Positions 1 through 32,000 of a stretch of 32,000 bases of DNA are shown here, one piece after another (position 1 is the first letter of the stretch; each line of letters begins with the position of its first letter). Source of the DNA: Nostoc punctiforme PCC 73102 (GTDB taxonomy: Bacteria > Cyanobacteriota > Cyanobacteriia > Cyanobacteriales > Nostocaceae); contig NC_010628.1 in assembly GCF_000020025.1 (NCBI RefSeq), positions 690,001 to 722,000 of the forward strand, read 5' to 3'. The notes beneath the pieces are model-generated. The model searched no databases and was not told the DNA's origin. It saw only the letters and a program-made list of their open reading frames with translations. The translations under genes were made by a program, and so were the position numbers.

Positions 1-320
1 CTCGGCAGGTGGGCAAACTTTTCTCTTCCAAACAAATCGTTCATCGTCAGCGTTAATGGCAGCAGGGAAACAAAATCCTGAGTGGTTTTGCTGTCGATTA
101 AAGCGGCTGTAACAACTTTGTCTTTGACCTTGATGTTTATCTTCATACTGTCTGCCTGCTTGATTGATATTTCAGTCGGCATCTTCAACGAGGCACTGCT
201 AGTCATACTGTTGTCGGCACGGCAGGCTGAGTTACTCAGGGACATCACTAGGGCGAGAACCAAAATCAGTATTCTCTGCTGGCAGTTTTTCCCCTTGACG
301 GGAAACCATTTCAACAGCAC
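1..320 (-). CDS. cyclophilin-like-fold protein with hydrophobic N-terminal signal-like segment (3' end lies outside the window)
   Basis: Absent from the ORF track because it runs off the window edge. The minus-strand frame is open from 320 to 1. Translation reads ...QQRILILVLALVMSLSNSACRADNS...MKINIKVKDKVVTAALIDSKTTQDFVSLLPLTLTMNDLFGREKFAHLP. This resembles, from memory, the small cyclophilin-like family (I-x-V...A-x-L-x-D-x-x-T...F-x-x-LPL...L-x-G-x-EK). Start is uncertain: GTG at 320 overlapping the cupin stop (TAGTG), or ATG at 245. Confidence 0.45.
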   Translation of the reverse strand, partial: MLLKWFPVKGKNCQQRILILVLALVMSLSNSACRADNSMTSSASLKMPTEISIKQADSMKINIKVKDKVVTAALIDSKTTQDFVSLLPLTLTMNDLFGREKFAHLP

Positions 321-721
321 TAAGATATTCCTCCATACTGCTTGTCGCTGACATGCTCCATCCAGTCCACAGGCTTACCGTCGAGCCATTCCTGAATAGC
401 AATGTGCGTCATCGCCGTGGTTGCTGTAGCACCGTGCCAATGCTTCTCACCTAGCGAGATCCAGATTGTGTCCCCCGGTCGAATTTGCTCGATCGAGCCG
501 CCCCAGCGCTGTACTAAACCACAGCCAGCCGTCACAATCAAGGTTTGTCCTAATGGGTGCGTGTGCCATGCTGTCCGAGCGCCAGGCTCAAACGTGACAC
601 TGGCTCCAGACGTGCGTGCTGGATCGTGCGCCTCGAATAGGGGATCAATGCGGACAGTGCCCGTAAAATAATCAGCCGGTCCTTTGGCAGAAGGCTGTGA
701 GCCACTTCTTTTAATGTCCAT
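320..721 (-). CDS. cupin domain protein
   Basis: Track ORF 320-838, trimmed to the internal ATG at 721 ([11 protein letters not shown]...). Cupin motifs G-x5-H-x-H ([14 protein letters not shown]) and G-x5-P-x-G...H-x-H ([19 protein letters not shown]) are present. It is divergent from an AraC regulator. Confidence 0.8.
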
Positions 722-929
722 TTTCTTAATTCCTTTACTTGATGCAATTTTGGTGGCTAGCAGGCAAGTCTCTTGCCGAATCAAAACTGAGTTTTCTCTT
801 AAATAAAAATCCAGAATGCTTAAATAAGGCGAAATCATTTTTCATTGCTTTAGCTTCATTCTAAGAATCCTGAAGAACAAGTAATAGGACGATCGTCTAA
901 GATCGTTGTACAATTCTGCAAACTTAGAA
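722..929. promoter_or_regulatory. divergent intergenic region between the cupin operon and its AraC-family regulator
   Basis: A 208-bp AT-rich spacer lies between divergent start codons. No specific operator motif was identified by eye. Confidence 0.3.
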
Positions 930-1910
930 ATGAACGCTGCTAAAACGAGTGAGAAGTCCAATATCGATTTAATGAACGACCCGCAGGCAAAGCGCCAGGT
1001 AGACAGAGCGCAAGCCAACAGAGACGAACTCAAAGAGCTGATTGCACAGGCGATTCCTCATGATGGAACGATTGAGCCGCTTAAAGGTTTGCACTTCAAC
1101 CGCTCCTCCTCGCCTTCGGAATGCGTTCATAGTGTCTCTATCCCTGCGTTTTGTGCGATCGCTCAGGGCAGCAAAGAAGTTCTTTTGGGTAGCGAGCGCT
1201 ATCAGTACGACCCGATGCATTATCTGCTTGCTACGGTCGAACTGCCAATTGTCAGTCAAATTTTGGAAGCGTCCAAGGCGCAACCGTACCTTAGTCTTCG
1301 CCTCGATCTTGACCCTACTCTCGTTGGCTCAGTGATGGTCGAGGCAGGGTATCCCTCGCGCAGGCGTGCTGATGTGAAAGCGATTGACGTAAGTCCATTG
1401 AATGCAAATCTGTTGGATGCTGTAGTGCGGCTCGTCAGGCTTTTAGATTCCCCTGCTGAAGCTCATGTTCTCGCACCACTGATTAAGCGGGAAATCATTT
1501 ACCGACTCCTGATGGGAGAGCAAGGTAATCGGCTCCGTCATATTGCAGTTCTGGGTGGCTACACTTACCACATCGCCAGAGCCGTCGAGCGACTTCGTAA
1601 AGACTTTAACGAACCGATCAAGATTGAAAGCATCGCCCGAGAGCTGGGAATGAGTGTTTCGGGCTTCCACCATCACTTCAAGTCTGTCACTGCCATGAGT
1701 CCCTTGCAGTACCAAAAGCAACTGCGACTCCAGGAGGCTCGCCGTCTGATGCTGGGGGAAAAGCTTGATGCTACCAGTGCTGCCTACCGCGTGGGTTATG
1801 ATGATGCCTCGCATTTCAACCGGGAGTACAAGCGGCTTTTTGGTGCGCCACCGATGCGCGATGTGGAGCGGCTGCGAGAAGCTGCTAGGGAGACTGCTAG
1901 TTCAATTTGA
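930..1910 (+). CDS. AraC family transcriptional regulator (AraC_N-like sensor domain + C-terminal double HTH)
   Basis: Track ORF 906-1910 begins with TTG; the first ATG is at 930. The C-terminus IESIARELGMSVSGFHHHFKSVTAMSPLQYQKQLRLQEARRLM...AAYRVGYDDASHFNREYKRLFGAPP is a textbook AraC/XylS HTH pair. Confidence 0.85.
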   Translation: MNAAKTSEKSNIDLMNDPQAKRQVDRAQANRDELKELIAQAIPHDGTIEPLKGLHFNRSSSPSECVHSVSIPAFCAIAQGSKEVLLGSERYQYDPMHYLLATVELPIVSQILEASKAQPYLSLRLDLDPTLVGSVMVEAGYPSRRRADVKAIDVSPLNANLLDAVVRLVRLLDSPAEAHVLAPLIKREIIYRLLMGEQGNRLRHIAVLGGYTYHIARAVERLRKDFNEPIKIESIARELGMSVSGFHHHFKSVTAMSPLQYQKQLRLQEARRLMLGEKLDATSAAYRVGYDDASHFNREYKRLFGAPPMRDVERLREAARETASSI

Positions 1911-2653
1911 TCTCCTCGAGATGCCCTAAAATTCCCAGAAATCGCTGTTTATAGGCAGTATGACTTCAATCGTGAGTATCACAGTAACTCTGAGCAGTAC
2001 GCCAGCCTGGATTTCAGCCTTAACGACCAGAATTTTCCTTTCATAAGAATAAGCCAATTAGCCGCTCTTCGCTGGGAACAAGTGAACCAAAGGACATGAC
2101 ACCACAGCAATCCAAACGTTTTGAGGGCACAAAAATATCCAGTACACAGTGTGTTATACCGAATTAGCACCAGGACGATTCAAGGACTTCTGGTTGGATT
2201 GAAAAATAGAAAAATTTCCTATAATTATTGCTGAGGCTAGCTTATAGCTGTTGCGTGGCACTTCGTTGCAGCTTCGCTATCTTTACCCCAAGATCGGTCT
2301 GGTCGCGGCATCTTGTTGAGGACAGTATTCCTCCAGTAAGACTGCCTCTACTCTAGAATTGCCTGCCAACATCTGACAACAAAATTGCTCAATTCTGTCA
2401 AAATTCGGCAATCTTAGCTTTTCAATTACTTGGAATATAGGTTTTTACTGGGGATGCACAGATTTACGCCCCTATTGGAGTATTTGTATTAATTGCTTCA
2501 TAAATATTCCTATAGATATGGAACAATATCATACTTCTCTATTTACGTCTTATATCTAAAGACAGAAGATTAAGGTTAAAATTTGGGAAACCTAAGAGGG
2601 ATTACTCCCAAGAGATTTCCTGCCTACTTATCGCAGAAAGCAACTGAGGTCAG

Positions 2654-3676
2654 ATGAAGCAACCTTTAAATCAAGTCAAAGAGTGGGAACAACGTCGTGA
2701 TGAAGCAAACCGCTACTACCAGCGCGGTAAATTTCAAGAATCTCTCGATCTTGCAACCAAAAATTTACACTTGGCTAGAGCAATTCGAGATCGAGCCAGA
2801 GAAGGTCACACATTAAACGATCTCGGTTTAGCTCACCTCAGTTGCTGGCAACCTCAAAGAGCATTAGAGCGCTTTAATCAGGCGCTTTCGGTTGCTATTG
2901 AAATTGGCAACCCGCCAGCAGAAGCAACTGCACTTAGCAATCTGGGTTCTACCTACAGCCGTCTTGGACGCTTTTCGCAAGCTTTAGAATATTTTGACAA
3001 AGCACTGCCAATCTTTAGGCGATCGCAAGATATTCAAAGTGAAGTTTCTACTCTTAATGATGTAGCGCTAATTTATACCCGCTTAGGAGAACCGAAACGG
3101 GCACTGTTGCTACAACACCAAATTTTGAGAATGCGGCGATTGTTAGGTGACTTTTCTGGTGAGGCAACAACGCTCAATGGCATTGGGTTTGCTTACAATG
3201 TCTTAGGCAAGTTTGAGCAAGCACTAGAATTTTTTGAAGCAGCGCTTCCAATTCAACGAGCCGTCAAGAATGTGCTTGGTGAAGCAACCACTTTGAATAA
3301 TATTGCCTCAATCTATAGTGATTTAGGAAAACCGAAACAAGCGCTATTACTCTACTATCAAGTTCTTTTGACACGTCAGGCAATCAGCGATCGCGCTGGC
3401 GTTGCTACAACCCTTCACAACATTGGTTTTACTTACAGCACCCTGGCACAGCATCGCCAAGCAATGAAGTTCTACAAGCAAGGCATTGTGATTTATCAAC
3501 AACTGGGCGATAATCTCGGAGAAATTTCAACTTTGCTGAATATGGGAACCCTTTACGCCACAACAAAACGTAAAAAAATGGCGCGATCGTGCTACCAAAA
3601 CGCTCAAGATTTAGCAGAGCAAATCGAACACCAGCCACTCTTGGAAAAAGTACAGCAGTTTATAGATTCTCTGTAG
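2654..3676 (+). CDS. tetratricopeptide repeat (TPR) protein
   Basis: 340 aa, ATG preceded by GAGG. About 8 consecutive ~40-aa units follow the pattern E-A-T-T-L-N-x-I-G-x-x-Y-x-x-L-G-x-x-x-x-A-L-x-x-x-x-x-A-L. Confidence 0.85.
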   Translation: MKQPLNQVKEWEQRRDEANRYYQRGKFQESLDLATKNLHLARAIRDRAREGHTLNDLGLAHLSCWQPQRALERFNQALSVAIEIGNPPAEATALSNLGSTYSRLGRFSQALEYFDKALPIFRRSQDIQSEVSTLNDVALIYTRLGEPKRALLLQHQILRMRRLLGDFSGEATTLNGIGFAYNVLGKFEQALEFFEAALPIQRAVKNVLGEATTLNNIASIYSDLGKPKQALLLYYQVLLTRQAISDRAGVATTLHNIGFTYSTLAQHRQAMKFYKQGIVIYQQLGDNLGEISTLLNMGTLYATTKRKKMARSCYQNAQDLAEQIEHQPLLEKVQQFIDSL

Positions 3677-3690
3677 CTTGATAAAAGCTA

Positions 3691-3870
3691 GGGGGCAGGG
3701 GGCAGAGGGGCAGAGGAGCAGGGGGACAAGGGGGAATTATTAAACAAGTCTCTCCGTCTCTCACCTCTTCCTTGTCTCTTCTTCATGCCCCTTCCCCTCT
3801 GCTCCCGTTCGGCTACGCTACCTCGGCTCCGCTCGGCACAAGTCACGGCAAGCCTGCTCCCCTGCTCACT
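3691..3870. repeat. composite small dispersed repeat: G-rich heptamer run, ~60-nt conserved core, C-rich heptamer-like run
   Basis: GGGGCAG-type units lie at 3691-3735. The core ctcccgttcggctacgctacctcggctccgctcggcacaagtcacggcaagcctgctccc at 3802-3862 recurs at 13648-13706 with about 4 mismatches. C-rich inverse units (cctgctcccctgctc) follow at 3855-3870. Confidence 0.8.
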
Positions 3871-3892
3871 GCTTATTAATACCGCAAGCTCA

Positions 3893-3930
3893 AATTCCCG
3901 ACTTCTTTAAAAAGTCGGGAATTTTTTGTT
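3893..3930 (+). terminator. rho-independent terminator candidate
   Basis: Perfect 12-bp stem aattcccgactt / aagtcgggaatt (3893-3904 / 3912-3923) with a 7-nt loop, running into TTTTTTGTT. It lies downstream of the TPR gene. Confidence 0.5.
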
Positions 3931-4043
3931 CGAGTTGAAGCTCAAAAAGTTCGCAACTTCGTTACCGCCGACCATATACTAATCAACAGGTTACGATCAA
4001 TTAAGAAGTAATAATTTTTTATGGCACCGCCAGGAGTCTTTTT

Positions 4044-4262
4044 ATGTTCATTAATGAATTGTCACCTATATTCAGAGAATTTATCCAGCATCCAGCCTCA
4101 TTTGTAGGTGGGTTATTCTCTGGTGTGCTTCGGCTCAATCTAGCAGACGATCCTGTTAAAAGCTGGCTGGATCAACAGAGCCGCTCAAATAGCTATACCA
4201 GCAGCACAACAGAAGCACATAATGGCAAAGCAAGTGGGCCTCAACAGATTTCGATTGACTAA
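4044..4262 (+). CDS. small hypothetical protein (72 aa)
   Basis: Track ORF with ATG start: MFINELSPIFREFIQHPASFVGGLFSGVLRLNLADDPVKSWLDQQ... followed by a polar tail. No family recognised; coding status is inferred from the clean ORF in a gene-sized gap. Confidence 0.45.
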   Translation: MFINELSPIFREFIQHPASFVGGLFSGVLRLNLADDPVKSWLDQQSRSNSYTSSTTEAHNGKASGPQQISID

Positions 4263-4305
4263 ATTTTTGATTAATCGCAAATCCGGTTAATTATTATTGG
4301 TAATA

Positions 4306-4493
4306 GGGAATTGGGAACAGGGAATAGTGATAGAAACCTTAGTTATGGGTCAAAATCCCATTTGAAAAAAGATGTTTTTCGAGACGCGCAGCGCTCTAAA
4401 ATCGGTGTCCTTGTTACAACCCACGCTTGCAACCCGTGGGTTTCCCCAATTCCCAATTCCCAATTCCCAATACCCAATACCCAATACCCAATA
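4306..4493. repeat. STRR-type heptamer arrays in inverted orientation flanking a ~120-bp core
   Basis: Left arm is gggaattgggaacagggaat (4306-4325). Right arm is seven tandem heptamers, CCCAATT x3 then CCCAATA x4 (4445-4493). An internal hairpin aacccacg...cgtgggtt sits at about 4418-4443. Confidence 0.8.
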
Positions 4494-4508
4494 CATAGCC
4501 AAGGAAAT

Positions 4509-5675
4509 ATGGAATCCCTAACCTCTCGTATGCAGGATGTACAGTCGCCGATTATTCCTGTGGTTGGGGAACTGATTAAAAACTCTCCAGGAACAATCTC
4601 TCTAGGACAGGGTGTTGTTCATTACAACCCACCACCGGAAGCTATTGAATTTTTATCCAAATTTTTAGCCGATCCTGCTAACAATTTATACAAATCAGTC
4701 GAGGGAATTCCCCCATTGCTGACAGCAATTGCTGGAAAATTGCAAGCCTTCAATGGTATTGAAATCAATGGGGAAAACTGCATCGTCGTGACAGCAGGGA
4801 GCAATATGGGATTTATGAATGCCATTCTTGCTATTACTAACCCAGGCGATGAAATTATTTTGAATACGCCTTACTATTTCAACCATGAAATGGCGATCGC
4901 AATTGCTGGTTGTCGTGCGGTGTTAGTGGCGACAGATGAAAATTACCAACTACGCCCAGAAGCGATCGCTCAAGCAATTACTCCCAAAACCCGGGCTATA
5001 GTCACAATTTCGCCCAATAATCCCACTGGAGTAGTCTATTCAGAAGCAGCATTGCGCCAAGTAAATCAAATTTGTGACACTCACCGCATCTACCACATCA
5101 GCGATGAAGCATATCAATACTTTACCTATAACGGCGTAAAACACGTTTCTCCTGGTGCATTTGGGAAGAGCAAGTACACTATTTCTCTATTTAGCCTTTC
5201 CAAAGCATACGGTTTTGCTAGTTGGCGCATTGGCTATATGGTGATTCCCAAACACTTATTTGTCGCTATCAAAAAAGTCCAGGATACAATTTTGATTTGT
5301 CCGCCAGTAATTTCCCAATATGCAGCTTTAGGGGCATTGCAAGCGAAAGAGGAGTATTTGCAGAGTAATATAGGTGCAATTTTTCAAGTGCGGCAATTAG
5401 TACTCGACTCTCTTAACCGCCTAGAAGGTTTATGTAGCATTACACCTGCTAATGGCGCTTTCTATTTTTTCCTCAAAGTTAATACTCAGATGGATGCTTT
5501 TGAGTTAGTTAAAAGACTAATCCAGGAACATAAAGTAGCAGTCATTCCAGGTACAACTTTTGGTATGGATGACGGATGTTACCTGCGCGTTGCTTACGGT
5601 GCGCTGCAAAAAGAGACAGCCAAAGAAGGTATAGAAAGATTAGTACAAGGTTTGGAAACTATAGTTAGAAGTTAA
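4509..5675 (+). CDS. pyridoxal-phosphate-dependent aminotransferase, class I/II (AspC-like)
   Basis: Track ORF 4311-5675, trimmed to ATG 4509 (MESLTSRMQDVQSPIIP...). The upstream 66 codons translate the heptamer repeat (PIPNSQFPIPNTQYPIH). Motifs present: SPNNPTG, and SLSKAYGFASWRIGY with the PLP lysine. Confidence 0.85.
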   Translation: MESLTSRMQDVQSPIIPVVGELIKNSPGTISLGQGVVHYNPPPEAIEFLSKFLADPANNLYKSVEGIPPLLTAIAGKLQAFNGIEINGENCIVVTAGSNMGFMNAILAITNPGDEIILNTPYYFNHEMAIAIAGCRAVLVATDENYQLRPEAIAQAITPKTRAIVTISPNNPTGVVYSEAALRQVNQICDTHRIYHISDEAYQYFTYNGVKHVSPGAFGKSKYTISLFSLSKAYGFASWRIGYMVIPKHLFVAIKKVQDTILICPPVISQYAALGALQAKEEYLQSNIGAIFQVRQLVLDSLNRLEGLCSITPANGAFYFFLKVNTQMDAFELVKRLIQEHKVAVIPGTTFGMDDGCYLRVAYGALQKETAKEGIERLVQGLETIVRS

Positions 5676-5687
5676 AAGTCATTCATT

Positions 5688-5715
5688 CTGCCTTCTGCCT
5701 TCTGCCTCCTGCCTG
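5688..5715. repeat. tandem heptamers CTGCCTT/CTGCCTC (4 units)
   Basis: ctgccttctgccttctgcctcctgcctg lies directly after the aminotransferase stop. Confidence 0.8.
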
Positions 5716-5745
5716 CTCTGCAATCCTAAATATAAAATTGAACAG

Positions 5746-6183
5746 ATGCCGATTATTAATAAGCTAATTGAAATTGAAACTGAACCAAAAATTAATATTT
5801 ATAATATAACACCAGAAATTCAAGACTTTCTTGCTTCAACATCAATTAAAAATGGACAAGTTTTAGTATTTTCTCGTCATACAACGACAGCTTTAGCTAT
5901 CAACGAGAATGAAGTCAGATTGTTAGAAGATATAAAAGTATTCTTAAAAAAAATAGCGCCAGAGTCGGACAGTTACTTGCATAATGACTTGCATTTAAGA
6001 GATGTCCCGGAAGATGAGCCAATTAATGCTCACTCTCACTTAATGGCAATGATGCTGACCACTAGTGAGATAATTCCCATTGTGGATGGGAAATTAGCTT
6101 TGGGAACCTGGCAATCTGTGTTGTTTTTTGAGTTGGATGGGCCACGTAAAAGAACGGTATTTGTCCAAATTTCTGGTGAATAA
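5746..6183 (+). CDS. yjbQ: YjbQ/UPF0047 family protein (secondary thiamine-phosphate synthase-like)
   Basis: 145 aa. It carries SRHTTTALAINENE, then HL...N-A-HSHL and a G-x-W-Q segment, as is typical of UPF0047. Confidence 0.8.
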   Translation: MPIINKLIEIETEPKINIYNITPEIQDFLASTSIKNGQVLVFSRHTTTALAINENEVRLLEDIKVFLKKIAPESDSYLHNDLHLRDVPEDEPINAHSHLMAMMLTTSEIIPIVDGKLALGTWQSVLFFELDGPRKRTVFVQISGE

Positions 6184-6369
6184 TGCAACTTCACATCTAC
6201 AATCCTCTCAGAACAACCCAAATCTGAGAGAATTACGAACACGACGATCAACAAGTGCATCAGTTGAATTTACTTACAGCAATTAAAAATCTGAAAGAAT
6301 GTTTCTAAGCATAACCTTCCTTTCCACAAACCAGAACTTTCGTTGTGTCAAAGGCAGAGGCAATTAGTG

Positions 6370-7446
6370 ATGAAAAATAACGATAACTTTGTATTACGTA
6401 ATACTTGGTACTATGCTCTACCTAGTAATCAGATCAAGCCAGGTATGATGATCAGCCGCATTTTCTTGGGTGAACCTGTGCTGCTAGTCCGAGACCAAAA
6501 TGGTAAAGTCTCGGCTATGAGAGATATTTGTCCTCATCGTGCCGTGCCTTTAAGTTGTGGTAGATTCGATGGGCAGGAAGTGGAATGCTGCTATCACGGT
6601 TGGCGCTTTAACTCAGCTGGACGCTGTACTGCAATTCCATCTCTTGTTGAGGAGCAGCAGATGGATTTAAGCCGCTTTGACGTACAATCATACGAAGTTC
6701 GGGAAGCCCAAGGGAATATTTGGATATATATGGCTGATCCCGATAAATCTCAGCCTGCTGCTTCTGATATGGAGATTCCGGTGATCCCAGGGTTTGAGGA
6801 GCGATCCCTACGGGGGGCTTCGCCAACGCCCCAATTTGTAGAGGTAATGAAATTCCCCTGTTTTGTGGATCATGCAGTAGTAGGTCTGATGGACCCTGCT
6901 CATTCTCCCTATGTTCATCGTGCTTGGTGGTGGCGAAGTGGGCAACTGCATGAGGAAGTTAAGCAATTCGATGCTTCGCCCTACGGCTTCACAATGCGAC
7001 GACACCGATTGCCTGCAAATGGGGGTAGATTATACTTGCTGATTGGTGGTGGTGTGCCGGAAACAGAGATTTCTTTTCGTTTACCTAGCGTCAGAATAGA
7101 AGAAACCACAATTGGCAACCATAGAGTTGTTAATTTAACGGCAGTTACCCCCATTTCAGACACAGAAACTGAGGTAACTTTTGTTCTTTACTCGACACTT
7201 CCCTGGGTGGGATTTTTCAAGCCACTGCTGCATGTATTGGCACAAACCTTCCTGGGTCAAGACCGAACAGTTGTGGAAAAGCAACAGATTGGCCTTAAAT
7301 ATAATCCTGTACTGCGACTGATTAAGGATTCAGATATGCAGGCGCAGTGGTATTACCAGTTAAAGCGGGAGTATGCCCGGTCTGTCGCTGAAGGACGAGA
7401 ATTTGTGAACCCTGTTAAGGATCAAGTACTTCGCTGGCGTGCTTAA
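6370..7446 (+). CDS. Rieske [2Fe-2S] oxygenase, PaO/Tic55-like
   Basis: The track ORF starts at TTG 6343; ATG at 6370 (MKNNDNF) is preferred. Rieske motif C-P-H-x17-C-Y-H (CPHRAVPLSCGRFDGQEVECCYHGW). Mononuclear iron motif D-x2-H-x4-H (DPAHSPYVH). Confidence 0.85.
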   Translation: MKNNDNFVLRNTWYYALPSNQIKPGMMISRIFLGEPVLLVRDQNGKVSAMRDICPHRAVPLSCGRFDGQEVECCYHGWRFNSAGRCTAIPSLVEEQQMDLSRFDVQSYEVREAQGNIWIYMADPDKSQPAASDMEIPVIPGFEERSLRGASPTPQFVEVMKFPCFVDHAVVGLMDPAHSPYVHRAWWWRSGQLHEEVKQFDASPYGFTMRRHRLPANGGRLYLLIGGGVPETEISFRLPSVRIEETTIGNHRVVNLTAVTPISDTETEVTFVLYSTLPWVGFFKPLLHVLAQTFLGQDRTVVEKQQIGLKYNPVLRLIKDSDMQAQWYYQLKREYARSVAEGREFVNPVKDQVLRWRA

Positions 7447-7587
7447 ATTACTCCGAACTAAATTCTGCAAATTCTGGGCACTTTAGCTGATGATACCCTG
7501 ACACAATTAAGAGCAATAATTCCAGCAATCAATAAAAGCGCCGCCAGAATCAATGAATCATTGATTTGACCTTTGTTTAATTCAAAT

Positions 7588-7704
7588 AGGACTTACGCAA
7601 ATTATCTCTCAAACTCTGATTTCTCCGTGCCCTCTGTGCCTCTGTGGTAGCCTGCGGCAAGCCGCTCCGCGTCTACGTTATTCCGTAACTCGTGCGTAAG
7701 TCCT
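7588..7704. repeat. 117-bp MITE-like element with 12-bp perfect terminal inverted repeats
   Basis: AGGACTTACGCA (7588-7599) and TGCGTAAGTCCT (7693-7704) bracket a core containing ctctgatttctccgtgccctctgtgcctctgtggtag. A related partial copy lies at 24438-24478. Confidence 0.7.
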
Positions 7705-7776
7705 ATCAAAATGCAAAATTCTGTTAGGAAGAATAAAGAAAATTTTGAATTAATTAATTTCGAGTTACAGGCTCCC

Positions 7777-7924
7777 CTGACTTTTCAGGTTATGTGGAAA
7801 AGTCCACCAAAAACCTAACCCCCTAACCTCCTTCCCGACGCGGGAAGGGGGAAAATTCAAAGTCTCTCTCCTTAAAGGAAGAGAGAAATAGAAGAGAGGT
7901 TTTCCAGATGCCGTGAAAAGTCAG
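7777..7924. repeat. MITE-like palindromic repeat element
   Basis: 11-bp inverted termini ctgacttttca (7777-7787) and tgaaaagtcag (7914-7924). Internal hairpins ccttccc-gacgc-gggaagg and ctctctcctt-aaa-ggaagagag. It sits just downstream of the kinase gene. Confidence 0.65.
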
Positions 7925-7966
7925 ACAGACTCCCACTGATTGTCTTTAATTTTTAATCTTTAATTT

Positions 7967-9373
7967 TTAATTCCCTAAAGGGGCTGACTTGGGCAAGCAA
8001 ATAGTAAAACAAGTTCTACCTGGCTGTGATTCAAATGAGAGCGTACCGTGATGACGATTTTCTACAATCCGGCGAACGGTTTCCAAACCAAGTCCAGAAC
8101 CACGCCCCACTGATTTAGTAGTGAAGAAAGGTTCAAAAATGCGGGTTTTGATTTCAGGTGGAATTCCACTACCAGAATCGATGATGTCAATATGGGCAAA
8201 ACGATCGCAATGGTATGTTGTAATTTCCAGCAGTCCCTTACCATCCATCGCATCTATGGCGTTGTCAATTAAGTTCGTCCAGACTTGATTCAGTTCGCTG
8301 CCATAAGCAAGAATTTTAGGAAGGTGTTGATCGTAATTGCGTTGTACTTGGATGCCGCATTTGAGTTTATGAACAAACAATCGCAATGTATCTTCTAAAC
8401 CTTGATGCACATTGACTTCTTGCTGAACGCCTTGATCGAGGTAAGAATATGACTTCATCGCTTGCACAAGTTCGGAAATTCTCTCGGCTCCTCGTAAACC
8501 ATGTTTAATCATTGACATGACTTCAAATGAGAGCGATAGCCAGTGCAATCCCATTTCTCGCAATTCAGTCTCGTCGTTGCGCCAACGTTCCATCATCTTA
8601 TCTAGGGTTTCAACCTCAACACCACCTTCTGCTAAAGGTTCGGCTAATTTCCATGCCTGCTTCACACCATAATCTTCTAACCATTCCAGCAAGACGTTTT
8701 CGCGATCGCTTAATGTCACTGGATCTAGGCGATTATTCAAAATTGCATCATAGCCCTGATCCCGGATTCTCAACCAGTCTTGAGTATGGGCTTCTTCAAC
8801 ATTGCGTTGCCCATAAACTAAGTTCATTCGTTGTAGTTCCAGGATGGCGGCCGGCATTTCCCCTAAAGTCCGAACGAGGGCTGAGGCTGGGTTGTTGAGT
8901 TCATGAGCTAGACCGGCAGAAAGTGTCCCTAAAGCGGCCATCTTTTCCCGTCCCCGAATAAAGGACTCTAGTCCCCGTAGACGACGTTCCATAATGCGGA
9001 AAACCATCCGCTCAAAATTACGACATTCATGGAGCAGTTTACGGAAATCTTCTCCTTTTAATTGATAGAGGTGGCAATTTGTCAATGCCCGCATTGTGAC
9101 AGGTGCAGGTTCATCTGTGAGTACTGGAATTTCACCAAAAAAGGATGGGGCTTCGTGTTGCCCGATGGGAATTTCAACTCCTTCACTGCGGCGGGTGATC
9201 TTGATTTTCCCTTTGACTAAGATAAATAAGCGACATGCAAGGTCTCCCTCATGGGACAACACTTCTCCAGCAGAAAGTTCAACTGTTTGAGCGCGATCGC
9301 AAACCCACTCCAATTGCTCTTGAGAAAGCTGTTGAAACGGGTCTAAGTCGATCAATTCTTCAATACACAACAT
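7967..9373 (-). CDS. cyclic-nucleotide-binding-domain histidine kinase
   Basis: 468 aa. The N-terminal cNMP-binding fold has FFGEIPVL...VTMRALT. H-box GLAHELNNP, N-box NLIDNAIDAM, G1 DSGSGIP, G2 GSGLGL. ATG is preceded by AGGAGG, 31 nt after the upstream gene stop. Confidence 0.9.
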   Translation of the reverse strand: MLCIEELIDLDPFQQLSQEQLEWVCDRAQTVELSAGEVLSHEGDLACRLFILVKGKIKITRRSEGVEIPIGQHEAPSFFGEIPVLTDEPAPVTMRALTNCHLYQLKGEDFRKLLHECRNFERMVFRIMERRLRGLESFIRGREKMAALGTLSAGLAHELNNPASALVRTLGEMPAAILELQRMNLVYGQRNVEEAHTQDWLRIRDQGYDAILNNRLDPVTLSDRENVLLEWLEDYGVKQAWKLAEPLAEGGVEVETLDKMMERWRNDETELREMGLHWLSLSFEVMSMIKHGLRGAERISELVQAMKSYSYLDQGVQQEVNVHQGLEDTLRLFVHKLKCGIQVQRNYDQHLPKILAYGSELNQVWTNLIDNAIDAMDGKGLLEITTYHCDRFAHIDIIDSGSGIPPEIKTRIFEPFFTTKSVGRGSGLGLETVRRIVENRHHGTLSFESQPGRTCFTICLPKSAPLGN

Positions 9374-9404
9374 GAATCAACCTCCTTAGTTTTTCCTGTT
9401 CCAG

Positions 9405-11069
9405 CTAAACATTGCTCAGGTAGCGGTGAACGAATTGAATAGCGATCGAACCTTCACCCACACCGGATGCCACCCGCTTAATTGACCCAGATCGCACATC
9501 TCCGGCTGCAAAGATGCCAGGAACGCTGGATTCTAGCAAGAAAGGTGAGCGTTCCAAAGGCCAACCTGGAGGAGATTTGCCATTTTGCGTTAAGTCGGGG
9601 CCTGTGACGATAAACCCCTGAGTATCGCGTCGAATCACACCATCGAGCCAATCAGTTTTGGGGATAGCACCAATGAAGATGAAAAGCGATCGCGCTGGCA
9701 CGATTTCAGTTTGTCCAGTCTTGCTATGGGCGATCGCAATTTCTTCTAAATGTTCATCTCCCTTCACTTCCACAACGCTGCAACCTGTGCAAACTTGGAT
9801 ATTTGCAGTCGCCGCAATTTGGTCAATCAAGTATTGGGACATACTCAATGAAAGCGACTCGCCCCGCACCAGCATAATCACTTTGCTGGCATACTTAGAA
9901 AAATGCATTGCTGCTTGTCCGGCAGAATTTGCCCCACCTATGAGGTAAACCTCTTCATTGCTACAGGCGATCGCCTCAGTCATGGCAGCACCGTAATAAA
10001 TTCCGGCTCCTGTCAACTTTTCGGCTCCTGGGACATTTAGCCAACGGTAGGAAACGCCGGTTGCAACTAAAAGTGCATGGCAACTAATCTCGCTACCATC
10101 CGCCAATTGCAGAACCCGATAAGGATCTTGCAGCTTAACTCCAGTTACTACTTGAGGAGTGAGAATTTCTACCCCAAATCGCCGCGCCTGGGTGACTCCG
10201 CGCCTAGCCAAATCGCTGCCGCTCAAGCCAACAGGAAACCCCAGATAGTTCTCAATGCGCGAACTCGTGCCTGCTTGTCCTCCTGGTGCTTCACGCTCAA
10301 TTAAAACCGTACTCAATCCTTCAGAAGCGCCATAGACTGCGGCGGCCAGTCCAGCAGGGCCAGCACCGACGATCGCCAAGTCATAAAATGGTCGCTCTGC
10401 CTGAGTTTGCAGTCCAATTTTAGCGGCAATCTCTAAATTAGATGGTTGGATTAATCTGGAACCATCAGGAAACAGCACCAAGGGCAATTGCTGTCTGCCA
10501 TCAGCTTGGGCGTATTCTAGTAATTTGGCTGCATCCGGCTCCAGTTCAATATCTAACCACTTGTAGGGAATCTGATTACGCGCCAGGAAGTCTTTTACCT
10601 GATGGGAAAAAGGCGACCAGCGATTACCAATGACTCGAATCCCTTCAAAGGGTGGGCGGAATCCCGCTAGCCAGTCATCTAGCAAATCATCCAAAACCGG
10701 ATATAATCGCTCTTCTGGTGGATTCCAGGGCTTGAGTAAGTAGTAATCAAGCCTGGCACTATTAATTGATTTAATCGCAGCATCCGTATCTGCATAGGCC
10801 GTCAGCAAAGCACGTTTCGCATCAGGAAAAATGACTTTTGCCTGTTCCAGGAACTCCACACCTCCCATTTGGGGCATTCTTTGATCCACCAAGAATAAAG
10901 CAACTGCTTCATTCCGTAATTTGAGTTGCTGCACCGCGTCCAGAGCGGTAATACCAGAATCTGCCCGAACAATGCGGAAGCGATCGCCATACTGATGCCG
11001 CAAGTCTCGTGACACCGCTTGCAACACTTCTGGATCGTCATCGACGGTTAAAATTGCAGGTTTCGCCAT
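9405..11069 (-). CDS. response regulator receiver fused to a glutaredoxin-like segment and a thioredoxin-reductase-fold FAD-dependent oxidoreductase domain (canonical CxxC motifs absent)
   Basis: 554 aa. REC residues are intact: D10-D12, D62, T90, K113. Residues ~145-220 look glutaredoxin-fold-like, with S-P-F-S where CPYC would sit. The TrxR-fold domain has GAGPAG and GGANSAG dinucleotide motifs and C-terminal GIFAAGDV. A-A-M-T sits at the position aligned to TrxB C-A-T-C. Confidence 0.9.
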   Translation of the reverse strand: MAKPAILTVDDDPEVLQAVSRDLRHQYGDRFRIVRADSGITALDAVQQLKLRNEAVALFLVDQRMPQMGGVEFLEQAKVIFPDAKRALLTAYADTDAAIKSINSARLDYYLLKPWNPPEERLYPVLDDLLDDWLAGFRPPFEGIRVIGNRWSPFSHQVKDFLARNQIPYKWLDIELEPDAAKLLEYAQADGRQQLPLVLFPDGSRLIQPSNLEIAAKIGLQTQAERPFYDLAIVGAGPAGLAAAVYGASEGLSTVLIEREAPGGQAGTSSRIENYLGFPVGLSGSDLARRGVTQARRFGVEILTPQVVTGVKLQDPYRVLQLADGSEISCHALLVATGVSYRWLNVPGAEKLTGAGIYYGAAMTEAIACSNEEVYLIGGANSAGQAAMHFSKYASKVIMLVRGESLSLSMSQYLIDQIAATANIQVCTGCSVVEVKGDEHLEEIAIAHSKTGQTEIVPARSLFIFIGAIPKTDWLDGVIRRDTQGFIVTGPDLTQNGKSPPGWPLERSPFLLESSVPGIFAAGDVRSGSIKRVASGVGEGSIAIQFVHRYLSNV

Positions 11070-11133
11070 AACTACTGTTACTTAACGATTACAGTACTTA
11101 GCTGTTATCTTCAAAAATTTGTCGTTAAAACAT

Positions 11134-11352
11134 CTACTGTCTAACCAGTTGATTTAAACGAAAGTATGCCTCTTCTGGTGTCAGCGCTTCTGATTGACTT
11201 TCATTAGGTATATAAAATACCCAAGTATCTGGAAAGTAATGCACCACAAAACTGGGAATCAGACCCAAACTTACTGCTTGCTTTCCAAGCTTCTCAGCTT
11301 GTTCCTCTAAACCCAGTTGGTCATGAAATGGGTGTTCAGCCATACTTTTCAT
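11134..11352 (-). CDS. small hypothetical protein (72 aa), first gene of the signalling module
   Basis: Track ORF, same strand, 64 nt upstream of the receiver gene. MKSMAEHPFHDQLGLEEQAEKLGKQAVSLGLIPSFVVHYFPDTWVFYIPNESQSEALTPEEAYFRLNQLVRQ. No family recognised. Confidence 0.5.
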   Translation of the reverse strand: MKSMAEHPFHDQLGLEEQAEKLGKQAVSLGLIPSFVVHYFPDTWVFYIPNESQSEALTPEEAYFRLNQLVRQ

Positions 11353-11731
11353 CTCCCTGCACTTTATTTGACCCTGGAAGAACGTTCAATACCCGGATTG
11401 CACGAATCACTTTTAAGCAATTTCCGATGTTCCAGAATGAGCTTGAAAATATTTAGGTTTACTACCACAATATTTTCAAATATGCTTTTGTAGAGAATCA
11501 TAAAGCTATTTTGGTCATTCAGGGTAACGCGCGGTTTCACAGCCCATACAGCATGGGGAATATTTAGTTACTGGATAGCTTGCTGAATTTCTTGGGCAAC
11601 GTGAAAGCAGTATTGGGTAAGATGCCTTTTTAAGGGGGATTTAGAGGGATCTAAAACTTTTGATACCGACAAAAGGACTTTTCAAACATCCTCTAACTGA
11701 ATTAGCCAGGTTCGGACTGATTCGACTGACG

Positions 11732-11767
11732 AAAAAGAGTAGGGTAGCACAGCCAGCCGTGCTACCC
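11732..11767 (-). terminator. rho-independent terminator candidate downstream of flv2
   Basis: 9-bp perfect stem gggtagcac / gtgctaccc (11742-11750 / 11759-11767) with an 8-nt loop. On the minus strand it is followed after 5 nt by TTTTT (plus-strand AAAAA 11732-11736). It lies about 60 nt after the flv2 stop. Confidence 0.5.
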
Positions 11768-11825
11768 CACCAATGCATAAATTCTTTTGGATAATTTATT
11801 TTTTGGAAGTCCTTACTGGTAACTC

Positions 11826-13562
11826 TTAATAATAGCTGCCAGATTTCCGATGCTCCAAAGCAGTGATACCATCATTTTCCAACACTTCACCGCGATCGAT
11901 GACGGCATAAATTAACCATCTATCGCCACATTCAAGCTGATTTTGCACCGTACATTCCAAATAGGCTAATGCCTCATTCAGAATCAAGCAACCATTCAGA
12001 GCAGTTTTTGTGGCTAGATTTGCAAAGGGATTATCGCCTAAAGTGCTATGACGAGAAAAATAGCGGCGCACATTTCTTCCTTCTTTAAGGATATTTAGCA
12101 CAAATTTATCCCCAGGATGATGCATTAAATCTGCATTCTGCTCGTTAGCGATCGCAATCATAATTCCTGGCGGGTTAAAAGTTGCCTGCGATACCCAAGA
12201 AGTTAAAACCCCTTTGTGAGTTTCTTCATCACGAGTTGTCACAACACACAGAGAACCAATGATTCGCCCCACCGCTTGTTCGGTACGATCTACATGGGTT
12301 TCTGTCACAATCTGGCGGGAACTACGAAGTTTTTTGGTTTTCTTCAAGTTTTGGGCAAAAAAAGCACCTGCTTCTTGACACTGCTGAAGAATTTCAGAAG
12401 TAGGGCTAAAACGCACCCGAATTGTTTCAAACCCTAGTTGATAATTTGCATCTTTGAGCTTACTTTCAATTAAATCTATTGCTTCTCCACTCCAACCGTA
12501 GGAACCAAACACCCCTGCTAACTTAGTTTTAGCCGCCACCGAGAGGACTATTCCTAAAGCAGTTTGAATTTGAGTTGGTGCATGGCCGCCTAAAGTGGGT
12601 GAGCCGATAATTAAGCCATCGCAAGTTTCTACAATACGGTTAATCTCCGCAGAATCGGCTAGTTCACAGTTGATTGATTCTACATTAACTCCATTTTGAA
12701 TCAAACCTTGAGCGATCGCATTCGCCATAATTGCTGTATTTCCATAAGCAGAAGCATAAAGCAAAGCGACACTCAATTCTTGAGATTTTTGCCCTTGGCA
12801 CCATTGACGGTAATCATAAGTAAAACGACTCAGGCTGTAACGGACAACTGGGCCGTGGGCTGGGGCATAACATCTGGCTCCCAAAAGTGACAATTTATCT
12901 AAGACTACTTCGACTTGTTTGGCTTGGGGTGCATGAAGACATTCAAAATAATAACGACGTTCCGCGTCTAATCCCTTCCAATCTTCATCAAACAAAGTGT
13001 CTTCGCAAATATGAGCGCCGAAAAGTTTGTCTGTGTAGAGAATTTTTGTTGCATAATCATAAGTACAAAGCCCATCAGCCCACCGGGGAGTTGGTACGGT
13101 GACAAATGATAGATGATGTCCTTGTCCTAAATCTAAAGTATCCCCCGATCGCACCGCTTGAATAGGTGATTCCAATTCGGGAAAGGCAGTTTTTAGAGCA
13201 TTGGCGGCGGGGCGAGAACAAATTAGAGTAGCTTGAGGAACCAGAGAGAGTAATACTTGCAGAGTTGCTCTACGGTTCGGGTTGACATGACTGAGAACAA
13301 TGTAATCGAGGGAGATAAAATCTAGATATTGTGCTAGTTGCTCAAGGTAAATTTCGGTAAAAGATTCGCCGGGAGGGTCAATTAAAGCCTTTTTCTCACC
13401 TTGAATCAGATAAGAATTTGCTGTAGTTCCCCGTTGACGGGAATACTCCACCTCAAATTTTAGTCTGTCCCAAGTCCGCGATCGCAGAATCAGAGTATTT
13501 TTACCAATTTCAGCAACTTGTACATCTCTGCTATGATTGGGCGTTAATGTTGCAACAGACAT
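11826..13562 (-). CDS. flv2: flavodiiron protein, Flv2-type (metallo-beta-lactamase-like + flavodoxin-like + flavin-reductase-like domains)
   Basis: The track ORF start at 13595 lies inside a heptamer repeat; ATG 13562 (MSVATLTPNH...) is preferred. All three Flv domains are recognisable: LLYASAYGNTA for flavodoxin-like, and VVTTRDEETHKGVLTSWVSQATFNPP for flavin-reductase-like. The diiron motif position reads SHVNPNRR, which is non-canonical as in Flv1/Flv2. It is third in the flv4 / sll0218-like / flv2 gene order. Confidence 0.85.
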   Translation of the reverse strand: MSVATLTPNHSRDVQVAEIGKNTLILRSRTWDRLKFEVEYSRQRGTTANSYLIQGEKKALIDPPGESFTEIYLEQLAQYLDFISLDYIVLSHVNPNRRATLQVLLSLVPQATLICSRPAANALKTAFPELESPIQAVRSGDTLDLGQGHHLSFVTVPTPRWADGLCTYDYATKILYTDKLFGAHICEDTLFDEDWKGLDAERRYYFECLHAPQAKQVEVVLDKLSLLGARCYAPAHGPVVRYSLSRFTYDYRQWCQGQKSQELSVALLYASAYGNTAIMANAIAQGLIQNGVNVESINCELADSAEINRIVETCDGLIIGSPTLGGHAPTQIQTALGIVLSVAAKTKLAGVFGSYGWSGEAIDLIESKLKDANYQLGFETIRVRFSPTSEILQQCQEAGAFFAQNLKKTKKLRSSRQIVTETHVDRTEQAVGRIIGSLCVVTTRDEETHKGVLTSWVSQATFNPPGIMIAIANEQNADLMHHPGDKFVLNILKEGRNVRRYFSRHSTLGDNPFANLATKTALNGCLILNEALAYLECTVQNQLECGDRWLIYAVIDRGEVLENDGITALEHRKSGSYY

Positions 13563-13581
13563 AATAACCTCTGTTAATAAT

Positions 13582-13706
13582 GGGGAATTGGGCATTGGGA
13601 ATTGGGCATGACAGAAGATTTAGACGCGATGAATCGCGTCTCTACCTACTCCCGTTCGACTACGCTACCTCGGCTTTGCTCGGCACAAGTCACGGCAAGC
13701 CTACTC
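13582..13706. repeat. repeat cluster in the flv operon spacer: GGGAATT/GGGCATT heptamers, palindromic hairpin, 60-nt dispersed core
   Basis: Heptamers lie at 13582-13610. The hairpin agacgcgat-ga-atcgcgtct(ctac) is at 13622-13645. The core ctcccgttcgactacgctacctcggctttgctcggcacaagtcacggcaagcctactccc is at 13648-13706, with a second copy at 3802-3862. Confidence 0.8.
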
Positions 13707-13713
13707 CCTATTT

Positions 13714-14226
13714 TTAATGGCCATTGTTTTGTATTAATTCAGACTTGGCTCGGCTTCTATAGCGTTTAGATACTTCTTGTTCCGGGTCGATACCTTCAAA
13801 GGTAGGGGGTAGCCAAACTCGGAGAAATAGTAGTACTCCCAGGACTAATAAAAAGGCACAAGTTGCTAAAACTTGACTCCAACTTGTTTCTAAGACACCT
13901 TTAACAATGACTTCTCGCAAAGCAGAAACGATGGAAACTTCAACAGCTACCCCAATAGATACTCGATGTTCTTGCAAGTAAATAATCAACAATCGGAATA
14001 GCTCAACTAATATGAGCAAAAAGAGAATATCAGCAGTAACAGCATGAAAATCTAAAGGTGGAAGTAAGGAGAGAAACATATCTCTCACCTGAAGCACCAT
14101 GAAGCTAAATAAACCGATACACAAAGAAATTACAATTACATCTTGGATAAATTCCAAGCTTCGGACAACACGCCCACGATTGATTTCGTACATGGTAATC
14201 GGGGTATTTTCAACAGATTTATACAT
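13714..14226 (-). CDS. small four-helix membrane protein, Sll0218-like (PsiE-like), middle gene of the flv4-flv2 operon
   Basis: Track ORF 13714-14292, trimmed to ATG 14226 (MYKSVENTPI...) because the upstream codons (LPLPPTPHRRDESRLY) translate a dispersed repeat. Four hydrophobic helices are visible. Its position between the two flv genes matches Synechocystis sll0217-sll0218-sll0219. Confidence 0.75.
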   Translation of the reverse strand: MYKSVENTPITMYEINRGRVVRSLEFIQDVIVISLCIGLFSFMVLQVRDMFLSLLPPLDFHAVTADILFLLILVELFRLLIIYLQEHRVSIGVAVEVSIVSALREVIVKGVLETSWSQVLATCAFLLVLGVLLFLRVWLPPTFEGIDPEQEVSKRYRSRAKSELIQNNGH

Positions 14227-14241
14227 AATTTTTTGGGAGTT

Positions 14242-14300
14242 GTAGAGACGCGATTCATCGCGTCTGTGTGGGGTAGGGGGCAGGGGAAGCAAGGGGAGAA
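14242..14300. repeat. palindromic hairpin repeat plus G-rich heptamer-like run
   Basis: gtagagacgcgat-tc-atcgcgtct (14242-14265) is the exact reverse complement of the copy at 13622-13645. It is followed by gtgtggggtagggggcaggggaagcaaggggag. Confidence 0.8.
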
Positions 14301-15962
14301 TAAGAAATAACTAATGACAAATGACCAGTGACTATTTAATAATGATTGCCAATTTTGCGGTGATGGGCGGCGGTAAGTGCATCTAACTTGGCAACTCTTC
14401 CAGTTTGGACTGTGCTATAAATTACCCAATGATCTCCACAGTCCATGCGGCTAGTGATTTCGCATTCCATATAAGCCAAAGCTTCAGCTAAAACGGGCGA
14501 TTCATTTTTTGCTGGATATGTCTTCACTCCGGCAAATCGGTCTACACCAGGAGCAAAACGCTTGAGGAAATGTTTCATTAATCCTTGATATTTGCCTTCT
14601 TCTAAAACGTTTAGAACGAAGCGATCGCCAACGTGCATCAAAGATTCAATTGCCCGATCTTTGGATACTGCGATCGCAACTCCTAAAGGCTCAAGACTCG
14701 CTTGTGTCACCCAAGAAGCCAACATTGCACTCTGAATTTCTCCTTTTTTGGCAGTGATAATGTATAAGCCTGTGCTAAGACGACCTAAAGCCTTCTCTAG
14801 CTCCGTATTGATAGATTTGATTTGTTTAATGGTGCGATCGCGGTTCAACCATTGACCCAAATCTGTCCCCGCTTCATCACAAAGCTGTTCCGTTGCTTGG
14901 GTAGGAATTTCCTTAACTAAAATAGGTGGAAAGGCTTCAGTTAATCCCAGTTCTTGAAACTTATTGCGTAAAGGATAAATAGGTTCATCTTCTCCACCTC
15001 CCGACTCTAATAAACCAATTGACTGCTTTTTGTGAACAGCAGCTAAAATAGTGCTTAAAGAAGCTTGAGCTATCACCGAAGATTGGGGTGGCATTGCAAT
15101 TACTAAACCAGAAGATTGTGCAACTAATTCTCTAACTTCTTGAGGTTCAGAACTATTGAGAGGAAATAATTCCACTGCTGCGCCTGTTTTCGCACATCCA
15201 TGAGCTATGGTACGGACTAACTGCTCGCTATGCCCGTAATCTTCAACATAAAATAGAGCCACTAAAGTCTCTGTTTTTGCTTGTTCTAAACTCCAGTTTT
15301 GATACCGTCCGAGCCAGTCTGGAATATAGTGTTGTAATAAAGGTCCATGTCCCGTAGCAACTGTTCCTATTTCTAACTTTTCAATCCGCTTTAAAGCTGC
15401 CAAAACAGAGCGGGCATTGGGGCCCATAAGACAATCATAATAATATTGAAAATCTTCCTCAAGTAAGGTGATATTTTCATCATAAGTGTGGTCATCACAG
15501 TAGTGCATTCCAAACACATCACAGGTGTAGAGAGTGCTAGTTTTGTGGTCATAAGTAAAGATTGTGTCAGGCCAGTGTAAGTTGGGTGCAGAGATAAATT
15601 CTAATTCGTGTCCGTTGCCTAAATTTAATCGCTCTCCACTTTTCACCTGCCTTGAATTAAAGGGCTGGTGAACCATATTTTCTAAAAATTGAATAGCTAC
15701 CTTAGCACCAACAACAGTAATGGATGGAGCTAGTTGCAAAATATTTTTTACTAGGCCACTGTGGTCTGGTTCCGTATGGCTAATAATCAAGTAATCTATT
15801 TTAGTCGGATCAATTAATCCCACAAGTATTTCAAGATATAATTGCTCAAACTTGCGGTGAGATGTATCAACTAAGGCAACTTTTTCTCCCTGAATTAAAA
15901 AAGAATTATAAGTCGTACCATTCCGTAGACCAAACTCGACATCAAAACGTTCTCTATCCCAG

Positions 15963-17414
15963 CAATACCGTTGCCAATTTACGAGGGTTCAACACCTGTG
16001 GAAAGGGGATGAATACGTCCCAAAGAAGTGAGCTTGGCAAAAATTTGGGCTAGTAAAATAGGCTCAGGCTTTTGAGGAAGTATTTTTAACATTTCATGAA
16101 CATATCGAAAACCACGGTAATAAGCTTTCAGGTCAATAATGCCAGAACCAGGATTATGTTTACGGAAATCAGCTAGAAGATGATGGGATAAATTGACCAT
16201 AAAGAATGCAATATTAGCAGCATTAGTCACAGCAGTTTGGCTCAGATTCATAAAATCTTCCAAGCCCCAGAATTGCTTGGCATCCCGAAAATTAAACTCG
16301 ATTTGGAAACGAAGCTTGTAATAGTCAATAATTCTGTCAGCCGTCAAATCTAAGTCGCTGGAAAATAAAATTACATGGCTACGTATATTGGCTTTAAGAT
16401 TAGTTTTGACTAAAATAACTACATTGAGAGACTGAGCAAATTCTTTGTGAAGAAGAGTAGCTTGATAAATATCAGTTTGAATTCCATCTTCAATATCACT
16501 TTTACACAAATATTTCTCAGGTAGATTACGGTAGTCTAGTTTTTCCCCGTATTTACGACGAGAACGTTTATTCGAGTCAGGATTTTCATAAGGGATGTAT
16601 AATGATGAATCATGGCGCAGCTTGGAAATTATGTGCAAGTTAACTTGTCGTACCATCTGCAAGGCATTGTTGTTACCAAAATGACCATCTACTACCAAGT
16701 ATGTCAAGGGGATAAAGTTAGCTACTAGCTCAAATAGTGAGTTAATCCTCTTTTTAATTAACAAGAGTTCAGATGTTAATATCACTTCGGTTTTGTTTTT
16801 ATTCTTACTGCCTTTCGGTCGTCCCCGTCCACGTTTCTCTTTAGCTTTTACTTTTTTGATTGGCAAGGTGTTATTTATTTGGGCATCACTTTTAATTACC
16901 TGTTCTATTCCAATCGGAAATGATTGCCTTCCTTCTACGCTTACTAATGACAATACGAAGAAAGATAAACCATTAATTGGTTTACTAGCCAGGCTAGAAA
17001 AAAATCTATCTACTCCGTAAGTTTGCTTCCCCGATTTACTAACTACAACTTCATCTCCTGCAAGCAAATACACATCATTTTTTCGCCACAAATGTTGACG
17101 AAAAAACAGCCAAAACAATGTTGCCCAAGGTATTACTGTAGAAAAAAATCTCCCCATTGTCCGATAGCTACCGCCATCACCTGCCCAACGGGCAATTCCC
17201 AACATCGTGACTCGACCACTTAGAGCTAACATTGCCAGGATAATTTGGTTCAATTGCCGCATCGTTGTCGCGTTTATCTGCGGTAGCAGGCATTGCAGGA
17301 GTGATAAGATATCGGGCATGGGTTGATTGTGGCTTTTGAGTTGTCGTTTGGGAAGACAATAACTCTACTACATCAGCCCTCTCTCTTCACCCTCTGATTT
17401 TGGCTAAGGTATTG
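15963..17414 (-). mobile_element. IS4-superfamily insertion sequence (1452 bp) inserted in flv4
   Basis: About 25-bp imperfect terminal inverted repeats: CAATACCGTTGCCAATTTACGAGGG versus CAATACCTTAGCCAAAATCAGAGGG, about 19 of 25 matching by eye. A perfect 6-bp direct repeat TCCCAG flanks the element at 15957-15962 and 17415-17420. It carries a single transposase ORF. Confidence 0.9.
15979..17319 (-). CDS. DDE transposase, IS4 superfamily (IS4/IS701/IS1634-like)
   Basis: 446 aa, apparently intact. Candidate DDE regions are LLAGDEVVVSK, LVVDGHFGNN and the Y-x2-R-x3-E-x6-K signature (YKLRFQIEFNFRDAK). The stop codon lies inside the terminal inverted repeat. Confidence 0.85.
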   Translation of the reverse strand: MPDILSLLQCLLPQINATTMRQLNQIILAMLALSGRVTMLGIARWAGDGGSYRTMGRFFSTVIPWATLFWLFFRQHLWRKNDVYLLAGDEVVVSKSGKQTYGVDRFFSSLASKPINGLSFFVLSLVSVEGRQSFPIGIEQVIKSDAQINNTLPIKKVKAKEKRGRGRPKGSKNKNKTEVILTSELLLIKKRINSLFELVANFIPLTYLVVDGHFGNNNALQMVRQVNLHIISKLRHDSSLYIPYENPDSNKRSRRKYGEKLDYRNLPEKYLCKSDIEDGIQTDIYQATLLHKEFAQSLNVVILVKTNLKANIRSHVILFSSDLDLTADRIIDYYKLRFQIEFNFRDAKQFWGLEDFMNLSQTAVTNAANIAFFMVNLSHHLLADFRKHNPGSGIIDLKAYYRGFRYVHEMLKILPQKPEPILLAQIFAKLTSLGRIHPLSTGVEPS

Positions 17415-17524
17415 TCCCAGTCTAGACAACGAATAGCAGTTGTTTGAGGAGCAATTTCAACAGTTTCTACTGTCAAACGTCCTGGGTTGGGAGTAACTTG
17501 AGTGGGCTGTATGAGTGCAACCAT

Positions 17525-17744
17525 TTGTTTTCTCCAAAAAGATTGTTATCTGAAGCGAGCGTTATGTCTCTTATATTTACCTGAAATACTCAATTAGTAA
17601 AATGCCAATTTCTAAAGCTAATCATCAGAAAGTTTTATTCATTATTTAGATTGATTTACCATTGAATTGCTCAATGTTTATCATTACTTTTATCTTCAAT
17701 AATGAATGTGAGAAGATGTAAATAATCAGTTAGAATGATTTCGC
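17525..17744. promoter_or_regulatory. divergent AT-rich intergenic region upstream of flv4 and of the PLP-enzyme gene
   Basis: 220 bp between divergent start codons. It is presumably the flv4 operon promoter and 5' UTR. I recognised no defined operator. Confidence 0.3.
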
Positions 17745-18719
17745 ATGTCTGTAATATTTTTTCCACCTCCCATACAACAAATCAACAGCGAAATCATCCG
17801 TAGCGCTGGTGTTGATCTGTATGTACTACGCCTGGATCTCATGCACCCGTGGGTTAACGGCAATAAGTGGTTCAAGCTGAAATACAATCTTTTGGAGGCC
17901 AAGGAGAAAAATTTCACAACGCTGCTTACTTTTGGCGGCGCTTATTCCAATCACATCTATGCAACTGCGGCGGCTGGTAATCTTTTCGGTTTTCGTACCA
18001 TCGGCGTAATTCGTGGGGAGGAGAGACTACCATTAAACCCGACGCTGAATTTTGCTGTACAACAGGGTATGCAGCTTGTGTATACGAACCGCGAAATGTA
18101 TCGACAGCGCAACACACCAGTGGTAGAGGAATATCTGCAACAACGCTTCGGTGAAGTGTTTATCATTCCCGAAGGCGGGAGTAATTTAAATGGTGTGCGC
18201 GGCTGTATGGAGATCATTGGTGATGCGATGTCTACGGCGGTCACTGAACGCAGTCGAAGTGCTGGCTACGCCTACGCATTTGATCGTATATGCGTAGCCT
18301 GCGGTACAGCTACCACACTTACTGGGATTGCGCTTTCATTGCATCAAGGACAAAGAGCGATCGCTTTTCCCGTTCTGAAAAATGGCTCATTTCTTGCACA
18401 AGAAATCGAAAGTCTGCTGACAAATTACCTCGCCTCTGATTTACCCACACCATCTAACTCCCCTGCTTTTTGGGAATTGGTATGTGATTACCACTTTGGC
18501 GGCTATGCAAAGGTGAACAAGGAGTTATTATTGTTCAGCCAACAGTTCAGGGAGGAACATGGCATACCTCTTGATTACGTATATACCGCCAAAATGTTTT
18601 ACGGTGTGATGGATTTACTAAAACAGGGATTTTTTAGTAAAGGCGATTCGTTGCTGCTGGTACACACAGGAGGCTTACAGGGCAATGTCGGCATGGAAGA
18701 AAGGTTTCAAAGAATGTAG
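17745..18719 (+). CDS. 1-aminocyclopropane-1-carboxylate deaminase / D-cysteine desulfhydrase family PLP-dependent enzyme
   Basis: 324 aa. Carries NGNKWFKLKYNL (PLP lysine region), TFGGAYSNHIYATAAAG, IPEGGSN, and GTATTLTGI. A probable 17-codon repeat-derived insertion lies at 18228-18278. Confidence 0.8.
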   Translation: MSVIFFPPPIQQINSEIIRSAGVDLYVLRLDLMHPWVNGNKWFKLKYNLLEAKEKNFTTLLTFGGAYSNHIYATAAAGNLFGFRTIGVIRGEERLPLNPTLNFAVQQGMQLVYTNREMYRQRNTPVVEEYLQQRFGEVFIIPEGGSNLNGVRGCMEIIGDAMSTAVTERSRSAGYAYAFDRICVACGTATTLTGIALSLHQGQRAIAFPVLKNGSFLAQEIESLLTNYLASDLPTPSNSPAFWELVCDYHFGGYAKVNKELLLFSQQFREEHGIPLDYVYTAKMFYGVMDLLKQGFFSKGDSLLLVHTGGLQGNVGMEERFQRM

Positions 18720-20000
18720 AATGTTATTCAGAAATAAAGTTGAGTAGCTTAAACTGAACTTTCTCCCTGCAAATGTACTACACAACCCTTAAATTTCTGA
18801 TGTATAACTGATGCATATTGTTTACTAGCATCGGCTTAATTAATCATCTATATCAGGAAAGATTTATGGTCATAGATTTATTAGGGAAAGCAATCCAGGC
18901 AATTGCTGGTGCGGGAGTTCCTTCTATAAAAAATAAGCTTGAGCGTAGTGAGATTGTAAGCAAATTATTAAAACAACTTGATCTTTACCCTGAGCATCCA
19001 CCTGCTGATTTTTCTGGTGTATATGTCTATACTGTTGTACAGTACGGGGTTGGAAAACCACATGAAATTTTGGAATTATTTCGGCAGGAAGAAATCAAGC
19101 AGGCTTTCCGTGAAGCATTTGAACAAAATGACCCTTTAATCTTCATCAAAAAAGGTCAAGATTTTATAGATGGGTATGCCTTGGGTGATGAAATCAAAAA
19201 ACTTGGTATTGACCCGCTTCCAGAATATGCTGCTTTTGCTATGGCTTTTATTGAGGTTGCCAATAGCACACGCAAACCATCAGAAGTTTTAAGAGATCGA
19301 AAGCTTGAGACTATAAATCAAAATATATCAATTATTCAAGAGCAGTTATCTAGACTAAAAGAACCAAAGGAAATTCTACTTGAGTTAGCTATACAGTCAC
19401 GAACTTATCAAGAACTTCAGCCAGCAGATGAGTCAAAAAATGAAAGAATTGGGATATTTATATTAGCACAGCAAATGAGTGGGTGGTTTGAAACTCTAGG
19501 ATATAAGTTTGATAGACATAAGGTAGAAGAAGAGAAATTTTTCGAGTGGATCATTAATATTCCAGCACGGCGAGGATACGACCGCATCTTTGTGCGTGGT
19601 GTTGAGCGTGAAGGAGGGTTAAGTGATGTTCAATCTTTACGAAAAGCTGTGATGAGCATAAGACAAAAGAAGCTTGGCTAGTCGCTGCTCGCAGGATTAG
19701 TCCAGCAGCTCGCAATGAAGTGAAAAAGGAAGAAAATCAAGATATCTTCTGCTATACCTTTGACGAACTACTAGATGAACAAGCTGACTTTAGCAAATAC
19801 TTAGACTGGCTAGAAGCTGAGGTTAAGCGTAAGGGTATTGACAGAATGTATGTTCCTCTTGCTTGTATTAAAGAAGAATATGATCCTGTGACTCAAGAAA
19901 AACTGGGGGTTAGTCGATACAACGCAGATGATGGTTGGATTGAAGGCTACATTGATCACTGGCTAAACGATCGGGCTAAAGAGCATATCTCAATACTAGG

Positions 20001-21334
20001 GAGTTATGTAAAAATAAATTGAACAATTAACTGACTACTTTGGGTTTGATAATATAGTTCCACTCACCATGAAAAGAATTTCGTTCGATTGCGATAGTAT
20101 CAAGCTCTTGGTCTGTAACCTTGATTCCCGTTTTGTAGAGATTTGGATCTAATCTAGCTTCAACTTCTAATCCTTGTGTGGTGGTAGTATTGCGAATTAG
20201 ATTAATCACAACTTGCAAGCTAGTTAATGGTCTGCCTCGCCAGTTTTGGGTAATGTGACAAAACAAGCGATGCTCAATCTTATTCCATTTACTTGTGCCT
20301 GGAGGAAAATGACACACATGAATAGTTTTACCAGTATCAGTTGCTAATTCTTGTAACTTCAATTTCCACAATCGTGAGCGATAACTATTGCTACCACCGC
20401 AATCAGCCGTAATCATTATATGCTCACTGCTGGGATAAACTTGTTTACCCATTGAGTACCACCAATGACGAATAGACTCGACTGCAAACTCTGCGGTATC
20501 GTGGTCAATGCCAACATTTACCCATCCTTGATTTGAGGTTAAGTCATAAATTCCGTAGGGAATTGCCTTGCCCAACTTGGGGTCAACAAAATCATGCATT
20601 TTCACCTCAATTGGCTGTTCCTTTTCACACCACTCGGTTCCAGAATTTTTAAAATCTCCAATTAATTCTTTTTTTTTGTATCAACTGAAATTACGGGGGT
20701 TCGTTCTGGGATTGAAAGTGCAAGACTTGGTTGGAAATATGTAAAAACTGATCATCTCTATCTGGATGAGATGAGCCATCACGGGTTTTACGATTTGATT
20801 GTAAGCTGTAGCCAAGCGATTCAAGTAAGTTATAAACACTTTTAGGACTAGTCCTATGTCCCCCAATGTTTAATGCCGCAGCCAGTTTCACAACACTTTT
20901 AGAAGTCCATTTTAGAGGAGATTCTGGGTCTCCCAGTGTCACTGGTTCAATCAGCGATTCTAAATCTGATAGCAGCATTGCGTCTTTTTCTTCAAGTAGT
21001 TTACGTCCAGCACCTGACGAACGAATTCGATTACTATCATCATTCGAGGTTTTTTCCCCCGAAGCGTCTAACAATAACCGTATCCCAGCATGGATTGTAG
21101 TCCGGGATAGTCCAGTTGCGAGCGCAACCTGACTCACGCCTCCCCAGCCCAGGCTTCGGGCTTCAATTGCTGCCCAAATACGCCGTGTTTTCTCATTCAA
21201 ATAAGGCGATAACGAATCGTACTTGTCTTGAATGCTTTCTACTACCTGCTTATCAGACATATAAGCCTTTAATTCGGTTACATTCTGATCATCTTACCAT
21301 TCAGCAAATTGTTCAAGTTATTTTTACATGATGC
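20001..21334 (-). mobile_element. ISAzo13-like insertion sequence (1334 bp) inserted in the NACHT Walker A region
   Basis: About 33-bp imperfect terminal inverted repeats sharing ATGTAAAAATAA-N-TTGAACAATT. A 5-bp direct repeat CTAGG flanks the element at 19996-20000 and 21335-21339. The host reading frame is restored on in-silico excision. Confidence 0.85.
20027..21260 (-). pseudogene. ISAzo13-family DDE transposase, split by a 1-nt frameshift
   Basis: Track ORFs 20691-21260 (N-terminal HTH part) and 20027-20605 (C-terminal part). The C-terminal frame is actually open upstream as ...VISVDTKKKELIGDFKNSGTEW.... Family hallmarks are present: DTKKKE, PYGIYD, HFPPGTSKWNKIEHRLF, NWRGRPL. The frames switch at the C5 run (plus-strand G5 at 20695-20699). 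Confidence 0.8.
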
Positions 21335-23513
21335 CTAGGTGAGTTTGGCACTGGCAAAACTTGGTTGACTTTGCACTATGCTTGGACTGTTCTACAACGC
21401 TATCGTGATGCCAAAGACCGGAAAAGTGAACGACCTCGGATTCCATTGGTTATTCCTTTACGCGACTATGCTAAAGCAGTCAGTGTTGAGTCTTTGTTCT
21501 CAGAGTTCTTTTTTCGCAAGTATGAAATTCCTATTCTTGGTTACTCTGTATTTGAGCAACTCAACCGTATGGGGAAATTACTACTCATCTTTGATGGATT
21601 TGATGAAATGGCAGATCGGGTAGATAACCAAAAGATGATTAATAACTTCTGGGAGTTAGCTAGGGTTGTTGTACCTGGTTCTAAAGCAATTCTTACCTGC
21701 CGAACAGAACACTTTCCAGAAGCTAAAGATGGTCGAGCTTTACTAAATGCAGAATTAGAAGCTTCTACTTCTGCTCTCACTGGTGAACCTCCACAATTTG
21801 AGGTGCTAGAACTAGAGAAATTCAGCGATGACCAAATTCGTCAGGTGCTATCATTTCGAGCAGGAGTTTCCACTGTTGAACAGATAATGGAAAATCCCCA
21901 ACTCTTAGACTTAGCCCGTCGCCCAGTAATGACTGAACTAATCCTGGAAGCTTTACCTGATATTGAAGCAGGAAATCCAGTAGATATGTCACGTATTTAT
22001 CTCTATGCTGTACGCAACAAGATGGAGCGAGATATTAAGGCAGAGCGTACTTTTACCTCATTAGCTGATAAACTCTATTTTCTATGTGAGTTGTCGTGGG
22101 AGATGCTGTCAACTGATCAGATGAGTCTTAACTACCGACTTTTCCCCGATCGAATACGCCGTCTTTTTGGTCATGCTGTGCAGGAGGAAAAATATCTAGA
22201 CCACTGGCATTTTGATATGATGGGTCAGACTATGCTCATCCGTAATGCAGATGGTGACTATTCACCAGCGCATCGCTCCCTTTTAGAGTTTTTTGTCGCC
22301 TACAAATTTGCTGCTGAATTAGGAGTTATAGCTCCTGATTTTGCCGACTTAGCTAAAGCACAATCTCATTTAAATGAGAGTGTTTCATCTGACTATACTT
22401 GGTCATCTTATTTTCGGCGGGAATGTGATGAGAATGGCAATATTAAACCTATTCTATATCTGCAAGAGTTTATTCCTGAGAAAATAGAAGTATTAGCAGA
22501 AACTGTAGGAAAAGAAACACTAAATACAGACTTTATTAGTGAAAATATCAGCAAAGTACTAAATAGAAAACAGAATAATGCTATCTTTGAATTAATAGGA
22601 AATATGATTTCTCCCGAAAAGGAAAAAGTCAAGACTAGATTATTTACTATAATTACAGAAACCTGTGGTAAAACTTTACAAGAAGTAGGTATAGTTGGTG
22701 GTAATGTTGCCACTATTCTAGTCCAATATGACCCTATTAGTTTGAGAGGACAAAATCTAGCTGGTGCAAATTTAAGATATGCAAACTTTTCTGGAGCTAA
22801 TCTCACAGAATGCAATTTAGATAATGCTGATTTAAGCAATACTAGATTTAGTAGCAAATCTATAATGTTACACGCTACCCTACGAAATAGTAACTTAAAC
22901 CATTTGAGGCTAGGAGACCTTTTAATAGGTTGGATTTCAAAAGTACCTTTAAATAAAACACCCTCATTATTAACTAATTGGAATTCTGAGATACCAGCTA
23001 TCTTTTTTTATTACCCTCATGAGGGTAATCATTCAAATAGACCAAATTTACCTTTTAAAGTTAAACAGAACGAAATAGTTGTCGCTTATGGAGAAAATAG
23101 ATTATTAAAATGGAACTATATAATTAAATCAGTGTACATTTTAAATGAGGAAATTAATCAAGGAGTTCTTAAAATTCTTACTGTTGAAGGTGAAGATGTT
23201 TATCTTGAATTAAAAACTGGTCTAAATTTACCTGCCGATGAAGCTACAAGTGTCTTAAGGTCTTGGCGTTCTGCGGATTTTACAGGGGCTATGGGACTTG
23301 GTGAACGTGAAGTTTACATATTAAAAATATTAGGCGCTATTAGTCTACCTAATACTTCTTACAATCCCCACAATGATAAGAATCTAAACTTCGGATTAAA
23401 ACACAATGAGGGTGAATATGATTTTGAGGAATTGTTGTGAGATTAAAAGTCTGGTTTATACAAATTAAGCCTGCCTGTACAGACTTATACATTAATTTTT
23501 ATTGAACTTTACT

Positions 23514-23546
23514 AAAAAACTTTTTTATACTATAAAAAAGTTTTTT
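23514..23546. terminator. AT-only 14-bp perfect palindrome between convergent genes (possible bidirectional terminator)
   Basis: aaaaaactttttta (23514-23527), loop tacta, taaaaaagtttttt (23533-23546). The stem has a single G:C pair, so its stability and function are doubtful. Confidence 0.3.
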
Positions 23547-24204
23547 AATTGGTAGCTACGCCGATAATATGAGGACTAACAATCGGCAATTGTGCATCAA
23601 ATCGCTCATAATTAATACTAGCAAAACCAGCATTTTCTAAAGCAATCAAAGTTTCTCTATCTGGATGGCAACCGTCACCTATCACTTGCCAAGTCGGACG
23701 AATTGCGCTTTGTACTTGTCGCAATACAGTCCCTTGAGGTGCGGCAACGTGTTCAATAAATAAGAACCGTCCACCTGGTTTGAGTACTCTTAAAATTGCC
23801 TGTAATGTATAATCTATATTCGGCACCGAACACAAAACTAAGGTACTAACAACAGTATCTATGCTGTTATCTTCAGCATCTAACCATTCAGCATTACCAA
23901 TTCTGAGGTCGATATTTAAGCCTAGTTTTTTAGCTTGTTTTTGAAGATAGGAGTGCATGTGTGGGTTTGGCTCGATTCCTATCCAGTGGATATCTTTAGG
24001 GTAGTAGGGTAAGTTAGGGCCTGTTCCTGGACCGATTTCTAACACTTTACCTTGGAGATTTGCAAAAAGAGAACGTTTGCGATCGCTGACGATTTTATTA
24101 TACGTGCTGCTACTTTGAGCCATTATCCAGGCAAAGAAACGTTTACCAAAGTTGGCATTAATCTGATTTTGTGAATCTCCAATAATTTGGTTTACAGTCA
24201 TCAT
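23545..24204 (-). CDS. class I SAM-dependent methyltransferase
   Basis: 219 aa. Motif I VLEIGPGTGPN, then a downstream acidic and motif II/III pattern (IDTVVSTLVLCSV..., LKPGGRFLFIEH) typical of Methyltransf_11-type enzymes. Confidence 0.85.
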   Translation of the reverse strand: MMTVNQIIGDSQNQINANFGKRFFAWIMAQSSSTYNKIVSDRKRSLFANLQGKVLEIGPGTGPNLPYYPKDIHWIGIEPNPHMHSYLQKQAKKLGLNIDLRIGNAEWLDAEDNSIDTVVSTLVLCSVPNIDYTLQAILRVLKPGGRFLFIEHVAAPQGTVLRQVQSAIRPTWQVIGDGCHPDRETLIALENAGFASINYERFDAQLPIVSPHIIGVATN

Positions 24205-24437
24205 CTACTTCCTAAAATTTGAGGCTATAAATTATTGCACCAAGCAACTATTTATAGTCTTAAGGTACGATAATTTATGTTTCTTGTACCTCACCCATTT
24301 GATTCACCTGATTGGGTGATTTTGATTAATATACATACGTGGCGACTTACCGTAACCTACCACAGAAATAGAAAAAGTGTAGAAGCAGAAATAGAATTTG
24401 CTATATAGCAATCCTAAATTAATGAGTCGTCAATATC

Positions 24438-24478
24438 CCTGATTATTCTCTCTGCGTTCTCTGCGCCTCTGCGGTTAA
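24438..24478. repeat. partial copy of the core of the 7588-7704 MITE-like element
   Basis: cctgattattctctctgcgttctctgcgcctctgcggttaa compared with ctctgatttctccgtgccctctgtgcctctgtggtag at 7614-7650. Similarity was judged by eye. Confidence 0.5.
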
Positions 24479-24513
24479 TTTCTTTTTATAAATAATTTAT
24501 GAATACAAAAATA

Positions 24514-24541
24514 GCAAAAAGCGTTCTGCAATTGAGAACGC
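24514..24541 (-). terminator. rho-independent terminator candidate for the 86-aa gene
   Basis: Stem gcgttct / agaacgc (24521-24527 / 24535-24541) with loop gcaattg. On the minus strand it is followed by TTTTTGCTATTTTT. Confidence 0.5.
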
Positions 24542-24604
24542 TATCTTTTAGTAAATTCTGTTAAGGTAATATGAATTAGAGTTGAGAATTGCTAGTTGAT
24601 AAAA

Positions 24605-24865
24605 TTAGGCATGAAGATTTGCTTGTTCCTGTAACCAAGGATCTACAGGTTGTCCATCTTTGCGGCGTAATTCAATTTCCACTACCATCACTTCTTTTGA
24701 ACCTGGAGGTGCGGGTTTTTTATGGAAAAGAATGTCATAATCTTCTGGATTATGTTTGCGTTCTTTCAACCATTCTTGTACCTTGGTTGTGGCAAAAAAT
24801 GATTGCCCTTGCTCAAACATTCGGGTAATCTGCAATTGCAGTGTATAAGGATTTAGCCTACCCAT
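24605..24865 (-). CDS. small hypothetical protein (86 aa)
   Basis: Track ORF with ATG start and a downstream terminator-like hairpin. MGRLNPYTLQLQITRMFEQGQSFFATTKVQEWLKERKHNPEDYDILFHKKPAPPGSKEVMVVEIELRRKDGQPVDPWLQEQANLHA. No family recognised. Confidence 0.5.
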   Translation of the reverse strand: MGRLNPYTLQLQITRMFEQGQSFFATTKVQEWLKERKHNPEDYDILFHKKPAPPGSKEVMVVEIELRRKDGQPVDPWLQEQANLHA

Positions 24866-25345
24866 TTTCTACCGCCTTTGTTAAGTAAATTTTAGAACAA
24901 GTAATCTGTTTACCTTAGATAATCTAATGTTAGTGCGAAGTACGCACACCTGACACTTCACCTATAGGTGCAAATTCCAGTTTCAACACCCTAGCATCTG
25001 TAGCAACAAAGCCCGAAGGTATTTCGGTATATGGTCTAATAAAGTCTTGATACTACTGCAATCTGTCTTCCATAGGTTAATAAATTCTTATTTGTGTTGC
25101 TTTAGTTCTCGCCGTCTTTGGCAGTAGTTTGACCTTAGTAATGTTATAATAGTACTTCACAAAAAATAATGTTAAAAACTTGACTGCACCCCAGCACTAA
25201 AGTTTTACGTACACGAAGAGACGAGGGAATAGATTAGTTAAGGATTATTCAGAATTTCCCAGCATCTCTATAACATTTCACTACTTAATTCTGTTATAGA
25301 TTGGAAAGAGGCACGCCGCTTCAAAAACTGACCAACAGACTGAAA

Positions 25346-27430
25346 ATGGTTGTTATGAAGAGCAAAAATCAAGCTGTTTTCGCTTTAATTGTAAAAAGTA
25401 CTATTGTCTTTTTACCCTTACTATTATCCGTTGGAATTGCCAATGGGCAATCTGCACCATCACTTTCCCCAGCACTAACCCAGATTTCGGTGTTGTCGAA
25501 TCAGGAACGGGAAGAATTAGCACGACTAAGAGCAGAAAAGCGAATTCAACAGCAAGTCCAATCTGATTTTAATAGCGCTTTTAGCCGTACAACTATTTTA
25601 CTCAATGTCTGGCTAGTTATATTAAGCCTATTTCCAGTCGCAATCATTGCTTTATTTTGGCTTCTCCGACGGGTGGTAATCCGTGAAATTGTTGATAGAG
25701 CGATGCAACAATTACAGGGAATGGAAAAATTACAAAATCAGCTAGCCACCGTTAAACAAGAGGCTGAAAATGTTATTCAAGATGCTAAAAAAATAAATGA
25801 TGAATTAGAACGGGAAACGGTTAGTTTACAACAAAAAATTAAAAGCGAACAAGAAAATTTCTCTACCCTGACATCGGAACTAGATTTAGCTAAATCACAG
25901 GTATTAAGTAGATTAGAAAGTCAACTCAAAAAATCTCAAGAAAATATAGAAAGTTTAGAGTCACATTTTGCTACTGTTGTATCTAAATTAGAGCTTGATG
26001 CTCAACAACAAACAGATGTAGCGCTGGAAAATCTAGGAAATTTAGCATCTGTTCTGACACAAGAGTTGTCTAATTTAAAGTTAGGTGTACAACAACAGCA
26101 AGAGCTAGCCGTTGCTGATTTACAAGTATCAAGGTCTGAGTTCATATCTCAACTTTCTGGATGGCAGTCTGATGCTCAAAAGCAAAAGGATATAGTTTTT
26201 GAAAAATTGGCTAAATTGCAGTCAGAATTTGCCAATCAATTATCAGAATTACAAGTAGATACTCACGACAAAAAAGAGAACGCATTTGAGAGTTTAGGAA
26301 AGTTAGATAATGAATTAAAATCTCAGTTATCAGAACTACAGGCGGATGCTCAGGAGCAAAAAAATAAAATTGTTGAAAGTTTAGCAGCATTACAGTCAGA
26401 GTTTGCTGAACAACTATCTGAATTACAATTAGATGCTCAAAAGCGCAAAGTGTTAATTATTGAAAATTTAGAAAAATCTGCTTCTGAATTTAGTTCGCAA
26501 TTTTCAGAATTGCAATGGAATGCTCAACAACAAAAAATTATTATTTTGGAGAAGTTAGAAAGATTAGAAACTGAGTTTGTCTCTCAACTCTCTGAGTTAC
26601 AATTGGATGCCGAAGAAAGAAAGGATCTTATTCTTCAAGAACTAACTGAAATTACACCTGAATCTATCTTAGAAGCGGTGAATTATGAAGTTAAGGAAGA
26701 AAAAGAAGTAGAGGAACCGCCACAACAACCAGAATTGACTGCTGAGGAGTATGTAAAAGAGGGAGATGAGCTGTTTTCTAAAAGGCGCTATGAAGATGCG
26801 ATCGCAGCTTACAACCAAGCGGTTAAAATCCAACCTGATGAACCTGTGGCTTGGTTAAAACGAGGTCTAACTCTCGGAAGGTTGAAACGCTACAAAGATG
26901 CGATCGCATCCTACGAGCGAGCTATTCAGATTCAACCAGATTACCATCAAGCTTGGTGCGATCGCGGCGTTGCTTTTGGGAAATTACAACAGCATCAGCA
27001 AGCCTTTGCTTCATTCGAGAAAGCTACACAAATCAAGCCTGATGATGCTGTTGCTTGGTTAAATTGCGGTCTTTCTCTCGTAGCATTGGAAAAATATGAA
27101 GAGGCAATAGTGTCTTTTGATAAAGCGCTAGAATTTCAACCCAATTCTCCCAAAATCTGGGATAAACGCGGTTATACCTTGGTAAGATTGGGACGCGATG
27201 ATGAAGCGATCGCTAGTTTTAACAAAACTTTAGAAATTAAGCCAGATTATGCCAGTGCCTATTACAACAAAGCAGCCTGTTACGCACTGCAAAGACAAGT
27301 TGAACTATCTTTGGCAACTCTGAAACAGGCAATTGAACTCGATCCCAGGTATAAAGAAGACGCAGCAACTGACCTAGATTTTGATGATATTGCCGATGAT
27401 GAGCGCTTTAAGCAGTTAGTTACAGCGTGA
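25346..27430 (+). CDS. membrane-anchored coiled-coil protein with eight 29-aa tandem repeats and C-terminal TPR domain
   Basis: The track ORF starts at TTG 25301; the first ATG is at 25346 (MVVMKSKNQ...). It has a signal-like segment (FALIVKSTIVFLPLLLSVGIANG) and a second hydrophobic helix (LLNVWLVILSLFPVAIIALFWLL). A long Q/E/L-rich coiled coil follows, then about 6 TPR units (AIASYERAIQIQPDYHQAWCDRG...). Confidence 0.8.
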   Translation: MVVMKSKNQAVFALIVKSTIVFLPLLLSVGIANGQSAPSLSPALTQISVLSNQEREELARLRAEKRIQQQVQSDFNSAFSRTTILLNVWLVILSLFPVAIIALFWLLRRVVIREIVDRAMQQLQGMEKLQNQLATVKQEAENVIQDAKKINDELERETVSLQQKIKSEQENFSTLTSELDLAKSQVLSRLESQLKKSQENIESLESHFATVVSKLELDAQQQTDVALENLGNLASVLTQELSNLKLGVQQQQELAVADLQVSRSEFISQLSGWQSDAQKQKDIVFEKLAKLQSEFANQLSELQVDTHDKKENAFESLGKLDNELKSQLSELQADAQEQKNKIVESLAALQSEFAEQLSELQLDAQKRKVLIIENLEKSASEFSSQFSELQWNAQQQKIIILEKLERLETEFVSQLSELQLDAEERKDLILQELTEITPESILEAVNYEVKEEKEVEEPPQQPELTAEEYVKEGDELFSKRRYEDAIAAYNQAVKIQPDEPVAWLKRGLTLGRLKRYKDAIASYERAIQIQPDYHQAWCDRGVAFGKLQQHQQAFASFEKATQIKPDDAVAWLNCGLSLVALEKYEEAIVSFDKALEFQPNSPKIWDKRGYTLVRLGRDDEAIASFNKTLEIKPDYASAYYNKAACYALQRQVELSLATLKQAIELDPRYKEDAATDLDFDDIADDERFKQLVTA
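25967..26654 (+). repeat. 8 tandem 87-nt (29-codon) intragenic repeats
   Basis: Consensus F-x-x-Q-L-S-E-L-Q-x-D-A-Q-x-x-K-x-x-I-x-E-x-L-x-x-L-x-S-E. Examples: FANQLSELQVDTHDKKENAFESLGKLDNE, LKSQLSELQADAQEQKNKIVESLAALQSE, FAEQLSELQLDAQKRKVLIIENLEKSASE. Confidence 0.85.
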
Positions 27431-27448
27431 AAAGTTATTTGTCATTTG

Positions 27449-28231
27449 TCATTGATTCTTCTCCCTCATCTCTCCACTCCCCATATCTGGCGGATTTGGT
27501 TCGCTAGACATCGCTTTGAGTTTAGATGTAAAAGACTCAGAGCGATCGCTTTTTTCTGGGGTAAATTGCCCAATCGGGGCATGAATAGCAGCAGGTGGCA
27601 GCAGTTTTGGCTGTCGTTGATGATGGCTTGGTGGTGAGGGAGGCGGTGAACTTTCTTGTAAAGTTTGCCTTTGGCTAACAGCAGAGGATAGCTGAAGGGT
27701 TGCCGAAGAAGCAAATTTTCCAGAAAGGGGAGATTTGAGAACAGTTTTATTGTCTCTAGCTTCCTGCTTGGCTTCTTCTTCATCTAAAGATGTTTTTTGT
27801 TCATAACTTTTCAGTTGTAGAGTTGCAGTATTGCTGTTTTGATAGCCGTTACGAATCTTCGCAGGTGGTAATTGAGGACTCGTGACTCTCTCTACAATGG
27901 GATTTCTCTTGACTAGCGGTAGGCTTGGAGCAGGCGATGAGGTTAAGCTTTGGGGAAATTTGCTACAAATCATCCGTTCAAATTCCATATTGAAATGATA
28001 TGTAGCCTGATCCCGGCGCTGCCAAAATACTAAAATTTGCTGCACCGAAACTGCTTTATAACGGCCTTGATATAGTGCCTCAATTACTGCCAGGTGTAGC
28101 CAATTCAGTGGGTATTGAGTTTGCCAACGTTCAACTAGCTCATTGGCAGTATAGCCACTGAGATCAAAACTATAATTAATTAATAAAGCGATCGCCAAGT
28201 TGGCAGAAGTATCTGGGAGTGTTGTTAACAT
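27449..28231 (-). CDS. hypothetical protein with structured N-terminal domain and Pro/Ser-rich low-complexity C-terminus
   Basis: The track ORF starts at TTG 28252; ATG 28231 (MLTTLPDTSANLAIALL...) is preferred. The N-terminal ~100 aa look globular (YPLNWLHLAVIEALYQGRYKAVSVQQILVFWQRR). The C-terminal half is P/S/Q-rich. No family recognised. Confidence 0.55.
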   Translation of the reverse strand: MLTTLPDTSANLAIALLINYSFDLSGYTANELVERWQTQYPLNWLHLAVIEALYQGRYKAVSVQQILVFWQRRDQATYHFNMEFERMICSKFPQSLTSSPAPSLPLVKRNPIVERVTSPQLPPAKIRNGYQNSNTATLQLKSYEQKTSLDEEEAKQEARDNKTVLKSPLSGKFASSATLQLSSAVSQRQTLQESSPPPSPPSHHQRQPKLLPPAAIHAPIGQFTPEKSDRSESFTSKLKAMSSEPNPPDMGSGEMREKNQ

Positions 28232-28362
28232 GGGGCTATTAGCTTTCGGCAATAGGTCTTAAGATTCTTCACCCATCGCATATTAGCCTAGCGTGCTTTT
28301 AACTACATGGTTTTTTTTCCAATGAGTACAAAGCCGATAAGCAGTGTTTCCTATTCTACTTG

Positions 28363-29895
28363 TCAACTTCTAGAATGCAACCCTACATAGAATGATTTAA
28401 TCGCAGATGTTCGTCCAATGGCAACTAATGCTTGATAAACCATTGCTGCAACTTCGCCGCGTGTAGCCAAACGTAAAGGTGCAAGTAGTTGGGGATCTGG
28501 GTAATTAACGATGATTTTTTGTTGTGTAGCAGTGGCTACGGCTTTTCGGGCGTAGTCGGGAATGGTATGCCGATCGCTATATATTTCTAAAATATCGCTA
28601 TCAATAGCTGCTAGTCCCAGTCCGTTTACTAGGGAGACAATCACCTGTAGGCGTTGGACATGCTGATTGGGGCGAAAAGTGCGATCGCTAAATCCGCCAA
28701 CAAAGCCACCACTAGCCGCCACTTGGATAGCGCTATAAGCCCAAAAATCCTTGGGGACATCCGTAAAATCGGGTGCTGAGATTTTGGGAAATGGGTTAAA
28801 GGCGATCGCTACCAGAGATGCATACTGGGCGCGAGTCATGGGTTGATCTGGCTGGTAGCTACCATCGGCAAAACGATGAGTTAAATCCATGCTTACTAAT
28901 GCCTGGATAAATGGTTCTGCCCAATGTGCATCTAGTTGAACAGGCGCGGGGAGTTTTTGAGATGGTGCCGGAGCCGGAGCGTCAGATAAATTAGTGCTAA
29001 CCGCTACTGGATTGGCTGGGATCAATTCTGCCAAGCCCTTGACTAGAAAAGGATTCAAATGATTACCTACGGAAATTAGCTTTTGTTTAGTAGCATTATA
29101 CAAATCAAATTCACTATTATCACGAAAAATATTATCAGCAGAATCTTGGGTATTGCCTAAATCAGGAATTGCATTGCCATTGACTAATAGACCACCTTGG
29201 GTATTTTTAGTAATGAGATTTTGACGCAGCACCGGTTGGGCGTTGCGAGAAAGTGCGATCGCGGTACGATTTTCTGATAATTTGTTATTTGCGATCGTCG
29301 GAGTAGCAAAGTCACTAATTGCTATACCTAAAGGGTTTCTTTCAAATAAATTCCACAGTACTTCTCCCTGGCTATGACCTGCTATCACCAACCCGCTAGC
29401 AGTATTTTGCACAAATATGTTATCTAAAATTTCGGGTTTGGCAGCACCAGTGACAAACACGCCTTCCCGCCCACAGTCCCTCAAAGTATTATTCGCTAAA
29501 GTAGGTGCAGCCGATTCAATCCAAATACCAGTACCTTTAGCTGAGGGATTAGTGACAGTCACACCTAAAAGACTGGCATCATCTAGCAAGAGCAGCGTAA
29601 TATTTTGTATACCAAAGCTGGGACTTTGATATTCGCCACTCCCGCAAATTACAATATCTGCACCTTTATTAACTTCGTTACCCATCACTGTTGCCCCTTC
29701 AGGGATAATCAGTGGGAACACCTCACCACTAGCAGCGCTGTAAGTCCCCGGCTCAAGATGAATTATCGTCGGGATTTTGGTTATTTTTAAGGCACGGGTG
29801 AGGCTTTTAAACGGACTCAACCGTGAACCAGTATTAGTATCATTCCCTTTCATGGGGTTGATATAGAGTGTGACGACGAGGGTAGAGTTCACCAT
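28363..29895 (-). CDS. DUF1565-type right-handed beta-helix protein with three C-terminal SLH (S-layer homology) domains
   Basis: The N-terminus LYINPMKGNDTNTGSRLSPFKSLTRAL is typical of DUF1565, and PbH1-like repeats follow (ANNTL..., DNIFVQN..., ANNKLSEN..., RQNLITKN...). SLH motifs: FADGSYQPDQPMTRAQYASLV, FTDVPKDFWAYSAIQVAASGGFVGGFSDRTFRPNQHVQRLQ, and YARKAVATATQQKIIVNYP...ATRGEVAAMVYQAL. Start is uncertain: the track ORF extends to ATG 30051, adding a hydrophobic AT-rich 52 codons. Confidence 0.75.
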   Translation of the reverse strand: MVNSTLVVTLYINPMKGNDTNTGSRLSPFKSLTRALKITKIPTIIHLEPGTYSAASGEVFPLIIPEGATVMGNEVNKGADIVICGSGEYQSPSFGIQNITLLLLDDASLLGVTVTNPSAKGTGIWIESAAPTLANNTLRDCGREGVFVTGAAKPEILDNIFVQNTASGLVIAGHSQGEVLWNLFERNPLGIAISDFATPTIANNKLSENRTAIALSRNAQPVLRQNLITKNTQGGLLVNGNAIPDLGNTQDSADNIFRDNSEFDLYNATKQKLISVGNHLNPFLVKGLAELIPANPVAVSTNLSDAPAPAPSQKLPAPVQLDAHWAEPFIQALVSMDLTHRFADGSYQPDQPMTRAQYASLVAIAFNPFPKISAPDFTDVPKDFWAYSAIQVAASGGFVGGFSDRTFRPNQHVQRLQVIVSLVNGLGLAAIDSDILEIYSDRHTIPDYARKAVATATQQKIIVNYPDPQLLAPLRLATRGEVAAMVYQALVAIGRTSAIKSFYVGLHSRS

Positions 29896-30313
29896 TGATA
29901 GTTGAGAGTCAATTGTTTTAATTATGACAATCATAAATAACACTACTTGTAGCAAACTTTTTGAAAGTAGTATGACTGTGTATAGAAAATATATCCACGT
30001 TACTTTTTCTTGCAAGCAGATAATCTCTACACACAAGTTATAGACTCTCATGCAACATTCCGAGTTCTCATCTCGGCCTTTGGTATTCCCAGGTTAAAAG
30101 ACCACGGTTATCACCCTGACATCTCAGAGAAGAGTCAGAGGAAGTTTATCCCCAAAAATCAGCTTTGAATTTTCGGCACAACCATTCTATTTGGCACTAC
30201 TAACTCTATAACTGCGTCAAGCGTCTTGCAGCTAAATTACTGTATCAGTTTTCCTGGTGTAGCAATTTAACATTTATATGGAATGAAATTTAAGCAATTA
30301 GTAACCAGAAGTA

Positions 30314-32000
30314 ATGACAACTCAGTTTTGGGAAAAAAGCATAGGAATTAATGCGACTCTAACCAACTTACTATTAAACCCCGTGCGTAGATGCTTACTT
30401 TTATGCCGCAGCAAGTTACGTAAAGCGTCTGATGGAGTTGCGGCTAGTCGCCAAACATCGCCTTTCATTCATCAAGGTTGGTGGCTTTTAAGGAAGCGTC
30501 TGCTGCCATTATTATTTTTGATCTCATTCGTTGCGGTATTACTACTCAACAGCTTTGCCCCTGCTATTGCCCAACTTCCTCCTCAACCTCGTCAGGAAAT
30601 TCGGGGGGTGTGGCTCAGTAGTAACGATTTTAGCGTTTTCAGAAATCGCTCCAAGGTACAAGCAGCTATGAGCCAACTGCGGCAACTAAACTTTAACACT
30701 GTTTATCCCGTAGTTTGGAACGATGGCTATACACATTACCCCAGTGCCATCATGCAAAAAATGGGTATTCCCTTCTTCTTCAAGGGAGTAGATGGACAAG
30801 ATGTAATTGCAGACATTATTAGCCAAGCCCACAGCCAAGGGCTACTAGCAATACCCTGGTTTGAATTTGGTTTCATGGTTCCCCTAAGTTCCGAGCTCGC
30901 ATCGCAGCATCCAGATTGGCTAACGCAAATGCGGGATGGGACTCAAACTTCAACTAATGCTGCGGCTGAAGTAGCGTGGTTAAATCCCTTTCACCCCGAA
31001 GTGCAAAAGTTTATCACCGAACTTGTTATGGAAGTTATCACTCAATACGATGCTGATGGCATTCAATTTGACGACCATACGGGTTTACCTGTAGATTTTG
31101 GTTACGATAAGTACACGATTAGTCTATATACTCAAGAAACTGGCAATCCTCCTCCACCCAATCCCCAAGCTCAAGCATGGATAAAATGGCGGGCAGATAA
31201 AATTACTGCATTCATGGTAGACCTCTACCAAACTGTGAAATCCCGAAAACCGAATGCCATTTTCTCAGTTGCTCCCGATTATTATAATTTCGCCTACAAG
31301 CTATACCTGCAAGACTGGCTTAACTGGGTAAGGTTGGGTATTGTTGATGAGTTGGTTATGCAGGTATACCGTAAAGATTTGGAAAGTTTTATCACTCAAA
31401 TTACCCGCCCAGAAATTTTAGAAACCCAACAAATCATCCCAACTGGTATCGGTATTACGGCGGGGTTACGAAATAGCCCAGTTGCCTTACCACAAATTCA
31501 ATCTCAGGTGCAAGCAGCGCAACAACGCGGTTTAGGTATTAGCTTTTTTTACTACGAAAGCCTTTGGGATATTGCGCCTGAACCAGCAGCGCAAAGACAG
31601 TCAGCATTTGCAGCTCTTTTTCCAAACCCAGCGTTGCGCGATATCTCGCAAAATCCACCCCGCAAGCCAACTTTTGATACCATATCCTTACCTTTGTACA
31701 CAAAACCTTCCCTCGGTCAACGTGTTCGCGGCTATTTTCTAGAAATGGCGATCGCAAATGGTCAACCAAAACGTATCTTATTAGATACAGGTTCAGCAGG
31801 GCTGCGAGTTCCCAAAGAGTTTTTAGGTAATGCTCCTATCCGCAGAACGGGACAAAATATCAAGGAGATATTAAGTGATGGTACTATCCTTGAGGGAGAA
31901 TTAGTTTATACTAACATCCGATTTGGTTTGCTTCCCGCCACAGAACCCGTTCCGGTACAGGTTGTTACCAGTCGTCAATGTACTGCCCAAAAGCCTAATT
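30314..32000 (+). CDS. glycoside-hydrolase-like family 10 (GHL10/DUF187) protein with C-terminal pepsin-like segment (3' end outside window)
   Basis: Absent from the track because no stop occurs before the window end. By manual translation the frame is open from ATG 30314 to 31999. It has a hydrophobic signal-like segment (LLPLLFLISFVAVLLLNSFAPAIA) and GHL10-like blocks: IRGVWLSSNDF, LNFNTVYPVVWNDGYTHYPS, PWFEFGF, WLNPFHPEVQKFI, GIQFDDH. After about 31560 comes a linker and YFLEMAIANGQPKRILLDTGSAGLRVP. Confidence 0.75.
   Translation, partial: MTTQFWEKSIGINATLTNLLLNPVRRCLLLCRSKLRKASDGVAASRQTSPFIHQGWWLLRKRLLPLLFLISFVAVLLLNSFAPAIAQLPPQPRQEIRGVWLSSNDFSVFRNRSKVQAAMSQLRQLNFNTVYPVVWNDGYTHYPSAIMQKMGIPFFFKGVDGQDVIADIISQAHSQGLLAIPWFEFGFMVPLSSELASQHPDWLTQMRDGTQTSTNAAAEVAWLNPFHPEVQKFITELVMEVITQYDADGIQFDDHTGLPVDFGYDKYTISLYTQETGNPPPPNPQAQAWIKWRADKITAFMVDLYQTVKSRKPNAIFSVAPDYYNFAYKLYLQDWLNWVRLGIVDELVMQVYRKDLESFITQITRPEILETQQIIPTGIGITAGLRNSPVALPQIQSQVQAAQQRGLGISFFYYESLWDIAPEPAAQRQSAFAALFPNPALRDISQNPPRKPTFDTISLPLYTKPSLGQRVRGYFLEMAIANGQPKRILLDTGSAGLRVPKEFLGNAPIRRTGQNIKEILSDGTILEGELVYTNIRFGLLPATEPVPVQVVTSRQCTAQKPN

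Follow-up and report, generated by a model that had tools for sequence, protein, structure and literature searches.

Response regulators with an enzymatic output, such as CheB, PleD/WspR, and RpfG, use a receiver domain to gate an attached enzyme. One architecture of this type is already catalogued as the "TrxB" response regulator family in P2CS and census tables (PMC9953108, PMC9739842), and it includes SCO7297 and SCO7298 of S. coelicolor, the latter of which (trxB3) is induced by polysulfide (PMC9952706). Within the searchable literature, no biochemical or genetic function is assigned to this class, and the literature searched held no description of its cysteine-less nature or of its near-obligate partner, a kinase with a CAP-family domain.

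A possible guide to the activity of this class is ATII-TrxR, a cNMP_binding-fused "thioredoxin-disulfide reductase" that was purified with FAD, oxidized both NADPH (Km 5 μM) and NADH (Km 4 μM), and was reported to reduce DTNB (kcat 5.6/s) and, via an insulin assay, its cognate thioredoxin (kcat 28/s); its probable lack of a CxxC went unnoticed by the authors, and the study reports no cysteine mutants (PMC6544261). ATII-TrxR probably belongs to a sensor-fused type that lacks CxxC, as judged from where its domains lie and from its cysteines, whose positions match those of a C. metallidurans CH34 chromid protein (L001:5884-7665); this protein may or may not be the WP_011516654.1 cited for ATII-TrxR, and it reads GVYYWASPVEAKLC at the CxxC site. 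The earlier note on the DNA analyzed here knew of no characterized member of this architecture; this holds for TrxB-class response regulators in the literature searched, but a probable sensor-fused relative has been assayed (PMC6544261).

Two further groups of flavoproteins are relevant. AhpF, thioredoxin-glutathione reductase (TGR), and NTRC-type fusions covalently join a Trx- or Grx-fold domain to a TrxR-type flavoprotein and relay electrons via CxxC centers in both modules. The CxxC-less TrxR-type ferredoxin-NADP+ reductases (FNRs; e.g. 2ZBW, 3LZW) and the bacillithiol-disulfide reductase YpdA/Bdr (TIGR04018) set a precedent for electron transfer from NAD(P)H through FAD to an external acceptor. 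A C-terminal flavin-stacking extension marks TrxR-type FNR, DDOR, and FFTR.

The locus described here lies in a window of 32,000 nucleotides from Nostoc punctiforme PCC 73102 (contig NC_010628.1, positions 690,001 to 722,000), in which three minus-strand ORFs encode proteins of 72, 554, and 468 aa. Its features, in window coordinates, are as follows.

7863..7888, minus: terminator-like hairpin, ∼80 nt past the kinase stop
7967..9373, minus: 468-aa cytoplasmic histidine kinase with CAP-family sensor, H-box, and HATPase_c (Pfam; adjacency in 73/80 loci)
7988..8296, minus: HATPase_c, residues 360-462 (Pfam PF02518, E 2e-24)
8903..8905, minus: H157, predicted phospho-accepting His in GLAHELNNP, invariant in 70 aligned kinases
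9029..9283, minus: cNMP_binding-family domain, residues 31-115 (Pfam, E 3e-20)
9086-9142, minus: phosphate-binding cassette F-F-G-E-I-P-V-L-T-D-E-P-A-P-V-T-M-R-A, canonical Arg absent
9381..9387, minus: Shine-Dalgarno AAGGAGG (sequence), 7 nt 5' of the kinase ATG
9405..11069, minus: response regulator of 554 aa, in which a TrxR-fold FAD/NAD(P)H domain follows a receiver and a Grx-fold domain (ORF, Pfam, NCBIfam)
9414..10385, minus: TrxR-fold FAD/NAD(P)H domain, residues 229-552 (Pyr_redox_2, phmmer, invariant columns)
9780..9791, minus: C427-T-G-C430, lineage-specific, no family feature
9861..9869, minus: V401-R402-G403, replacing the TrxR H-R-R 2'-phosphate site (MAFFT, conservation)
9963..9965, minus: C369 (in EAIAC), on the same helix, 5-6 residues past the second-Cys position
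9978..9992, minus: G360-A-A-M-T364, equivalent of TrxR C-A-T-C (HMMER to 7jyp, 4gcm, 5uwy, and 7aaw; MAFFT)
10416..10640, minus: glutaredoxin-fold domain, residues ∼144-218 (sub-threshold profiles, AF2, Foldseek, conservation)
10716..11054, minus: receiver domain, residues 6-118 (Pfam PF00072 Response_reg, E 1e-12)
11134..11352, minus: 72-aa ORF (ORF call), probably 69 aa with its start, MAEHPF, at 11343
11738..11771, minus: terminator-like hairpin, 15-bp stem and T-rich tail (CTTTTTCGTC), 55 nt past the flv2 stop

Re-derivation of the ORF coordinates bore out the earlier description of three tightly packed ORFs, with spacers of 64 nt between the 72-aa ORF and the regulator and 31 nt between the regulator and the kinase; the AGGAGG placed ahead of the kinase ATG was likewise found, as AAGGAGG at 9387..9381. 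The regulator and kinase ORFs are genuine, intact genes conserved far beyond chance, and the regulator is 98% identical to proteins called "FAD-dependent oxidoreductase" in several Nostoc strains. The 72-aa ORF had no family match in Pfam and NCBIfam searches, and a neighborhood survey placed it 5' of the response regulator solely in Nostoc loci (L002, L003, L082, and L083), where its variants differ mainly at third codon positions. It is a Nostoc-only small protein outside the widely conserved module, and the proposed three-gene module thereby reduces to two genes. The pairing of these two, also proposed earlier, is strongly conserved: of 80 loci, 73 have a homolog of the kinase core next to the regulator, usually 2-30 nt away. 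Paired loci are distributed over ∼10 phyla, including Cyanobacteria, Acidobacteriota, Chloroflexota, Gemmatimonadota, Bacteroidota, Actinomycetota, Pseudomonadota, Planctomycetota, and Dormibacterota; most family members come from non-photosynthetic phyla, with 12 of the 80 loci being cyanobacterial. A gene for a small zf-UBP protein recurs nearby (20/81 loci).

The receiver is intact, as claimed, with D10, D11, D12, D62, T90, and K113 all present and essentially fully conserved among 82 orthologs (one is gapped at positions 10-12 and five have Glu at position 12). The acceptor Asp is missing in some distant receiver-type representatives, so phosphorylation is not a universal switch in the wider family. 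For the segment that follows, the Pfam Glutaredoxin match (residues 153-198, E 8e-4, 20 bits versus a cutoff of 22.9) and that of TIGR02200 mycoredoxin are both sub-threshold, but the glutaredoxin-like fold proposed earlier is borne out by structure prediction. An AF2 model of residues 119-228 (pLDDT 84.6, compared with a poor 61 for the full-length regulator) has a beta-alpha-beta-alpha-beta-beta-alpha topology, and the top Foldseek matches in the PDB were mycoredoxin-1 (Mrx1), archaeal and clostridial glutaredoxins, and NrdH, with TGR Grx domains also among the structural matches. The CPYC position of this domain does read S-P-F-S (10605-10616, minus strand), within a family consensus of W-S-x-x-S-H-E.

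The remainder of the regulator has the same two-domain FAD/NAD(P)H fold as low-Mr TrxB (TIGR01292; E. coli 1TDE/1F6M, PDB 7JYP), with 30-40% identity over ∼320 residues. It is matched by Pfam Pyr_redox_2 at residues 229-540 (E 7e-33) and, in phmmer searches of TrxR structures, by 7jyp (E 3e-49). The GxGxxG, GGQ, GGxNSAGQ, and GD motifs are intact, and their residues G235/G237/G240, G263-G264-Q265, G378/N381/Q385, and G523-D524 are invariant. This invariance of the cofactor motifs favors a working flavoenzyme over a decayed one. What distinguishes the regulator from TrxB, besides its N-terminal receiver and Grx-fold domain, is G-A-A-M-T in place of CxxC and VRG in place of HRR. Both HMMER, with solved TrxRs, and MAFFT, with 150 representatives and E. 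coli TrxB, align the two TrxR cysteines to G360 and M363/T364 with a one-residue insertion; the hand alignment that had read A-A-M-T at 9978-9989 was thus displaced by one residue where the first cysteine falls, but there is no Cys among the five residues G-A-A-M-T. The MAFFT alignment also puts HRR on V401-R402-G403, as first proposed. Y359 and E365 flank the cysteine-less site, and Y359, G360, E365, and R402 are invariant in the 82 orthologs; E365, an acidic residue past the active-site helix as in TrxB, aligns to a position that we take to be that of the acid-base residue Asp139 of E. coli TrxR. Of the cysteines nearby, C369 is kept in 63 of the 82 orthologs (13 have Tyr) and in most sensor-fused relatives. 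The C427/C430 pair, pointed out in the earlier note, is not conserved and not supported as an alternative redox center, being present in 8/82 and 10/82 orthologs, respectively, and in no distant representative.

Cysteine loss is common to the whole family, at the TrxR site and at the Grx site. In every one of the top 150 cluster representatives that is at least 400 aa long with this region intact, the CxxC site reads GV[YF]YGAxx[ST]EA and the Grx site W-S-x-x-S-H-E. Because both CxxC motifs are gone family-wide, a path from flavin through an enzyme dithiol to thioredoxin is impossible, and because the redox cysteines are absent, annotation as thioredoxin reductase is wrong where the classical mechanism is meant. 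A classical dithiol-relay NADPH-thioredoxin reductase, which the earlier note had called unlikely, is thus excluded for the regulator by its sequence, and its TIGR01292 score of 219.6 bits lies well below the cutoff (343). It resembles AhpF, TGR, and NTRC-type fusions in covalent domain arrangement, and AhpF also in that the Trx-fold domain is N-terminal, but it has neither of their CxxC centers, and TIGR03140 (AhpF) matches residues 221-543 with 153 bits, far under the cutoff of 502.9. Similarity to TrxR-type FNR and YpdA/Bdr is far weaker (65 bits for TIGR04018, cutoff 339.9); these families have no receiver or Grx-fold domain, whereas the regulator has both and, lacking a C-terminal extension, stops where TrxR stops.

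The effector recurs in the cNMP_binding-fused relatives, which have the same Grx-fold and CxxC-less TrxR-fold domains (39-51% identity over residues ∼140-552) and share the GVYY...EA and LVRG motifs with the Nostoc regulator. The use of both NADPH and NADH by ATII-TrxR fits the change from HRR to VRG. Across its different contexts, this module (44-51% identity) is fused to cNMP_binding in many representatives, lies behind EF-hands in P0250, and also occurs as stand-alone proteins of ∼410-430 aa. These data show that a receiver, a sensor domain, and EF-hands are interchangeable ahead of one effector. The sensor-fused relatives are one-component proteins, whereas in Nostoc a related sensor is found on the separate kinase, with phosphotransfer predicted to the receiver.

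The kinase has HATPase_c and an invariant H-box His. Of the HisKA/HATPase core described earlier, Pfam HisKA did not match the Nostoc protein, in which the H-box LAHELNNP is nevertheless present. Among the partner kinases, 68/70 have cNMP_binding and 69/70 have HATPase_c. The assignment as cNMP-sensing is doubtful: the arginine equivalent to CAP R82, which binds phosphate, is Ala/Pro in the Nostoc kinase and kept in just 6 of the 70 partners. The kinase sensor is nearer to the sensors of P0169 and P0245 (E 1e-18), two fused forms whose cassette is similarly non-canonical, than to CAP (E 2e-8). The ligand is probably something other than canonical cAMP/cGMP.

On the strand that carries flv2, the regulator-kinase module begins 473 nt downstream of that gene, and the earlier note suggested a link to the flv4-flv2 electron-sink operon. 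An enzyme resembling TrxR-type ferredoxin/flavodoxin:NAD(P)+ oxidoreductases that couples signaling to photosynthetic electron flow through such a link is very unlikely. TrxR-type FNRs likewise lack CxxC, and 2zbw, 3lzw, and 6gas are weak matches (E 1e-13 to 1e-16), but the regulator is without their C-terminal extension and its family is mostly non-photosynthetic. Moreover, no homolog of flv2, flv4, or the PsiE-like gene was found within 8 kb in 80 related loci (12 cyanobacterial), and Nostoc sp. TCL240-02, which has a regulator 98% identical to this one, keeps the downstream synteny but has a stand-alone receiver and phycobilisome genes upstream. The flv neighborhood is strain-specific; in PCC 73102, an IS element interrupts flv4, and the strong terminator-like hairpin at 11738..11771 separates the flv operon from the module. 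From these results, we conclude that the flv link is largely refuted.

Two other readings bear on the output itself. One, in line with the automatic annotation, is that the regulator does reduce thioredoxin or another disulfide with NAD(P)H, regulated by phosphorylation, with C369, partner cysteines, or direct flavin-to-disulfide transfer as its route. The retention of C369 and the invariance of E365 at the presumed Asp139 position would fit, but C369 is Tyr, Val, Met, Thr, or Ala in 19/82 orthologs and by helix geometry lies one to two turns past the flavin-proximal position, while neither CxxC position has Cys anywhere in the family and TIGR01292 scores below its cutoff. The activity reported for sensor-fused ATII-TrxR on DTNB and cognate thioredoxin (PMC6544261) and the polysulfide induction of SCO7298 (PMC9952706) also favor such a reductase, but the 340 nm NADPH signal in the ATII study, which has no cysteine mutants, fits an NAD(P)H oxidase/diaphorase as well, and we consider this reading quite unlikely. 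The other is that the TrxR-fold domain is not an enzyme but a sensor or scaffold that reads the redox state of the flavin or the NAD(P)H/NAD(P)+ ratio, with phosphorylation-dependent protein-protein interaction or kinase feedback (a phosphate sink) as output. Loss of both ancestral catalytic centers, degenerate receivers in some distant members, and a zf-UBP neighbor that could be a binding partner are consistent with this. It is nonetheless unlikely, as the one-component fusions put the module in the output position, the cofactor motifs and E365 are invariant over ∼10 phyla as catalysis predicts, and ATII-TrxR turns over NAD(P)H.

We therefore favor, with moderate confidence, the reading that the regulator is a phosphorylation-gated NAD(P)H flavoenzyme forming a self-contained two-component pair with its kinase; this possibility, raised in the earlier note, best accommodates the essentially intact receiver and the invariant cofactor motifs. 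From the observed domain architecture, cysteine loss, kept cofactor and phospho-acceptor residues, and kinase pairing, we infer catalytic activity, gating, and direct flavin-to-acceptor transfer. The cytoplasmic kinase would sense a small molecule through its CAP/CRP-family ligand-binding domain, autophosphorylate at H157, and pass the phosphate on to the regulator at D62. The output would be not DNA binding but an enzyme that binds FAD and NAD(P)H and has the low-Mr thioredoxin reductase fold, preceded by an integral Grx-fold domain. Receiver phosphorylation would most likely alter the packing of the receiver and Grx-fold domain on the flavoprotein, possibly by dimerization or by the NAD(P)H-domain rotation typical of the TrxR fold, and so turn on or off the oxidation of NAD(P)H and the passage of electrons to an external acceptor. 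This acceptor would reach the flavin directly via the space vacated by the missing disulfide; it could be O2, a quinone, an external disulfide or polysulfide, or a partner protein such as the zf-UBP protein that a quarter of related loci encode. If the reduction of thioredoxin and DTNB by ATII-TrxR is real, a thioredoxin reductase function by a non-classical route would be possible.

The regulator under study is a 554-aa protein that joins a receiver to a glutaredoxin (Grx)-fold domain and a thioredoxin reductase (TrxR)-fold FAD/NAD(P)H domain; the last two (residues ∼140–552) are referred to here as the effector. In the window it lies between two other ORFs, with the following ORF calls.

11352..11134, minus strand, 72-aa ORF
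11069..9405, minus strand, regulator, 554 aa
9373..7967, minus strand, kinase, 468 aa

The sequence confirmed these positions as reported in the earlier note, together with spacers of 64 and 31 nt, an AAGGAGG 7 nt ahead of the kinase ATG, and the motifs S-P-F-S (10616..10605), A-A-M-T (9989..9978), and C-T-G-C (9791..9780). Proteins from Nostoc sp. FACHB-133, Nostoc sp. TCL240-02, and N. muscorum FACHB-395 match the regulator at 98% identity. Neither an Rfam scan nor a tRNA scan of the window gave a hit.

Pfam places the receiver at residues 6–118 and Pyr_redox_2 at residues 229–540 of the regulator. The redox-active CxxC of E. coli TrxB (C135-A-T-C138) sits in the NADPH domain, beside the flavin. 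When the regulator was aligned by HMMER to four solved thioredoxin reductases, the TrxR cysteine positions fell on G360 and M363 or T364; the equivalent site is G360-A-A-M-T364, and none of these five residues is a cysteine. The hand alignment that had set A-A-M-T opposite C-A-T-C was therefore right about the missing cysteines and one residue out of register at the first of them, because the alignment contains a one-residue insertion. In a MAFFT alignment with E. coli TrxB (the result of which agrees with the PDB-based HMMER alignments), the H-R-R of TrxR aligned to V401-R402-G403, so that this 2'-phosphate site is cut down to VRG with R402 retained. The regulator scored 219.6 bits against the NCBIfam equivalog for NADPH-thioredoxin reductase (TIGR01292), below its cutoff of 343.45. 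The absence of a cysteine at the CxxC site and this score bear out the proposal that the protein is unlikely to be a classical NADPH-thioredoxin reductase.

The same features were found across the family. A set of 1.84 billion cluster representatives was searched exhaustively, and from the best 150 matches (all at least 351 bits) the representatives of at least 400 aa were aligned with E. coli TrxB. At the CxxC site, all aligned representatives in which the region is intact share G-V-[YF]-Y-G-A-x-x-[ST]-E-A, (L)VRG replaces HRR throughout, and no cysteine was present at the CxxC site in these representatives or in 82 closer orthologues, in which Y359, G360, E365, and R402 are invariant. The FAD/NAD(P)H motifs GxGxxG, GGQ, GGxNSAGQ, and GD are present in the regulator and invariant among 43 divergent family members. 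The loss of the thiols together with the strict retention of the cofactor sites gives the family the look of a working flavoenzyme with a different chemistry rather than that of a decaying pseudo-enzyme.

Two other cysteine sites in this domain were considered. The pair C427-T-G-C430, put forward earlier as a possible replacement center, was rejected because it is not conserved: C427 and C430 occur in only 8 and 10 of the 82 orthologues, respectively, all of them close cyanobacterial relatives. C369, on the same helix and five to six residues beyond the position of the second cysteine, is kept in 63 of the 82 orthologues (Tyr in 13) and in most relatives with a fused sensor, and is not universal. 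An AF2 model of the full-length regulator, built from a 31-sequence alignment (77–98% identity), had a mean pLDDT of 61 and a pTM of 0.45, values too low for reading domain interfaces or cysteine–flavin distances; a second profile search for greater diversity returned cyanobacterial sequences only (64–78% identity).

The segment ahead of the TrxR-fold domain had been called Grx-like. Profile matches to it are weak, as the Pfam glutaredoxin match (residues 153–198) is sub-threshold and the Pfam and TIGR02200 scores both lie under their cutoffs. Residues 119–228 modeled in isolation with AF2 gave a pLDDT of 84.6 and a predicted β-α-β-α-β-β-α topology, that of the glutaredoxin fold, and the best Foldseek matches of this model were 2lqo, 3ic4, 7c12, and 4fiw (probability 1.00, TM to target 0.68–0.88), with mycoredoxin-1, archaeal and clostridial glutaredoxins, NrdH, and the Grx domains of thioredoxin-glutathione reductase as nearest structural neighbors. 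With this confident model and its Grx-type neighbors, the call has now been tested and holds. The CxxC or CxxS that glutaredoxins, NrdH, and mycoredoxin carry at the N terminus of helix 1 is replaced by S152-P-F-S155 in the regulator, and the consensus at this site across the family is W-S-x-x-S-H-E, with a single Cys occurring only sporadically. The receiver (PF00072) proved intact, as had been described: D10, D11, D12, D62, T90, and K113 are all present and conserved in essentially all 82 orthologues.

These features were compared with those of known TrxR-fold and Grx-fold systems. The regulator shares the dinucleotide motifs of TrxB and lacks both its CxxC and a TIGR01292-level score. AhpF has N-terminal tandem Trx folds and a CxxC in both modules, whereas the regulator has one Grx-fold domain and a CxxC in neither module, and it scored 153.5 bits against the AhpF profile (cutoff 502.9). 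TrxR-type ferredoxin-NADP+ reductases (FNR), DDOR, and FFTR have a C-terminal extension with an aromatic residue stacked on the flavin. The regulator has no such extension, since its alignments to TrxR reach residues 547–553 and the ends of the TrxR chains and the protein stops at residue 554; for FFTR, the flavin-stacking extension is described by Buey et al. (PMC8154056). Against the YpdA/Bdr profile TIGR04018 the regulator scored 65 bits (cutoff 339.9). Judged by their defining sequence features, the regulator falls outside TrxB, AhpF, Grx, TrxR-type FNR/DDOR/FFTR, and YpdA. In its workings it is most like the CxxC-less TrxR-fold enzymes, with the added logic of response regulators that have an enzyme as output.

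The architecture is already cataloged as a “TrxB” class of response regulators in census tables (PMC9953108), and the Streptomyces coelicolor proteins SCO7297/SCO7298 are listed as a pair of this class (PMC9739842). SCO7298 (“trxB3”) is induced by polysulfide (PMC9952706) and by acid shock (PMC2631018). Our literature searches for a characterized receiver-fused member returned only census tables and expression data, and a review of cyanobacterial thioredoxin systems (PMC9025218) does not mention the fused regulator. The earlier statement that no characterized member was known agrees with these searches for receiver-fused proteins and needs qualifying for the sensor-fused architecture, for which biochemical data on ATII-TrxR have been published. 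This 552-aa metagenomic protein, with a Crp/cNMP domain at 13–146 and a TrxB region at 234–522, was purified as an FAD-containing dimer (PMC6544261). Its reported constants are a Km of 5.2 μM and kcat of 9.0 /s for NADPH, 4.2 μM and 1.7 /s for NADH, 98 μM and 5.6 /s for DTNB, and 1.0 μM and 28 /s for its cognate thioredoxin in the insulin assay (PMC6544261); among the proteins considered here, NADPH-dependent thioredoxin reduction has been reported only for this one.

The authors of that study classed ATII-TrxR as a high-Mr TrxR with redox centers Cys206–Cys223 and Cys376–Cys467, made no mention of a CxxC, and named WP_011516654.1 as its Cupriavidus metallidurans relative (PMC6544261). The homologue on the C. 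metallidurans CH34 chromid, 39% identical to the regulator over residues 77–554, reads GVYYWASPVEAKLC at the CxxC site. One common offset, 28, relates its C234, C251, and C404 to ATII-TrxR residues 206, 223, and 376; the fourth cysteine misses by 5 residues. We infer from this correspondence that ATII-TrxR is itself a CxxC-less member of the family, with the proviso that the CH34 chromid copy may differ from accession WP_011516654.1. If so, the published data would support FAD binding and dual use of NADPH and NADH, in keeping with the change from HRR to VRG, and the reported thioredoxin activity would have to be viewed with caution.

When one genome per GTDB species was scanned with a sequence pattern, at least 595 encoded relatives came to light. 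The best 80 of these, all full-length receiver-type loci, were used for neighborhood analysis; they come from Cyanobacteria, Acidobacteriota, Chloroflexota, Gemmatimonadota, Bacteroidota, Actinomycetota, Pseudomonadota, Planctomycetota, and Dormibacterota. When the core of the window kinase was used as a tblastn query, a homologue (35–94% identity, near full length) was found to adjoin the regulator in 73 of the 80 loci, usually 2–30 nt downstream and, in Bacteroidota and Gemmatimonadota, directly upstream; in the window the distance is 31 nt, also downstream. Pfam detected cNMP_binding in 68 and HATPase_c in 69 of 70 partner kinases. Genome context thus makes as strong a case as it can that the two proteins are a cognate pair. 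A contig labeled “uncultured Chloroflexia bacterium” (L009, CAWKKX010000065.1) encodes a regulator that shares 70% identity with the Nostoc protein and is no more distant from it than true cyanobacterial orthologues are, which suggests a mis-binned contig or a recent transfer.

The three-gene module described earlier holds up as a conserved kinase and regulator pair; inclusion of the 72-aa ORF was rejected beyond Nostoc. In four Nostoc loci (L002, L003, L082, and L083), a 69-aa version of this ORF, starting MAEHPF, directly precedes the regulator, and the small ORF carries a gene annotation in Nostoc sp. TCL240-02. The copies have a fixed length and differ mostly at third codon positions (e.g. 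16 of 28), which makes it likely that the ORF is a real gene. Neither Pfam nor NCBIfam gave a match for it, and the loci from other cyanobacterial genera and from other phyla have no counterpart ahead of the regulator, a distribution that marks it as a lineage-specific addition lying outside the conserved module.

In the window kinase, Pfam matched cNMP_binding (PF00027) at residues 31–115, with 72.5 bits against a gathering score of 27.5, and HATPase_c at residues 360–462 (E 2e-24). The earlier description of a complete HisKA/HATPase core is correct for the boxes, as H157 lies in LAHELNNP and is invariant across the aligned partner kinases, and NLIDNAIDA, DSGSGI, FEPFFTTK, and GSGLGL are all present; the Pfam HisKA profile itself finds no match in this kinase and is matched in 42 of 70 orthologues. 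About 200 residues separate H157 from the start of the ATPase domain (window 8296–8905, kinase residues ∼157–360), a distance roughly 100 residues shorter in typical HisKA kinases, and an extra, apparently helical segment that is conserved in the kinase orthologues seems to be inserted between them.

The claim that the kinase senses cyclic nucleotides is supported as to PF00027 membership and unsupported as to cAMP or cGMP, because the phosphate-contacting Arg of the cassette is gone and many members of the CRP/FNR superfamily bind other ligands or none. The phosphate-binding cassette of the kinase reads F-F-G-E-I-P-V-L-T-D-E-P-A-P-V-T-M-R-A. Compared with the canonical G-E...R-[ST]-A (CAP E72, R82, and S83), the cassette retains the Glu but has Ala in place of R82, the Arg in contact with the cyclic phosphate in CAP, and Pro in place of the Ser. 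Among the 70 partner kinases, the cassette Glu is present in only 28 and the Arg in only 6, all from Chloroflexota. The sensor of the window kinase is closest to the sensors of a subgroup in which this domain is fused directly to the effector (P0169 and P0245, E 1e-18, versus 2e-8 for E. coli CAP), and it resembles them in an N-terminal motif and in the non-canonical cassette. At 51% identity, the P0169 effector is closer to that of the regulator than most receiver-type members are.

Other input domains also occur on this effector. Many cluster representatives, about 550 aa in length, match the regulator only from residue ∼140 on; in these, Pfam finds a cNMP_binding domain in the first ∼130 residues and no receiver. 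P0125 (714 aa) has a receiver, the effector, and a C-terminal cNMP_binding domain, P0250 (707 aa) has the effector followed by C-terminal EF-hands, and several representatives (P0203, P0210, and P0212) consist of a bare effector of about 410–430 aa. Several receiver-type representatives (e.g. P0127, P0131, P0133, and P0137) lack the acceptor Asp and have pseudo-receivers. The simplest reading of these interchangeable inputs is that the Grx-fold and TrxR-fold module is the output, placed under a CAP-family sensor either in cis or through a kinase–receiver relay.

All-against-all clustering of the flanking ORFs of 82 loci gave only two recurrent neighbors, the kinase and a small Cys/His-rich protein of 84–116 aa with a UBP-type zinc finger (zf-UBP; PF02148, E 1e-12 to 1e-15). 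The remaining clusters were set aside as antisense shadow ORFs, generic ABC/SDR genes, or lineage-restricted neighbors in at most 8 loci. The zf-UBP gene directly adjoins the pair, on the same strand and in variable position, in 20 of 81 loci from six or more phyla, of which four are as follows.

L009:11130-11381, same strand as the pair, zf-UBP protein
L020:7707-7976, same strand as the pair, zf-UBP protein
L055:9663-9932, same strand as the pair, zf-UBP protein
L073:11140-11487, same strand as the pair, zf-UBP protein

At locus L048 the zf-UBP domain is fused to the C terminus of a large membrane protein. Species with the zf-UBP neighbor include Chitinophaga pinensis and a Streptomyces, whereas neither the window nor the Nostoc loci encode this protein. 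One may speculate that this zinc-thiolate protein is a partner or substrate of the flavoprotein.

The proposed link between the kinase–regulator pair and the neighboring flv4-flv2 operon was rejected. No flv2, flv4, or PsiE-like homologue lies within 8 kb in any of the best 80 related loci, Nostoc sp. ATCC 43529 included. Nostoc sp. TCL240-02 shares the downstream genes of the window (Rieske, YjbQ/UPF0047, aminotransferase, TPR, and AraC) and has a stand-alone receiver and two phycobilisome genes upstream of the module. In the window, a terminator-like hairpin with a 15-bp stem follows flv2, and flv4 is split. The adjacency is a strain-specific rearrangement that gives no functional hint, and for cyanobacterial physiology a tie between the module and this photoprotection operon does not hold up.

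Several other elements were seen in this part of the window. The flv4-like flavodiiron gene (14336-17524, minus) is broken by an insertion sequence (IS) of about 1.45 kb with a DDE_5 transposase ORF (17319..15979): about 40 codons of the N terminus (...RCLDWD) run to near 17415, the frame resumes (WDRERFDVEFGLRNGTTYNSF...) near 15966, and CTGGGA at both junctions looks like a target-site duplication. Because of this interruption, flv4 has probably lost its function in this strain. The small membrane protein encoded between the flavodiiron genes (13714-14292, minus) matches Pfam PsiE (phosphate-starvation-inducible E; E 1e-13) and sits where the flv4-2 operon of Synechocystis has Sll0218. An ISAzo13-family transposase (DDE_Tnp_ISAZ013; 20027-21260, minus) is split into two ORFs, 20691..21260 covering profile positions 1–90 and 20027..20605 covering positions 122–308, and is a frameshifted or decayed IS copy. 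A 287-aa ORF (18818-19681, plus) has the NACHT-associated N-terminal domains NNH5 and NA-iREase1 (inactive restriction-endonuclease-like) with no NACHT ATPase detected in it, and could be a conflict-system gene of the STAND/NACHT type that has been truncated or split.

As to mechanism, the effector would act as a flavoenzyme that oxidizes NAD(P)H, and phosphorylation of the receiver would gate this activity, the probable route being the Grx-fold domain together with the rotation of domains used by the TrxR fold; electrons would pass from the flavin directly to an external acceptor. A broader proposal, which we hold only tentatively and consider rather less probable than its opposite, is that the Grx-fold and cysteine-less TrxR-fold module represents a widespread, unrecognized class of signal-gated flavoenzymes (about ten phyla and at least 595 species-level genomes), with a chemistry unlike that of every characterized TrxR-fold enzyme and with a CAP-family domain as its switch, which would sense neither cAMP nor cGMP but another ligand and act in cis or via a dedicated phosphorelay. 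Were the module such a signal-gated class, its flavin might directly reduce a partner outside the protein, be it a disulfide, a polysulfide, or a zinc-thiolate protein (for example the zf-UBP protein encoded alongside), or its output might be that of a regulated NAD(P)H oxidase producing ROS.

The regulator family is large and mis-annotated. Hundreds of genomes label proteins of this type “thioredoxin-disulfide reductase” or “thioredoxin reductase (NADPH)”, and since both CxxC centers are absent family-wide, the thioredoxin-reductase name cannot describe a classical mechanism. The comparative data turn one odd gene into a defined system, with a fixed kinase–regulator pair, an effector that also takes a fused sensor or EF-hands, and a candidate zf-UBP partner. 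Knowing the substrate of the flavoenzyme and the ligand of the CAP-type domain would add a new class of enzymatic output to two-component signaling and could reveal a regulated redox reaction common to soil, aquatic, and photosynthetic bacteria.

What the first reader, a model, noticed from the sequence alone, without database searches (positions are those of the whole stretch)
18866..23440. Doubly inactivated defence-type STAND gene: helical N-domain, Mrr-like nuclease, NACHT, pentapeptide repeats, with an IS landing in the P-loop codons
Seen: three track ORFs are pieces of one ~1080-codon gene. Piece 1 and piece 2 overlap in alternative frames between 19627 and 19681. A 1-nt correction there yields ...EWIINIPARRGYDRIFVRGVEREGGLSDVQSLRKAV-DEHKTKEAWLVAARRISPAARNEVKKEENQDIFCYTFDELL. 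I read this as an Mrr/type IV restriction-endonuclease-fold core plus its usual C-terminal A-A-R helix. Piece 2 ends ...KEHISILG and piece 3 is preceded by EFGTGKTW. The 1334-bp ISAzo13-like element with a CTAGG duplication sits exactly between them, and its removal restores GEFGTGKT (Walker A) in frame. Downstream lie Walker B LLLIFDGFDEM, an HRSLLEFFVAY winged-helix-like motif, about 35 codons of A(N/D)LxX pentapeptide repeats, and a ~170-aa AT-rich C-terminal region of unknown fold. Established: NACHT/STAND NTPases carrying N-terminal nuclease effectors are recognised bacterial antiphage and conflict systems. Inference: this is a decayed immune sensor with an unusual pentapeptide-repeat plus unknown-domain sensor arm. 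The first ~200 aa (helical, no family recognised) may be an uncharacterised effector-associated or adaptor domain.
Basis: partly seen in the sequence, partly recalled or inferred. Interest (0 to 1): 0.66.

Follow-up and report, generated by a model that had tools for sequence, protein, structure and literature searches.

The report
Broken NACHT immune-type gene in Nostoc
This is a real but dead copy of an already catalogued cyanobacterial NACHT (NLR-like) gene, killed by a one-base deletion and a mobile-element insertion; the one unusual point is that two sister Nostoc species carry different mobile elements within 12 bases of the same spot.

Summary
Adding one base after 19650 and removing the insertion restores a 1078-codon ORF with an intact Walker A (GEFGTGKT). 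Both lesions recur in many independent assemblies, so they are not sequencing errors.

The interpretation needs three corrections.
- The N-terminal domain is a recognised family, Pfam NNH5 (E 7e-47).
- The "Mrr-like nuclease" is NA-iREase1 (E 8e-42). It has the restriction-endonuclease fold but no canonical catalytic lysine. In clade 11 of the published NACHT catalogue (Kibby et al.) it sits as a module between varied N-terminal effectors and the NACHT.
- The element is an ISNsp4-like ISAzo13-family IS of 1335 bp with a 4-bp CTAG duplication, and its own transposase is broken.

The "unknown" C-terminus is a rare, family-restricted beta-domain, probably a relic of the clade's beta-propeller.

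Intact syntenic orthologues exist in Nostoc sp. ATCC 53789 and another Nostoc. Strains 210A and KVJ20 carry two other IS elements within 12 bp of the same site, while dN/dS stays low (0.04 in the NACHT). That points to recent, independent hits at a hot spot.

Verdict: an ordinary pseudogene of a known kind, with a modestly interesting recurrent-insertion pattern. No clade-11 member has been tested for defence.

The parts
18866..19650 (+). Piece 1 of the gene up to the deletion (codons 1-262). Contains NNH5 (aa 4-138 = 18875-19279), a helical linker, and the first part of NA-iREase1 (which starts at aa 200 = 19463).
   Evidence: ORF list, Pfam, coordinates checked codon by codon.
19650..19651 (+). 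Site of the 1-nt deletion. An A is lost: GCTGTAGATGAG in the orthologues, GCTGT-GATGAG in the window. This shifts the frame, and piece 1 then stops at 19679-19681.
   Evidence: Alignment with 210A and KVJ20. The Nostoc GCA_036918275 allele also reads GTAGAT; the search pattern did not match the ATCC 53789 sequence. The same truncated 271-aa product is found in 105 assembly blocks.
19463..19776 (+). NA-iREase1 domain (aa 200-304), spanning the frameshift. It has the restriction-endonuclease fold but no canonical catalytic (D/E)xK.
   Evidence: Pfam E 8e-42. AlphaFold model pLDDT 86 with alpha-beta-beta-beta-alpha-beta topology. Foldseek matches EcoT38I, NucS, MspJI and AF1548. List of invariant residues.
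19651..19999 (+). Piece 2 (codons 263-378 plus the first base of G379), in the -1 frame relative to piece 1. It holds the rest of the iREase and the pre-NACHT region and ends ...KEHISIL-G.
19996..19999 (.). Left copy of the target-site duplication, CTAG.
   Evidence: Comparison with the ISNsp4 copy in PCC 7120, which is flanked by CTAA.
20000..21334 (-). ISNsp4-like element of the ISAzo13 family, 1335 bp. Terminal inverted repeats include 20006-20028 and 21307-21329. The transposase is split into 20691-21260 (N-terminal part) and 20027-20605 (C-terminal part), so this copy is defective.
   Evidence: NCBIfam NF033519. 94% identity to the PCC 7120 copy, which encodes one 410-aa transposase. Relative to that copy the window has -1 nt just after the T9 run and +2 nt about 20 nt further on. 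Inverted-repeat search.
21335..21338 (.). Right copy of the target-site duplication, CTAG.
21338..21361 (+). Walker A codons GEFGTGKT (aa 379-386). The IS sits inside the first glycine codon.
   Evidence: Identical to the intact orthologues.
21341..22333 (+). NACHT NTPase plus winged-helix region (aa 380-710). Walker B LLLIFDGFDEM lies at 21578-21610 and PAHRSLLEFFVAY at 22265-22303.
   Evidence: Pfam NACHT 28.9 bits against a cut-off of 26.7. Near-invariant across 30 homologues. dN/dS 0.04.
22334..22723 (+). Variable helical linker between the NACHT and the repeats (aa 711-840).
   Evidence: Alignment; model helices.
22724..22918 (+). Pentapeptide-repeat beta-helix (about aa 841-905; Pfam match aa 851-883).
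   Evidence: Pfam 39.2 bits. The model superposes on pentapeptide-repeat structures at about 1 A. PDB profile hits.
22919..23263 (+). Family-specific beta-domain (about aa 906-1020), with no Pfam model. Probably a relic of a WD40 blade.
   Evidence: Model pLDDT 89. No PDB or viral match beyond pentapeptide proteins and weak propeller blades. Only 25 representative clusters among 1.84 billion proteins, all in this architecture. hhalign to the C-terminus of a WD40 paralogue.
23264..23440 (+). C-terminal cap (ADFTGAMGLGEREVYILKILGAI, 23273-23341), tail and stop codon.
   Evidence: The motif is shared with the extreme C-terminus of the WD40 paralogue P0034.

Best explanation
The locus is the dead copy of a single-gene, NLR-like STAND NTPase of a catalogued cyanobacterial lineage, clade 11 of Kibby et al. 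The architecture is NNH5, inactive-REase module, NACHT, pentapeptide repeats, then a reduced beta-domain.

How the intact protein most likely works (inferred from the family, not shown here):
1. The fast-evolving C-terminal arm (pentapeptide beta-helix plus small beta-domain) holds the protein off until it binds a trigger.
2. NTP binding at GEFGTGKT / DGFDE then drives oligomerisation.
3. Oligomerisation clusters the N-terminal NNH5 domain, which occupies the slot taken by TIR, caspase, SIR2 or PNPase effectors in sister proteins.
4. The REase-fold domain probably acts as a non-catalytic scaffold or nucleic-acid-binding module.

In this strain the gene is non-functional for two independent reasons (shown):
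- One A is lost after 19650, which truncates the protein at codon 271.
- A defective ISNsp4-like element sits in the first Walker A glycine codon (G379) with a CTAG duplication.

Both lesions are recent relative to the divergence of the Nostoc species. The insertion site appears to be a local hot spot for IS630/ISAzo13-type elements that target TA or CTAG (inferred).
For: Lesions and reconstruction.

Reality of the lesions in independent data.

Domains.

Single-gene model:
- More than 30 intact full-length homologues.
- About 60 of 67 species-representative loci are uninterrupted.
- Intact syntenic orthologues in Nostoc sp. ATCC 53789 (1071 aa) and Nostoc GCA_036918275 (1080 aa), with the same upstream genes (flavodiiron, PsiE, PALP).

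Clade and architecture: Kibby et al. Table S1 lists NNH5+NA-iREase1+NACHT+Pentapeptide+BetaPropeller in clade 11, with variable effectors N-terminal to the iREase.

Recent inactivation:
- The 210A and KVJ20 alleles are clean 1078-codon ORFs once their IS is removed.
- dN/dS between the window and 210A is 0.28 overall and 0.04 in the NACHT.

Hot spot:
- Three different elements sit within 12 bp: window, ISAzo13 at CTAG; 210A, a degenerate IS630-type element with a TA duplication inside the same CTAG; KVJ20, an IS630-type element at a TA 12 bp upstream.
- No IS-sized interruption of the gene turned up in the other representative loci; a few carry frameshifts or shorter insertions.

Sensor diversification: lineage-specific changes in the C-terminal third are 19 nonsynonymous to 10 synonymous and 32 to 13 in the intact alleles, against 0 to 7 in the NACHT.
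Against: - No member of clade 11 has been tested against phage. None of the clade-11 entries read carries a bNACHT label in Table S1.
- PADLOC has no model that hits the protein.
- Neighbourhoods of intact homologues are not conserved and are not defence islands.
- The function of NNH5 is unknown.
- The REase-like domain keeps invariant E227, R240, R244 and E249 and near-invariant D239, so residual or non-canonical catalysis cannot be excluded.
- The hot-spot inference rests on five alleles and is post hoc. No structural feature of the DNA explains it.
Confidence: 0.8

Rival explanations
1. The recurrent insertions reflect selection as well as mutation bias. Loss of this costly or self-toxic NLR-like sensor is favoured in symbiosis-competent or long-cultured Nostoc. 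Insertion just upstream of the P-loop would be a tolerated, possibly reversible, way to switch it off, because it severs the effector half from the NTPase-sensor half without producing a constitutively active truncation.
For: - Three of five orthologous alleles are IS-disrupted, each by a different element, within 12 bp.
- Apart from the IS, the 210A and KVJ20 alleles show no decay.
- No IS-sized interruption was seen in the roughly 60 other homologue loci.
- Rough odds under uniform use of the 15 CTAG and 269 TA sites are about 1e-3 to 1e-5 (counts; the calculation is my inference and is post hoc).
Against: - Selection for loss alone does not explain one site, since any insertion in the first ~480 codons would inactivate the gene.
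- The window also carries a frameshift, so excision could not restore function there.
- The retained fragments differ. The 210A downstream ORF keeps the P-loop, while the window's longest downstream ORF and the annotated KVJ20 gene (691 aa) start after it.
- Element orientation is not consistent across the three strains.
- No expression or fitness data are available.
Confidence: 0.2
2. The intact protein is not an antiphage sensor. It would instead serve an endogenous role in filamentous cyanobacteria, such as programmed cell death, kin or self recognition, or developmental signalling, as proposed for STAND expansions in multicellular bacteria.
For: - Kibby et al. note that cyanobacteria carry many paralogous NACHT genes and that genomes with three or more NACHT proteins tend to belong to multicellular bacteria.
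- There is no defence-island context.
- There is no PADLOC hit.
- The gene is dispensable in three cultured strains.
Against: - Tested bacterial NACHT proteins from other clades do protect against phage.
- A fast-evolving C-terminal arm next to a frozen NTPase core is the pattern expected of a sensor in an arms race.
- Sister architectures in clade 11 carry classical conflict effectors such as TIR, SIR2, caspase and PNPase.
Confidence: 0.25
3. The split is not inactivation. The pieces would be expressed through programmed frameshifting or as separate polypeptides that reassemble into a working system.
For: - The 210A downstream ORF starts inside the IS and keeps an intact Walker A.
- Stand-alone NNH5+iREase proteins are common in databases.
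Against: - The deletion site GCTGTGATG is not a slippery sequence, and four of five orthologues read through it in one frame.
- In the window a TGA lies immediately upstream of the P-loop codons, and the first start codon (TTG at 21365) lies after them.
- Most short database proteins are contig-end fragments or scattered frameshifts, not a conserved split.
Confidence: 0.03
4. The frameshift or the IS is an assembly or base-calling artefact.
For: None was found. A +1 G at the very same Gly codon in one metagenome contig (L088) does look like a long-read homopolymer error.
Against: - The exact truncated product recurs in 105 assembly blocks.
- The 8 contigs displayed, of 21 that carry the downstream piece, start with the same IS-end/CTAG/gene junction.
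- The deletion is not in a homopolymer.
Confidence: 0.01

Closest known systems
Clade 11 bacterial NACHT proteins of Kibby et al. (bioRxiv 10.1101/2022.07.19.500537, Table S1), e.g. Calothrix parasitica WP_096653106.1: NNH5+NA-iREase1+NACHT+Pentapeptide+WD40/beta-propeller
   Same: - Same order of NNH5, NA-iREase1, NACHT and pentapeptide domains.
- About 60-65% identity to ~1500-aa WD40 paralogues over the first ~880 residues.
- Shared extreme C-terminal cap motif.
   Different: The 600-aa beta-propeller is replaced by a ~115-aa beta-domain. That domain has no Pfam model and is found in only 25 representative clusters. The window copy is also a pseudogene.
bNACHT25 and other experimentally antiphage bacterial NACHT proteins with an N-terminal Mrr-like REase effector (Kibby et al.)
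   Same: - NACHT module with Walker A and the D[GAS]hDE Walker B.
- An REase-fold domain N-terminal to the NACHT.
- A single-gene system.
   Different: - Here the REase-fold domain belongs to the family curated as inactive. It lacks (D/E)xK and falls below the Mrr_cat threshold.
- It is preceded by a separate N-terminal domain.
- The clade is different and the C-terminal arm is different.
- No phage data exist for this clade.
ISNsp4 (ISAzo13 family) of Nostoc sp. PCC 7120 plasmid pCC7120gamma
   Same: - 94% nucleotide identity over the full length.
- Same termini (GGAGTT...GATGC).
- 4-bp CTAR duplication.
   Different: The window copy has two small indels that split the 410-aa transposase into 189-aa and 192-aa ORFs.
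Intact orthologues WP_114084852.1 (Nostoc sp. ATCC 53789) and WP_335181006.1 (Nostoc sp., GCA_036918275)
   Same: - Same chromosomal position downstream of the flavodiiron/PsiE/PALP genes.
- 89-90% amino-acid identity.
- Identical uninterrupted target sequence GAGCATATCTCAATACTAGGTGAG.
   Different: They have no IS and a continuous reading frame; the base lost in the window was seen directly in the GCA_036918275 allele. They are annotated only as 'pentapeptide repeat-containing protein'.

Membership tests
NACHT (STAND NTPase; Pfam PF05729) | Profile match above the curated threshold | tested here: met
   28.9 bits against a cut-off of 26.7, aa 375-549 of the reconstructed protein.
NACHT (STAND NTPase; Pfam PF05729) | Walker A GxxxxGK[ST] | tested here: met
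   GEFGTGKT, aa 379-386, appears only after the IS is removed. It is nearly invariant (at least 90% of rows) in 30 homologues. In the window as it stands the motif is cut off from any start codon.
NACHT (STAND NTPase; Pfam PF05729) | Walker B with the NACHT signature D[GAS]hDE (as defined in Kibby et al.) | tested here: met
   LLLIFDGFDEM, i.e. D-G-F-D-E, aa 459-469.
NACHT (STAND NTPase; Pfam PF05729) | Winged-helix extension with the conserved histidine (equivalent to NLRC4 H443) | tested here: inconclusive
   PAHRSLLEFFVAY is near-invariant, but it was not mapped onto a structure. Sequence searches of the PDB found no NLR relative.
Clade 11 NACHT architecture (Kibby et al. Table S1) | iREase module immediately N-terminal to the NACHT, and pentapeptide repeats after it | tested here: met
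Clade 11 NACHT architecture (Kibby et al. Table S1) | C-terminal beta-propeller (WD40) | tested here: not met
   No WD40 Pfam hit in aa 890-1078. There is only a ~115-aa beta-meander, with a weak hhalign link to the last blade and cap of a WD40 paralogue (probability 49%, E 1.7e-4).
Clade 11 NACHT architecture (Kibby et al. Table S1) | Placement of the NACHT module inside clade 11 in a phylogeny | not tested
   No tree was built. Assignment rests on architecture and on 60-65% identity to NNH5-iREase-NACHT-Pp-WD40 proteins.
NA-iREase1 (PF22722) | Profile match, and the restriction-endonuclease alpha-beta-beta-beta-alpha-beta fold | tested here: met
   E 8e-42. Model pLDDT 86. Foldseek matches EcoT38I, NucS 2vld, MspJI and AF1548 1y88, with TM 0.48-0.60 normalised to the query.
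Active Mrr-type PD-(D/E)xK nuclease (Mrr_cat PF04471) | Profile match above threshold | tested here: not met
   17.5 bits against a cut-off of 21, E 0.0045.
Active Mrr-type PD-(D/E)xK nuclease (Mrr_cat PF04471) | Catalytic D ... (D/E/Q)xK with lysine in beta-3 | tested here: not met
   No invariant lysine anywhere in the domain across 16 diverse homologues. Beta-3 reads YDRIFVRGV. Invariant E227, R240, R244 and E249 and near-invariant D239 remain, so a non-canonical site is not excluded.
NNH5 (PF22736) | Profile match | tested here: met
   E 7e-47, aa 4-138, covering the full length of the model.
Pentapeptide repeat (PF00805) | Profile match and right-handed quadrilateral beta-helix | tested here: met
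   39.2 bits against a cut-off of 20.2. The model superposes on 2f3l, 2j8i and 2xt2 at 0.8-1.4 A over 54-59 alignment columns.
ISAzo13 family insertion sequence (ISNsp4-like) | Family transposase, terminal inverted repeats, short target duplication | tested here: met
   NF033519 at 336 and 181 bits for the two halves. Inverted repeats at 20006-20028 and 21307-21329. CTAG duplication.
ISAzo13 family insertion sequence (ISNsp4-like) | Intact transposase, meaning an autonomous element | tested here: not met
   The transposase is split into two ORFs by a -1 and a +2 indel relative to the 410-aa PCC 7120 gene.
Known antiphage defence system | Match to a curated defence-system model | tested here: not met
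   PADLOC returns only mad8 at E 0.0011 over 59 residues around the P-loop.
Known antiphage defence system | Protection against phage on expression | not testable with these tools
   None of the clade-11 entries read carries a bNACHT designation in Kibby et al. Table S1.

The most novel reading that the evidence does not exclude
The codons just upstream of the Walker A of this Nostoc NLR-like gene may be a genuine, selected 'IS trap'. On this reading, different TA/CTAG-targeting elements repeatedly switch off a costly immune sensor at the effector/NTPase boundary in symbiosis-competent Nostoc lineages. This would be convergent, potentially reversible silencing of an innate-immune receptor by mobile elements.
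Probability: 0.15. Interest if true: 0.6.

Novelty: new member of a known kind. Interest (0 to 1): 0.3.

Why it matters
Taken alone, this is one more IS-riddled pseudogene in a Nostoc genome, and it belongs to a NACHT clade that is already catalogued. Three points have some value.

1. It gives a clean, natural 'before and after' series: two intact and three independently disrupted alleles of one NLR-like gene. This series can be used to ask whether such sensors are costly, and whether TA/CTAG-targeting IS elements have true hot spots.

2. Comparative architecture assigns the effector slot to NNH5 rather than to the REase-like module. That tells anyone who wants to test clade 11, which is so far untested, which domain to mutate.

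3. It defines a rare reduced sensor domain, probably a propeller relic, that current domain libraries do not cover.

Tried and rejected
- **Metagenome scans.** Two DNA-pattern scans of JGI metagenome contigs for the left and right flanks of the insertion site found nothing. No further close alleles came from that source.
- **PDB sequence searches.** Sequence and profile searches with the iREase domain and the NACHT region gave no informative relatives. The full-family profile hit only pentapeptide-repeat proteins.
- **Fold search of the C-terminal model.** Foldseek against the PDB and against viral models gave only pentapeptide proteins and low-TM propeller blades.
- **PADLOC.** No defence-system model matched.
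- **Literature.** A search for ISAzo13 target-site preference was unproductive, as was a search for 'inactive restriction endonuclease' together with NACHT.
- **DNA features at the hot spot.** I looked for inverted repeats, direct repeats and unusual AT content. I found only a 12-nt imperfect direct repeat (CACTGGCTAAAC / CACTGGCAAAAC) flanking the site, which is not beyond chance, and average AT content.
- **Family-wide splitting at the P-loop.** I tested whether truncated homologues cluster there. Truncation points of short database proteins are scattered across codons 250-560 and are mostly contig ends or frameshifts. One contig has a +1 G exactly at the Gly codon, but this is probably a long-read error. 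Rejected as a general phenomenon.
- **Shared ancestral insertion.** Rejected. The three elements are unrelated in sequence and each has its own clean duplication.
- **Polarising window-specific substitutions to date the inactivation.** The window is the outgroup of the five alleles, so the counts are not cleanly polarised. Only five departures from positions conserved in at least 90% of the family were seen.
- **A numbering error of my own, now corrected.** The first Walker A glycine is residue 379, not 372. The segment boundaries used for dN/dS are the codon ranges printed there.

Full report
**1. What is in the sequence**

Between 18866 and 23440 the + strand carries three ORF pieces. Pieces 1 and 2 overlap in different frames near 19627-19681.

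Aligned with orthologues, the window lacks a single A after 19650: GCTGTAGATGAG has become GCTGT-GATGAG. The site is not a homopolymer.

Piece 2 runs into an insertion at 19999/20000, and piece 3 resumes at 21340. Adding one base and removing the insertion gives a 3237-nt ORF of 1078 codons that reads ...KEHISILGEFGTGKTW.... I checked the coordinates codon by codon. L378 is 19996-19998. The first Walker A glycine, G379, is split by the element. E380 starts at 21341.

**2. The lesions are real**

The exact 271-aa frameshifted product is on record in 105 blocks of public assemblies, from many different sequencing runs. Of 21 independent contigs that carry the downstream piece, the 8 displayed all begin with the same 27-33 bases of IS end, followed by CTAGGTGAG. 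This is the pattern expected when short-read assemblies break at a multicopy repeat. Base-calling or assembly error is excluded as far as public data allow.

**3. The insertion**

Its two ORFs hit the ISAzo13-family transposase model, covering model positions 2-169 and 201-387. The element is 94% identical over its whole length to ISNsp4 on plasmid pCC7120gamma.

That copy is flanked by CTAA/CTAA, and both copies start GGAGTT and end GATGC. The window element is therefore 20000-21334 (1335 bp) with a 4-bp CTAG duplication.

Relative to the 410-aa PCC 7120 transposase gene, the window copy has a -1 indel just after a T9 run and a +2 indel about 20 nt further on. The IS is therefore itself defective.

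**4. The protein**

Pfam gives these matches:
- NNH5, aa 4-138, E 7e-47.
- NA-iREase1, aa 200-304, E 8e-42.
- NACHT, aa 375-549, 28.9 bits against a cut-off of 26.7.
- Pentapeptide, aa 851-883.
- Mrr_cat, below threshold.

The Walker B, LLLIFDGFDEM, carries the NACHT signature D[GAS]hDE quoted by Kibby et al..

A model of aa 195-310 (pLDDT 86) has the alpha-beta-beta-beta-alpha-beta topology. It matches EcoT38I, NucS, MspJI and the Mrr-like AF1548. However, among 16 diverse homologues there is no invariant lysine, and beta-3 reads YDRIFVRGV. The canonical (D/E)xK is absent, in line with the family's name.

A model of aa 807-1078 (pLDDT 89, pTM 0.86) shows, in order:
- helices;
- about 11-12 pentapeptide rungs;
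- a five-to-six-stranded beta-meander;
- a final rung and a helix.

**5. What is known about this kind**

Table S1 of Kibby et al. (bioRxiv 10.1101/2022.07.19.500537) lists NNH5+NA-iREase1+NACHT+Pentapeptide+BetaPropeller proteins in clade 11.

In many of the clade-11 entries an iREase sits directly before the NACHT. The domain N-terminal to it varies: NNH5, NNH6+PNPase, EAD4, HTH, TIR, caspase, SIR2, trypsin, calcineurin-like. By position, NNH5 occupies the effector or adaptor slot and the iREase is a recurrent module.

None of the clade-11 entries read (part 6 of the table) carries a bNACHT label. The defence role is therefore inferred from other clades. PADLOC has no matching model.

**6. 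The 'unknown' C-terminus**

- It has no Pfam hit.
- A profile of it finds only 25 representative clusters among 1.84 billion proteins.
- All the long hits have the NNH5-iREase-NACHT-pentapeptide architecture.
- Its last ~40 residues align with the extreme C-terminus of a 1489-aa WD40 paralogue, covering a TGxxL motif plus the cap ...TG.MGL.E.E...LK.LGA. (BLASTP E 0.005; hhalign E 1.7e-4, probability 49%).
- Foldseek gives weak propeller-blade matches.

I read it as a reduced relic of the clade's beta-propeller. This is plausible but not proven.

**7. Relatives and the single-gene model**

- More than 30 intact proteins of 1035-1118 aa share the full architecture at 58-75% identity.
- About 60 of 67 species-representative loci are uninterrupted.
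- Cluster look-up then revealed intact close orthologues: WP_114084852.1 (Nostoc sp. ATCC 53789, 1071 aa) and WP_335181006.1 (Nostoc sp., 1080 aa).
- Both sit at the same place, downstream of two flavodiiron genes, PsiE and a PALP enzyme.
- Both carry the uninterrupted GAGCATATCTCAATACTAGGTGAGTTTGGCAC.
- Neighbourhoods of more distant intact homologues are unrelated to one another. This looks like a stand-alone gene.

**8. The unexpected part**

The two other close orthologues are also interrupted, by different elements.

- In Nostoc sp. 'Peltigera membranacea cyanobiont' 210A, a 1187-bp degenerate IS630-type element lies inside the same CTAG. It has inverted repeats TAGGA(C/A)TCCTATTTGATTTTTGAAAAA, HTH_23 and HTH_33 fragments, and a TA duplication.
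- In Nostoc sp. KVJ20 the gene is broken across two contigs by an IS630-type element inserted at a TA 12 bp upstream.

Neither element resembles the window's IS.

Once the IS is removed, both alleles are clean 1078-codon ORFs. dN/dS between the window and 210A is 0.28 overall and 0.04 in the NACHT. The gene was therefore under purifying selection until recently, and the three hits are independent.

The gene has 15 CTAG and 269 TA sites, and three TA sites lie within 12 bp of the target. Under uniform use, the coincidence has odds of roughly 1e-3 to 1e-5. This is my own post hoc estimate.

I found no DNA structure that would explain the preference. Only 5 of 46 other homologues have CTAG at this codon pair, and those are uninterrupted.

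The simplest reading is a local hot spot for TA/CTAG-targeting elements in IS-rich Nostoc genomes. Selection for loss of the gene is a possible added factor.

**9. Verdict**

The object is an ordinary, recently decayed member of a catalogued NACHT clade, with a reduced sensor arm. The recurrent insertion within 12 bp in three species is the only feature that goes beyond routine annotation.

Noticed in passing
window 15962-17414: A second insertion of about 1.45 kb carries a 446-aa DDE_5/DDE_Tnp_1 transposase gene (15979-17319, minus strand). It is absent from the syntenic position in Nostoc 210A and KVJ20.
   Followed up: partly
L004 9135-10321; L057 9124-9264 with L005 1-246: The orthologues in Nostoc 210A and KVJ20 are interrupted by two other IS630-type elements, each with a TA duplication. 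One sits inside the same CTAG as the window's IS and the other 12 bp upstream. Together with the window that makes three different elements within 12 bp.
   Followed up: yes
window 23441-24204 versus L001/L092 downstream regions: Synteny breaks immediately after the stop codon. The window and ATCC 53789 continue with a class I methyltransferase. 210A and Nostoc GCA_036918275 continue with an aminotransferase and HSDR_N-like genes. The gene therefore sits at the edge of a variable region.
   Followed up: partly
window 20600-20700: The ISNsp4-like copy is itself decayed. Compared with the PCC 7120 copy it has a 1-nt deletion just after the T9 run and a 2-nt insertion about 20 nt away, which split the transposase into two ORFs.
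   Followed up: yes
L088 5640-5700: A metagenome homologue (DUF4062-containing, WD40 type) has an extra G exactly in the Leu-Gly codons before EFGTGKT (CTTGGGTGAATTC). This splits the gene at the same residue. It is probably a long-read homopolymer error.
   Followed up: partly
L090 5090-5217: A 61%-identical homologue in Symploca sp. SIO2D2 diverges into unrelated sequence after ...DRWL (residue 367, about 33 bp upstream of the Nostoc site), and the contig ends 86 bp later. This may be another repeat insertion near the P-loop codons.
   Followed up: no
window 22334-23437 and the orthologous regions of L091 and L092: In the intact orthologues, lineage-specific changes in the C-terminal third are mostly nonsynonymous (19 to 10 and 32 to 13), whereas the NACHT core has none (0 to 7). 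dS also varies between segments, which hints at recombination or diversifying selection on the sensor arm.
   Followed up: partly
window 18866-19280: The NNH5 segment of the window allele is unusually divergent from the other four Nostoc alleles (dN 0.093 against 0.004 in the NACHT). At several positions, however, the window keeps the family consensus while the other four share a derived residue, so the window allele is the outgroup of the five.
   Followed up: partly
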